Part shown: piece after piece, positions 1-64,000 of the stretch
How the letters are laid out: the number at the start of each line of letters is the position of its first letter
Numbering within the stretch: the first letter of the stretch is position 1
DNA from: Klebsormidium nitens
Taxonomy: Eukaryota; Plantae; Klebsormidiophyceae
DNA length: 64,000 nt
Reading direction: 5' to 3'
Assembly (NCBI GenBank): GCA_000708835.1
Contig: DF237404.1
Location: forward strand, 11,759 to 75,758
Made by a program: the position numbers and the translations under genes
The notes under the pieces: generated by a model
What the model saw: only the letters and a program-made list of their open reading frames with translations
The model's database searches: none
What the model was told of the DNA's origin: nothing

Positions 1-900
1 AATATCTTACAATTTGCTCTCGATGCGGTGTCGAACGATTGAAGTCTTCAATCTTGCAACAAGCAATTGAGAGCGTATAGCTGTGCCGAGTCCTCTTCAG
101 AAGCATCTCTGTTTGGGTTCGTTCTTTTTCGCACCCCCTCTCCAGTAACGTTACATGGCTGTGCTCTTCTCCAGGGGATGTCTTGCTCACAGATGCTAAC
201 AGCGTTCCGATTTCAGTATCTGGATCGATGGTGCATGTGCCCAGGCGGGGCTTTATCTTTCATCGCCTATGTCAAGGAGGCTTGTTGATAGGACTCTTCA
301 CTTGAGGCGATGGTATCATTGCTTCTACGTTGGTCTGATTACTTGTACCTTATCCTGCTATGGTGAACTTTCAACGGAGTCTGGTCCTATTGCCGCAATT
401 TGCTCCTGGCCTTGATGCAATCGTCCTTTCCATAGCTTGTCTTGCGAGAGACCTACGACTTCAGTTGTCAGCCGATGCCTATCGCCTATGTTGACTGACA
501 TTTCATTGTTCAAAGGCTCTCAACACCAAGCTTGCTTGCAGACATCTCGGATGGTCGAGATCTTGCTGCAGAATTGAGGTCATGACAATTCAATAGCTTT
601 CTGTTCGCATTGATGATACCTGCTAATAAGGCTGCTTGGAGGAACGTTAACAGAAATTCGCATCGGGCTTGTTGCTGGGCTTTGTCTCTTCGAAGAGAAC
701 GGAGAGTATCAAGCTCCCCGGGTCAAGATTGGGGGCCTCAGCTCTTAGACTCGGAGTCAATAAAGCTCGACTCCCCCCTCCTTTATTTGAAGATCTGTAC
801 AACGAAACTGGTTTGCGGGACAATAGTTGTAGACTACAGTGTCCTGATTGGTCGTATGATTGTATGCAACCTCACGCAAGGCAGTCTTGTGCTTTTCCAG

Positions 901-1341
901 ATCATCGTCGATCTGACGGCCCACAACAAGCGGCTCGAATCCGCGAATCTGAAGCTTCGCACCATGGTGTCAAACGTCCAGGACTCCCTCAAAGATTGCG
1001 GGTGTGTCTCGCCGTATAACACCACCGCTTCGTTCCTCGAGCTTGAAGTTGGGTCCCAACAAGAGCCGAAGGCTGCTGACGTTTTAGAGAAGGAAGAAGT
1101 AGAGCTGCTCGGGGGGAGCGCGAGCTCGGGGAACGAGCAGTTGGGACAGAGCCGGTTAGAGAAAGTTAGGATGGGGCATGCTCTGGCAGGGGGGGTGCAT
1201 CAGGGAGCCGAAGGTGAAGCGGATGCCCTGACGGTCTCCAAAAGAGAGCTAGGTATGGGTGGAGGGGAGCCATGGCGGCAGCTAGGGGCAGGGAGGGGGT
1301 ATGACGAGGAGCAGACTCTGTTGGGAGAGGCTGGCTCATGA
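901..1341 (+). CDS. Probable terminal exon of an unknown gene (coiled-coil followed by acidic/Gly-rich tail); gene starts left of the window
   Basis: Polypyrimidine acceptor ttttccag at 893-900, then open frame IIVDLTAHNKRLESANLKLRTMVSNVQ...GS* to 1341. A phase-compatible candidate upstream exon lies at 175-230. No family recognised. Confidence 0.45.
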   Translation: MIVDLTAHNKRLESANLKLRTMVSNVQDSLKDCGCVSPYNTTASFLELEVGSQQEPKAADVLEKEEVELLGGSASSGNEQLGQSRLEKVRMGHALAGGVHQGAEGEADALTVSKRELGMGGGEPWRQLGAGRGYDEEQTLLGEAGS

Positions 1342-2298
1342 GAGGCAACTATGATCATTTGGAATGCTTGACGGATTTCGTAGGGGCAGCTTAGTATACC
1401 GGCTGAAGTCTTGCACTTTCGTGCGACGGTGTTCAAAATGTACCATATTGTGAGTTGACAGATCAATAGTTGTGCATAAACCCGACCCTAGTAGATATTT
1501 CACACGGTGTGGCAGATTCTTGCACAGCTTGCATGCATTGTCAATTCCTGCCATACGTGACATGTACCAACGTGTGACTGCGCAGCGTGAAACCATCCAT
1601 GTGTCATCGCTCTACATCCAAGGATCTACGTCATGCATATATAGTGATCGGATTATGCGATGAGCATGCTAGTTTGGTACTAAGTCATGCATTGGTGCAT
1701 CGTGTGATGCATTATACAATCACATATGTACTCGCAGAACGCCAGATCTCAAAATGGCATGCAACGCGCGTTTGATCCTAAGAGCTGTATCCCGCGCGGC
1801 ATGTGTGGCTGAAGTTGACAGAGTGCTTCTAGTTGGCCCCAATTATTATGTACATGCTCAACAACTATTGATCCGTACCGACTACTGTAATTCCCGGGGA
1901 CTTTTGGCCATACCGCAACGGTTCTAAACATAGGGTGCTAATATGATCCGGTGGATCATGGATGGCAGAGGGGTACAGATCGATGTTTTTGCCATCGGGC
2001 GATTTGCGGTCAACTTAGGATCAATTTTGCTGCACCGACCAGTAAGGCAGCCTGCAGACGTCTATCATAGTATTATCGCGTTATTGCTGCAGAATATGAA
2101 CTTCGAGAAGAGATTAACACCAGAAAAAACCTTCTGCTCCTCAGGAATTGACATAGATGGACTTGATCACTGTCAACTTGACGGCTGAGTCAGACCGACC
2201 GACTAGAGACAGACCACTTGGGATCTAAATGACCACCTGCGAGATCGCTATTGGAATGAGGCGACTCTGTGGCAACAGGACGGAGGGACACATCACAA

Positions 2299-5200
2299 TC
2301 ACTGCTGCGAATGCTGAAGGAAGCTCCCTACCAACTGTTGCGTCAACGAAGGTGAGAGCTGCCCGCTAGGCCCGTTGTCCACTCTCTGCGTTGTGTCTGC
2401 TGCCTGCAACGATTGCGCCTGCACCGCTTTTGCGACCGCGTCCCTCATCAGGGCCATGAACGGGTTCGATTGCAGTTCCGAGGGTGTCACGGCCGTCGGA
2501 AGCTCGTCCCCGTCCCCAGCTCCGGTCGCTTGCAGCATCGGTCGCATCGCTTGCGCGACCGCCGTGCTGATCACGGAACTAAAGACGGCACTAGGGTCCC
2601 CCACTACATCACTGCCGGAAAGGGGCGCACCAGTTAAGGGTCCAGTCGCACTGCCGATTGGCAAGCCCGGAAGCTTCGGATCGTCTCCCTCCCCTTCTTC
2701 AAACATCTCCTGCGAGAGGAGAGGTCCTCGCACCCCCCGGCCCGGGTCGTCCACGCCGGATCGGCAACATCCCCGGCCGCAGTGGTTGGGGACGACTGAA
2801 ACTGGTCGTGAGTGAGGGGACCGGCTGGTGGAGCTCGAAGGGTGGCTCAGCGACTGGGGGGGAAGGGTTAAGGACAGGAACGTCGCCTCGGAGGTCTCTG
2901 GTCGGCTGGAGGGGGGCTGGTGCAGGGAGGGGTGGTAGAACGGAGTGCTGGCCGAGGGCAAGGGTTGCTGGGCGGTGGTGTAGTGCCCCAGGTCTAGTCT
3001 GCGCAGTGAAAAAGGGATGTCCAAGCGTCAACAGGGTAAACCTTTTCGTCTTCACAATGCGTGAGGGGGAGACATCAATCGTTCTTGCCTTTCATCTATT
3101 ATTCTGTCACGCCTCGCGACTTAAAGAAGTAGCGCCCTGCCTTTGACTATTCGCGTAACTCGTAAGTGGTCCGAAGGACCAGAAAGCCACCCACTTCAGG
3201 CTCCAGCTACCACCTTCTACCAATCAAAGCGACGCTAATTATCATGGCAGCTCTCCAGACACAACAGTAGAGCTGGCCGGGAGCACGAGCAAGTTCGGTA
3301 AACCAACCACAACTTGACCCACACTCTAACCCTACTGGTCTCACAGTCCTGCAGGACAAGTGTAAGCGCCGGTTACTCTACAAGACCCCAATTTCGTAGG
3401 CCTCACCTTGCCCGCTTCGCACTCTCCGCCAACAGCTCCTGTGCACTCGACTGGCTATGCTCGCTATCCCCAGCTTGCCCGTCCAGGTCCCCATCAACGC
3501 TGTACGACCGCTTGCGTCCGAAGATGTCCACAATCTGTCCGTCAATGTCCAGGAAGCGCCGGGACAGCGTGCTGTTCCAGTGGTTCTTGATGGCGTTGTC
3601 AGTCCTGCGCGTGGAGCAGTGAAAAGATAATGAATAGCAGACTTTGTGGGCGGATCTGAGGGACCTCCGTACGGAGTGCTAGGCCAACTAGTCCCTTAAA
3701 TATCGTCCTTGCTCGACAGAACCAGCATCCCAGTGACTTACGAGTAAAGGAAGTTTTGATGCTGGTCCTCTCTCCTAAAAAGTTCCGCACCTTCCCAAGT
3801 AGCTTCAATTGAAAGCGTGCCAGCGCAACCAAACGGACCGGTAACTAGAGTAAGGTCATCTGGATTAAATGCGGATGTTGCAACTGTTGAAGCTGCCTAG
3901 CCCTCAGCCAAGTGACAAGCTGTGCCCCCTTTGTCTGGAAGCAGGTCACTAACACCAATCGAGGCAACAGCATCAACCGTGTCGTCTGCAGCACTTGATC
4001 AAAACACGGTTCGTCGGCAGCCTGGTGACCCTCAAAGTAACAAGGGCGTCTCAACGTGAACCGAACGGACACCGATTGAGGAGGTCACTCACCGGCCCGG
4101 AAGCAGACGTGCGATGGTCGCCCACTTGTTGCCGTGCTCCGCATGCGCTGCGATGATCTTGGCGTCCTCCTCATCCGTGAACGGTTTGCGCTTAACCTGC
4201 GGGTTCAGTTGGTTGCACCACCGCAGCCGACAGCTCTTGCCACTGCGGCCCTGGATCCCCCGTGCTGCAGCAGACAAGAAGGGTTACTTAAACCCAATAG
4301 TGACCATGTAGTAACCAAGTGTTAGTGAGAGTGAAAGTAACCGTGTTGTAAACAAGTAATCTGGAAGCAACTAATCAGAAAGCAACTGATCATCCAAGTC
4401 TAACTACAATTACCAAGCAAGTCTGCATTGCCCATGGGCAGATAAGATGATGTATGAACGTTATTAACCCCTTAAGAGCTCCCTCAGGTCTGTAGCAAAA
4501 GATTGAGGCAAATCCATATTCTAGCTGTGCGCTTGACGATCCAGTTTCCAAGAATTCCCCCCATTCAGGTTGGAACAGAATCGAACGTACGTAAGTGCAA
4601 ATATGTGCACCTAATATCTTGAAGTCAGTCATGCAGTCAGGGCCACCTGCTCTGGATCGTACCAGCCACGCAAGTAAGGGGCCCCTTTTCAAAGTTGCAG
4701 CATTGCTTGCTTTTGCAACGCGTCGGAGCGTTCAGAATTTTCGAGGCAAGGTGGGCTATGAGAGCAAGGTCTTAGAGAGGACAACCAGATTGGTAAACAC
4801 CTGAAACGCCAGAAGAGCCAGGACAGAGACTAACGTGAAGTAGGCAATGCAGGAAGGAGAATGACAGATGTGCAGAGATTCTGTTGACAAAAGCTACCTG
4901 TGGCCATGCCTGAAACCCTAGTTGCGCCAAGTCAATGAAGCTCGACCAGTCTGTAAGTACATCTACATATTTATACCACCATCATCCGGTGCAAAGGAGC
5001 AGGAAAACGAGCTATTTGGTAAACCACGGCACGCAGAATGCAAACAAAAGCATGGTGCATCATTGATGGCACACACAGATGCAGCCATGCTGTTGGTGTT
5101 TGACGAAAAACAGACTGCATTTTACGACGAGGCCATTTCGCAAGACAAACCTGCTTCACCTGATCCTTTGTCGGACAAGAGGGATTTATAGTTGCATTGC

Positions 5201-5906
5201 TCATCAAGACCAAACGAGGACCAAAGACGAAGCACAGCCAAAGAAGCAGCATTTCCAAAGCGAGCAAGCCGACTTTATTCCAGCCTCCTTGGAAACAAAA
5301 AGCTGGCTTAGATCTTTATCAAGGGAGTGATGACAAGCAGTGCAGAATAAGGTGCCAAATATGTCACCATCAGCTACTTGTCGCAGTAAATATCCAATTG
5401 CGCAGCAATGTAATTGGCCCGCATACTTGCAAGCAAGCAGCTAATGAAGGGTGGCAACAAGAAGAGCTAGACCAGGTACATCGTTTGAACAAGACTTGAC
5501 AGCACACATTGTTTCCACATGGCAAAAATCAGGACAACGCATTTTTTTTTTGCTAGCTCGGACACTGGATAAGCACTCGCAAAACGATATTCAAAAAGAG
5601 AGGCAACATCAAAGCTCAGAGTGATGCGGACATAGAGACGCTTCAAACCTGCCAGAAGCATCCGTCCTCACCTATCAGCGTCCAGTTTCTTGGTCCAAAA
5701 TGCTCGACGAGTCGATGCAAGAGATCGTCTTCGGCTGCACTCCAGGGGCCTTTGATTGTTTCTTCCCTGCTGACGTTGTTTGGCGCAGGTCCCTGCCCTT
5801 CCCCTCCGCTCAAATGGCTCCCGGCGCCGCCGTCCCCTTCTCCTCTGCTTTGGAAACTTTCATGTCCTGTCTGGAGCTGTTGCTCCTGACCAATTTCAGA
5901 GCTCAT
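2299..5906 (-). CDS. MYB: R2R3-MYB transcription factor (MYB44/73/77-like), 4 exons
   Basis: Exons 5906-5672 ([27 protein letters not shown]), 4264-4093 ([34 protein letters not shown]...[14 protein letters not shown]), 3604-3407 ([13 protein letters not shown]) and 2998-2299 (P/S-rich tail). All junctions are GT-AG and phase-compatible. Confidence 0.93.
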
Positions 5907-6816
5907 GCAGGCAATATAGTAGAGCCAGCAGATAAGGACTAATTTCAAGCCTTGCAGAAAGCTGCTTCTTGAGATTTGCCCAGAAGGGCCAACGACCAGA
6001 CTGAAACAACCATTGAAGCTACTGCATAATGCTGCAAAACAATCCTGCAGGAAACCCCCAAGCTGTTGGACGTTAATATTCGAGAGGATTTTCCTGATAA
6101 GGTAGATCCACCTCCGTTTGCTGAAAGACAACTATAGCGAAAGACTACCAAAAGGGTTTTGTACGGCAGCATGCCTCCTTCTTAAACTGGCAGCAGACTC
6201 CTAACATGTCATCGGAAACGAAGGCGAAAGACTCAAGAGGGATCTGGCCCCCGTCCTTTTGCCGTCTGCTATCTCTCTTGAATTTGAAAGAGGGGAAGGC
6301 TGGAGGAAGGCTGAGATTCACGAAGGGCATATCAACCTTTTGCATAGACTCAAAACTGACTCCTCAAACGCCACATGAAGCTTCAAGCAACCCGCTTCAT
6401 AACCGAAATCTTCACAGAGGGAGCTATCCTGACCATCCATTCAAAGGCGGCAGCCCTTTGCATCCGTTCGATGATGGCTGCACTGATCTTGACCGTAAGA
6501 TTTCCAACCGCCATGCAGTGACGTATTACCGTGTCGGACCGCAGATTGTCCGTTTCGCGGCCGCCCTCCGCGTTTTTTGTCGAACCCAACCCCTCGTAAA
6601 CCCCTGATTCATGGTGGCGCGACTGGATGAAGGGGCGCGGCGGCCTCCTGTACGTCGCATAACAGGCGCTGAGGTTTCCCGCCAACTTGTCTGGCTCTGG
6701 GCTGAAGATTGAAACAGTGAAAGCATGCAACTACCTGGTCTCCGCACTGCAAATCAACGTTGCCCTTTGATTCTTGCGCCAATATATATCAGGTCCGTCA
6801 GGAGAACTTGCTGACT

Positions 6817-9800
6817 ATGGCTGCTCTAGCAGCCAGCAGGGTAATCCAGCAGACCTGCACGCCGTTTCTCACATCTCGAAGCAGAAATCCACGGAAGCAA
6901 TGGGTGCATGCTTCGCCGGCGTGCGGCACATGCTCTTGGCAATCACCAAAGCTTTTGACTCTCCAAAGCTCGAACATATTTCAGACTAACGATCTCCCTG
7001 TTGCATCCAGTCATCGTAAACTGTCTTCAAAGAGCAGGGATAAGCAGAGGTTGAGTGCCCTCGCTACAGAAACTGAGTTCGGAGGCAACGACGGTGGTGG
7101 AAAAAAGGGTACTGGGGTCGGCGATGGGGGGGGTGGCGGTGGGGGAGGGTCTGGAGGAGACCAAGGCGGGGGGCCAGGTGATTTTGGACCAGGATTTGGG
7201 GGAACAGGTGATGGCGGGAAAGGCCCGGAGCCACCATTGAGCCTCTGGCAACAGTAAGTGGGCATTGGGCTTGTGACGCGCCGCCGTACTTGCATTTGAA
7301 AGTTAGGGTTTCCATCGCTTGATGTTTCGTAGCCAAATGCCATGAGCTTGATCTCCTTCTTACGCGCATGCAAGTTGTTGCAACAGCGGCAGCATTCGCG
7401 AGTGGTTTTCATCTTTGGTAGCGGAATTGGACTGTGTTCATTGAATTGCATCGGAACGGCAAATGCACGAAGGATTCTAGGTTCTCCAGCAATTGCTCAA
7501 ACGCGATGCAAAGGTGCTATCTCAAGTTCTTCTTGATTCAGCCAAAATCTTTTGAGTCCTGCAGCCTGGGAGTTTTCTGCCCCTTTCTGATGCCATTGAT
7601 TTTACATCCAGAGATCTTGAGAAGCATTGAGCTGGATTGTGACAACCGCTCGAAGGGGCACTTGCTTTATAACGTGGATCGTAGAAGCAATCAGCAACTC
7701 TAGTAGCAACTCCTTCCATTCTGGGCTTCCTGTGGCAGGTCTTATTTGTGTGACTCTCGTTGTCTCTCTTTTAGGTACCTCGCTCTCTTAGAAAGCCACC
7801 CGGTGCTCACCAAGGCAATCACTTCTTCTTTTCTCAACTTTGCCGGAGACTTGCTGTGCCAGGTAAGATACTCCGAAGCACTCTCTGGAGATGAAGGAAC
7901 GCTTTTCACAAAATCGTCAGCAGCTTTGCTTGCTCTATAGTAGAAGCCATATCGCTTTAGGTTGGTAAAGGACACCTGTCCACGAACACAGCTTTCCTAT
8001 CTTGATTGCCACATCATACTCAGTTCTTAAGTGTTGCCAAGATCCGCTGAATGATCGATCAAATGTGTATACGAGCTGAACTCAACTTCCTGCACTTCAA
8101 AGTCGTCTCAATCTGAAGCTGAGCTGGTTGGCAGGTCCGCTTAGAACTTACAAGGTATTCATTTTTCGCTCTCGTCCAGACTGTGATTGAGAAGAAGAAG
8201 GAACTGGACTTCAGACGAATGGGCGTCATCTCTCTCATTGGCCTCGTTTTGGTGGGGCCTACCCTGCATTTCTGGTGAGCAAGCTGAGCGCTTTTCCAGA
8301 AGCTGTTGCTCCCCAAAGCTACGAGCAGTGGAATCATAAAGGCTTTATTGAACATTGCAGCTTCAGCGCTTCCAAACAAGCCACTGGGTGTTGATCCGGT
8401 TATGAGATTGGAGATGGCATCAACGATCAGTGTGCTGGCCGGTCGCTTCTGGCCACTTGGCAGAAGTAAACCGGCTACTGAGTGTTCAAGATCCGTCCAG
8501 CCGACCTGGCTTCAACCTATCGAACTCGGTCAGGACAAACGGTCAGGTTCAAAGCAAGCCTCAAGTACTACAAAGCGTTCGCATTTCCAGCGTGCACCCT
8601 TTCTGATTTGCCTTGTAAATTGGGCGTCGGGGACTGGTTCCCCCCAGGGGACCACGTAGTGCCCCATGGTGCTGACTTGGTCGCCAAGCCAATTTTCAAG
8701 ACAGGGAGTGTGTGGGCCTTCGGATGAGTTTCTCCCCTCATGACTTGGATGCTCTGTTCCTTGGAATCTGGCACCCTTTTTAAGGGCCAAGTATGCACCA
8801 TGAAAACCAAATCTGGGGAGAGGGAGTGCGAAGCGTTGCGGAAGGAAGACAAGATGGACCTTGAGTTGTTTTCCAGGTACGGCCTCCTCAATCGGACGGT
8901 GAAAATTCCTGGGGGAGCAGGCATCGTTTCTCGGCTGGTCCTTGATCAAGTGAGTACTGGCAGGCAAGGCCAACTGAAAACTGCTGCAGCCGAGTTTGAC
9001 CGTGAGGAGAAGCGGCTGATCTGTCGACTCTGCTTGGGTCGGGCGTCAGTCAACCTCCTCCTGCTCAAGCAGAGGAGGTCGGGCGGAAGACTCTGCTTGA
9101 GCTTCCCTTACTTTGTTCAGTATATCGTTTGGCAATTGTCTGCCGACGCTTTGATGGTCCATTTCACCTCACCTGTTCGATAGTAACGTCGGGCGCCTTT
9201 TCTCCATGATATGTCGCTCTCGAATCTGATGCGTTCCTACCATCGGTCTTCACCGTCCAGGCAGGTATATTAGACGCTGGCGACCGAATTCATCGTGGTC
9301 ACAGCGAACTCTTCGAGACATTCACATTTCGCTTTCTTCGTCCGACTCTGCTGTGAAGAATTGAAGAAAGACCGTTGCTTCGCGTTCTGGTCACCAAAAC
9401 AAATCTTGGAATCAATACAACCCCGCCTTCGTTCATAGTCGGGGGGCGTCGTCCACTTTTTGCCACTGCAGCGTCCACGCTAACCAATCAAGCACCTCAG
9501 AAAGTAAACCTTCCAAGAGCGTCAACTGACGGCTTATTCATCTCGTTCCCAGTTCCTCTTCTCGCCCGCCTTCATCGCCGCTTTCTTCAGCACGCTGCTC
9601 ACCCTCGAAGGGCGGCCGAGCCTCATCCAAGCTACGTTGCAAAAGGAGTGGGTATCCACGTGCATAGCCAACTGGAAGATCTGGATCCCCTTCCAGTTCC
9701 TCAACTTCTGGCTCGTGCCTCCGCAATTGCAGGTATGTGCTCCCTGATCCGTGCAGTCTTTGGCTGTCCAGATCGAATCTCTCAATATCCGTATGCTGTT

Positions 9801-10198
9801 CTGGCTTCTGAGCAATACGCTGCGGTTCGCTTTCCCGGTCTCGAACGCTTCTGGTCTTTCTGCGCTTGTACTTTCTTGATCCCTGCACAAAATGGCTCGA
9901 CCTCTGAGCAGACCATGTGCCTGCTTCCCACGTTTTGAAGGGCTGTTGAAGCTCCGACTTTGCCGCCTGAGCGTTTCCGATGCTTGCGGCTCCTAATGCC
10001 CATTGCAGTGCGTTTAGAACAATCTGTTCCGAACCGTCATTGTCAAGGTCGTCGAGTGCAGTGCTTGATTGAAAGGTCCTCGCAATACCAACAAGTGTTG
10101 GGCTTCCTCAAGTGCTGTCTGTTTGCCTATAGGTCGGCGCGGCAAACGTGATTGCTCTGCTATGGACAGTTTACCTATCCTTTGTCACTCACAAGTGA
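6817..10198 (+). CDS. Mpv17/PMP22 family membrane protein with plastid-like transit peptide and Gly-rich linker, 6 exons
   Basis: Exons 6817-7253, 7775-7862 (YLALLESHPVLTKAITSSFLNFAGDLLCQ), 8180-8274 (GPTLHFW), 8877-8949 (RLVLDQ), 9553-9732 (ANWKIWIPFQFLNFWLVPPQLQ) and 10133-10198 (NVIALLWTVYLSFVTHK*). Motifs are typical of Mpv17/PMP22. Confidence 0.92.
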
Positions 10199-11320
10199 GA
10201 GAGACTCCATCAGGAGAGGGATGTCAATAATACGGACAGCTTCGCGTTAGCAGTCAAGTAAAGCTTAGGAAACGTGCTTCTGGATACATTGTACAGAGAC
10301 ATGCTGCCCAGTCCTCAGGCCGTTTGCGGCGTTCGAGTAGTGAGTTTGCAAGGTAGACTGCTTGACGGGGTCGTGCATTAGGGCCACCGGTTCAGCTGCA
10401 GAGTGCGCCGCACCATACAACTGTGCGGTCACAATGCCAAGTTTGTCACAAGAGATGTTTCTGTGTCTACGCGAATGCATGTGTGGCCTTCGAGGTTTGA
10501 CCTCGGGGGCTTAATAGACCGTCCCGTGCCAGTTGGTACGTCGGGTTGTATGCAGCCTCATATGCATAGCAAGGACTTGCGAGGTGAAAGTGCCCCCATA
10601 TGATTTTCGTTGTGGACTCAACTTCCATATGTGTGGATGTACTTCTCGGCGGTTGACGTATATTCGTGGCTTCCCCGCAACTCTACTCGCTTCTAGACGT
10701 CCCCCCCGGGGACGCGTTGCAAGCTTGCAATCCGGGGCCCCGGAATTGGATCTTAGCGACTCATTGTCATATGCCATGATGGCCGCCTAGAGCTATACAC
10801 TACTTACCGTGAGGCCATAGCAAGCGCGGCGCACTGTCGATGGATCGCGGTCCGCGGGCCATATATGCAACTGCGAGTTATTCTGCCCATAGGCATGAGC
10901 TCACCCGCGCGCATGCATGCGATTTAAGAGCTCATGTGATACCCGAATCGGTTGGGCACAATCGGCCGGGATACAACGTACGAGGGCGGCTTGGCGATGA
11001 CGGTTTCTAAAGAAGCAGCATGATACGTGGGGCTTACTATTTCGACCAAGACGATTGAGGAACTCTTGATGATCATTCATCACATGCCACTGGATAAAAG
11101 CACCCCGGGCAGGCTCCTTCCGAATCCAAGACCGAAACACAGAAGCCTCGCTGTGAAACGGACCAGCTGCTCTCGAATCCAGCGTATTGGTCAACGTTCT
11201 TTACTGTGGAGCTTGGCGAAGTGCCTGAGTGGTTTAGCCTCAAGCTCACAAACTTTTTTCCTTTTTTAGCTGCCAGCAAATGTGGGCCAATGAATTTGCG
11301 TTTATATAAGCAACGACAAT

Positions 11321-14300
11321 TTACCAGAAGGACGGAAGCGGCTTCCACACTGAGGCCGCTAGGCCGAGAGCAATGGCGACACCATGGGCTATGTGCAGCC
11401 TCGTTGCGAAGTACTTAGCCATGAAAATGACCACCTTGTTCTGCAGAGAACCAACGGGAAAAAGGCCTTTGGTTGTGGATGTAGTTTTGAATGTGTTTGA
11501 ATGTTAATTGCAACAAATACGGAGCGCTTCGGTACCAATCGCCACGTGCACGTCGAAAGACGAGATAGTTGATATTGACTCGTTTTTGCTCGACACAAGC
11601 AGGTCTTCATCTCGCATCTTGCATCAGGATTGTGTCGGAGCTCGCGCCCGCGGCAACTATTGGCCTGTAAGATCTGCCGGCTAGTAAAGCGCGCCAAAAG
11701 AACCAGACAAATAGAGGGCAAGCTCACCTCGTGGTTCTTTGAGATGAAGTTCTTCACCAGTTTGCCGAGGGGTATCGTTAGAGCTGACAGAATCTGCCAA
11801 AGACGAACTACAAAGGTCAGCCACGTACAGTAGGAGCTTCCAGTCATCGTGACTGGAAGACCGGCTCAGCCTGAATGGTGCTCGGGGTATAAAGTTGAGC
11901 CGGAACTTACTAGATTGAAGTGTCTGATAGTCGGGCATTATCGACTTTGATTAACCTCTCAAGCAGCTAATATTTGATCAAAACTGGACGGTATACCGAC
12001 TGTCTCGAACGGTCAGTTATCGCAGACTCCACTTTCAGTTTGTTAAACTGCATAGTTGGCTGGTAACAACGCCACCACCCTTCCAGAGCGACAATGAGGA
12101 AGAATCTTCCATTTAGCAATAGTAAGCTTTAGCAATAGTAAGCTCACCAGCCTGGGACGGGTAGGGTTAGTCTGGGGGTTAGGGTGGGTTCGGGTGCGGA
12201 GCGAGTGTTTTTGTAGGTTAGGTTTTTAGTGTTAGTGCCGGAGCTTACTATTGCTAGGGCTTACTATTGCTAAATTGAAGAGACATACAATGAGGTCCAC
12301 CCTGACGAACACGTCAATCACTCAGGAATCCAGTCTCGTAAATGCGGTCCCCGCTTCAATTACTACCAGCAGCCAACGCTAGCCCGTGCTGAATCCAATC
12401 ACGACTCCCAACGTGTGGCGCACCCCTGTGCACCGAACATGCACCGAGTCGAGCATCAGTCGAGCACGTGGAAACGATTGGGTCAGATCGACAGTTATGA
12501 CTGGGCTCCGAGACACGTGGCAACATAACGATGTGCGGCTCACCCCGCACCACGTGGGCAGCAGCTTGGTCCCCACGAGCCCCCCGGTCACGAAGTAAAG
12601 CGCAGTCACGGCCGCGCTCGCCACTTGGGCGCCTCTCGCGGTCCCGAGCCGCACCTGGAAACAGGAGACAACGGGCTTTAGGCAAAGCGATATTTTCAGG
12701 CTTGATGATTGAGCCGGTAGTCAAGCAGCAGGAGTGCGTCGAATCCAAACAGACGTTTCTAAGGGAGCGCGTTTTGTGCGCCTAGACAGCCGGTGGTAAA
12801 TCTCGCAAGTTGGGTGACGCAGGGTTTATGATCAAACCCCGTTGTGATTTGTCGCCAAATCTATCCAAGTCAGAATAAGCGGCACGTCTCCTCACAGACA
12901 TTCTGACGGCGCCCGGAAGGCGAGGGCGAGACACGAGAAGAAAATAGTCTGCCTTTGAGCTGTACAAGGTCGTTCTGAGCTGCCAATACAACAGTTCTCG
13001 CTTTACAAAACAAAGTCCAGCAAGCATGCCGGTTCTTGCACCTCTCAATCCGTGAGACTGCGCGCAGAGCCGCAGAAACACTGCCCCATCTCAATCCGTG
13101 ACTGCGTTGGAGATCAGGGGAGCCTAGTGACAATTTCTACAGCCGACAACTGGGCACGCCGTTGACCTGGATGAGAAATTTACAGCTTGCGGCTGTATCG
13201 AGTCTACGGCAAAATGGAGAAGGTAACGCTTCCAATTACTTTAATACAAGTACGTCTCTGGACTGGTGTAACTTGGGGGCCGGGAGCCTTGCACCGACTT
13301 CCACTATCCTTACGCATATGCGTCAAAATAACGTCGCCAAAGCGGTAAACTCACCAGCGGCGACATCTTGCCGACCTTCGCGTCGTCCTCAATCTGCAGA
13401 TCGAAATAGAAACCGCTTGTAAGTTTGCAAGTCTCGATTTTCACGTCGCCAACCGGGCGTCAACCAAGGCACGCGTGACTGATAACCAAGGCAAAACCGC
13501 GGACTGACCCATCGGGGGTCAGGATGGGTTCAGATTACAAAAGGGGTGATGCGGGTGCTGTCGTTTCTCATCAGCTTGCTTCTGAGTTTGGTCTGCTCTT
13601 GACCCAATCTCGAGGTGCGCGGACTTCTACAGTCCCCACAATCGAGAGGCGGATGAGACGATTCCAAAAACATCCTGGAGCGTCAAAACCTACCGCCCGA
13701 TTCTGCAAGAACTTCTCGCACGAAACTTCGCGACATCAATGCAAGTGCGGAACGCCCTGGTGTAAGCGTAGTCGTTTCCGAGGCACCGAAAGCTCTCAAC
13801 CCCATTTTTGTATCTGCTCAGGACGCACACAGCAAAGCTTTCTCTGGCGATCTGGGTTCCGGGCGGCAACCGAAAGGTTGACGAAGCACTCAATCTCTCG
13901 CAACCCTCTTCCACGGCTTTCCATTCGCCAAAGAAACGGACAGAGTCTTCAAAAAGATTCCTGGAGTACATGAAGCAGCATTCCGATGTGTTAACATTTG
14001 ATGCAGTTCCCTTCAGCGACTAAGGGCCTGACGTATTGGAAGTCGGATTGAAGAAAAAAGCGCGAAACTCACTTGGTGAAAGTGCGAGCAGAAAAGGATG
14101 AGCGTGGTGGTGATGCCAACTAGAACGGACGCACCCAGGACCGTTGGAGTCACTTCCGGCAGCGCTTTGCAGCAACTGCACAGAGAGGATACGGTCATTC
14201 AAAAAGAGTCGTGGCGACTCTGGCGACCCATTAACGACTTTCGCTTCCAAAGGTAAAGGTCCAACGCGGCTTTCTAGGCGAAGAGCTGGGGACTAAAGGC

Positions 14301-16982
14301 AAACAATGGTTAGCAGTGTAATCTGGCTGGAACAGTGGTAAGTCTGTCCCTAGAGCAGTGTGGGATATAGTTTGATGGGCACGGGAAGTTTGTCGCCTCC
14401 TACGCCAAGAGGAACAACCTCTGCCTCCGTCTTAGGTAGGGTTAGAGATCAAAGTGTTACCCCCAAGAGTGTGAAAGGACTCCGTAATGAGTATCTGTCT
14501 TGTAATTCAATCGAGGGGCGTCAGCAAGAGCGGCGAATGAGGACGCGGGTAGTCACTTGTGGTGGCGTTAGCAAAAGCGACACTAAGAGTTCGGGTGGCC
14601 CACCTCTTCTTGACTTGGCTCAGGTAGAAGGCGCTCGTGGCTAGCGGCCCAAAGGAGACGAAGCAAAGGGGCTCCCCAAGCCCCATGTAGCCTAGTCGGA
14701 AGGGCGGGCTCTGAAAAGTACAAGGGAAGCACGGTGGTTTAGGTGCCCTGAAACGTGGTTCCGGGTTTTGAAAGTCTTGTCAGGTTACAAGCGTACGTGA
14801 TTGCCCTTGACGACTACGACTTTCTGAGCGATGCCAAAGCGGGGATGTCGGGTAAAGAGCTTGCCTTGACGTTGCCGAACATACGATTGGAGCAAGCTTG
14901 CCAAGCAGACAGCTGAGACACTCCTCCTTCATAGGCTCATCCTATTCTCCAGATCGAAGAACGTAGAGGCAACTCCGTCAAAAACGATGCGAGGAGCGCG
15001 TCAGTACAACCACGGCCATTGACCTTGTTCGCTGAAGTGAAGCGTGAAAGATCTTCTTTAGTCTCACCTGGTAAACATAGCCGCAGGCTACTGCTGCTCC
15101 AAGTAGCCACAGCATCCGTGGGTCGTTTACCGTTTTTGCCAACCAGGCAAAGCCCCCGAACGCGATGATCAACAAAGCAATGGCGATGACCAATACGAGG
15201 TTTCGGCTGCAAGGTACCAAGAACACTTAACAGCTCAGAATGGAGATTCGTCTCGTGTCAAATCATAGGCTATCACAAGGAAGCAACTTTACGTCTGTTT
15301 GCAGGAAACCGGAGACGTTGCGGGTCCTCCGATGAAGACAAAAAGTAGGACATTAAGATCTTCCGTTCTAAGGGCTCCTTAGCAAAAGCAGCACAGTGAC
15401 AGCGATCGGTCTGGAGCCGAAATCGGAAGAGAAGGCTGTGTTTAAGGGTAGTGGACAACGAACCTGCCAGTCATGTTCACAACCGACTCCTTCTTGTTCT
15501 TGTCAACCTCGGTATCTGAATCGAAAACATCGTTCCTGCAGAGTAATACGAAGGGTCAGAACGGACAATCTAAAACAGGACATCAGTATGAATAACAACA
15601 CTTTTTCCGAGTATCATGTGCCCACAACCTACCACCACAAAGGATTGCACTCGGGGCAAGCTGGCCACTTGACAGATGGATCTCTTGTCATTTGATGGTC
15701 ATAATCACTCATGGATCGAAGGAAGTCGTCAAAAAAACAACTCTCTCAAGCTTCCCAAGCACCAGCCACCTTCATGGCTGGTGCTTGGGAAGCTTGAGTC
15801 ACAAAATTTAAATTAGAGCTGCTACACTTAGTCTGTTGTCCTATCAAAACAACGCTGAGCCATGATCAACTATCAGTGAGTTGTATCTTGGTTTGTCCTA
15901 ATTCTATGCTAAGATGAACATATTTTCGAACTTTCCCCTGGTTCTGGTTCCTCACAAACATAGCGGAGCAATCCTCAAGCGAACTAGGAGTATCAAGAAG
16001 AAACCTTGGTTTCAACTTACGTCAAGTTTAGCCATGCTATGACCAGGCATGATGATCCCAACAAGGTCCAGAATCTGGAGTGATAGAAGACACCAGTCTT
16101 CTGATACGCGGCTGCGGCCCCAACCTGCAGAACAAGCCGGTTCGGCACTGCTTAGCGAACAACGCGTTGGCACTTATTGTCACATCATTCGCCCCCGCTG
16201 ATGACTTCCTCTCGTTTATTGGCCACATCTACAATGAATCCAACCACGACTTTGATTTACCCAAATTTGGGTCGTCAACGAGCATCTTGTCACTCTGTTG
16301 CGACCAAGTGCCTGCCTTTTCCACCCCAAATGTCTGTCATTTTTGCACCAGTAAAGTCAAAGTTTAGAAACGTAATCACAGCATGGTTTACCACTCAAAG
16401 TTGGTGCCACCACCCAACATTTATCTCCACAGTTTCCTAGGGTACTTTGGAGACCTCTTCTGTTGATCCACTCCAGGACCAATTGGCCTTGTTTCTACAT
16501 GGTGCACTCACCAGGATGGGAATCAATGCCACGGTGTAAATTGGAAGCTTGACGGCCCTCCATATCAGTGTGGCCTGGCTCAATTCCTCTTCTACTGGTG
16601 GTGGTTCAGTTGCCTCCGCCAGCGGCTCCTCTATAGGCGGAACAAAGTCCCCTGCTGTGCACGCAACTCTTTTTCCTGTTCTCTTGTGCCTTTCAAGTTG
16701 TAGTCCTCCTGCAAGGGGGACTCTGCTGCCGTTGCCTCCCGCATCTGGTCTTAGCGTCGACCGTCCCCTCTGTAAACATGGCAGAGTGGCTTTCTCAATC
16801 GTGCTGAATGGAATGGGTAACGTCCCCATTGGACGTGAAGAGCGCCTGGCGTTTTGGTAGGCAGACCCTTGCACAGGCTGCTGTGTGGCAGGACATCCCG
16901 CTGCAGAGATTGTGCTGGCTTCTCTGTACATAGTCAGATTGCCAATGTGCTCCACTGTGCGGGCTGCCGAAAGGTGTGCCAT
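11321..16982 (-). CDS. menA: 1,4-dihydroxy-2-naphthoate phytyltransferase (UbiA family, phylloquinone biosynthesis; Arabidopsis ABC4 homolog), ~10 exons
   Basis: Exon peptides in order: LIWRAVKLPIYTVALIPIL (ends 16512); VGAAAAY...IAWLNL (16124-16021); NDVFDSDTEVDKNKKESVVNM (~15540-15470); CGYVYQ (~15070); SPPFRLGYMGLGEPLCFVSFGPLATSAFY (~14710-14610); VGITTTLILFCSHFHQ (~14070); IEDDAKVGKMSPL (~13390-13355); VRLGTARG (~12655-12545); LTIPLGKLVKNF (~11790-11730); IFMAKYFATRLH...FW* (to 11321). Confidence 0.93.
12105..12281. mobile_element. MITE-like element in a MenA intron
   Basis: Terminal inverted repeats tcttc(c/a)atttagcaatagtaagc, with the tagcaatagtaagc unit duplicated at each end. The G-rich interior has ttaggg-like motifs. 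No clear TSD. Confidence 0.7.
15745..15798. repeat. Perfect 24-bp inverted repeat (hairpin) in a MenA intron
   Basis: ctcaagcttcccaagcaccagcca / ccttca / tggctggtgcttgggaagcttgag. Confidence 0.9.
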
Positions 16983-18411
16983 TGTGCAAGTTTTCCTGGC
17001 GACAGCAAGATAAAGCAATTCTGACAGGGTACCACCGCTTGACACACCTTTTGAGACGTGATTCGCAGGGTGCGACCACTTGAAGCAGGTGATTCAGCAC
17101 GATGCTGTGCTTACAGAGCGCGCACTGTGGTAAACCGCCTGCAAACGGTGTCCTGCGTCTACAAGTTTGAAATACTTAGCTTCTCTTACTCCTCCGTCAG
17201 CAAAAAGTGGTAGAACAATGCTGACACTGACAGCAATTTTTCTAGGGGAGATTTGGAAACACATGAGGACCATTGAGGCGTGCCTCACAAATGGACCTTT
17301 GAATCGATTGGAACGCGCAATGATGGCTTCTGTCGGTGTCGTTGTATCCGCAAATGGGAACTGGGAATGTGCGTTTGCAGCACACGGCAAGTACTGTGCA
17401 GGGCATTTGCCAATCATGTGGCACAACCCGATCTTAGGATCAACTTCTACGCAATCCCAGCGGCTGAAAACGCCATGTCAGCTACCACATGTTCATCCGA
17501 CGGTCCCGGTGTGGCGCAAAATCTTAGCTCTGGCTGGCAAATTAATTCACGGCACATGCAAACAGGGTTGCGAGTATGTTTTGAAGGTTCTACCTAATCA
17601 CATGGTAATACCCGTACTGGCGGCCACCCTGCAACAATGAAAAGATGACGGCCGGCACAGTTTAGGAATACTAAGCCGTAGGAACAGTAACCTCAAACCA
17701 ACATGATGAAAAGCCCCAACGGCCATGAGGGCCAGTAGCTATGTTACTGCAGCGCATCGTACATGGCAGACTCCAGCTAGCCACAGATTCTTACACCCTC
17801 GGATGGCCTCGTGGATTTTGAAAGGTCTCGTCGCATGTATAACCCAAGATCGCATGGGCTTACCCATGCAGCAGTCAAATCTGGATAATACTATACAATC
17901 CATCATCTCATGGAGAATGCCCCGCTTGGACTTGTGGGCAACTTGTTAAATACAGTTGGACTTCGATACGCACCAGTAAGTCGATCGATCATAGGCGCAC
18001 AATCTGATCCTTCGGGAGTCCACCAGCGTGCCCATTGATGCCCTTACGGCGTCATAGTCCGCTCACCGTGGCACTGTTTCATCTGCTTGATTAGGTGGGA
18101 TGCCGCGCGGCAGTGGCCGAGATCATTTAGTGATACATTCATTGCTGCCGGGCCGTCACGGGGTGCACGCAACACCCACGTTGGATGACGAGCCTGAGTT
18201 ACAAGGGTCAGCGTTGCTGCTTTCTTTTCATCGTTAATCGGGCACTCATGATATATTAGTCTTCTAAGCAGTAAAGGTCACATTCAGAACCCGGATTACA
18301 GTTTGCTTGCTACTCTGGTTACAGACGGTAAGAGATCAATGACCCCGTTTCTTTCGTCGCATAAGGTTTCCGAACTACAGCGATAAGACCTGGCAGTAGT
18401 CCCTGCTTGTG

Positions 18412-21400
18412 TCACGAATGATCGGCATCGAAGCGGCTCATGTATCTCTTTGCCTCCTCTTCAGTCGAAGGGAGCACTCTTCGAACGACGGTCGCGTGGC
18501 TTTTCAAGTCGTCCGGGTGTACAGTAAAGGTGAAATAGAAGGTGTTCGATACCTGCAGCAAGAGTGGCGCTCAGGTCAGTAAAGTATGCAAGTCAGAGTC
18601 CGACTAGTATCCCCGCCGAGCTTCTACAAGTCTCTCACTCGATGATTCTATCGCCGCTTCTTCCCTGGAACATGAGTACTTCGGTGCCACAATCCAATCA
18701 GTCGTAAGCAGCTGACCACACGTACGACAGGAACTTCAGCAGTCCATACGAAACAGACCCATCAAAGACCAACGGCCCAATGAAACGCGTCATGGACAGT
18801 CGGGATTGCAAACGGAGAGAAGCAATCGCTTCCTGCCTACGCTGCAATCTGTCCGCGCACACCCCTCATCAAGAATACCGATGGGTCACAACAAGACTTG
18901 TCAAGCGCATTCAGGACTAATGACAAGTCCGTCGACGCTCGGGGGAGCCGGATGTAAGCATATCTCCATCAATTATTTCGACGGATGGTTCCCGCTTTGC
19001 CTCCCCCTCAGCGACCAAGCGTCTGATTGAATGCGCTTTTCTCAACTGGCACACGTCTTGCCGGCCGATACTAAACGATACTGAGCCCGACGTTACCTGA
19101 CTAGTGCGCAGCTCCGGCTTGGTGACGTAAGCCACGACTTCCACGTGGATCAGGGGCCGCACCAGGTCGCTCTGCTCGGTGTAAAGCACGCATGACTTGA
19201 ACCGCAGCAGATCGCCCACGTCCACCTATTGAAACAGTCGTTAGAACCGGTTGCTTTTTGAATGCTGCGGAAACGAAGATGAACGGTTCACTGACTCCAG
19301 GCGGAATCTTCGGAGTGGCTCGCCATCGTTGACGACGTCGTGCGACGATAACAACCGCCCTTTTTCTAAACGGAAAGGCTGTCAGGCCTTCGAATACATG
19401 AGCATCGCAAAGCTCAACGGACCGGCCGACGAATTGGGAATCGCTGAGTCGCCACCGACTGCGTACTAACATGCAAATTTGAACCTTTACACAAGAAGAT
19501 CATCTTCTCGGATCGAAGGCCATAAAGTCAAAGTATCCCAACATTCGGGCAACGTAGACAGTGGTTATCCCGCTTTCGAGGGCAACGGAAGCAGCAGCGG
19601 ACAAGCGCGGAGCAAGAACGAAGACCACTCGAAGCCGCAAATCTGGAAATCATCGGGGGCGTCATATATGGCAATTTCAGGAGGTACCGATGCTCAGGAA
19701 CTGAAGTTCGGTCCCTATGGAACCGAAAACCAATGTTCTCGACCCCTAGACATTACTTCGCAATTTCTGAGGCACGGTCCGCCCCTCAGGGACGCTGGTT
19801 CGAAAGACGAAGTTTCTAAACAGTGGCTCTCACTCTCGGACAGCGTACACAACCGTAAATAGTTTTACGTTTCATGCAATCCGTCCCTCAAGTAATTATG
19901 ACAGAACGCTTTCCCGAGGAGCAGCCGCTACCTTAATGAGCGACGCCGCTCTTCCGAGATCTCAGATTTGACCGCCCTGTGAAAGGTGGTATCGTGCACT
20001 TCGCCGGAAGCAAACCCCTCTTTCCGAAGGCTCTACCACGAAGTTGTACAATTCGGGAATAGCGACCGTGCTAGACTTGAAGGCTGAACCAGCTTCTTCG
20101 AAGAGACACCCTCGACGACCAGTGAAAGAGTAGTGCGCTCAATTTTGGACGAACCCATTTTCAGACAGGCAAACCCCGAAAATTAACTTTGCGCTCAGAC
20201 AACCCGTTCTGCGGCTGCTCGTGCGCGGCGGTTTTTGACGTGGCGTTCGCAGTGCCATCAGGATACGAGCGGCGCACGAAACATGTTACACACACGCACG
20301 CACGGCCGTAGACTGTAACAAATTGTCCGGGTTTACATTCGCGTTTGCCCGTCAGAGAGTTAAAACCGTCCAACATTGGGGCACGCCAGTCTTCACATGC
20401 CAGCCAATGGACGGCGGCTTCTCACCGGGCGCTGGAAGGTGATGTCGTGCATTTCGAGGAAGGCGGGCCGCGTGCCACAGAAGACGTAGCAGGTGGAGAA
20501 GGCGAGCTCGAAGGCGCGCCGCATGAGGAAGCCCCCGAAGATGCGGCCGTGCATGTTGCGCTGCTGCGGCTGGCACAGGAACGCGTTCTCCAGCCGGGTG
20601 TCGCGGATCAGCATGCTGCGGGGAAACGGGGGTGGCGTAATGATTCGTGGGATAATCAAGAACTGACCTTCGAAAGACTTAGGAAGAAAACTTAAGATGG
20701 ATTTGAGAATAGGTGGAGAGGACTTGAGATGTCCGACGAGAAATTGGAGACGCGAAGGGGCCCGACGTGACTTCGGAAGGGAATATAGAGAAGTTGATTT
20801 GGCCGAACATGGATGCCGTGAGTGTTCGAGAACCGACCAAAAAGTAATCAGCCGGCAGAATGGAACTCGAATCTGACCCTGACTCTTGCGCTTCTCTGTA
20901 AAGAGACGGAAAGAGCCTTAGAACAATCTGGCTAGGGTCTGAGGAAGTTGCATGACAACAGCTCTAAAATTTTCCAAGGCCGCCAGAAAGGTCGTTTGCG
21001 GAGTTGGAGACTTCCAACAACACTCGTACTTCACTGCTGGTTGTGGCCTGCTGTCAGAGAGTGACCGGAAAAGTTCGCGTTTCAAAGCACGAGGAAGCAA
21101 CCAACTTCCGCTGCGGCTCTCAACAGCGGAATTTCCGCCTTCTACTTCGAAAGAAGGACCAGACGTCCTGATTGCCAAGGCTAAGCCATCGAACCAGCTC
21201 ACGCTCATTGTCGAGTGGACCTGTTCAAGCGACGAACATTCGATGAGACTTGAAGAACGACTCGTACCTGTTCCTGTCAGCCAGAGCTGGCAACTCCAGC
21301 ATCGTCCTCCCCGCGGCAAGAAAGGCCTCCATCCGGTCCCGCTGCTCTTTGGTGAGGGCCTCGTCCTTCCCAGCACCGCTCTTTCGCCTCACTTTCCTGG

Positions 21401-23600
21401 CAGCGTCCCGCGCCTCCCCCTCCGCAAACAGGGCCTTCTCCTCAGCGGTGTCTGGAGCAAGGGGGTTAATGGCGGCCGCCTTGTTGGTGGTGATGTCACG
21501 CGCCACGAAGGTGAAGTTGGCAACTAGGGGAGGGCGGGAATCTGCGCAGTGGACATGGAGAGGCTCTGGGATTAGGCCATTTTTTTTGACACGTGCTGTG
21601 CAGGCTGAATTCCGGCCGCACAGTATGAGGGGCCGTTCTCGTGCGGACATCGCACCTCTGCGAAGATTGACTTTGCGAGTAGGAGAGCTTTTGAAGCATC
21701 AGGAAACGACTAGGCCAAATGTCGTTTACGTTGAAGGCGTCTTGTTTTGTGAAGTCAGGACGGACGTCTGTCAGAAATGTCGGGACAGCTTCGCAGAGTC
21801 GTTCACAAAGACAACGTTTAAGTGGAAGGGATCGAAGTAAACATAACAACTTCGACAATGCTCATATGCGCTTACGCGACTGCCCTGCAGAGCCGAAAGT
21901 GTTGACGCACAAGCTGAACTTCGATAACAACCCCAGAAAGGAGGCCGAGACCATTTCATCACAAGCTGGCAGGTGAGTCACAAGAAGAGAGACGAAAGCT
22001 CTGCTTGAGCGATAGGCGACACAGTGTTGTGGGTGAAGGTCATAAACAGAAAAGCATCAAGTCAGTACTCCTCACCAGGCTGTTCCGCACTCGCATTGGG
22101 CTGGTCCAGTCTGATCTGAATCTCCATCGAGCTGCGCCCCACCCACGTCACCTTCCCAGTCACAGCAAGATCGGCATCCATTCGGATGTGGCGAGCGAGC
22201 CGGATCCTGTCGACAGACGCGGTGACGAGCAGCAACGGACGCGTCTCAGGGTCGTTGTCACTGCAGTGCTGGAACGCCACACTGCCAGCAACTGTACGAA
22301 GAAACGATCCGTTTGGGAGCCCGGCTTTTGCAGGATAAACGAAACGTGGCACATGAGAGATTGAGAGGACAGAGGCTGGACCTCAGAGGAGTGGACCCCA
22401 AGAAAGTCTACATTTAGGAGAGTGCCAAGTAGCAGGGGCCGCGCATGAGAGGTGCGGGAAACATTTGTTCTTATCAATGACCTTCGACCAGAATTTCAAT
22501 TGCTGAAGTGGGTGGCACGGGTCAAGGACGATTGCAGGTGAAGACAGAGTGAGCAAAACAGTCGAAGAAACGAGAAAGTTTCAAATTGGCAGAAGATTCT
22601 TAGTCATTTTGGAAAGCCACACTGTCCTGATCATGTCATCTCAAGCCAAAGCTCAAAAGAAGGGTGTAACTTTGAAGGATTCCTATCCTCATCAAATCTC
22701 GATCTCCCTCAGCGGGCAAGCATTTCCTACAAGTTTGGGACCTTCACCAGCTCACACAAAGGATCTCTCCTAGTAGTCTGCGCGGTGCAGTCTGCGCGGT
22801 GCTTGGACGGTTCAAAAAGCTAGAATCTACACACAAGGACCATCTCGAATGGGCACACCCGACTCACTTGCATCCAGGTCCTCTAATAGCCTGCCTACTC
22901 GCATGGAGTCCCATGGATTACGGTACTTTTCTCTTAGCGCCAGGTCTTGTGAGAAGGGGTACTCCAAACTCAACATGCTATCCTCTGGCTTCTTCACAAT
23001 CAGCTCCTTTTGAGGGGGCTTGGCATAGTCCACCGCAGGCGCCGGCGCCTCCATAGCGTTTCGGATTTTCCATAGCCTATCGATGACAGGCGAGTGGTGC
23101 TGCCCAGGGCGAGTGGCGGTGGCTGTGTCAGAGTTTTCAGCTGGAGCCAGGTGTGCAGTGTGAAACTTCCGCATGAAACTTCTGGAAGAAGGACCGGAAG
23201 ACTCCGCGCTTTGTGAGCTGGTCGATGGACCCCAGCTTTGATTGAGGGGGGGCTTGTTAGCATCCCAAAAAGAGGGCAACGAGGACAAGAGGAAAGCGGT
23301 TCTAAGAGCCTTGATGCCATCCATGTGTGGTGACATGTTACTGGTTAACGATGGTGCTGAGTTTGAGACGGAAGGCGTTTTCAGGTTGGTGTCCGCACTT
23401 GTGAGGCCAGTATTGAATTGCCCATTCTTCTTCTTTGGCGCTGCCAAGAGATCATTAAGCTGAATTTCTGTCTCTGCTGGCTCGACCACCACTGGATACA
23501 AGTCCCAAATGCAATTATGCGCACCTCGAAGGCTTCCCATCGCCCTGCTTTGCAACGCTCTCCAGACAGGAGAGCCTGTGTTCACAAGCAACCGAGCCAT
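18412..23600 (-). CDS. Acyl-CoA thioesterase, double hotdog fold (ACOT9-like), organelle-targeted, ~6 exons
   Basis: Peptides: YRNPWDSMRVGRLLEDLDA|IAGSVAFQHC; LLLVTASVDRI...GKVTWVGRSSMEI; NFTFVARD...AAINPL; QPQQRNMHGRIFGGFLMRRAFELAF; PVDVGDLLRFKSCVLYT; VSNTFYFTF...RVLPSTEEEA...HS* (stop 18414-18412). Confidence 0.92.
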
Positions 23601-24126
23601 TGCGGGAGCTCCCTGCTCGCACTGCCAGCAGCTTCGAGAATGATTCTGAGCGACTTCTCAATAATCGATTGAGCTTCACTGGCCAGCACAATCTGCCTCT
23701 CTTGCACGCGAGACCAAAACCTTAGGCTTTGCTGGCTTGTGCTTTGAAGCCCAGCAACGTTTAGTTTACTTTTGAGTTCCGATCGGGGTTAGATGTTCAA
23801 CCTGGAAACCGGGCACTTCGATCTGGACACTTGCTGTACAGCCTCAGGTACAATAGTCGAACTGTACCTACCGGATGAAGTTAACCTTTCGAACCAAACC
23901 TCCTGATTAACATCCCGTTAGGGTCTAACCCCAATTGCCCCAGGAACACGCTGCACAGCTCACTGTCCGGTCTTGAAGTTGAACTTGAAGCTGCAAAGCG
24001 CTGTCACTGTCAGAAGTTGAACAAAGAAAGCAGAGCTTAGGCGGGCTCAGGAAGGGCGTTGTTGAAAGAGGGCGCATCAGGGAGATAAGCTTGAGGAGCA
24101 GCATTCTGCTGTGGTGGCAGCAAGTC

Positions 24127-27100
24127 ATGGCTTTGACTGCGGAGGCTGCCGTCAGTGGCAATTTGCAACCATTCACTGCACGCTCTTTCCATAAAGATGG
24201 CGCTCCGGCAGACCATGTTGAAACTTCGCGCTTGCATCCAGGAAGATTGCGTGCAAGAGCAGGATCTCCGCTTCTTTTTAGCATTCAAAAGGTTCCTGCT
24301 GCCCCTCAGATACACTGCTTGCAGAAAAGTGAGTCAGTCAGTGGTTTAGATGGATTCCCCAGCATTTTCTTGGAGCGTTCTCACAGCCGGTGGGCTAAAC
24401 GAAAAGGTAGATGCAGAAGAGTGCGGCAACATGCTGTTGCTAAGTGTGAAAGTGGCGGGTCGCCAGCAAGGTTTGACGTCGCTCCAAAAATGTAAGCTTA
24501 GTTGCACTGCTCAAGTAATCCTGCAACACATAAGGTGTCACAGATGCTATCATGATGTTATACGCAGGGTAGCTTCGACCCAGCAGATCATGAAAATCTG
24601 ATCCTACTCGAGCTATCTTCGACACTCCATGGCGCCTTGCTAAGAAGATCAACGAGAACAGCGAAATCTACAATCTTTTACAAGCAAAAGCACCCTTGAA
24701 ATCCTGCACTGTGTAGGATCAGTCTCTACCCTTTTCAGAACAAGTGTACTTGGGCAGGTGCATGAGACGAAGTCGTCACTTTCTTTTACACAACTACCAC
24801 CACCTGTCACCATTTCAACACCACATCTGACCTCCTTATCTGTTTGTTTCAGGTCCATGATGGACGTCTTTGAGGTGTTGGCGAATCGACTCATCACAAG
24901 CGCAGCCTCAATACCACCAGGCCAGAAGTAAGTGAAGATGCAAAATTGGTGACAATGTGTTTTAGGGGCAATTCCAGGATCCAGTGAGGGACTGATCAAT
25001 GCAATGGCTTGCTGAGCTTTCGTTGTCCATTATGGTGATGGAAATTCAGAATCGAGTGTCTATTTCTGGTGATCTATGAAAACGAAACCAGCGCCACCAT
25101 ACATCCACGTCGTGCGGAATCCTTTAAGAGAGAGTGTAATCCGTTTCAACTTGCTTCTTTGGGCTCAAAAGACTCAAAGGTCCGCCAGGTCGAACTCGGA
25201 AGCGAGTGTCGCACTGCCAACCTGTAACCTCGTTGTAGTAGAATCTAGCTGACTCAGGACTTCATGCAGGTACATGGTTGGGGTCGCTGGTTCTCCTGGC
25301 TCTGGTATGAATTGCTCCTTCTTGCGAGATCCCAATAGTACTTATGCATGCTACGATTCTTTTCTTCAAAGAAGGTTGGAACTTCTTGTGAAGCTGCAAA
25401 CCTTGCTTGTTCAGATTGGTGACAACCATACTTGAAGGCCTTCGTGCCTGTCGTTTGTCATTCTATCAATAGACAAACGTATATCTTGTGATTTTGAATG
25501 GCTGAAATTCTCACACTGACGGTCAATCATTGCACAACCACCTCTGGTACGAGTTCGAACCTCTAGCTTGGTATCTATCGGATATTCTTTATCGTGTGCA
25601 GGGAAGACAACTCTAGCGCTTGGTATCTATCGGATATTCTTTATCGTGTGCAGGGAAGACAACTCTAGCTCGAAGTGTGACCGCACTCATTAACTCGAAG
25701 CAGTCTGATCCCGACTTGGCTGTCAGCGTCCCCATGGATGGCTACCACCTGTACAGAAAGCAACTCGACCAGATGCCGGTGAGTGAACCTTCACCGGGCA
25801 TCGTTCTTAGCTAGATACTGGCCGTTGTGGTCCGGATCATGCAATCTTCAAAAGTGCCTGGTTGATTGGTAGATGCTGTGCCGAACGAAGTGTACAGCGT
25901 CGGAGTCCCAATTGTCATTTAAAAAATCTGCTTCGAGTTCCGACGAGCAGGAAACCGCTGATGTCGAGTCCCGTTTACTTCATTCATGCAGTATGATTGT
26001 TTCCTTGCCAAAGCTGGCTCTTCGAGCTTTACGACGAGCCAAGGGGAACGAGCTCAAAGATTGAACAAAAGACTTTGGGGCGCTCCATGCAGGATCCAAA
26101 AGAGGCGCATGCAAGGCGGGGCTCTCATTGGACTTTTGATCCAGTCGGGTTGCTATCGACATTGAAAACGATTCGAGAGAAGGTACGAACGACCTGTTTA
26201 CTGTGGTGGGGACGGTCTGACGGTTACACTTAATTACGCAAGTTCGTATGAAGTTTCTTGTCCGCTTCTATCAACATTAAGCATGTGAAGCTGTTTGAAC
26301 CGCGAAGTGGTGTATTCACGAACGCACGTGCAGCCGATTGCTGCACGTGAACAAATGCTTGATGGTCGATTGTCCGTTTGACATAGCCAGTTCGTTCGCA
26401 GACGCAGACAAAGACCTCCGGACCTTCCCGATTTGCTGGGTGCCTGTTGAAGTACGATTGAAGCATCTCCCGTCTTCCTCTCTTACATCCACGTGCGGCA
26501 AACAGTATGTTTACGTTCGCAGGGGCGAGCTGCGGTTCCCAGCTTCGACCACGGGGTAGGAGATCCAGTTGACGGGGATATCGAAGTAAAGCCAGAGTAA
26601 GCCAGGAGCTCAAGATAAGCTACTGAGTCAGTAGCTTATCAGTAGCTTATCTTGAGGTGCTTTGTCTTTGTCTGGTTTGCTCATCTGACGTCGTCAGTGC
26701 TTGTTCGAGAACGGTCTAAGGTTCTTTCGACTCCTGCAAAATGTGCTATGACCATGTGTTCGTAATTTTCTGTCTCACGCCTGCTTTAGTTGTTTTGTTG
26801 CTGACAACATCCAATCACGCATCTGTGTACAGGAACCGCATAGTGATAGTCGAGGGCAACTACCTTCTTTTGGATGAGGACCATTGGAAGGACCTTCGAG
26901 ACCTCTTCGACGAGACTTGGTGGGTTGTTCGGATCGCACACATTACGCTCAGCAGAACAGAGGTCTCTCAGGTCAAGAGTCTCCGTGCGTTTAATACACG
27001 GACAACGAAGATGACGATTGCAAATCTGTTATGGGCGACGCAATGCTGGCGAAAGCAGACTTGAGCTGTCTAGGTTGATTCGAAACGGTCGGAACGTGAG

Positions 27101-27997
27101 CTGCAATCTGTGTCCCTTCAAAGTCATTCGCCTCACGGTCGAAGCATTTATGAAGTGCTCAAAAGCTGAAGGCCCTCCGGGAAGTACTCGTCGTTCTTTT
27201 TTTGCATTTTGCTTCTGGCAAGATCTCCGGATGACGTCAAGCTGTCTTCAACAAATTTCGAGATTTGTCGTATGGCCGCTTTTTAGAATGCCTGAGTTGG
27301 TTTCATAGCTTAGATGAAACGCGAAAATAAGCCTCACGTCCCGACTACTGCTAAATGGACAATTATCTTGCTTCCAGGTTCCTCGAAGTTGACATTGACA
27401 TCGCAATGAGGCGAGTTTTAAATAGGCACATCAAGACCGGAAAGCCGCCCGACGTGGCTGCATGGAGGGTGAGCCATAAACCTTGGTCTGATACAACCGG
27501 CTTGATCCACGACGTGTCTGCTCCTCCCTCTGGCATGCCTTTGTCTGATCAAGTTTGATCTTTGCCTGGTCAGGTTTCCATGAAGGGAGTCTGCTTTGGG
27601 ACGGAAAGCTGCAAATGAGCCCAGGGTTTGCAAGCATTGGAAAGATCTGAATATGAAGTTTAAGAAACACAAAACTTACACACTATCGTTGTTGCAAGTG
27701 CTAACTAAGTTGTGGGTTGCTTGTTTGCTTGTTTGCCTCTTCACCAAGCGTCCTCCACACGGTGAGTCCCTGAATTAAACGACGTATGATGGTAGCAGGC
27801 TTTGTAGTGATACCAAATCAGCTTCATTCGGGCCATCAAGACGCCGAAAATGACCAGGTTGGAACGATCATGCAATTTTCTTTCGTATCATGCAGGTTAG
27901 CTACAACGATCGGCCCAATGGGTTGTTGATTGCTGAAACTGCGAGTCGAGCTGATCTGGTGATACCGTCTTTGGATATGGTGATCGGAGAAGGTTGA
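24127..27997 (+). CDS. Uridine kinase/phosphoribulokinase-like P-loop kinase (YFH7/At1g03030-like) with transit peptide, ~9 exons
   Basis: Walker A GSPGS|GKTT is split by an intron. Further peptides: VPMDGYHLYRKQLDQM; DPKEAHARRGSHWTFD; VPSFDHGVGDPV; IVIVEGNYLLL; RHIKTGKPPDVAAWR; VSYNDRPNG...EG* (27896-27997). Confidence 0.92.
25566..25669 (+). repeat. Perfect 52-bp tandem duplication spanning a 3' splice site
   Basis: gcttggtatctatcggatattctttatcgtgtgcagggaagacaactctagc occurs at 25566-25617 and 25618-25669. Confidence 0.92.
26609..26656. repeat. Short inverted repeat (hairpin) with an internally duplicated arm, in a kinase intron
   Basis: ctcaagataagctactga-g-tcagtagcttat-cagtagcttatcttgag. 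Confidence 0.8.
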
Positions 27998-28919
27998 GCC
28001 CCAATGTGTCAGATTTTATATGGCTGCCATTTTTCCACCAACAGTCCGCTGATTGCGCACGCTTGAGTCGTCGTGTTCGCCCCGCGAGTTCGGTTCGGTG
28101 TCGTGGGGGTGTCGTACCCGAAGATGCATTGGTGTATGGCACTAGAAGTCAAAACATCAATCTCAAATTCATGGAAGTGAGAAGCAAAGGAAACTGATCT
28201 GCGAAATTGGCGTATGGTTCCTTGCTCCAGCGAACTTTGATACGACCGCATGTCTCGAGGGGAAGTATAAAAGCCTGTCGTGTATGATTGATCTTGTATA
28301 TGACTTGGGATATAGTGGGACGCTTTCTTCGTTCTTTAAGAGGTGCGCCACCAAGGGCGCGGCCTGAGCTTCACTTTCGACAGGCATGTTTCGTTGAACC
28401 ATGTTTGTGGTCAATCAATGGGAATGATCGTATGCAGAGTGCATGAAAGGCTAATTATCTAGAGCAACGATTTGGCAGGAGATTGTGATCGACATGCTTG
28501 AAGCTCATCTGCATGAGATTCTGAGATCCGTCAGCAACTTCCCAATACCTATGCCGAATAGCATGCCCCGGTTATAAACAAACCCAAAATGCGTGAAATA
28601 TTTTGCGTACAATCTCGGTGAATCACGTGCCGCCATCTGTAATTGACGAAGCCTTCCCACTGCTAAGTCATCAAAATTTTGGGATTGCATGCAGCCTGAG
28701 CCGGCGGGCGCCATGGATGATGCAGGGAGTGCAAAAGCTGCTCAAACCAGGCTGAACAATTTTAATAATACTACTATGTAAGTGAAGGCGGTTTGGTTGC
28801 AGCAACATGCCCGCACAAGCGCTTCCACCCTTCTGCTGCTGGCTCTAGTTGACAGCTGATTCTGTCTCGCTTTGCGCTAAAGCGACTTCCCGGCCGTGGT
28901 TCGTTGTGCAGTTTGCAAG

Positions 28920-31660
28920 ATGGCGCAGTCTTTGGTGCTGATGCAGGGTGTGCAATGCTGCCCGGCGCTGGCGCTTAGCAACCGGACTCAAAGACAGACA
29001 CCTGCCATGAACCGGCTGATGCAAAACCACGGGGTTACTTGTCCTATGCATAGACATGGCAAACTTTCAAGAAAGATGATGTCTGCTGGTTTGAAGAAGT
29101 GGCGCAGTTGCTCTAAGGCCTCTGTGATAGCCGCACCACCAATCAGAGCCAAGTCCAGTGAAAGCAAGGAAGAGTCAGCGTCTATGACCAGGAATGCTGG
29201 CAGCAGCAGATTATCACAAAGAATACTGAGTGCTACTTTGGCAGCTGCGCTAATTTTGTTGCCAGCAGATGGGGGCAACTCAACGAAGGCATATGCATCA
29301 AGCCCTGTGACCCTGGTAAGTAATTCTGGTCTCTCAATTTGTTTCATCACGCCGTTCCTAGGTCCTCAGCTGAAACTGGAAGAGAAGCTTTGCTGCCTAT
29401 CTTTTGCTGCTCTTTTGTGTTGTATTCGAAACCTAGCAGGGTCACCTTTTCAAGCTACCGCCGTGGTGCTCTATAGGTGGCTCATTTGCATTCTATTGGC
29501 ATTGTACAAATAGGATCAGCTATGTGGCTAAGTTTGGAGTCATGAAGTCAAGTACGGGCACCTGAGCTGCTCTACAAGCTATGGGCTTCTCAAGTGGCTG
29601 AGCATTTGCAAGTTTAAGCTGGGGGCAATTCGTCCACTATTGGGAAATTTGAATGGTATCATGGTGATGATTAAATAAATGATGAGAGTTACTGACCTCG
29701 GCGTAACCAGAAAGCCACCATCTTCGATCGATGTAATGTTGCTCTTGACTTGTGGGACTGTTGCTCTTTCTCAGACGGTAAATAGGTAGGTGGCCCAATG
29801 TGAAACAACCGTTCATTGCTGTCGCAGGGCATAGTGGCTGTAACTAGACGAGGAGCATTCAATGAAGATTTCTGGTAAAGGGAAAGGGTGTTCCTCCAGA
29901 ACGGTCTTCCCTTGCATCACTCAGTACACCAGTCGGACTGATTCTTGTTACTACAAGGGTGGAAAGCAAGTGGAGCACCAGACGCAATATTGGAAAAGTG
30001 TGTCTATCTGGCCAATCTCGAAAATTTGAAGGATGAGCATAATCAACGGGGGACCCCATCAGGCAGTCGCAGCAGTGATCAGCGGAGGGCCCCTCAACTG
30101 ATGAACTCCTGCCAGTTGTGATCAACGTTTCAAAGAACGGCTCTCTCTTGCAGCCCCTGGCTGCTGCCGTGACGGAGACGGTCAGCGCAGACTCGGCGGC
30201 AGACCTCTTTGCCCAGCTGAAGGGCTACGATAGCGCAGAACATGAAGCCAAAGCGTCAGGAAAGGTCGCGCCTCCTCTTAAAGCTAGGTAAGTCTGAAGT
30301 TTTCTTTCAATTCGATTGAAAGAAAACTTTCGATCCAAGCAAGTACAGGAAAGAGAAGGGAAGTGAAATCGGCCTGAGCTGAGTATGCAGTGCACGCGCG
30401 GACCAATTTTTTACGCTGAAACACATTTGTGACGTGTTGGCAGCTGGGCGCCTCTACTTCAAGAAAAATAACGAGTCTTGAAAGCAAGAACGACATCGTG
30501 TGCTACTTGTGTGACATTTCGAGACCGGAGTTTTTGTGGTGGTATTGCATTGTCGAAGTGAGGCATCGAACTTCTAAACTTTGATCTTTTCGACTTGTTC
30601 GACATTTATACCCTGAGCCTACAGGCTGGGACGCCTGCTCGACCAAGTCGATTGACCCTGAAACGCTTGACTGCTGATATCGAGTCTCCAGAATCCAGTC
30701 GTACACTCATTGCTTATGTTAACATGTGCGTGTGCTTCGCTGACAGTCGTTTCCAGTCGTCCAGAAACAATATGTGGGGACATCAAGCGACCATCCAGAT
30801 ACTCAATTTTCAACTTTTCTCATATTCGCCCAACCTTCCTTAGCTTGTGGTTACGGATCCAACCTTCTCGGACTCATTGCAGCGGTCAAGACCCCATAAC
30901 GGCGGCCGTCGAGTCTGTCAAAGTCGCTGAAGAATTGGACGTCACTAAACTGCCCGAGGTAAACGGCCCCGCCAAAGTGAATACGGCAAAGGGAACACAA
31001 AATACTGAGACCCCCGCAAGTACATCAAAGCCGGAAGTTGCAGATGGCGCGCAATCCAGCGAGGGGCAAACGAGAGTGGGGGGGCTTTTGGAGCGCTTGA
31101 AAAAGGGGGCAGATGCAGGACGGTCAGGGATCGCGGGATCGTTGGCGGAGTCAAAGCAATTGCTTGGAGCGGGAAGATCTAAAGTCGGGGAGATCGTTGG
31201 GCGCGTAAAAGAGGGCGTTTCGGATAAGATAGGAGGAGGTAAACTTGCTCCAGAGAGTTTGCCGGTGGAATCCAAGGCAGCGCCGGCGGAAGCAAGCGGG
31301 TCACCAGGCGGGTTAAAGGACTGGTTTGGCAGCTGGACTGGCGGCAAACCCAGTGAGAGCAATACGGAATCCAGGGGTTTGTTTTCGGGGGGGTCGCAAA
31401 CAGCGCAGCCCCCCGCGAAACAGGCGAGAGGATTCTTCCAGGCTAAGCCCCCCCCAAAGGAAGAGAAGACGGGGCTAGCGGGGACGTGGCAATCGCTCAC
31501 AAACCTGGATTTCCTTCCGGACAACGTGAAGGGGGGGGCTTTGACGGTGAAGAGTGCGGTCAGCTTCGTACTGACGGTACTGAGTTTGGTACTATCGGTG
31601 TTTGCCAAGGCGCTCGGAGTGGCGGCGGATCTGATCGGGATCATTGCACGGGGACTGTAG
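28920..31660 (+). CDS. Protein of unknown function, probably plastid/thylakoid-targeted, with low-complexity middle and C-terminal TM helix; 3 exons
   Basis: Exon 1 has a transit-like N-terminus and hydrophobic ILSATLAAALILLP...AYA. Exon 2 is ~30154-30286 (PLAAAVTETVS...). Exon 3 is ~30883-31660, ending SAVSFVLTVLSLVLSVFAKALGVAADLIGIIARGL*. Junctions are phase-compatible. Confidence 0.7.
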
Positions 31661-33470
31661 AGACTGCGGTCAAAGAGAACGGTGTAAGATACAAAGAGAT
31701 TCAATAAGGCGCACCTTTTGAGGGTAGACCTCGAAGTCAAACAACGAGTGCTAGCAAAATGCTGGGCTCCTGAACGCATAAGTGACCAGAATATAATGTG
31801 CGAACCTCGTAATTAAATAGTCTATGCCCGCGTCCAAGCCAGTCGTCCAGGGTCATTGTATCATACTTAGGCGCAAACAGGGCTACTGTACGGCTTGCGT
31901 TGTCATCCAAGCTGGGCCAAGGCTACCATTTATACGATTATGACCAGCTCCCTTTCATTTTTGATTGAGTGAGACCAACAAGGTATAGAGGCCGTCGTAC
32001 TTTGCGATGAGATGCAGGTGGGATTGCACTTTACGCTAGCCGCCGGTTATAAGGGCCAATGATCATGTCGGAGGCAGTATATACTGGCCTGCACATGTAG
32101 GTGAAGTCTGAGGTCTCGCCAGGATTCAGCAATTGTCGGCCGCCAGTTTCTAAGGTACTATATAACAGTGTTGTATGCAGGTTGATAAAGACTGCACGGA
32201 TGCGCGCTCATGACTCTATCGCTGTACCTTTACGGGGCCCTTTCAAAAATATGCTATCGCACTGATCGAGGATCCCATGGGCCAGTCGGATAGTGACATT
32301 CATGCACACATGTGCAGCGCATGATACAACAGCTACTCGCTATAGTATCTGACCATCATGTGCAGGATTCGGGTTGTGGCAGCAATTATATACTACATGT
32401 GCACAATGATGCACTATACTACTCAAATCAGCTTAATTCAATGACAGTGATAAGTTTGCATGCATGCACGGTCATGGGCCATCAACATGCAAGCGCTCAT
32501 GCATTGCGCCACTGAAAACCATGCTTCTGTACGAGATATGATCGTCTGTAAGAGTAGGTCAATGCACGGCCGAAGCGTTCAAAATGCAATGTCAGAGCCA
32601 AACGTGACGTGCGATGAAGCACTTGTAGCAGCTAGGGTATAAATTTCCGCGGTATATCAAGAGGCGAGTCCAAACAGGGCACTCATGTATGTACCGAACT
32701 CGAACATTCGCTTTTAAAGCATTTCATCCTCATTTACTTAAGCCTGATCTACTTAGGTTTAAGCAATTATTCTCTAGCTCATATTGTACAGTTGGCTTTC
32801 GAATCTGAGACAGATTCTGAGATCCTGACAGTAACAGCTCTTTTGACATCAGAGTTCCTCAACGGTAAAACATTGCACCACTTGCCATATCAATGCGACC
32901 TTTTAAAGTCAGCTACAACTCATGAACCAGCGCAACGAACTGCACGGGGTTTGGCACTACTCTATCCGGCCATGTATTGCTTGGATTCTGACGCTGCCGA
33001 GGCGCCATCGGATGCTCCACTCGCGCGCGACACTTGTGCTGACGTCGGAAAGGAGCTCGCTGTACCCGTTGCACTGCGATGCACAGAAGAAAACAGAGGT
33101 TCTGCGACAATCCTGGGCGGTACCAGTTGCAATCAAACAGGCCATTTCCGCCCCGTTCCAAGATCTCCTCCTCTGCATGCGTAAAATGCTGATTGAACCT
33201 TTTGCACTAGATGGACCAGCTCCTTGTTCGGCCAAAACATTGAAAATCAAATGAATGTGACTAATGCCCATGCAGAGGCTTCCGCTTAGCAAGCGTATAG
33301 TCTTGGTCGTCTTTCCAGACGGTTCCCAGACTTGCGTGTTTGAAGCGTGTTTTGGAAGAGGAAAACCCCAAGCCGTCAAGGAATTCTTTGGTTTACAACC
33401 TCCTGGCACCTGCAAGAGCCTTCCGCTCCATCGCACGTGCCTCACACGTCCGAGCAGCGTCTTTGAGTCG

Positions 33471-36400
33471 TCACGGAAAGTGCATAGAAGGCGCTCCCGA
33501 CAGCCCGCTATAGCTCAACAAATACGACAAAACAGAGACCAACGACACATTGTGCGAACCCCGCTGCCGCACCCCAAGGACAAAGGAGCTACTACTGCTG
33601 CCGTATCCCAAATATGTTCTGCCCGTTCGATATGCTCGAACCCCAATAAAACCACACAAGAGCCGGAAGCAAAGAGCGGGATCCGGAGCAAAGCACTAAT
33701 TCCGCTGCACAATTCCTCAAGAAGGGCCGCTCGCAACACCATACCCAGTCCGCCCCACCGACTCGGACCTACTGATCACACGAAAGAAAGAGATGAAGAA
33801 GCAGCAAAGCACCGGCTTTTCCTCACCTTTACCGATAAAAACCGCCCCCACGCGCTTCTGGCCCGCCCTTCGACTTCACCTACTGAAGCCGCTCCTACCG
33901 GCCCCCCGCAGAACACAAACCGAAGCACTGATTCTATCTCACCATCCCCAAGAAGAGTCGCTGCCTCCGCCGTTCCCCCGCCCTTCTGGCCCTTCCTTGA
34001 TATCCTGGGACAAGCTTTTACGAAGTCAAACTGATCCAAAAGCAGATATCATAAGTAAAGCATCAATATCACCTCCCCCGAGAAGAGCCACTTCCTCCGC
34101 CATTCCCCCCACTCGTCCTGCCGGCCCCGCACTCAGGCATCTCAAGAACAGAAATAAAGGAAGCAAGGGAGAACAAAGCAGAGCAAAGCACCCGCTTTCT
34201 CTCACCTTCCCCGAGAAGAGCCGCTTCCTCCGCCGTTCCCCCCGCCCGTTCTGCCGGCCCCCGGCTTCTCCATGTTGGTCACCGTGATGTCGACCCCGAG
34301 CGTCGTCTGCAGCGCGTCTAAGTCGCTCGCCAGCCGCGCGGTGCTGATGTCCGGCGGAATCGCCACAATTCCGTCCATCATGAACAGCGTGGTCCCGCCA
34401 AACGGTGCCTAGGTAGAAGCAGCCGAGAACGAACGACATAAGCTACACGGGTTGGGCGAGGGGGTTGACGACAGGGGGCTGTCAACGACGATGCTGTCTG
34501 TTAAGAAAAGCGTCGAGCTGCCGAAGAACGCTAGAAAGGACGAATAAACAACAACGTAAGCGGGAATCGATGACGTCAGCTGTTGAACTTGGCAAAGGAA
34601 ATGACGCCTGCGAGTGCCGATGCCAAGAAGTGTGCCACGACGCTATGCATCAATAAGGGTACCGTGCTGCCGGAACATGCTTCGAAGAGGCGAACAGATT
34701 CAGACAATGACATTAATCAAAGAGAGCGAACTCGGTATCGCCCTTGGCCGAACGGACTTGACTTGGCGTCAGGTAGCGCAGCCTTGAGGATGTTATACTT
34801 GAGACTTGAGGCTGTGAAAGATCAGCAACCAAAAACAGACGCCATGAGTCTTGGCCATATTTGAAGGGCAACCCTTGCGACTGTGTTGTCTTGCCGCCCG
34901 CACGCTAGCTGTGGCACTCCTGGGACTAAAAGCTTGCGGGGACTGTTATTCGGAGGCAAGCCGTTACGGACATTTTGACTTCACATTAACTGTGGGACGG
35001 TTTGGTCGCCTCCCACGAACACGACTGCAGAAAGGAGAAGCATACCTCTTCTGTCCCCGTCTCGAGGCTCTCAATGTTGACGTGCAAAGACGCCAGGTAC
35101 TCAGTCACGTTATACACCAAGCCTGCCAACAAAACAGCAATCTTGTGAGTAAGATCGCTTTCGAGCGGCTTTGAGTTGTTTCAAACAGTCGCTGCGGCAG
35201 TACCCGGTCCTGGCTGGATATTCGTGTCAAGGACGAACGGGCTTGAAGTAGCAGTCCAATCATCAACATCGTAAGCACCATCTGCGACCGCACTTCTAGC
35301 AGCAGAAATTTCATGAATCTGATCCGGGCACAACACGTCCAGGCCGAATCGCATCGGCTCGACTTTTGCGGATTTGCGCACGAGCGGACTTCGAACCGAC
35401 CTCCCGTCTCGAGCCAGAAACCAAGGGTTGATCTGACAAATCTTACAGATCGTTAGCTTTCTAATGTGCAAAACGCCTGCGTTTCGTTGTATAGACACCA
35501 TCCCCATTCAGTCGGCCCCCGAGGACTCACCAGGGTTGTCGGCCCCCCGCAAGGAAATACGGCGGAAGCGTTTCTGCAATTTCTTCAGATACGAGGGGTC
35601 CTCGCTCGTCCACCGGGTGAAGACGTGCAAGCCCTCGATGTCGCTCAAGCTCGACCGGATCTCCTCTGCTCGGCTTGGGACCCTGCAAGAATCAAAAGAG
35701 ATTCGTATTCAAACAACCTGGAAGATCTGGAAAATGGAAACAACGATTCGTTTAGGTTGAGCAATTTAAACAACCAACGACTGGAAGATTTCAAGACGTG
35801 CAGCCGCAAACGAGTGCCCAATCGAACTTGAAAAGGAAGCCGTCCGGTTCAAGCGCCAGGAAACGATGTTTGCCGAAAGCGTCCCATGATTGCAGCACAC
35901 AGCCTACGGCGGAACCACCTGTAGGACATTGAATCCCGAACCCTCTTTCTGCCTAAAGCGGAAGGCATTACGGGCCACGCATCCCGGTTGTCAACATCCA
36001 CACAACTTCGCATCCTTGTTCAGAATCCATCTAATGGTGCGTCCCTTAGAACGCATCGTAGCACAAGATCGCTCTATATTGGCCAGCTAAACACGTTTTC
36101 CGCACGGCCAACTATTACCATCCAAATTGGCCAAGTTGCACCTGTCGTAATGAAGCCAACAAAGTAACCCGGCGAGGCTTGCTGCTTTCGATACTCAACA
36201 AACAAATGCAAAGAATCAAGCTGCTCACGTAGCGTCCACAGTAACTAGCATGAGGATGCTGAAGTCGCCCGCGAGGCGTGCCATTCTGCTCTCCTCCACA
36301 TTCCCCCCCAGCTCCAGCAAGCGCTTGCTCAGCCGCGACACGATGCCCGGCCGGTCGGGGCCCGACGCTGTCATCACCAGCTGACGGACTGCGATACAGA

Positions 36401-36921
36401 CAACGGAAACGGGTTTGCGTTCCACATAACCAGGTGACATCTTATATCTCCTCCTAACAGGACAAGAGTGGACTCTTGGGGGCCTACACGGACCTTGCTT
36501 GGCCACAGCCCTCTTAAGGTCGAAGATAAAAGTTGCCAGCTTGAGATCAACTGGAGCCGCTGATGGGGGAGGTGGTAGCAGGGCTGGTTCCTTTTGATTC
36601 GCTTTACGTCCAATGTTCTCCCTCAAACGGTTCTGACAATCGAAAGGCGGGGGCAGTAAAGACTGCACAGCCAACTGGAAACTGCATGTGCACGCTGAAG
36701 ACAAACCTCAGCGTATGAGTCGAGACAAAGGGGACTGAGTCATCACTGCAGACATATATGCGCACCTTTGTAGTGGTCCTGGAAGTCAGGTGAGGAGACG
36801 CTGCCAGTGGTGTGGAAGGGAGCATACGGCGTGAGCTGGCTGAAGGCGGGGAGCGACGGAGCGTAGTGGGATGCTGAGCTGGGCCATCGGCTCAGGTCAT
36901 CCTCTGAGTAGCCAAACAGAC
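33471..36921 (-). CDS. Tandem ACT-domain protein, GcvR-like (glycine cleavage repressor family); 5' end not resolved
   Basis: ACT1: MTASGPDRPGIVSRLSKRLLELGGNVEESRMARLAGDFSILMLV. ACT2: ISLRGADNP|GLVYNVTEYLASLHVNIESLETGTEE|APFGGTTLFMMDGIVAIP. The likely last exon ends SGLSGAPSMHFP* at 33471. A further phase-compatible upstream exon may lie at ~37960-38200, but no start codon was identified. Confidence 0.8.
33680..34260. repeat. Degenerate ~125-130 bp tandem array derived from an exon 3' end plus donor site
   Basis: The motif ctcacc(t/a)ccccgagaagagccgcttcctccgccgttcccccc recurs at ~34200, ~34070 and ~33940, with weaker agcaaagcac-bearing copies at ~33810 and ~33690. Confidence 0.7.
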
Positions 36922-38529
36922 CTGTAGGAAATGAACGCCGTTGACGAGTGAGCACATCAAAGAATGCGGGCTACTTGCCAGATAAGCAGTTGGGAGACCG
37001 TTTGATTGATGACATGAAGACCATATATTCGGCCATGGTCAGAGTCAGATTTCTGGGTGACCACGAGCGCAATGGGCAGATCCTGAACAAACTGCATGAA
37101 AGAAACGGTCACTATGACATTTAAAACATGGTTCAACTCAGCGTCCATTTATATTGGGCCAATGTCATCGCTGCAGCAAATACATGGTATGTCCATCAAC
37201 AAATGCATCCAATCTGGACCTCATTCAATGCTCTGCTTTCAACGTACTAGAAACAGTCTGCCAGCATCTGATGCAGGGGTGATGGGTCTGTTCGACCCCT
37301 CAGTTGTGAGCTGCCAGTATTCTCATCGCACACAAGGTGATCATAGGGCCCGAAACAACGGGCAGTGCGGTGCGGCCAGGATGCTGCTTGCACTGCTTGA
37401 CGTCAAGTAGGACTTGACAATGAAGCCACTCTACTCCAAGTAGTCAAGTTTGTGGTTTGTCAACTTGAAGAGCCTCAATCATGACAATTGTAGATGCAAA
37501 CCCTAAACACCTCCTGCTCAGCAAACTTCAGAAGGAGCGCGGCCTGCTTACAGCAGTGATTCACACATGGCCAGCAATGCAACCTCAAGTCCGTGAAGCG
37601 ACCTTATCAGCATGTGCAGTTGTCAAGGTTTGGGTTGTGGCTTCATTCTCCTTGTTGACTTTCATAAAGCACTTTCTTTGAAAGCCACTTGCATTTGTGA
37701 ACTTTACGTGGCAGAACTAGGATTCATGCTATCCAAACAATGACATAGAGGTTAGAATGAGGACCTATGACGTGTATATATTGAGCAGACACCCATATTT
37801 GAATAAGTACCTATCTGCAAACATGCATGAAGCTCCACATGCCGAGAGCCTGATGATACAATAAGGAGAGAAGCAATCGATATCCACAGCCAGACCATAT
37901 TCAAAGTACAGACGTATCAAAATGCAAATGATTATAACCAGGTTGGAAGGGGCACATACCCGATTGCAACCACCTACAGCATTGCAGGAGTCTCGTTCCC
38001 TGGCAACCAAGAGCCTCTCTCCTCACAAGTTCTGGCCTTCCCAACAGCCGGGCAAGATGCCAAGCTCTCAACCCCAGCATAGCTGTTGAAGTCTCTCGTT
38101 AACTCCTTCCTCCGTTGTATCCTTTCCCGCGCAAAAGAAAGAGATGCTCGAGAAAAGCAGAACTCTTTCTCCTGGACCTCCGGCTCCAGCTATAATCCTG
38201 AACAAATGGTAATCATAAACTCTTCTGGAAAGGGAGGCAGACCGCCCATGAAACAGAAGCTGCAGAACAACTTGAAGTTGACGAGGAAGATGACTTTTAT
38301 GCAGCGCCTTTAGCCTATAAAGTTTAACTTTAGGCGAGCGTCCTCTTCCGGATTAGATCACTAGGTATAAGCTTCGTGATCTATTTGAAGAGGTCAAGAG
38401 TGGTCTTTCGTCAGAGGAAAGTGCCAAAAGATCTTGCATGAGAAAAGGGCTTTTAGGGCTGTGAAGTTTAAACGAAATGGTTGGTACATAGATTGTGATG
38501 TGCGACACCATTGCATCCGAGTTGACCAA

Positions 38530-38638
38530 GGGGGGTTAGCTCAGTTGGTTAGAGTATTTGTCTTACAACTGCCGACGACAGCATGTCGTGAAGCAGGAGG
38601 AGCACAAAATGTCCAGGGTTCGAGACCCTGATCCCCCA
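38530..38638 (+). tRNA. trnV-UAC: tRNA-Val(UAC) with a 35-nt intron at canonical position 37/38
   Basis: Acceptor stem GGGGGGT/ATCCCCC-A; D arm GCTC-AGTTGGTTA-GAGT; anticodon stem TTTGT/ACAAA with CT-TAC-A; intron 38568-38602; T arm CAGGG-TTCGAGA-CCCTG. An upstream CAA and a downstream T4 run are present. Confidence 0.88.
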
Positions 38639-41600
38639 CATCACACGTTGCCTTTTGCTATCACTCACCCTTTTGCTGGGCAGCTTGTTACGTATCTAGT
38701 ACAGCTGCCTTCAATGCGCGAGTGCACCATTGGTTTGCAATGCAGAGATGATTTAACGGTTTGCACACATCAACTTCTTCACAGCTTCCTTCAATGACCG
38801 AGCCCAATGAGAATGCAACTTAAACGGCCCTCCATATACCACTGCCATTCTGCCATGCTATGTGATCGAATTAAGCACATGGCCGCAGCACAGAAACACG
38901 GAGGTTCGCATAAGTTTTCCTCCATATGCAATTAGTAAGTATGCCTTCGGTTCCTATATATAGTTCAATCATTCCTCAGACCTACGACGCTAAGTTTGGG
39001 ACCAACCTTACTGACGGGAACTGCCGAACACCGATGCTACTAAGATTGGACAAGTTGATCTTGAATCTTGCTAATTCCTATGTTCAATTCGTTTGGGTTC
39101 ACATAAATTCTCAATCTGCAACATGACAGTGAAGCATGAGATTTGTTGATAGAGCTAGCGCGTCTTCACATTCGAATGTTGGTCATCAAGAGCTTCCTAA
39201 AAGGAAACCTCCAACGTCCAATCAACGACATCTAGATATCCCTCGTGAAGCACCACCTTGTATCTCTATGATTAGAATTCACCCTTGACGAAAATCTCAA
39301 TAACATACCACCCCATGCATACCATTCAAGACGAGACGAGCAGACATGAAGAGGTGTTGTACATCCGAACGGCATGAAGTTGATTGACCTTGTCAGCATA
39401 CTAGGATCGTATACCCCCCCTAAGCGCCACTACTTTCACACTCTAAAAAGCTCCAAATCAAGCACCGGGATAGAATGCGCCACAAATTCCTCAAGTACCA
39501 TGTTCAAGTAGCTGGCATGAGTCCCTTGTTGGGGGAAGGAGGTACAAACAGATTCCTCCCGACAGCAACAATTGCAACTCTCTATTGCAATTGCAGTTAG
39601 CTCGTCTTTACAATCTTGAGTTCTACCGTACTCCTTGAAATCAGTGCCTTACATGGGTGAAAGACACAAGTCTTCTTCTGGAGGAGAGCGAGCAACCGGC
39701 AGACATCAAAAGTAAGCTCTTCTTGCTCATAATGTCCACCGGTTGCCAGTCCCCCTCCACAAGAGACTTGTGCCACTAGCAATTTGCGATTCCAGCAACA
39801 TCTATGCAATAGCCCTATGCTTACATGATACTAGACAAACCTCCAGCTCTTTTGAAGTACCCCCCCAACACCTTCAACCCACTACCCCCTGGATGGAAAC
39901 AAGCAACCGGCAAGCACCACGTGCAACAACTAGTTGGACGCAATGCTCACCGGTTGCCAGTCCCCCTCCAAGAGAAGTGCCTCGCAAGAAGCTGACTCTC
40001 TGCAGAGAAAAAAATCTGTAAGATCTTCGGCAACCTTAGAGACTTGCTACAAGCTTCCTTAATAGATGGCAACAACCCAATAAGACCATACAAGCAACAC
40101 AAATGCAAGATCAAGATACACCGACCTTGGGCAAGCTTCGCTTGTAGGCAGGGGCACAATGCAGAATGAGCCGTATCTGAACTTGGTTAAATTTAAAAGA
40201 GCAAACAGCTCAGCTGCTAATAGCAAGACACTAACAAGCAGAATTGGGGCATATGAGGGGCACACTCCAAGAAGTGAGCAATCTGTATGCTGGCCCAGCA
40301 ATGAAATGCAAACAAAGATTTGAAATAACACCCGAACACCAAGAAGTCAAGTGCGTGACACAAAACAGGTGCACAAGAAACAGGACATTGAAGTAATTGA
40401 AGCTTCAACAGAAGCGATTCATCTGACCCCAACAAGCTGAATTTGTTAGATAGCCTGGGAACAACCAGGTCTACATGACGGGGTGTAAGCTCACAAGTCC
40501 GCGGAAAACTCATATGTAAGCAGGCGCTCTAGAGGAAACATCAAATGTAAAAGGCAATCACCCGCAACCCCTAGTGTAAAAGCTTTCATGACAAACTTCA
40601 ATGTGGAGCATTTGTTGATCAATGAAATGCCTCCAAATAATAGATTGAACAACATGCAAAAAAACACCAGCAGAGCTTCTGTAATATTAAACCAGCCAAT
40701 ATGTCTTGAAAATGTGGAGTAAGCACATTGCAGGGCAGATGAAGAAGATAAAGAACGAAACGCACTTGGATTACAATCTTTCAGATTTTTCAATCTTTTT
40801 GAACACGACGCTAACTGAGACTCACACACCAATTGATTGAGTACACAGGCCCCTGGTACAGGCTGGCAGCCCTAGCAAGGTGGGGTTACTGTCTGATCGC
40901 CCACAATAATCAATGCAGTAGAAGCTTTGATTGTACTTGGCACATCTTACATCTCCTGCAAGCTCTGTTACAGCAGTCCCCTATGACAAGCAATCTGTCA
41001 GACAACTAATGAGAGAGTCTCTGACCAGAGACTCTGAAGACATTTCGTGACAAACCAAACAAAGACCAGTGAGCTTGTGCAGCAGGTGCAGATTGCACTG
41101 ATCGCTGAATGGTGCGCTGGACGGATAAAACATCGAAGTTGTCTAACCAGAACGGCCCGCAAATTAAGCTTAAAACCCTTGATCGATCCAAATCCTGTTT
41201 TCAATCACCATTTTGAATTGAAATGCCACCCATGAAGGCATCACTCTGTGCGAACCTGAAAGAAGAAGAACTTGGTAGACCACCGTCTGTGAGCCTCCTG
41301 ATATCTCCCTGAAACTGCACATGCATCTCATTCCTATAGCGTTAACTTCCCGACAAATAGGCAACACATACCTCAAGTGGTGACCATAGCTTACCTTATA
41401 TTTTCGCAGGCTGCTGGGCTGTAAAATGGCGAACCCCAGAGGACGCAATTCTGCTAACATCAAATACCATTCTGAGGACGTGATCCTTCGCCTGGAGGAC
41501 CTGGCGGTTGTCCAAGAAAGCTTCACTTGAACAAGGCCAGTCCATTTTGCGAGCTGGCAGGGTCAACCAATAACCTGAACAAGAGAGTTTTCAATGATCA

Positions 41601-43718
41601 GAACCTGAGTGAGGGGAGCGGCCAAGAAGCATCCAGGACTTCAGGGAAACCTATGCAAGCATTTAAAGCCACACTTGTTAAACCCAGTCGTTATCACACT
41701 AACACGTTAGAAATCAAGCAAGACAGCAAATCAAGAACAAAACAGAGGTGACAAGCATTTAAATTGCTCCCATGTCTAAGAGGAGCTAGCAGCTTGCAGC
41801 CGGCTTAGGTGCAAACTGGGGTACCTAATCGAGAAGCAATGCCCTGAACAAAAGAAGCTTAGAAATCATTCAAGTTGCAGGCTTACCTGACAAAGGTTTC
41901 ACTAGTACAGGCATCCATCTGTTGGGTGCAGTCAGTGCCAAAGAAAGATCCGGAAACCATGGTAAGGACAGTCCTCTAAGTTCACGCCATTTTAAGAGCT
42001 CCGACAACCCGCTATGGCAACTCATACATTGATTATGGCAGTAGAGAAATGCGACACCTGGAACAAGCGATGGCCCTCAATGGGTGAGAGCACCATTGCT
42101 TATAAACCCGCCTCGCACACCCGCTGTTCTTGGATTTATTAGCACCAGGCGGAAATTCAGGGGCATGAACCAGCTGGTCCAGCTCGTGGGTCGTCTTTGA
42201 AGTTTGATCTTCTTCCAAGCTTCATGCAGGCGCCATGATTCCGAACTTGCGCGCTAGCTGGACCGTTGAACCACTTCTTACATTTACCGTGGTACGGTAG
42301 GCTTTTACTTTTGTTGTACAGGTCGGGCCAGGACTTTCGTTCCGAAAGAACGACAGTTACTGTCGTTGACGCTGAAAAGTTCCTTGACGACTGCAGAAAG
42401 GGCCAGGTCCAGTCAGACATTGCTTGCGGTGTCAGTGTCGAGGGCAGACTTCTCAATCGTCGTCGAACTCACGAAACCGTCCACTGCAACTTCCCGGTGA
42501 CTTTCTGAAATATCTAACGCGATCGGATCCTGTCACCCGGTGCCTACACTGCCAGAGAAAGCGTTACGTACTCCGGTTCTGACAATGACATCTTAGATAT
42601 TGTCAATCATGATCATCATAGCGTACCGGCACTTTTGTTGGCGGGCCTTGGGAGTGCTAATAGTGGGCGTTGGCGAGGTGTATGGTCGCTTGAAATTGGA
42701 GGAAAATGCAAGAAATATCTAATCTGAATTCGAACTGTGTTTGTCATCGAAAACGCAGCAACACTGGATGGTAGCCTTTAAGACCCCAGTACGTACCTCA
42801 GTGGCATTTATGGAACCATCATAACAACCCGCCTGACAAAAAGTTTTCAAAAGAGGAGGGAAGTTGACGTGGCGGCTCGGGAAGTACACTTGAGGAACAC
42901 TTCGAATGCCACGAATATCTACGAGTCCCACGCGTGAAGCCTCCACCAATAAGAACACCTCAAAGTTCCAGGTGGGACGCCGAAGTTTGCGGGACGGTTG
43001 GTGTCAGATTCAAGTCTCCTTCCATTCCTCCGCAAGGTCCCACGTGACGGTCAAAGGCACGGCGCAACGGTAAGATGGCCGCAAGGAGCAGATTCGTTGA
43101 GCTTGCATGATGGAATGATGGAAGAGTACGTGTGCTAGCTCGCAAGAATAATCATTCCACAACGCTTCAATGCAGACTCAGAAAGCTTGTTTTAGAGGTT
43201 GCCAACGGCGGTGTGCGTCAGGAGAGAAAATCACAAAACTTGCGATAGATGACCCGTAGCATTAGTAGCACTATGTGCAAGTTGCTTTTAAAAGGCAGTC
43301 ATGCATCGCCTCAAACCCTTCAATCTTTCAACGGTGGTCTGCACATCAATATATGTAAAGTAGAAATTCTGCTTGAAGACCTCGCTGCAATGCTGTGGCG
43401 AGTTGCACGGAGTTGCTGCATCCGATATCGAAGTGGCCAAGCTACCTAGTTACGTCTAATTAATTGCAGCAACATCAAGTCAAGTCATGGCTTTCTCCTT
43501 CTAGGGCCTCAAACAGGCATTGGAGAACATCCTGTGGAATCACTCGAGTTACAAGTCCTACAATGGTACACGCTCTACTATGCGACTCCAATGAAAAGTA
43601 GAAGAGCATGCCCAAAGTGAATTGCACTCACTCGAATATGCTGAAACTCCCCATCAGTCCAACGATTTTGTCGATCAGTCCAAACTTTGCTTGCTCCCAA
43701 CAGAGCCGATTTGCTACT

Positions 43719-46700
43719 TCAGCACACTTTGCAGCTTTTTCGGCAGCTTCCAGCATATTGTGGAGAACCCACCATGTAGTCCGGGTTCTTCTCACATTCC
43801 CCTTGAGCTGCCCATTGATCGCAATGCTCGTTGACGTCTTCACATCCATTTGGATCCACCTGTCATGGTTGTGTAGATGTCAGCCATCAATTCCACGCAG
43901 AAGTCGCTATTTAAGCCAACAAATCAAATGGGCTAAGTCCACGCGCTCGACAAAATACATAGGTGCTCAGGAGTCCAGCGCCACTGTGTCCTATGGTGCG
44001 AAAACCCCATACACCAACCGCAACATTCAGGGAAAACGTTTTCAGGATTTGCTTTGAACTTCGGACACAATTTGCCAGAATCAATTTAAAACAAGGGCCC
44101 ATCTGACAACAAAGTAAATCAGAAGTAAAAAGCGGAATACCAAAAAGTGCTCCAGGCCTCTGAACACAAAAGACACACAATCAGGGCCGGACGCAAATAT
44201 GTTACAGCAGCAATGTCCACAAGCTCGTGCAAAGGAGTCATAGCCGTCCCAAGATAGCTGTGAACTCGTCTGCTGCAGACAAGCGCAGTCGACGAACTTA
44301 GTGATGGTTGAAGGTGGGCAGCAATTGCACTCTGACCCGGTTGATCCAAGCGCCCCGTCCCTAGGTTGCGCCTTTTCGTCGATCCAAACAGTCGCTTGAG
44401 CAAGCTTCGCCAGTGCAGAAACCGTGTCAGACAGACCGCAGTTGAAGTGGCGAGAGCAGCATACCTTCGGCCTATCGAAGGACGCCACGTGCATCCATTT
44501 GGTGGCGCTCCACTTCTCGCCCTGCTCGACTGGGCAGCCCCCGTGCAGGCTGTTGTCGTCGGTGGAGGCGTCGGGGTGCAGGCTGAAGAACAGGAGCGCG
44601 TCTCCTTTCTTCGGCTTGACTGTAAGAAAGCAACCGAACGGTAAGCTTGCGTCACAGGTCAGATGATAGACTGGAGTGGATGAGGTGCCCCTTTTTCTGG
44701 TGGCACCAAACAGGTTCCGCTCTGGGTCCCCCTTTGTTAAAAATCGGTTAGTCCTTTCTCAGGTTCTTGATGCCAAGCCTGAACGTTTTGTGAACCAAAG
44801 TTTCACTCGTGAGATCGTTCGAGTGCTGATCGCGACTGCAGCCTCAATTTTGCTTTGGTCGAGAAAGCTATCAGGAAGCTCTTCTCTTTTACACGGCCCA
44901 CCACTTTGACCAAGTGCAATGCTGTGGCGCACCCTCAAAAGCGGTCATCCTCACGGATCGCAGCTGCCCTGGTGTTTCTTATTGCGGTCCAGAAGGGGAA
45001 AATGAAAGCGAGTAAGTCGACTGACGGCTCGCACAGCGACCGTTGTCTTCGAGTCCGCCGACAATTTGAAGAGTAGTCGGACTAGAAGAAAGGATTTTAC
45101 GGAACTGCGTCTGCTAAAACGAAGAAAAGGGGACCAGTTGCAGATTACACAGACGAAGGGAATGTGCGCCACTCCAACAGGAAATGGAGGAGAGTCTCGT
45201 CCTTGCATAGTACAACGGCGGGTCGTAGTGACCCTCTTTCCAGAACCGGTAGTCACTCAACCCGTCTACCCAAGTCGATTGAGCTGCTCCAAAAAGCCGA
45301 TGATGTTTCGTCACGTCTCCGGGCTGCTTAATGTGGGCGTCTAACCACGTGGTTCCGCACCAATACCTGCGCAAAGCGTCTTGCTCTGGCCTCACTGAGT
45401 AATTCGTCTCTGGTTACTCCATTGAGAGACTCGAAATATTGGCATACGGACCAATTGACCACCGCATGGTTACGGGCGCCACGCTGACCTCTTTGATACA
45501 GTATGATCCGCTTACCTGCAACCCCCTTTTTGGCGCACTCGGACCAGGTGTCGTCCTTCAAGCGGGTGTCGGGCTCGGACTTGGGGAAGACCGTCTCCCC
45601 GCCCTTGCCTACGTGGCTCAGGTACATGAGAACGGTGGCAATGCGGTGGCCCCCCAGCTGGATGTTGTACTTGTCGTGGAAGAAGTCGAAGTGCGGGTCT
45701 GCGAAATAAGAGACCCGGCATCGTGTTAAGTGTTGGTAAAGGTCTGGAAAGCTGGGCAAAAGAAGAGGGAGCGAAGACGCTCTAGACGATTAGGGACGAT
45801 GTTGATACTTGTCGTGGAAGAAGACAAAACGAGGATTTGCGAATAAAAGACCCGGAGCGAAACGAAGCCATTGTTTTCATCAAAGGGGTCGCAAAACAAG
45901 GCGAAAGAAGAGGAGTGAAGAAGCTCTGGTCGAAACAGACTAACGTGTACTCAACGAGAAAAATGTCAGAGTGGGGATTTGCGGAAAGGAAAGTTTCTGT
46001 GAAAATGAAGGCGATTGGCTTTGGCGTCATTCAAGCGGTTGGAACGCGGGGCGAGGAAGCACTAGACGTATACGGACTGTTGTTGGACTTGTCGATGTGG
46101 GATTCTGCGAAAATCTCATTGTGGATGGAGGCAATTGGTGTCGGCAATCTCTCAAGGTCTTAAAAAGCGGGGCGAAAGAAGAGATAGCGAACAAGCATGA
46201 GCGAATTCGCGAAGTCTGCACGGAATGTTGTTGGCTCTCGTCAAAGATAAATGGTCCGCTCGGTCGCTCTATCCGCCATCATGTCAAATAAGAGACTCAG
46301 GCAGAGACACGGGGAAGGCACGTAGGAGCGAAGTCGTTGTCGATTCAGTCCGCGAAGATAAATGTCCTCACAGCGGGGACGTGAGCTTCAAAAAGGGACA
46401 CGTAACATGGATATGCACACATGAGCTTGAGGCGCTGAAGGGCGGGCATTTGAAAGCGGAAGTTCCTATACTGGGAAGCAGGTCGTTTGGACGATGAGAG
46501 ACGAAGCAGAGGAAACGGCTCTAGTCGACTAAACAACGAGTTTTCCAGAATCCTATTGAGGCGCCATTCTATTTCCAGTTCGTCTGCTGATGGATCCGAG
46601 TTCGATCCGAAGACGACACCTAGAGAATAGTGCTGACTGACGGCCGTCCCGGATCAAGACCACAGCTATGCATCTGACCAGCTTATTACGGACACGATGT

Positions 46701-49588
46701 GGGTACAAGCGTTGAGCGTACTGACCGTATTTCTGGCCGTGCTCGTAGCGCAGCACCTGGATTGACTCGCCGTTTTCTGTAACAAAAGCAGAGTCAGAGT
46801 CAGAACTCAGATAGCAGCTCGTGAATGACGCGTTAGATCGGAGACTAAACAGGCCTCAGATATCAAACATTTTATCCAGCTTCAACGTTCAGTCGGAATT
46901 AAAGTGCCGTTTTAACCCTGTGTACACACACAGCTTACTGCCTAGGCGGTGCAGGCAATCAAGGAGGTCAAAACGTCGGTTTTTCAGCTCTCCTGCTCAA
47001 TTGAACGAACAGAACTTAGATTTTACTCCAAGGGGGATCCTGATTGTGGAATCAGGACTGAGATTGAGAAAATTCATTGCTAGAATGATTGGCGTTACTG
47101 CTGGATAATGTTTTCAACTTACCAACAGGAATGAAGGTCCATGCAGCGATCTTGGCTTCTATTCGTGCAACAATCTCGTCCTGCAAAGGTAAAGATTGGA
47201 TGCATCCCTTGAGTCTACTGAGTCAAGGAAATCAATGTACCGAACTCGCAGGTAAAGAAGAGCTAAACGTGTGTCTGCTTTGATATGCTCTCGTCCTCCT
47301 TCTGGTAAAGTTTCTGAGATCGCACCCTGTCCTGAAAGTCCATCTGTTGCCCGTGAGTGATGCTTGATAAGTAATTGTTTCATCATTATTTTTTCATCTC
47401 TCTCTCTCTAACAAGCATCGTTTATGACTCAATCAAGCTGAAAGCTATCTTGAGGCCAAGCCATCAGCGCCCAGTCCCTCAATGCCCATTTCGAAAGCGC
47501 GGCACAATCATGAAGAAGACAAATACAAGCACTGGCCAGACCTTGGCGCAGCGGCCCTGACGATTGCTACTTATCATGCCCTCAACTCGTGTGACGACTG
47601 TCGCTATGAAACTTTACAAGATGGTAGATTTGAATTCTGCAGGTACTAGCAACCTAATGTCTCCAATTGAGTGGCGGCTTTAGCAGTAGCACGTTCTGAA
47701 GATGGTGACTTCGACTTCCTTTGTGCATGACGGATAATCAGTTCGTAGGCTCAAACCAAGTCTGCTCAGTTGCGACCAATCCCTCTGCAACACCCCTTGT
47801 TGCACTACCCCAACCCGCCCCCCCTCACCTGGCCCTTTTGCAGGAACATGCCAGAGCTGGTGCGCACTTCGCTCGGGACGCTCTCCCCCGAGGTGCTATC
47901 AGCCACGGTCGACTTCTGGAGCTTGTCGCGGGCCTGTAAGCGGTCAGACTAGACAGTTTGCTTCTGGAGGGGTGAGAATTGGGTGCCGCACCTGAGCTTT
48001 ACGCAGGAACATGCCGGAGCTGGTGCGCCCCTCATTCACAATGCCACCCCCCGTCTTGTCATCTACCACCACGCTCTGCTCGAGATTGCCCCGCGCCTGT
48101 ACAAAGTGCACCCAATGACAGGCGTTGAAAACTATACTAAATGACAAGGTTCTCAACTGAGACCTGCCCAGAGGTGCACTATCCTAAATTCGAAAGTGTT
48201 GCCCCCAGACGTGTGCACAAAGGGCAGTCACACAAGCAGGGCATGAAAGGAGCTACAAGTCAGATATGCCCTTTCCATGCAAGACGCACATCCAGTCCAC
48301 GCAATGCACCAAAGAGCCTTCTTTGAAATTCTGTGGATGCTGACGGGGACATGAAGCAAGCTCTCCAACAAGATAGAGTCTACTCGAAGCGGACTCTGGT
48401 ATGATTGACAAGAATATCTGCCAGCGCCCTGCAAGTGCAAGCAACATATCTCCTGAATCTTGTTGGGCCACAAGAGCATGAACATGTGATGTCCTTGGCT
48501 GGTGTATCTTGCCCTTAATGACAGCAGAAAGTTGCAGTTACTTACCAGCTCCACTAGATGGTCGCACTCCTCGTCAGTCAGGAAGCCATGGTACACCCAA
48601 GCCCTGAAGGCAAAAAGAGGAAGGGGTCTGAGGAAGTTTTCGCCCTCGCTTCACACCAACATTGTCATGAGCACACAAATCCTTTTATCGACTTCTCAAA
48701 AGATCCAGATGGACTAGGAGGTACAAGGTCCCCTGTTAGTAACCAGCAGGGTAGGCAGCCTGGTCAAGTGAAATTCACCTCTGCTGTGCAGATGTTTGCT
48801 TCACACCACTTGACAGGCCCTTGACGGATCGATAACAACGATACAGCTTGTTCCTGTGAATGAGTGCTGGTTGAGTCTAAGGAAGTGCAAAGTTGAAAGG
48901 AGTCCCACTTACCTGGGTTTCCAGGACAAGTGCTCCACTTTTGTTGGATCGACGTGCCAGCTGGATTTGGAGACCACCTGCTGAATTGTGTCTGCCTGCA
49001 GCTGTTTGCTGGTCTGATGACTGCAAGAAGGGGCAATGAGGTCTTCAGGCCTTGATCGAGTAAAGTCATGACTGGAGCAGTAGCAGGCAGGTTGGGCATT
49101 CCCCTTATTGAATTGACGGCAATAGACACGAAGGAGTATCAGTCTGGCTGTCAAAGCTTTTCAGTTCAGACTCTAGAAGCAGGTCAGACCGAGGCTTCAT
49201 TGAAAGTGTCGGAGAGCAGTCAGAGGCTCGTGAAAACTGCGGACATCTGGTCGAAGTATGCAAGCATCTGGATATGATGGAGGTTCCCACATTTTGGAAG
49301 AACCATCATCAGATTGAGGCAGCTGTGAGCAATCAGATTGCACTCTTAGCTCCTTCAGCTGCTGAGAAGCCTTCTCTACAATGGTTGAGCTACATGCTTG
49401 CAAACTCACATGAACACATTACACAACCCTAATCCTTGTATCGTCCTTCGGAGCATGAGAGTGCACAGATTGTATGCCCACCTTTCGCCCAGCCACCCAG
49501 GCAGATCATCTGCTTGGCCAAGCCCCCTCACGGGTCCAATCGCTGAAAGACCGATCAGAAATCCAGTAAGAAGCAGCACGTGCCCCAT
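43719..49588 (-). CDS. P4H: Plant-type prolyl 4-hydroxylase (2OG-Fe(II) dioxygenase) with N-terminal anchor and C-terminal ShKT-like Cys domain
   Basis: Peptides: MGHVLLLTGFLIGL; VEHLSWKPR|AWVYHGFLTDEECDHL; RTSSGMFL (two alternative exons); DEIVARIEAKIAAWTFIPV; ENGESIQVLRYEHGQKY|DPHFDFF (HxD); IATVLMYLSHVGKGGETVFP; LHGGCPVEQGEKWSATKWMH; CEDVNEHCDQWAAQGECEKNPDYM...CRKSCKVC*. Confidence 0.95.
47829..47933 (-). CDS. P4H: P4H candidate mutually exclusive exon B (105 nt)
   Basis: ttacag|ARDKLQKSTVADSTSGESVPSEVRTSSGMFLQKGQ|gtgagg, phase 0/0. Confidence 0.88.
47992..48096 (-). CDS. P4H: P4H candidate mutually exclusive exon A (105 nt)
   Basis: acag|ARGNLEQSVVVDDKTGGGIVNEGRTSSGMFLRKAQ|gtgcgg, phase 0/0. 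Confidence 0.85.
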
Positions 49589-50244
49589 TTTGGCCCCTTT
49601 TCCAAATAACTTGTCCCAGAGGCAGAAGAAGCAGGCAAACGGTTGTGGAGCTTGTGGTCCTCACGCCTAAAAGCTGAGAGTCATGTCCTGGGCAGTGCCT
49701 GCAGGGCTACTTCATGCGTCCTTGCGCAAGCTCTCATTTGGTCCTCCTCCACATTGATTCTGACTGGCTACAGTTCAGTGTACCTATTTTTGAAGTCTTT
49801 TGAAGACAGGCACGGTTTTAAGAAAGAAAGTTGATTCTCAAAAGGGCATCCCCTTGACACACAGAGCAGAGCAAGGCTCCGAAGCGACGCAGAGATCTAC
49901 CACCTATGCAACCGATTCTCAAGAAATGTGCACACAAACCGATTGGTATAGAATCAGCTCCTCCTATAGCAGACTGTGATGTCCTTGACTTGCTGACCAC
50001 TTTTGCTTCTCTTGTCATTGACTCGTCTGTCATTGCTGAGGCCCAGGGAGACGCTCAGCTTCCCAGCTGAGCAGCTCCAGCTTCCCTAGCTCCGCATCTG
50101 AACATATTGGAGCAGCTTTACAGCCTCCTGCTCCGTTCAATTTCAGTACTCTTGGCTTCTGCGATTGCAGCACAAGTTGGACGTGTTGATTCTTGCAGAA
50201 AGTGCACTCAACACCAACAAGGTTCTTTCTATGCGAGCAATGGC

Positions 50245-53200
50245 ATGGCTCTAGCCGCTAGCTGTCACATTGCACTTCGAAACTTCTCCAAGCTTCCTTC
50301 TCGGAACCACAAGACCACATTCTGGGCCTTGCATTCATCAACTGCACAATCGCCTGTTGCACCACTGCAATCGCTGCGCTCAACTTTTCTCCAGCCAATA
50401 GTGAGATCCAGAGGCATCCGGCCCCTCACATTTGTCCATACAACGCCTGTTTTCAAAAGGGAATTGCACCAGACTTCTGCTGCAATGGCGGAGGCCGAAG
50501 CAGGGCCCTCTCGTGGGGCATTCATCGTTTTGGAGGGCTTGGACCGAAGCGGGAAGAGTACCCAGGTGCAAAAATTGGTAGAGGTGGGTGTCTACTAAAT
50601 ATTCAGAGTGATTGGACTGAGCTTCCAAAGTTGTATACTCAGTGATGTCTGCAGCTGTGACAGCTATACTGTCAGATATGACAATGTTTTAGCTTGGATT
50701 CAAAGCATTTGAAGAGACGTCACTGCAAGTGGGCTTTGAGATAGTGGAATCCATTTAGTGCTCTCAAGATTCCATTCAGTGCTCTCAACGGCTGACAGAT
50801 CACTTGAACCTGAAAACATCAAGTGAGCCTATTGAACATCCGCCCCTTCTGATTGATCTCGCTCTCCCCCTCTGTTGTCAGTATCTGAAAAGTAGAGGCG
50901 TCGAAGCGGAGGCCTGGAGGTTCCCTGACCGGACGACTGCGATGGGCAAGATGATTGCGTCATACTTGGACAGCAAGAGCGAGCTCGACGATTGCGCGGT
51001 GCACCTGCTCTTCTCTGCCAACAGATGGGAGAAACGGTGTGCCCCAAACCCAAACTGAGCTCTGTTTCTGATTACTTCGATGATCTGCGGAGCTGGCGAT
51101 TGAGTTGGCAAAAGAGTGTCCTTTGGACGCAACCAGGATGGTTTACACAGAACGAATGCTCAAGGAAGGAGCTCAATATCGAGCTTATGATCTAGGTGTT
51201 TGAGTCTTATCTGTTTCTGAAATCGATGAACTCTTCACTTCTCACCAAGTCTTTGATTTGTCAGCTTTCTGCCCTCTTCAGAGTTGTGTTGAGTTCAGAG
51301 TTGGATCTTGTGTTCACCTACTCGTCATCTATTGAGGTCAAAGCAAATCCGAAGCCCAACTCAGGCGATTGGTTGCCTAATCTCGTTCTCCCTTGTCCTG
51401 CTCCAGCAGATACCAAAGACTATCTTCATATCTTCGTAACGAAGAGTCTAGAACTCTCCTCTAGCTGGACAGCTGGTAGCCTGGTCAATATCTGTAGTAA
51501 GTTTGATGAGATGCTTGAAGTTGATGCCGGGCATAGCCCGGATGGCACCTGGGAACTTTGTTGAAAGAAAAGAAAGAAACCCATCGTCTGTCAGTCCGTC
51601 AGGGCCGTGAAGCAAGTTGTTCCTCAAACAGGTCCTTAATGGAGGCAAAGCTTCGAGAAGGCACCACGCTCATCGTGGACCGATACTCCTACTCTGGTGT
51701 TGCTTTCACGGCTGCCAAGGGCCTGCCCTTCGACTGGTGTAAAGTGAGTCGACCGGCACTGATTGAGAGGTCCAAGGCAAGCTTCTTTGTTCTTCCGCAT
51801 GTAGCTGAGTCGACTGGTTGCTGAGGTACCTGATCTGGAGATGGAGAAAATCAGAAGCTATTTATCATCTACTCTTTGGTACATGACTTGGAAGAAGTTG
51901 GCAAGTTGGCAACAAACCGAACATTTAGGTTATTGCTCTGAACATCGATCGTATGCTATCTCGAGAAAAGGTTTGCAATCTGCCCATTTGCCGATTCTAG
52001 ACAAGGACTCTAGGCCTTGTGTGCTGCGAAAACTCCAAGTCGTTGTCCAGAACGCCTCGTCTTTCGTGCAAGGGATCCGCGCACTCCTCACTTTTTCGAT
52101 GCATCTGGGACGGATACTCTCTTTCGTCCGTTTGGATCCTTTTGCAGCAAGGTAAAAACAGATTGTCACACTCATTGTGTGGGTACACATACCTCCCTGC
52201 TGTTCGACTTTGCAGGCTCCTGAGGTCGGCCTCCCGGCGCCGGACGCAGTCCTGTACCTGCAAATACCCCCGGAAGTAAGCACAGGCAATCTTTTTGATT
52301 CGAGGAGATTCAAGGACTCGCATACTTTTCATCAGTTTGAAGTAGCTTGGAGTCTTTGGCTATGATGAAACCTTATCATGATTGCTTTCTGGGACGCCAT
52401 GTTCGTACTAAGAGTGTAAGTCAGCCGGGACTTGCTGCAGCTCCTTTCGCTGACAACCTTTGACGGGTCTGCCTTCCGAATTGTAACAGGTGTCTTTTCA
52501 CCACTTTGAGGGGGAAGGCTGGTCCCTCGAATCCTCTGGGCTTGTTCGATTACAGCTTTCTATATAAACTGAATTAAAAGATAGCTGATTTGCTGATCTG
52601 TGTTACTCTCCTCGGATCGCCCAGCCTCGTCACGACTCTGATAAGCGCTGCAAGGAGATGTGTGGAAACCTCACCCGGTCGCCATTCTGAGAACGCAGTA
52701 GTCGGGCTCTTATCGGCAGCCCTGAATTTCTCGATAGTGAGGAGTTCCTAAGAGTCTTTCAAAGGTCCAGCAGACACGTATCCAGATCCTATGTAAGTGA
52801 ACATTTGACGTTTAAACTTCGACCCCTTTGACGAATGAGAGGAAAGCCCTCCGCACGACCAGACCCCGCAGTAAGATTAGATTCCCTCGGCACGAGATTT
52901 GGGAGCGCCGTCTGTTAACGGCTTCTGTCCGCAGCCTATTTGGATCTTTCCAATTGAAGCTTTTCTCCAGCGAGGGCCAAGCGTGGAGCACTGACCGGGA
53001 GTTGATCTGCTTTGTAGGCCGCGCTGGAGCGTGGCGGGTACGGAGAGGAGCGGTACGAGAAGCTAGACTTCCAGCGGGTCGTGGCGTCCAAGTACGAGCA
53101 GCTGCGAGATGCCACGTGGCAGGTGAGGCACACGCTACTGGTGGGCTTGTTTACACCAGACCACGAAGTCCGCATTGCAGCTGTTGCTGAAGGAGCCTCT

Positions 53201-53669
53201 GAGCTGTCAACATACCAACGGCGAAAACCGTTTTCAGGTTTCAACTCTAAAGAAGTTGTGAGTTTGAAGCGCCCTGAGAAGAGGTTTTACTGGCTGGGAC
53301 GTGCCTGTTTAGCATCGACACAAAGAGATGCTTGCCGTTCAGAAGCCTCGAAACCGTCGGCTGGGAATCGCTGGGATGGGTTTGGCTGGTAATGGGTTCG
53401 ATCGGGTGCCTCGACATGCCCCCTCGGCCGTCTTTCAAGCCTGGAAGTTTATCCGAAGTAATCCATGCAGACTGAGCAATTTCTGCAAATGCTGCATGAA
53501 GAAGAGGTTGTGCGTGTACGTGCGTCTGCTCTCACACGCGTCTTCTATACTGCAGGACATCGATGCGCGAAAGGGTCCAGACGAAGTGCAAGCTGTGCTT
53601 CGGCCCATCGTTGACAGGATGGTCCAAACATGTAAACAAGGGAGGCCTTTAAGCCGGCTTTGGCCGTGA
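50245..53669 (+). CDS. TMK: Thymidylate kinase (dTMP kinase) with N-terminal organellar presequence, 6 exons
   Basis: Peptides: RGAFIVLEGLDRSGKSTQ (P-loop); WRFPDRTT; VHLLFSANRWE; TTLIVDRYSYSGVAFTAAKG; PEVGLPAPDAVLYL; RGGYGEERYEKLDFQ; ...LSRLWP* at 53669. Confidence 0.95.
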
Positions 53670-54835
53670 CCCCATGACAAAGTTCATTTCTTTCTTCGCC
53701 CCAGCCTCCAAGAATGCGAATGCATAAGCACAAGCAAGCATGAGCAGCGCCTTGATCTGTTTGGATGATGTTTTGCACTACGATGCTGTCGCGTGATGGG
53801 TATGGTTGTGGAATGGCACGTGGATCCTGTCGATCATCCTGCATAGATTAGGGCCTTGGAGCGCGCTAGGCGTGCGCTAGCTGAATCTGCAGAAGCACAG
53901 AGTCGCCAACTCACCGTCACTCGGATTGAGAAAGCGGATCGAATCTAGAGACATCCATGATTATTTATTCACATGTAGTGCAAAAGCCTCCTGCAGATGC
54001 GCATGTCGCGATAGTATACGGTTTGCCCGATCGTGCTCTTGATGCGGCCCCGTACATGCGCTCGACACAACTCATGACTAGCTCTGAGGCCCATTTATAT
54101 AGGCAGTGATTGAACGCGCCAAGAATGTATATATGGCATGCGCAGCGTCCCGAGTGATTCAATGATTCAATGATCGATTGGCCATGCAACCGCGGGCTTG
54201 CTTGATCTCATGAGCTATAAACGTCGACGACATGCATCTGGCGCGTGACACTCATGATGGTCTCTTTTCGTTCTCGCCATACTAAGCCAAATAGGCCATA
54301 GGCTTCTCTTGGCATACATGTAAGAGTGTGTGTCTTTATAATTCAAACTGCTTTCCAATGGCTAGCCTCTACCTACCTACCAGAGGTCCGTAGTACACCG
54401 CATCAACACTACAAGTCCTGATGCATGATCAGTCATCCATGCATTGAAACCGTAGGCCGTTGAATTGCATGATGCCGTGTGCATCGACATGGCCTGGCAC
54501 GCCTGCAATCTAGCTGAGGGCGGCTATCGCCCAGCCGCATATTATGGGAATTCGTCATACCGAGAATTGCTCGAAAAAGGGCAGAAGCACCAACGCATCA
54601 ATCATGAAAGCCTATACTGTGCCTGGATTGCAGATCGCCACCATTTGATGAACTTTGATTCTAAACATAGAAAGCAACTGAATGTCGGATCAGTCTTGCA
54701 ATCCTATCATATGCTGAGCCGAAGTGATCCTAGTATCAAGTCACAGCAACTAAGATCGGGGCTGGTTTTAGTGCAGAGCGCACCGTCGGCCCTATGTCTT
54801 CGTTTCTCACAAGCCTACTGCAACGGGAGTCAATG

Positions 54836-57800
54836 CTAAGCGTTCCTCTTGGAGTTTCGATGCATCTTTCGATGCTCGAAGCGAGCAGGGGTTTGCAAGT
54901 GCTGGGTCCCGTCAATCGACTTTGGACTGAGTAACTCAGTCTGGGAAGCTACGAGGGACTGATACGTAAGCTTAACCCCAGTCTGGGGTATCAACACGTT
55001 TGGCTCTTGGGCCCCAGTAAGCACGTGGGCCTCAGGAGAGAAGAGTTGCCTAGCAATATGCCTCGCTTGGAACGGGACTGGGGAGGGGTGCGATCTGGGA
55101 GGGCTGACAAAGTCCTCGGTATTCCGCTTCCGTCCCCTCGCCGGCTGCATCTTCCCTGGAGTAAAGACCGGGCTTTGTAACCGGGATATGTGATCCCGTA
55201 AGTCTGGGGTCTGAGTCTGCCAGTGGGGAGGGACTGGGGCCAGTGACCGAGATGGGGGAGTGACGGGGGTTGACGGACAGTCATCAACCGAGTACCGCTC
55301 GAACGAAGTGCCCGGGCTGGAGGCGAACGGGCCGTAATCCGTTGCAAGAGCAGGCCCCCTTGAGTGTACAACACTGAGGGGGGCACTAAATATGATTTCT
55401 CCAGTCCCGCCTTTTTGTCTCAAGTCCAGCCTTGCAGCTTCCCTTGAGTCCAAACTTGCATCATGTCTGGAATCCAAACTTGCGGAACTTGGGGAGACCC
55501 AACTTGCAGACGCCTCCTGCAAGGGCGATTCCACACGTCCGGAAGTCCCAGCGCTCTGGGCACCGTCCCTCTGTCCACGTGGAGGGCTCGCGTGCTCCCA
55601 CGTGTCATAGTCTGGAAGGGTCACCTTCGGAAGCACCCGCACGGTCGCCCCGACCTCTAAATCCTCAAACCCTGTCGTTGTAACGCGACCCAAAAAGCCC
55701 CCGGCCGGAACCGCTCGCACGACGTCAGCGGATAATTGCTCCTCCGTCGTCTCGAGCTCGATCGACTGCCCGTTGATTTCGACTTCGAGCGGGGTGTTGG
55801 GAGGAACGGTGCGCGAGCAGTCCTCGAAGCGGATGTCAACCACGCAGCCGCTGATTTTGACGACGGCGCCCTCCTCGGGGAGTGGGGAGTCGTCAAGGTC
55901 GCCCTCTTTCTCCGACTCAGGATACTCAGCAAAGCGCGGCGTATCCTGCAGAAATGTACACAGGATTTATTAGCCATTTTTGTTTGGTTCTATCTGTTTG
56001 TAAAATAGATTGGGAAAATGAGAGAACAACAATGCGCTCATGGGGCGACATTCGACATCAGTGCTTGAGGGGCTTGTCCCGGAAGAGAAAGCGGACCTTT
56101 CCATGTGACAACCTGAAATGAAGGTGCGTTTCTGAATGCGCTAATACAGAGGCCCCCAGATTTGTCAGCTCACAACCACACGCACTCCAATCTGCTTCAT
56201 TCCAGATGAATTCAAGAACAATCGATTTTCAGACTGGCTTCCTGGGCCACGCGTCGATGAGCACTTCGTAACGCGGCCATTTTCCACGACCGCATCATCA
56301 GCAGACTGGAAGAGCGTCCAACGGATCTTGACCCATAATCCGACGTGGTTCTCAAAGAAAACGCTTGGCCGGCGAGATCTGAGGTCAGAATTGCCAGAAT
56401 CTTTCTCCTTTCAATATTGTTTCGGTTGCCCGTGTGCATACGCACCCAGTGAGCTCTCGAAGTTTCTTACCAGCTCAACCGTCATCTTGCTAGTGAGGGC
56501 AAACGGCCGGGCTCCACGTGGCAGGTCCCCTTCTTGCAGCAGCTTTGTCATAGCGCTATACAAGTCAATTTGAGAGTGCGCGTCCAGAGCAGCGTAAGAC
56601 AACTGCGGGAGATAAAGGTAACTTTGGCGCCAATATATCACTGAAATAGATCGAAGAATTTCTTGAGAAAGTTTCAGAAAACAAACCGACTTTGCAGACG
56701 AGACAACATAGTGGTCTAGCCCCAGGGTCACACCCAACGAAATATGTTTCCCCAGGAGAAGAAACGGAAGATCAAGGGAACAACACGGGAAGACACACGC
56801 AGTAGCAACAGTGTTTTCGTCAGTATATCGAGTATGATGAGATAATGCCGGCCTTGTCATGACCTGCAATTGAACGACCTTCAAGATGACAACGAAATTG
56901 CAATGATCATAGCGGCCCCAAAATTGCAGTGTATAGAAGGCCAGCGGCGAGACAGTGAGCATGACTTACCTGTGAGTTGCTCAGAGGTCGAGCGGCCCAG
57001 TCGCTCATGCACTGCATGGAAGGAGACCGGAAAAGGTTAGTAGGATCAAAAGTTCGAAATGCAGAGGTATCCGCAGACCTTGATTGCCATCAGGACCTCT
57101 CTCAGCCAGGGACAGATTGTCGACTTCCGTGAGGTTGTCCCTTAGTACAGGAGGTGAACACTAGCCACGATTCAGGTACCCTCAATTGTCACTGGATTGT
57201 CAGCGAATGACTGTAAGCCTCGTTTTAACCTGAAAACGGAAGAGGTCAAAGCAACGACGACTTTTGACATTCTCACCTCGGTTTTGTCTAGTTGTTTCCC
57301 CAGGTATTGCGCTACCAGCCAGGTGAGGCCTTTCTTGCCTTCGTGTGACTGCCACAGGTTGTGGAGCCGAGCCTTCTCTGACCCCGTGGCATCAGCGATC
57401 TGACTCTGAAAGCTGGGGGTCATGAAGCGAGGGTGCAGCGAAGAATGGAAAGCCTGAAAGGAACAGACGGTGTGAATTCGCCTCCCCTCGTGCACAGAAG
57501 GGGCTGCGGCAAAGCCAAAAGAAAGGATCCGCATGCAGGCAGAGCAGCGTTTCATGCTTCATACAAGAGATTGCAAGGGAAGTATGCAAACTTATAAAGC
57601 GATTGGTGCTGCATTTCTTGAAAAGTCTCACCTGAAGCTCGACGTATGGTTCCACAACGTCAAAGCAGCGCAAGTTTGGGTAACTTTGCTGCAGCTTTAT
57701 CAGATCCTGCAGATGTCAGACGAGCTTCAGGGTGGTTGAATAGGTCAAGTGTGCGAACAAAGGCACTTTATCAAATTGCTGGTTGAACAGGCAATGCTTG

Positions 57801-59053
57801 ACACAACGTCAATAGCTTTGCAAAGAAAGCCTGACAATTCCCGAGTAGGTCGTCAGTCAGAAGTGAATGCAATCACCAGACTGAAGAGCAACACAAGACC
57901 AATCTTTCAAATCAAAATATTAAGTGGACCTTTTTGCTTACCCCACGGAAGTCGGTGCCAACTTTGATAGCGCGCGGCGATGTCAAGAGGGTTCGCAACA
58001 GATTGTCCAAGTCGGAAGCACATTGTGACTTGCAGAGACTGATGAGATCGAAGAGAAAGACCTGGTCTTTCAAAGCAACCTGGCAGGAGAATTGGCGCAT
58101 GTTCAGAGGACACCTTTAACCAGTCTGTTGGATATAGACAGTAACAAAAATTGTGCAGTCTGTACCAACACCTTGTGCTCTTCCTTTCTATGAATAAAAC
58201 TTTGCATCGTTGGCTTTGGTAGCTGCGAGGCTCGAATCCTATTAGACTATAACCAGCTTGCTTCTTGGAGACCGTATGCTTCTTCAGGAAAAGGTGCAAC
58301 CTGTGATGCAAAAAGCAGTTCTTAACTACAAGGGGCCTAGCACATGACCAGGCAGAACAATCTGTAGATTACTCTGATGGTGCCAAAAATGAGATGCAAG
58401 CTATTGTCAAGTCCACACCTCAAAAACAATCTCGAATCCTCACTTCAATTCAGATCAGGCGTTTGATCAAGCATTCATCACTCTGCAAATGCCTTTAGTA
58501 GGAGTTTACAAACTAGAGTCCAGTCCAAGCTAGTGTTGGTCTCCTTACCTGCAGAATAGACGTCCTGCTCTCATTTCTAAACCGCTCTGGCCTCCATTCT
58601 GTGTCAAGCCCCACAAGCTGGGCCAGCAGTGACTCTTCCTGGTCACCAGATGAACCAACTTCATCACAGTCTCCATGCGTGACTTTCTTGATTTCGGAGA
58701 CCTCTAAGCTGGCCAGCAGAATGTTGCCAGCATCTTGCAGACTCTTGTCACCATGTACAAAGACGATCTGCAATCAACAGTGGCGCTTTCAGTTGGCAGT
58801 ACCATCATTGCTGCGATCTTGACTGCAACCACTAGAGTCTCGGAGACAGATTCATCTGTTCTTCAGACCATAGATAAGCTCTTCAGACCACAGATAAGCT
58901 GCCCAAGCATAGCAGACTCCATGCAGTTGCATAGACCTTTGTAATACATCCCACAGACTTACTCCCAATGACTTTGATAAATTTCCATAAGAAAGAGTCT
59001 CAACTTACCGGAAGGTCCCCCAGCTCCAAGGTAGCCAGAAGGGCTTCTGCCAT
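54836..59053 (-). CDS. DEDDy 3'-5' exonuclease (WRN/EXD3-like) with C-terminal F1-ATPase-beta-barrel-like domain and disordered S/P-rich tail
   Basis: Peptides: MAEALLATLELGDLP|IVFV...VGLDTEWRP (ExoI)...SILQ|VALKDQVFLFDL...IKVG; DLIKL...; GLTWLVAQYLGKQLDKTE|CMSDWAARPLSNSQ|LSYAALDA (ExoIII). The final exon 55945-54836 joins in phase 0. Confidence 0.85.
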
Positions 59054-61178
59054 GATGCTCAATGGTGTGCTCAGACCTCCTGAAGACCTCCACCAGCGTC
59101 CCAAGCAATGGGGAAGCAATGCAGCAACCTTCGAAGATTATTCACTGAAACTGGGGCCGCTAATATACCCGCCGCCTTCGTTGACGGTCATTGACATTGG
59201 GCACGGTAATTTTGATAACGCGCCGGCAAAGCATACCACTGGCTCACTGCCAATATTCCAGGTAGACCGCCGGGTCCAGAACAAGGCCCAAAGTGCTTCG
59301 GAACCGTCGAACAAGGGGCAGGCACTGCCCCAACAAGACATGTAGGCCGTTCGATGACACCTTCCTCACGTCTGATGTCACCAAGTTTTTGCCGGTCCCA
59401 CTTTTCTCGTCCTAAACCAGTCAAGACTGCGGCCCTGAATGAAATTTCAGCCAATGCGAAGCGTCCTTCACGCATCATGAAGGGGACTGCTTAAGCCCCA
59501 CACTTTTCGTCATCTTCCTGAATCTTTTCTTCCGGTGGCTTCGCAGCTGCAACATTGGGTACATTCTTGCCGTTCACAACAAATTCTCCATTCAAAGACA
59601 AGTGCAAATCTCAGCCAATGGTTATGCCGATGACCTCGCGCTTGTAGGCAGAACACACTCTGAGGCTCAGTGCTACCATGCTGCAAATGCTGGCGACTTT
59701 CCTGGCATACTACGATATGGAATTGAGTCCCACCAAATGCGGCTACCAGTTCCGCAACCCAAACCCTTTAGACAGGCCACCTCCCGGCCTCACCACCCAA
59801 TGGGGTCCAATCCCCACACTTTTTCAAAACGAAACCTACAAATACCTCGGGTACCACGCAAATATTAATCTAACATTCACTCACCAGCATCGCAGCCTAG
59901 TTGAAAAGCTAGAAGAAGCCAGCCGTAAACTCTTATCACGACAAAAACACAACATGACATTGAGCGAAGCGATACTCTACACAAATTCTGACGTCGCCTC
60001 CGTCCTTCGCTACAGGATGTATCTCGTATCCTTCCCGCAGAAATACCTGAAAAAGTTCCAAACAATCCTAGCTCGCACCGCAAGATCGCTAGCAAAACTA
60101 GCGTCATCCACGCCGAATGATCTGCTAATCAGCCAAGGCCTAATGAACCGTTTACTCCTTACAGTGCGACCCGAACAGACTTTGCGACCTCACTCTTTGA
60201 AACTGTGGATGATCCATGCCGAGTTTCGACTGAAATAGCCTATTCTAATATCCGCTCTGACTCACCGTTCAATGATACATGCCCCTTCAGCAAGACCGGA
60301 CTCTCCACCCCATACCGGGAAAGCCGCCTCCCACCCTTCTTCAGGGAATCCGCCCCTCCCTGCGGAAGACCAACACAACTCTGTGCATCAACATCAACCC
60401 GGAACCAGGCAAAGACGACCGAAGTATTGTCTCAACATTATCGCATGTCTTGACGAGGTACCAGAAAGATATAGAAGCAGCCAAGTTTTCCCCAACCACT
60501 GCCAGGTCACTTTTTAAACAAACTAAGTGCTCAGGACATGACACACCTCGATGACATCTCCCCCCTCTTCTCGGGATCCCTCTGGCTTATCTTGATCCAC
60601 ACAGAACGACAGCTCCAGCCGAACGCTGGGAAGGTGATAAAGGCCGCCCCATAAGAGCCCCAGCCGAAATACTGCAAAAAGTGGCAGACCGCCGTGACCG
60701 CCACTGGCAGACCGTGCTCCACAGTAATATCAAGTCCCGTTTGAAACTTACTGAGCCCCAGGCCCGCCTGCTCAGTGGCCTTGTCTCTCTCACATGGACC
60801 AAGTCCTCCTCAGAACATGCACCAACCACCCTGCTAGTGACCATACTGAAACGCCCCTTTTTTGGGGGCCAACCCGAAAACACGAGCTGTCCCACCACAC
60901 AGTATACACGGACGGAAGTGCTAACGAGGCCAACACCCTTGCTGGTTGCAGCATTGTTTTCAAGGAAGATGAGACCTTATGCGTGGCCAAAACCTTTAAA
61001 AGCCGCATCCCAGGCGATCAGACTATCAGTCGAGCAGAAGCTTTTGGCGTCTTGGGGGGCGCTACTTCTCACAAGGCAAGACTCTCCTCTCACAATTCAT
61101 TGCGACCGCAAATCCTTGTTTGACCAGATCAACAAATTGCGGACAAACCCGCCATCCAAACACCTTATACGAAAAATC

Positions 61179-62824
61179 GATACAATGCCGGTGGCGGCTA
61201 AGAATTCCAGATTCAGGACATCTAATAGACATCAATTTCAGCCCTTAAATGGTATATTCAAGATTCAGATACAGCGGCTATAGGCTATGAGCAATATGCT
61301 ATGCCCGGCGCACCCCAAGGCCCGGCCGACTTGTTCAGAAATTCAGGGTTCAGAAGGAACCCGAATGGACTTGAAACGAAGGCCGGTTCAGCGGAGGGCC
61401 GGGCCCGGGGCCGCGGCCACCCTAAGGCCCGGTCCGTTTGTTCAGAAATTCAGGGTTCAGAAGGAACCCGAATGGACTTCGAATGAAGGCCGGTTCAGCG
61501 GATGCCCCGGGGCCGCGGCCACCCCATTGAAGGCTCGGTCCGTTTGTTCAGAAATTCAGGGTTCAGAAGGAACCCGAATGGACTTGAAATGAAGCCCGGC
61601 CGGGCCAGCAAAGCCCTCGGGCCGCGGCCATCCTAAGGCCCGGTCCACAGGTTCAGAAATTCAGGGTTCAGAAGGAACCCGAATGGATCTGAATTGAAGC
61701 CCGGCCGGTTCGCGGTACCCCCCGGGGATCGGGGTACCGCACCCGTTCCCCAATCCCGGTCCACTTGTTCAGAAATTCAGGGTTCAGAAGGAACCCGAAT
61801 GAACATGAATTGAAGCATGGTTCGCGGTACCCGGGTGATACCGCACCCCTCCCAGTCCGGGTCGACTTGTTCAAAAATTCAGGATTCAGAAGGAACCCGA
61901 ATGTACATGAATTGAAGCACGGTTCAGCTTGTACCCGGCGCCGCGCCGAGTGCGCCCCGGTCCCCTTGTTCAAAAATTCAGGGTTCAGAAGGAACCCGAA
62001 TGGACCGGAACTGAACCCGGCACGAGATCCACCCTACATTGCTAGTCGATTTTAATGTTTAGCATGGTCCCGAGCAGCCATGATTTTACCTCTTGCCACC
62101 CCTTTTTTTTAAATGACGAGTCAGATTAGCACTGATTGCTACTCGGTATTGATGTTTAGCATGGTTCCGTGTTGCCGTGATTTGCTTTTCGCGAGGTCAT
62201 TTAATGTACATCAATGGATAAATGTTGAAATCCACGAAAAGGAATAATTTTCCTTACAGTGAGTGTGAGCATCGTACAGCCGGTAGGGACCGGCATACCA
62301 GTAGTGAACGATTTGTACCAGTAATTCGCGAAGTCCGGGGAGTCGGGGACCCGGGTGTGCTGCCCAAGAGTCACCCCCTCGCGGACAGTGCCACTTCGTC
62401 ATCCCCTGCTGTACGCGAGCCCGCGCGCGCGCGGAAGGAGTTTCGCGCGGCGGCCGGCGACCGAGAAGATATTTGGGTGGCGTTCAGGCGTCGACGGCGA
62501 CGATGAAGACCACCAGTAGTTAGAGTCGTAGATTTGGTGCTAGTCCCGGTTCTGGNNNNNNNNNNNNNNNNNNNNGCGTACTTAGTAAGAAATGTACCGG
62601 AGCTACGCTGCTACAGTACTGTGCGAAAATGGAATCTGAATCCGCCGGAATTGGCGGGATTATTGCCTACGAAGTTGCGCAACCTCGCGCAAAGCTTGCA
62701 GTCGAGCGTTAATGGGGTTGTTCAGGTAGTGAGCGACTGATTCAGGCGCGCATTGGCCTTGCCTGAAAGAGTCCAAATGAATGTCCAAAAATGGAAGTTC
62801 AGGCCCCCACCGGCACAGATGATC
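61179..62824. mobile_element. Non-autonomous TIR DNA transposon nested in the retroelement RNase H (contains a 20-N assembly gap at 62556-62575)
   Basis: Flanked by an 8-9 bp direct repeat (c)gaaaaatc at 61170/61171-61178 and 62824/62825-62832. Imperfect TIRs: gatacaatgccggtggcggctaagaattcca versus rc gatcatctgtgccggtgggggcctgaacttcca. Excision restores KHLIRKITDRSLVLRIV. Confidence 0.82.
61331..62015 (+). repeat. Minisatellite-like array: 7 copies of a ~45-bp conserved core with variable GC-rich palindromic spacers (period 99-115 bp)
   Basis: Core ttgttcagaaattcagggttcagaaggaacccgaatggac(t/c)tgaa at ~61331, 61438, 61544, 61650, 61765, 61867 and 61966. Confidence 0.92.
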
Positions 62825-64000
62825 GAAAAATCACTGACAGATCTCTTGTTCTCAGAATTGTACACGAAATCCAAAACCGATCCGGCCTTACCACCATCTG
62901 TCATGTAAAAGCTCACATGCGTGACAAGACCGCCACAAGATCTCTCACCGAGCTTCCTCCTGAAAAAGTGCACCAGGAATTCAATAAGATTGCAGACTCA
63001 GGCAGCCAAAGCTACCCTCGCCCTTAGAACCCCTATTATTCCTGATACTCGGTAAGTTTCTGGTCCAGATCCTGGGCCGCACATTACCAACCTTCCACAG
63101 GCTAAACAAGATCCGACCCTACTAACCTATATCCAGACTTCGAATGTGCCGTCTGTTCTACAGGCAAGCGCGAGACCATCGAACACCTTCTCTTCGATTG
63201 CCCTTTTTATGCTAAGCAGCGGACTGCCCTTAGTGAAACTTGCATGCAACAGCTTACCACGACCTTTCCAAGCATATCAAAGGCGTCCATCCGTAACCAC
63301 TAGCTCACAGGAGATGGGCCAGACTCAACCCTCAAGATCGATCCAAAATTTCGCTCAGCAGGACAACTTTCCGCCTCCATCAAGATATGACTAACGAACA
63401 TCTCTAGTAACTCTCAGAGAGCAGAAAAAGTAGGTCGGAAACTTCACCTCGCCCTCATCTCCGGCTTTCACGACATTTGGATTACCGTCACGCTGCAATG
63501 AAATAAAGACAAGAGGCCTGTTATTTAGAGACCGCCTTCGACTTTTTGCGTCTCAAAGCCCCTCAACGAGATGACAGAAGATGACTACATACAATATGCA
63601 ACAAGCCTTAATGACCACATCAATGGGCACCAACCCACCTCAAAGCACGCGCAGACTTCAGCTCGGATAAGGCGGACAGTAAAGCCCCGTAGACCACCCC
63701 CCCCTGCCAAAACAAACAGACAAGCACCTGCTGGGCTTCCTCAGCCCCAGCAAGTGGCACCCCCTGTTTCAATCAACCCAGAGTGCGTTACTCCCCCTTC
63801 CTCAGATTCATTAAGACACAAGCGCCCTCCACCCGCGCGCGAGGTCGGCAGCGAACAGAAACGGAGAAGATGTGCCACGAAACACCGAAGCGACAAACCA
63901 GACACCTTCAATCCAATTGACCCCCATTGGCAATTAAACTTCCAGATACAGCGTGTCGTTGGCGATGGGAACTGCCTCTTCCGGGCACTCCTTGTGTAAC

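Follow-up and report, generated by a model that had tools for sequence, protein, structure and literature searches.

The prolyl 4-hydroxylase (P4H) gene of Klebsormidium nitens very probably contains a true pair of mutually exclusive, tandem-duplicated exons, 4A and 4B. Its mature mRNAs carry either 4A or 4B, in approximately equal amounts. The gene is encoded on the reverse strand of the window, the whole stretch of 64,000 nucleotides that was analysed, and the features relevant to this finding are given below in window coordinates.

43719..49588, reverse strand: the whole P4H gene, modelled from RNA junctions and then translated.
48546..48603, reverse strand: constitutive exon 3, ending in AWVYHGFLTDEECDHLVEL, the donor of which joins A or B.
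47992..48096, reverse strand: exon 4A, 105 nt, the divergent version of the hairpin, ARGNLEQSVVVDDKTGGGIVNEGRTSSGMFLRKAQ, with a weak donor (GTGCGG); defined from sequence and RNA junctions.
47934..47991, reverse strand: spacer intron between A and B, 58 nt, the removal of which was never observed in RNA contigs.
47965..47991, reverse strand: the 5' 27 nt of the spacer, beginning GTGCGGCACCCAATTCTCACCCCTCC, identical in a related Klebsormidium by alignment.
47943..47947, reverse strand: CTGAC branch-like motif, its A lying 48 nt from the donor of A and 10 nt from the acceptor of B.
47829..47933, reverse strand: exon 4B, 105 nt, the canonical version of the hairpin as judged by sequence, ARDKLQKSTVADSTSGESVPSEVRTSSGMFLQKGQ; defined from sequence and RNA junctions.
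47123..47180, reverse strand: constitutive exon 5, DEIVARIEAKIAAWTFIPV, the acceptor of which takes A or B.

Splicing was followed in assembled spliced contigs of four RNA runs (X1, X11, X12 and X20) from four studies. Junctions joining exon 3 to A (48545 to 48096), A to exon 5 (47992 to 47180) and B to exon 5 (47829 to 47180) were present in all four runs, and that joining exon 3 to B (48545 to 47933) in three of the four. All RNA junctions were located at GT..AG sites and the contigs matched the window without differences. A first-pass annotation of this DNA had placed the flanking exons near 48545 and 47185, in agreement with the end of exon 3 at 48546 and the start of exon 5 at 47180. The mutual exclusivity it had proposed is borne out by the four either/or junctions; neither an A to B junction (the 58-nt skip) nor one from exon 3 to exon 5 was found in the contigs of the four runs, contigs being a form of evidence that drops rare variants. 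Minor or trace amounts of mRNA including both exons, or skipping both, may occur and would be compatible with these data.

Depths of A and B, expressed as per-contig averages, were 196/250, 63/48, 34/22 and 14.7/12.3 run by run, with constitutive depths (also per-contig averages) of 500-557, 98.8, 57.6 and 29.4 in the same order. The two exons were similar in depth and together approximated the depth of the constitutive exons, while the share contributed by A varied only modestly across studies, from 0.44 to 0.61.

The deposited K. nitens protein (P0002), of 356 amino acids, holds both exons, and the reading it embodies, in which A and B are normally co-included to give a tandemly repeated hairpin segment, is very improbable. 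The public model has exactly this form, co-inclusion stays in frame, and the 58-nt intron has the GT..AG ends at which the annotation spliced it in silico. However, that intron is unremoved in every contig of the four runs, where all four either/or junctions were found and the P0002 form is absent, and the combined depth of A and B does not exceed constitutive depth. The 356-amino acid model also aligns to Cr-P4H as two overlapping pieces, which amounts to a 35-amino acid insertion with respect to the solved fold. Either/or splicing thus corrects a public protein model that has already been used in P4H phylogenies.

Both isoforms are open, at 321 amino acids each, and differ at residues 92-126 alone. 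The gene product is a Cr-P4H-1-like prolyl 4-hydroxylase with an ShK domain at its C-terminus. Pfam families PF13640, PF03171 and PF01549 each exceeded their own cut-off (71.9 bits for PF13640, where the cut-off is 27), and the Cr-P4H-1 structures 2JIG and 3GZE matched over the catalytic domain with an E value of 8e-74. The 2OG-Fe(II) oxygenase motifs HFD, SLHGGCP and KWSATKW align to those of Cr-P4H, with the HxD...H residues and the 2OG-binding lysine (in KWSATKW) kept with respect to Cr-P4H-1. Among full-length proteins, the best relatives show 55-64% identity and share the domain order. The protein is predicted to act as a Cr-P4H-1-like peptidyl-proline 4-hydroxylase.

The description of the twin exons in the first-pass annotation (105 nt each, phase 0/0, intact AG/GT and no stops) was exact, including the peptides quoted. 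Each exon lies between an upstream ..ACAG and a downstream GT, and frame 0 is the sole open frame in both. Aligned without gaps, A and B are identical at 69 of 105 nucleotides (66%) and 18 of 35 amino acids (51%). This likeness is not a product of chance, since both exons are homologous to the same P4H segment and both are spliced into mRNA. No third copy of the exon was detected by tblastn of the P4H gene region. A degenerate copy of exon 7 at the start of the intron between exons 6 and 7 was also considered and was unsupported.

Conservation was assessed against a single other species, a related Klebsormidium (L001), and included the comparison of selection on both exons that the first-pass annotation had put forward. 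Exon A differed by two changes in 105 nt (dS 0.04, dN 0.013) and exon B by four, all of them synonymous (dS 0.19, dN 0), the corresponding values for the constitutive exons being dS 0.35 and dN 0.034. The lowered dS in the twin exons yielded a Fisher p value of 0.009. Introns of the gene were 55-68% identical between the two species and the spacer 84% identical. These substitution patterns indicate that A and B are both under strong purifying selection.

That one copy is a decaying pseudoexon, expressed as splicing noise only, is extremely improbable. Exon A is divergent, has no PDB match when searched alone and carries the weak donor, and a protein search limited to the region, and of limited sensitivity, returned only the K. 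nitens protein itself for the A-type hairpin. Nevertheless, A and B are found at comparable depth in four studies, and the few changes separating each from its counterpart in the relative, silent throughout in B, fall far below a neutral expectation of roughly 30-40. Both exons have been kept in the related Klebsormidium while the introns have drifted to about 60% identity, and on this ground neither copy counts as a pseudoexon.

Exon B aligns without gaps to residues 70-104 of Cr-P4H-1, in which the substrate-binding hairpin comprises Ser77-Thr94 (PMC9676403), and the location in the hairpin loop claimed by the first-pass annotation is therefore upheld. The segment swapped between isoforms corresponds to this beta-hairpin and its flanks. 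Together with a second loop, the hairpin closes over the proline-rich peptide in the solved structure of the algal enzyme. Averaged over the 35 positions, agreement with the family consensus was 25/35 for B and 19/35 for A, and A departs from near-invariant residues of the P4H family at exon positions 11, 15, 18, 21 and 23. Exon 4A retains the conserved hairpin base RTSSGMFL below an unusual, glycine-rich tip. Differences between the two peptides fall at 11 of 18 hairpin positions and at 6 of 17 positions outside the hairpin.

The 4A and 4B isoforms may differ in their hold on hydroxyproline-rich glycoprotein substrates; the determinants of substrate specificity in plant P4Hs have been described as 'scarcely known' (PMC11252719). 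It is unlikely that the isoforms are biochemically equivalent and that the pair is retained for dosage or regulation rather than substrate choice. Such equivalence would fit the identity of the hairpin-base residues R, T, S, S and G in A and B, and a title cited in PMC11252719 points to possible overlap in specificity between plant P4H paralogues. Against this, the differences between A and B cluster in the peptide-covering loop, and exon A is near-invariant between species yet off the family-invariant residues, which argues for selection for a distinct sequence.

With regard to the means by which exclusivity is achieved, two further claims of the first-pass annotation stood: the 58-nt gap has its CTGAC motif at intron positions 45-49, where a distance of roughly 45 nt from the donor had been given, and the gap is much shorter than the eight other introns of the gene, which span 309-1027 nt. 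In the K. nitens paralogue, tblastn coordinates put intron lengths at about 280 nt or more. A second motif, CTCAC, occurs within the 27-nt stretch at the 5' end of the spacer and places its A 19 nt from the donor, so that the candidate branch adenosines stand at a distance of 19 or 48 nt. It is proposed that the spacer enforces exclusivity at the splicing step, since a branch site no more than 48 nt from the donor of A would leave too little room for A to be spliced to B. Short introns are an accepted cause of exclusivity in two-exon clusters, and nonsense-mediated decay (NMD) is unable to act where the exon length is a multiple of three (PMC6071210). Because 105 nt is such a multiple and double inclusion of A and B stays in frame, giving 356 amino acids, NMD is not the enforcer.

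A possible but doubtful alternative is that the either/or choice is real and is enforced by a factor other than intron shortness, such as exon-bound splicing factors or RNA structure, the short spacer then being an incidental result of how large the duplicated unit was. Conservation is unusually high at the synonymous sites of A and B and over the 27 nt that open the spacer, which suggests bound regulators, and the CTGAC motif is unconserved, reading CCGAC in the relative. On the other hand, the spacer is short in both species (58 nt in K. nitens and 61 nt in the related Klebsormidium) when set against the other introns, and comparison of the two species revealed no conserved complementary intronic elements of the docking/selector type. 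Inverted repeats near the twin exons were of 11-17 nt only and lay in poorly conserved regions, two species being too few for covariation, and the twin-exon region folds no better than shuffled sequences (z = +0.7). No U12-type signal was present among the three 5' splice sites, the donors GTAAGT, GTGCGG and GTGAGG all being unlike RTATCCTT.

A paralogue in K. nitens and the orthologue in Marchantia each possess the same 105-nt exon in single copy, with phase-0 boundaries in Marchantia identical to those in K. nitens. This distribution supports an origin of the algal pair independent of that in human P4HA1, and with it the convergence with animals that the first-pass annotation had suggested. 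The pair may have been born by a short tandem duplication with a period of 163 nt, and similar duplications may also have left copies of exon edges in introns of the P4H gene. No flanking homology that would define the duplication unit was detectable, and the spacer is unlike either neighbouring intron end. A metagenome scan with the A+B segment retrieved one land-plant-like contig carrying a single copy; the contig ends 226 nt past the exon and is uninformative as to the depth of the origin. Separately, the Vanilla protein P0150 has two RTSSG motifs within an exact 43-amino acid repeat, which is probably an artefact of assembly or annotation or else a very recent duplication, and it offers no parallel to the K. 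nitens pair.

Animals provide well-documented examples of functional mutually exclusive exons, which to our knowledge have rarely been described in the plant lineage. The K. nitens pair is backed by RNA from four studies and, in a sister species, has been conserved under selection. It covers a substrate-binding loop of defined structure in an enzyme class responsible for forming hydroxyproline in cell-wall glycoproteins, and constitutes a natural pair of loop-swapped enzymes with which to ask what sets the substrate specificity of plant P4Hs. We tentatively suggest a broader reading, in which this streptophyte alga and the animals arrived separately at mutually exclusive twin exons that exchange the substrate-covering hairpin and give one gene two substrate preferences. 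The algal pair would then be one of a genome-wide class of short-spacer pairs in Klebsormidium that arose from tandem duplications of ~140-165 nt and owe their exclusivity simply to a spacer too short to splice.

Among known systems, Chlamydomonas reinhardtii P4H-1 (PDB 2JIG, 2V4A and 3GZE) lacks the C-terminal ShK domain that is additional in the K. nitens enzyme, and the literature examined describes no alternative hairpin exon for it. Land-plant P4H6/P4H7-like enzymes with ShK (Tox1), to which the best full-length relatives belong, have the same domain order as the K. nitens protein but a single hairpin exon, and no A-type hairpin turned up in this group. The classic exclusive pair attributed to steric hindrance across a short intron is that of alpha-tropomyosin exons 2 and 3; pairs of this kind, like that of K. 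nitens, consist of two exons separated by a very short spacer with the branch site, a candidate one in K. nitens, near the upstream donor.

The closest parallel, drawn already in the first-pass annotation and confirmed here, is human P4HA1, where splice variants of C-P4H-I affect the same hairpin loop (PMC9676403) and the alternative exons are mutually exclusive (PMC11868403). Human exons 9/10 (9a/9b) resemble the algal pair in being homologous, tandem and either/or, and in swapping the same substrate-binding hairpin loop within the same enzyme superfamily and catalytic fold. The alternative human exons are shorter, at 71 bp compared with 105 nt in the alga. They lie in long introns whereas the algal pair lies across a 58-nt spacer, and in humans the selection of one exon or the other has been connected with CTCF and with pausing of Pol II under hypoxia rather than with a short spacer. 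The K. nitens protein is a monomer-type, ShK-tailed plant P4H, whereas the human enzyme is of the alpha2beta2 collagen type. The two gene structures represent a clear case of convergence.

The mRNA model of the prolyl 4-hydroxylase (P4H) gene, assembled from RNA-contig junctions, comprises nine exons, with its ATG at 49588 and a stop codon after 43722, and translates to 321 amino acids with either of two twin exons, A or B, between the constitutive exons e3 (48546-48603) and e5 (47123-47180). The N-terminus of the predicted protein is hydrophobic; a 2OG-Fe(II) oxygenase domain (PF13640, 71.9 bits; PF03171, 45.8 bits) and a C-terminal ShK domain are also present. The protein matched the structures of Chlamydomonas reinhardtii P4H-1 (Cr-P4H; 2JIG/3GZE) with an E value of 8e-74, retaining the HxD...H motif and the lysine of KWSATKW. 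The twin exons are as follows:

48096-47992, minus strand: exon A, 105 nt, frame 0 the sole open frame
47933-47829, minus strand: exon B, 105 nt, frame 0 the sole open frame

ACAG lies directly before each copy and GT directly after it; between the two is a spacer of 58 nt, in which CTGAC occupies positions 45-49. Ungapped, they share 69 of 105 nucleotides and 18 of 35 amino acids. Their translations reproduced exactly the two peptides reported in the first-pass annotation, which had described twin 105-nt exons with AG/GT edges. No third copy was found across the P4H gene region.

All or part of the stretch was contained in 20 runs from 7 studies, with one additional run identified by species label, and contigs from four runs (four studies) were placed on 43700-49400. 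The constitutive introns of the gene were all spliced out at GT..AG (CT..AC on the plus strand) in these contigs, which shows that the material is cDNA, although the assignment of the runs to RNA was itself a guess. The junctions observed at the twin exons were:

48545->48096, minus strand: e3-A junction, 4 of 4 runs
47992->47180, minus strand: A-e5 junction with B skipped, 4 of 4 runs
48545->47933, minus strand: e3-B junction with A skipped, 3 of 4 runs
47829->47180, minus strand: B-e5 junction, 4 of 4 runs

The A and B forms were recovered as separate 160-nt contigs, each of 105 nt with approximately 27-29 nt of e3 and e5, as expected for a two-path bubble in an assembly graph. Neither an A-B join, with the 58-nt intron removed, nor an e3-e5 join was present in the contigs of the four runs; contigs lose rare variants and carry one depth value each, and mRNAs including both exons or skipping both may occur in trace amounts. 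Depths of A and B were 196/250, 63/48, 34/22 and 14.7/12.3, and their sums (446, 111, 56 and 27) agreed with those of the constitutive exons (500-557, 98.8, 57.6 and 29.4). The two exons are thus used at similar levels, with one present in essentially every mRNA, and the mutual exclusivity proposed from sequence is borne out by the contigs of these runs. In the most deeply sequenced run only, two contigs exited the gene at 44574 and 46184 into sequence absent from the examined stretch; these contigs may be chimeric or may record alternative junctions of minor use.

Searching with the protein gave an NCBI entry of 100% identity, 'Oxoglutarate/iron-dependent oxygenase [Klebsormidium nitens]' (P0002), which identifies the window as K. 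nitens. The length of this entry, 356 amino acids, results from the presence of exons A and B in tandem. It aligned to Cr-P4H in two overlapping pieces, so that, measured against the solved fold, it has 35 additional amino acids inserted. Since the RNA contigs back the two 321-amino acid forms only, the public gene model is probably in error here. Phylogenies have used K. nitens P4Hs from the deposited annotation (PMC11252719).

Exon B aligned without gaps to chain positions 42-76 of 3GZE (E = 2.4e-5). The construct begins at Val29 (PMC9676403), and an offset of 28 places Ser and Thr at positions 77 and 94, as named in that study, which makes the exon equivalent to residues 70-104 of Cr-P4H. 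Ser77-Thr94 constitutes the hairpin loop; the two loops that bind substrate, this one and the betaII-betaIII loop, together enclose a (Ser-Pro)5 peptide in a tunnel (PMC9676403). The hairpin accordingly spans exon positions 8-25; the first-pass annotation had assigned the twin exons to a peptide-binding loop of Cr-P4H. By direct comparison the two peptides differ at 11 of 18 hairpin positions and at 6 of 17 outside. The mean match to 174 homologues was 25 of 35 positions for B and 19 of 35 for A. Exon A swaps five near-invariant residues (A11V, S15T, S18G, S21N and V23G, numbered by exon position) and retains RTSSGMFL; as a lone query it matched no PDB chain at E <= 10.

Constraint on the two exons was assessed against the orthologous gene of one related Klebsormidium species (Logan contig L001, SRR23617307), in which introns were 55-68% and constitutive exons 86-98% identical. 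Exon A was 98.1% identical, differing by an N-to-K replacement and a silent substitution, and exon B 96.2%, with four changes, all silent. Values calculated by the Nei-Gojobori method were:

Constitutive exons: dS 0.346, dN 0.034
Exon A: dS 0.04, dN 0.013
Exon B: dS 0.19, dN 0
A and B combined: dS 0.107, dN 0.006

The dS of the combined exons was below that of the constitutive exons (Fisher p = 0.009). These low values, from the dN/dS comparison suggested at first pass, indicate strong protein-level constraint on both copies together with silent-site constraint, the latter a pattern typical of regulated alternative exons.

Accepted mechanisms of exclusivity are an intron too short to splice, U2/U12 incompatibility, nonsense-mediated decay (NMD) and competing RNA structures (PMC6071210). 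NMD can be ruled out as the enforcer, since 105 is divisible by three and the form containing both exons reads through. No U12-like donor was present among those checked at the pair. Conserved complementary elements that could form competing structures were not found between the window and the related Klebsormidium, and the A-spacer-B segment folded no better than shuffled sequences (z = +0.7). The spacer measures 58 nt (61 nt in the relative, 84% identical, with the first 27 nt identical) against 309-1027 nt for the other eight introns of the gene; judged from tblastn coordinates, introns of the K. nitens paralogue are at least about 280 nt long. Candidate branch sites are CTCAC, 19 nt from the donor of A in the perfectly conserved part, and CTGAC at 48 nt, which is not conserved. 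Steric exclusion, in which the short spacer would block the joining of A to B, therefore appears to be the best supported of these mechanisms. Exon skipping in Klebsormidium is unusual in being associated with short introns (Grau-Bove et al., PMC6142364), a remark that many short-spacer exon pairs would fit.

Within K. nitens, A and B differ by a dS of 0.75 and a dN of 0.39, which places the duplication long before the two Klebsormidium species diverged. The start-to-start period of the pair is 163 nt. Flank homology able to prove the duplication unit has decayed and none was found around A and B. Partial exon copies were present elsewhere in the gene and in its orthologue:

45855-45798, minus strand: decayed 58-nt copy of the exon 7 acceptor edge in the e6-e7 intron, 137 nt upstream of the genuine one
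L001, about 9010-9335, same intron of the related Klebsormidium: three partial copies of the exon 7 start, DPHFDFFHDKYN-like, at spacings of ~130-155 nt

The former, which none of 500 shuffles equalled in score, comprises a pyrimidine tract, TTCGCAG altered to TTCGCAA and ~40 nt of coding sequence. The spacings of the latter are in the size range of the A-B period, and a duplication unit of about this size would take in the whole of a 105-nt exon with both its splice sites and leave a short spacer.

The 1027-nt e6-e7 intron itself (45699-46725, minus strand) is missing from the K. nitens paralogue (L002, 5507-5842) and the Marchantia paleacea orthologue (L004, 4483-4662), in both of which ENGE..QKYDPH.. 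lies in a single exon. Either a gain in the lineage of the K. nitens gene or a loss in the other lineages would account for this. A Vanilla planifolia protein (P0150) carries an exact 43-amino acid tandem repeat (ECDHLISLAK...SKGK twice) across the same hairpin region; the repeat is probably an artefact of assembly or annotation, or else a duplication of very recent date. P4H models of ~500-610 amino acids with two full catalytic domains in Oryza spp. (P0123-P0127) look like fusions of neighbouring genes.

The hairpin exon has the same boundaries, at 105 nt and phase 0, in all four loci compared:

Window, 47829-48096, minus strand: twin exons
L002, 4303-4407: K. nitens paralogue (protein P0009), one exon without a second copy
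L004, 2422-2526: M. paleacea orthologue, one exon without a second copy
L003, 3010-3114: land-plant-like metagenome contig, single copy, but the contig ends soon after

These common boundaries indicate that the 105-nt exon is ancient. Exons 9a and 9b of human P4HA1 are mutually exclusive (PMC11868403), as the first-pass annotation had stated, and splice variants of the human enzyme (C-P4H-I) alter the hairpin loop as well (PMC9676403). From the single exon in the K. nitens paralogue and the Marchantia orthologue, the twin exons arose independently of the human pair, in keeping with the origin part of the convergence with animals claimed earlier. No paper was found on alternative hairpin exons in plant or algal P4Hs, or on exons of Klebsormidium that are used mutually exclusively. 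Both the exclusive use of tandemly duplicated exons and the swapping of a P4H hairpin are already known; the Klebsormidium P4H pair adds a new, well-supported example from the plant lineage.

Follow-up and report, generated by a model that had tools for sequence, protein, structure and literature searches.

In animals, the exonucleases of the Mut-7/Nibbler family trim small RNAs and take part in silencing. The crown barrels of the F1-ATPase, which belong to the most conservative pieces of the bioenergetic machinery, keep the α3β3 ring together by barrel-barrel contacts. Related to the F1 crown are the HAS-barrel of HerA and the N-terminal barrels of FliI and the T3SS ATPases, which serve to dock partners, as HerA does with the NurA nuclease. 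To our knowledge, barrels of the HerA/FliI type always sit on their own RecA-like ATPase domain and act within hexamers.

Here we describe KFL_004550120, a gene of Klebsormidium nitens, an alga placed near the origin of land plants, whose predicted product probably unites an exonuclease of the former kind with a barrel of the latter. Both domains are well known, and it is their pairing that is unfamiliar.

Organization of the KFL_004550120 gene

KFL_004550120 lies on the minus strand of the analysed window, i.e. the whole stretch of 64,000 nucleotides whose positions are used throughout. Our hand-built model comprises eight exons encoding 645 amino acids. All its introns are of the GT-AG type, all junctions are in phase 0, and its translation is identical to the public model (P0001). 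The features of the gene are as follows:

Exon 1, 59009..59053, minus strand: ATG at 59053, 15 codons, read from the sequence
Exon 2, 58549..58767, minus strand: ExoI motif GLDTEW (D70, E72), both residues invariant in the exonuclease alignment
Exon 3, 57942..58079, minus strand: ExoII motif (D135)
Exon 4, 57632..57706, minus strand: joined translation equals the public model
Exon 5, 57277..57453, minus strand: insertion of ~29 residues, absent from five related exonucleases
Exon 6, 56970..57011, minus strand: joined translation equals the public model
Exon 7, 56471..56602, minus strand: ExoIII motif YAALDA (Y235, D239), donor GT at 56470
Intron 7, 55946..56470, minus strand: 525 nt, GTAAGA...CTGCAG, phase 0; the fusion hinges on its removal
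Start of exon 8, 55871..55945, minus strand: acidic linker DTPRFAEYPESEKEGDLDDSPLPEE, 60-64% identity in P0002-P0004
Barrel, 55628..55870, minus strand: diverged F1-ATPase beta N-terminal (crown) barrel-like domain, protein residues 302-382
Post-barrel segment, 55577..55627, minus strand: KVTLPDYDTWEHASPPR, 76-82% identity to the relatives, the best-conserved piece
Fast-evolving disordered stretch, 55280..55576, minus strand: exon-8 residues 124-222, 14-17% identity to the relatives, pLDDT <50
Tail with conserved short motifs, 55040..55279, minus strand: ~50% identity to the relatives
End of exon 8, 54836..55039, minus strand: stop codon at 54838-54836

A preliminary description of this DNA had quoted a barrel-like peptide from the last exon and proposed that it is spliced in phase to an exonuclease. 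Positions 55870-55628 of the minus strand encode precisely this peptide, which constitutes residues 26-106 of the last exon, and KFL_004550120 joins both parts as proposed, with the barrel placed in phase (0/0) behind the complete exonuclease. Two details of that description needed correction: the upstream exon ends at 56471 rather than at ~56475, and the terminal exon, which does encode the barrel, has 369 codons and does not finish with it. Beyond the barrel there are 263 further residues, reaching to 54836 and mostly disordered by prediction. Elsewhere in the window, the ORFs at 59602-60238 were considered as a retroelement, a candidate that found no Pfam support.

The exonuclease domain

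The upstream part of the protein matches PF01612 (DNA_pol_A_exo1) at residues 64-254, scoring 79.1 bits (E 4.5e-22), above Pfam's gathering score of 23.6. A Pfam search of P0001 at E≤10 gave no other family, and Mut7-C (PF01927) was absent. The DEDDy residues D70 and E72 (ExoI, D-x-E), D135 (ExoII, D), Y235 and D239 (ExoIII, Y-x3-D) are invariant in P0001 and the related exonucleases P0005-P0009, and with the latter KFL_004550120 shares the motif spacing and the MSxWxxRPLxxxQxxYAAxDA signature, a likeness to the Mut-7/Nibbler/EXD3 family. Its nearest solved relatives are the Mut-7 homolog/Nibbler structures 7jw2 (E 2.3e-10) and 7jw6 (E 6.2e-7), which outrank the exonuclease domains of WRN, RNase D and Pol I. 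Judged by these matches, the upstream part is a complete DEDDy 3'-5' exonuclease of the Mut-7/Nibbler type.

The protein differs from its family in several respects. Unlike Nibbler and P0006/P0007, it lacks the long helical N-terminal domain and has 63 residues before the catalytic domain. The exonuclease domain itself carries the ~29-residue insertion that the five related exonucleases lack. In place of the Mut7-C domain, it bears the C-terminal barrel and a disordered tail. The exonuclease relatives found in databases either stop right after the exonuclease domain or bear other C-terminal modules.

Homology of the barrel to the F1-ATPase beta subunit

The likeness of the peptide to the N-terminal barrel of AtpD, noticed at first by eye, proved to be beyond chance. 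BLASTP aligned it with residues 4-73 of E. coli AtpD at 32% identity over 73 aa (E 3e-5). In a Smith-Waterman shuffle test against beta the z-score was 8.2-9.2, and none of 5000 shuffles reached the observed score, whereas against E. coli AtpA z was only ~2. A custom HMM built from 16 bacterial AtpD N-termini assigned 25.8 bits to the K. nitens barrel and 18.1, 17.7 and 13.8 bits (in no assigned order) to the related ORFs P0002-P0004, compared with a maximum of 9.9 bits among 20,000 composition-preserving shuffles. With hhalign the probability was 94.9% (E 4.7e-8; 53 columns aligned); with both profile methods the signal came mainly from the first ~55 residues of the barrel.

Searches of whole databases pointed in the same direction, with marginal E-values of 0.1-0.2 (PDB phmmer, NCBIfam). 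In the PDB, phmmer gave 12 matches at E≤10 (best E 0.21), every one of them to an F1 beta subunit that aligned through its N-terminal barrel, and with a 103-aa query the six best matches were again all beta subunits. The sole NCBIfam match was TIGR01039 (atpD), at profile positions 2-65 (E 0.1), with a score of 11.4 bits, where 462.85 would be required, and nothing matching beyond the barrel. In an ESM-Atlas feature search, the top matches were PF02874 clusters (scores 0.88-0.89; 177-185 shared features). The PF02874 profile itself, by which the preliminary description had suggested checking the domain, gave no match at E≤10 for the 83-aa piece, exon 8, P0001 or P0002-P0004. When the whole-exon alignment A1 was used for a profile search of the PDB, ATP synthase beta appeared only at E 1.2-1.5, diluted by the low-complexity tail; an AIR2 match from that search is spurious.

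By sequence, therefore, the ~81 residues encoded at 55870-55628 (minus strand) are a real, if very diverged, relative of the F1-ATPase beta N-terminal barrel. The register agrees with the beta barrel (AtpD/ATP2/AtpB; PF02874) from start to end, the motifs G-x-V-V-x-[IV]-x-G-x-V-V-D-[IV]-x-F, LEV, LE..(E/Q)QL and VR are common to both, and the resemblance is to beta specifically and not to alpha. The post-barrel segment KVTLPDYDTWEHASPPR aligns by eye with the VPVGxxTLGR strand that closes the barrel in beta subunits. On the other hand, the K. nitens copy falls below the Pfam threshold, its second half is strongly diverged, and it is followed by a lineage-specific LPDYDTW segment. It also stands C-terminal to another enzyme, whereas in beta the barrel is found at the protein N-terminus.

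A further difference from beta is in what follows. Neither the P-loop domain of F1 beta (Walker A/B, PF00006) nor its C-terminal helical domain was found after the barrel, and Pfam gave no match at E≤10 in the 369-aa exon 8, the 263 post-barrel residues included. The earlier statement that no ATPase domain follows thus holds, and without a P-loop domain behind it the barrel cannot bind or hydrolyse ATP. The tail contains the conserved motifs STPV.PP.R, TPD.R, GRKR..EDFV.PPR and RH.ARQLF (55040..55279), which might represent NLS, CDK-site and RxL motifs.

Structure prediction is in agreement with a barrel and says little about its class. AlphaFold2 models of the whole exon (alignment A1, 369 aa, 4 sequences; pLDDT 41) and of the 103-aa domain (alignment A2; pLDDT 52.5) were all-beta with 6-7 strands, at low confidence; the F1 crown type is a closed barrel of six strands. 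Foldseek, proposed earlier as a check, did return F1 beta as the best match of these low-confidence models (E 0.006-0.1), and nearly all of the top 50 matches of both were beta-type subunits, mostly with a probability >0.9; with a pLDDT of 41-52.5, this is no proof by shape alone. Two rounds of VIA shape-only alignment of the low-confidence model brought up generic small barrels at Z 5-6, in which translation-factor barrels (Z ~6) were level with the F1, FliI and HerA barrels (Z 4.7-5.7). Given the low confidence and this tie among barrel classes, the F1-type fold is not specifically confirmed by shape, and the models support just "a small beta barrel".

Distribution, conservation and origin of the barrel exon

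The three related ORFs, P0002-P0004, probably come from other Klebsormidium-like algae. Their barrel is 62-82% identical to that of K. nitens, compared with ~15% in the neighbouring tail; for exon-8 residues 1-123 the identity is 60-82%, and for residues 124-222 it is 14-17%. At the level of sequence identity, this contrast shows the barrel to be under purifying selection relative to the neighbouring tail.

A search of 1.84 billion cluster-representative proteins yielded P0001 and P0002 as the only genuine matches. The repeat proteins P0011-P0013, retrieved in the same search, were rejected as relatives, as their scores are sums of 4-10 partial matches. Database word searches brought up no full-length orthologue, modelled independently, in which both domains are present, and a metagenome profile scan with the exon alignment A1 confirmed no locus. 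Among the sequences searched, the barrel exon is restricted to Klebsormidium-like ones. The preliminary description knew of no such fusion; no other one turned up in our database searches, and in the literature we found no published description of an exonuclease-barrel pairing.

The source of the barrel would have been a beta-type gene; the preliminary description had suggested capture of an organellar or bacterial atpB fragment. Its identity to any beta subunit is ~30-34%, which points to an old, strongly diverged derivative and not to a recent insert of organellar DNA. Pairwise scores against the 16 bacterial beta subunits and the PDB match list did not discriminate between a mitochondrial, plastid or bacterial source; chloroplast beta chains were absent from the PDB list, whose matches are weak. 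GC3 is 0.73 in the barrel region and 0.62 in exons 1-7, a difference too small to serve as a sign of foreign origin.

Alternative readings of exon 8

The 645-aa model could be a chimera, in which exon 8 is part of another transcript that has its own small, unrecognised 5' exon, and the exonuclease and the barrel are two proteins; the exonuclease gene would then end by read-through into intron 7, with a stop near 56411. The published K. nitens gene models were predicted with Augustus in parallel with the mapping of transcripts (PMC4052687), and it is from such a model that the joining of exons 7 and 8 in the mRNA is predicted. Intron 7 is the longest of the gene and contains a 44-codon ATG ORF (56104-55970) in the same frame as exon 8, and the termination of other exonuclease family members directly after the exonuclease domain would also fit two separate proteins. 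However, two stop codons lie between this small ORF and exon 8, and the first possible ATG of exon 8 itself does not come before residue 254. Intron 7 has in-frame stop codons and an intron-like GC content (0.48, within the 0.43-0.49 range of the other introns and unlike the flanking exons), and its GTAAGA donor and CTGCAG acceptor are canonical and phase-compatible. Moreover, the conservation with P0002-P0004 begins exactly at the exon-8 acceptor site, a conserved CAG, and there is no conserved coding sequence upstream of it. We regard a chimeric model as unlikely.

It is also conceivable that the domain is no more than a small closed beta-barrel of a generic kind, e.g. of the translation-factor domain 2/3 type, and that its likeness to AtpD is convergent or compositional. 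The missing PF02874 match and the marginality of every database-wide E-value would agree with this, as would the shape-only Z-scores of the EF-Tu, eRF3 and eIF5B barrels (5.8-6.3), which match or exceed those of the F1 type, but the models are too poor for such a ranking to discriminate. No translation-factor family appeared in any of the sequence searches (Pfam, PDB, NCBIfam), and the AtpD signal, which is beta-specific, in register from the first barrel strand and resistant to composition-preserving shuffling, is present in all four sequences. A generic barrel of this kind seems very unlikely. Still less credible, to the point of being extremely improbable, is that exon 8 represents a relic in decay, for instance a piece of a dead gene or organellar atpB DNA inserted into the nucleus, caught in the gene model and devoid of a functional domain. 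The narrow lineage to which the family is limited and the somewhat raised GC3 of the barrel speak for such an origin; however, four diverged sequences have retained an open frame of at least 347 codons, identity in the barrel and linker is 60-82%, compared with ~15% in the adjacent tail, and the distance from the beta subunits is incompatible with a recent organellar insert.

Proposed role and significance

Based on our observations, we consider it likely that KFL_004550120 encodes a Mut-7/Nibbler-type DEDDy exonuclease, extended by an acidic linker, a diverged F1-beta crown barrel serving as a non-catalytic accessory module, and a disordered tail of ~250 residues. The exonuclease domain would perform the chemistry, since all five DEDDy residues are present. 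By analogy with other crown-type barrels, the barrel probably acts in docking a partner or in self-association, and it may occupy the slot that is filled in other family members by the long helical N-terminal domain, CCHC knuckles or a YbaK-like domain. The barrels of HerA and FliI are of the same structural class, likewise small, and serve as assembly or docking surfaces (VIA Z 5.5 for the FliI N-terminus and 4.9-5.3 for HerA, with the low-confidence model). In contrast to them, the K. nitens barrel is not accompanied by any ATPase, and its sequence showed no signal of HerA or FliI.

Provided that the fusion is real, F1 crown barrels can be separated from their ATPase and put to another use, and the ~100 residues of this one would offer a tractable experimental example of what the barrel does alone. 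The reach of the finding is limited by its narrow taxonomic range; within that range, the Mut-7/Nibbler family would gain a lineage-specific accessory. We further suggest, as a tentative and rather doubtful possibility, that an F-type beta crown barrel has been exapted in the Klebsormidiophyceae as a free-standing module, through which the Mut-7-type exonuclease either forms a ring or oligomer or is docked onto a partner. Should this be true, it would be the first instance of a crown barrel at work without a RecA-like ATPase, and in this lineage a small-RNA or RNA-trimming nuclease would have been rewired.

Gene structure

The stretch at 55870-55628 (minus strand; protein residues 302-382) translates into GAVVKISGCVVDIRFEDCSRTVPPNTPLEVEINGQSIELETTEEQLSADVVRAVPAGGFLGRVTTTGFEDLEVGATVRVLP, in agreement with the peptide of the preliminary description, where it was likened to the N-terminal (crown) barrel of AtpD. 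Exon 8 extends past this barrel: it follows an AG acceptor, starts at 55945 and comprises 369 codons up to the stop at 54838-54836. An eight-exon model was derived by hand from the three frames of the minus strand and their splice sites:

59053-59009, minus strand, exon 1
58767-58549, minus strand, exon 2
58079-57942, minus strand, exon 3
57706-57632, minus strand, exon 4
57453-57277, minus strand, exon 5
57011-56970, minus strand, exon 6
56602-56471, minus strand, exon 7
55945-54836, minus strand, exon 8

All seven introns of this gene (59053-54836) are of the GT-AG type and in phase 0, therefore the reading frame would survive the skipping or addition of any exon. GC content is 0.43-0.49 in introns versus 0.48-0.62 in exons. 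A word search with the last exon retrieved "hypothetical protein KFL_004550120 [Klebsormidium nitens]" (645 aa), which a scripted equality test found to be exactly the eight exon translations in order; this record served for full-length queries, while the others were run exon-wise. As the published K. nitens models were predicted by Augustus together with SPALN-mapped transcript assemblies (PMC4052687), the splice joining exons 7 and 8 is a predicted one with annotation-level evidence. The proposed fusion of exonuclease and barrel stands at that level.

Intron 7 contains a 44-codon ATG ORF (56104-55970, minus strand) in the frame of exon 8, with two stops between them; it is not conserved in the upstream ORF extension of P0003, a database relative of exon 8. 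Directly upstream of the gene, two overlapping antisense ORFs (59602-60238, plus strand) were observed, one with GYADDLALV, recalling the YxDD motif of reverse transcriptases. Neither has a Pfam match at E<=0.01, so Pfam lends no support to a retroelement remnant at this site.

The exonuclease half

The sole Pfam match of the protein is PF01612 (3'-5' exonuclease; residues 64-254, 79.1 bits, E 4.5e-22). The nearest solved structures are the "Exonuclease mut-7 homolog" 7jw2 (E 2.3e-10) and 7jw6, which outrank diDNase, WRN exonuclease, Pol I and RNase D. An alignment with five relatives from the database shows no variation at D70, E72, D135, Y235 or D239, therefore the DEDDy set is complete, as the preliminary description had stated. 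Within the exonuclease domain, exon 5 encodes some 29 additional residues, around FMTPSFQSQIADATGSEKARLHNLWQSHEG, which are absent from these five exonucleases. Only 63 residues precede the catalytic domain in K. nitens, whereas the N-terminal region is long in relatives P0006 and P0007, which stop directly behind the catalytic domain. In P0005 the C-terminal end is formed by CCHC knuckles. In P0008 and P0009 (outside the window), both Mut-7-like, the PF01612 exonuclease is joined to a YbaK/ProX-type aminoacyl-tRNA deacylase domain (PF04073), another unusual accessory of this nuclease family.

Relationship of the barrel to AtpD

The preliminary description had pointed to PF02874; at E<=10 this Pfam family matched neither an 83-aa barrel piece, nor exon 8, the full-length protein or its relatives. 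Database-wide E-values for the barrel are marginal; as the barrel hypothesis was fixed beforehand, targeted tests of barrel likeness are legitimate. With phmmer against 177,635 PDB sequences, all 12 matches of the 83-aa piece at E<=10 were F1 beta subunits (best E 0.21), aligned from the first residue of the barrel, and beta subunits were the top six matches of a 103-aa query. BLASTP against E. coli AtpD (from NC_000913.3) gave E 3e-5, with 23/73 residues identical over AtpD residues 4-73. The Smith-Waterman score against AtpD (70; z 8.2-9.2) was reached by none of 5000 composition-preserving shuffles, whereas z against AtpA was only about 2; the signal is therefore beta-specific. An HMM to which diverse bacteria contributed another 15 AtpD N-termini gave 25.8 bits for the K. 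nitens domain and 18.1, 17.7 and 13.8 bits for its three relatives (best of 20,000 shuffles, 9.9 bits). Aligned by hhalign, the four Klebsormidium and 16 beta sequences matched over 53 columns (probability 94.9%, E 4.7e-8). Among 18,950 NCBIfam models, TIGR01039 atpD was the sole match of the first 123 residues of exon 8 (profile positions 2-65, E 0.1). The agreement of these approaches upholds the proposed homology. In an ESM-Atlas feature search, taken as a lead only, three PF02874 clusters ranked top (scores 0.88-0.89, 177-185 shared features).

Most of the profile signal comes from the first ~55 residues of the barrel, the second half being far more diverged. One PDB alignment extends to "VGATVRV" against "TGAPIKI", and by eye "LPKVTLPDY" after the barrel can be aligned with "VPVGKxTLGR" at the end of the beta-subunit barrel.

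AlphaFold2 models from four sequences were poor, both for whole exon 8 (pLDDT 41; barrel 50-62, tail <50) and for the 103-aa domain (pLDDT 52.5, pTM 0.42, seven strands, no helix). In Foldseek (3Di and amino acids) beta-type subunits, including F1 beta and Mycoplasma G1-ATPase, nearly filled the top 50 for both low-confidence models (E 0.006-0.1, 80-87 aligned columns; TM about 0.42-0.45 for the domain model). Shape-only VIA-align did not discriminate among barrels: eRF3, EF-Tu and eIF5B reached Z 5.8-6.3, F1 alpha 5.7, the FliI N-terminus 5.5, HerA 4.9-5.3 and G1-ATPase 4.7, all below the level allowing more than "a common arrangement". The models support a predicted small closed beta-barrel; its assignment to F1 beta specifically rests on sequence and profile evidence.

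Conservation and the tail

The word search also yielded three ORF-type predictions, P0002 (Logan), P0003 and P0004 (JGI/IMG), single-exon calls of the same terminal exon with 64-66% identity to K. nitens over the first 125 residues. Each has "LQ" (CTGCAG-like) directly before the conserved "DT.RF" and no conservation upstream, which fits a conserved acceptor there.

Identity of exon-8 segments in P0002-P0004 to K. nitens
Linker: 60-64%
Barrel: 62-63%
Post-barrel segment: 76-82%
Residues 124-222: 14-17%
Residues 223-302: about 50%

Judging by these identities, the barrel is under constraint relative to the neighbouring residues 124-222. The best-conserved piece is KVTLPDYDTWEHASPPR, the 17 residues directly after the barrel. 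The tail beyond it has no Pfam family match and very low AlphaFold2 pLDDT. In line with the earlier remark, no ATPase domain follows the barrel. Within the disordered tail (55279-55040, minus strand; exon-8 residues 223-302), STPV.PP.R, TPD.R, GRKR..EDFV.PPR and RH.ARQLF are kept in all four sequences. By eye, and as pure speculation, one part might be an NLS-like stretch of basic residues, others minimal S/T-P-x-R kinase sites and a docking motif of the RxL type; such a set would be a hint of cell-cycle-type regulation.

Among 1.84 billion cluster representatives, the 123-aa segment found only KFL_004550120, P0002 and three repeat proteins; the latter were rejected as barrel relatives, their scores being sums of 4-10 partial matches. 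A metagenome scan for exon-8 relatives confirmed no locus. Database searches found no other full-length protein with both domains, consistent with the preliminary description, which knew of no such fusion.

Interpretation

Most likely, a Mut-7/Nibbler-type exonuclease gained, in the Klebsormidium lineage, a C-terminal extension whose first part would be an F-type beta crown barrel, detached and strongly diverged. The barrel probably derives from a beta-type gene. The weak PDB lists contain mitochondrial or proteobacterial betas and no chloroplast ones, with scores that do not discriminate between them; at about 30-34% identity, the barrel is not a recent organellar DNA insert.

In F1, six crown barrels form the collar holding alpha3beta3 together. 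Because of this, and because the nuclease family is modular, the barrel might, if the fusion is real, serve as a docking or self-association module, a role we infer only tentatively. The earlier observation stands, and its interpretation is supported in part, for the barrel homology and, at annotation level, for the architecture. The protein would represent a new combination of two known domains, so far confined to one algal lineage.
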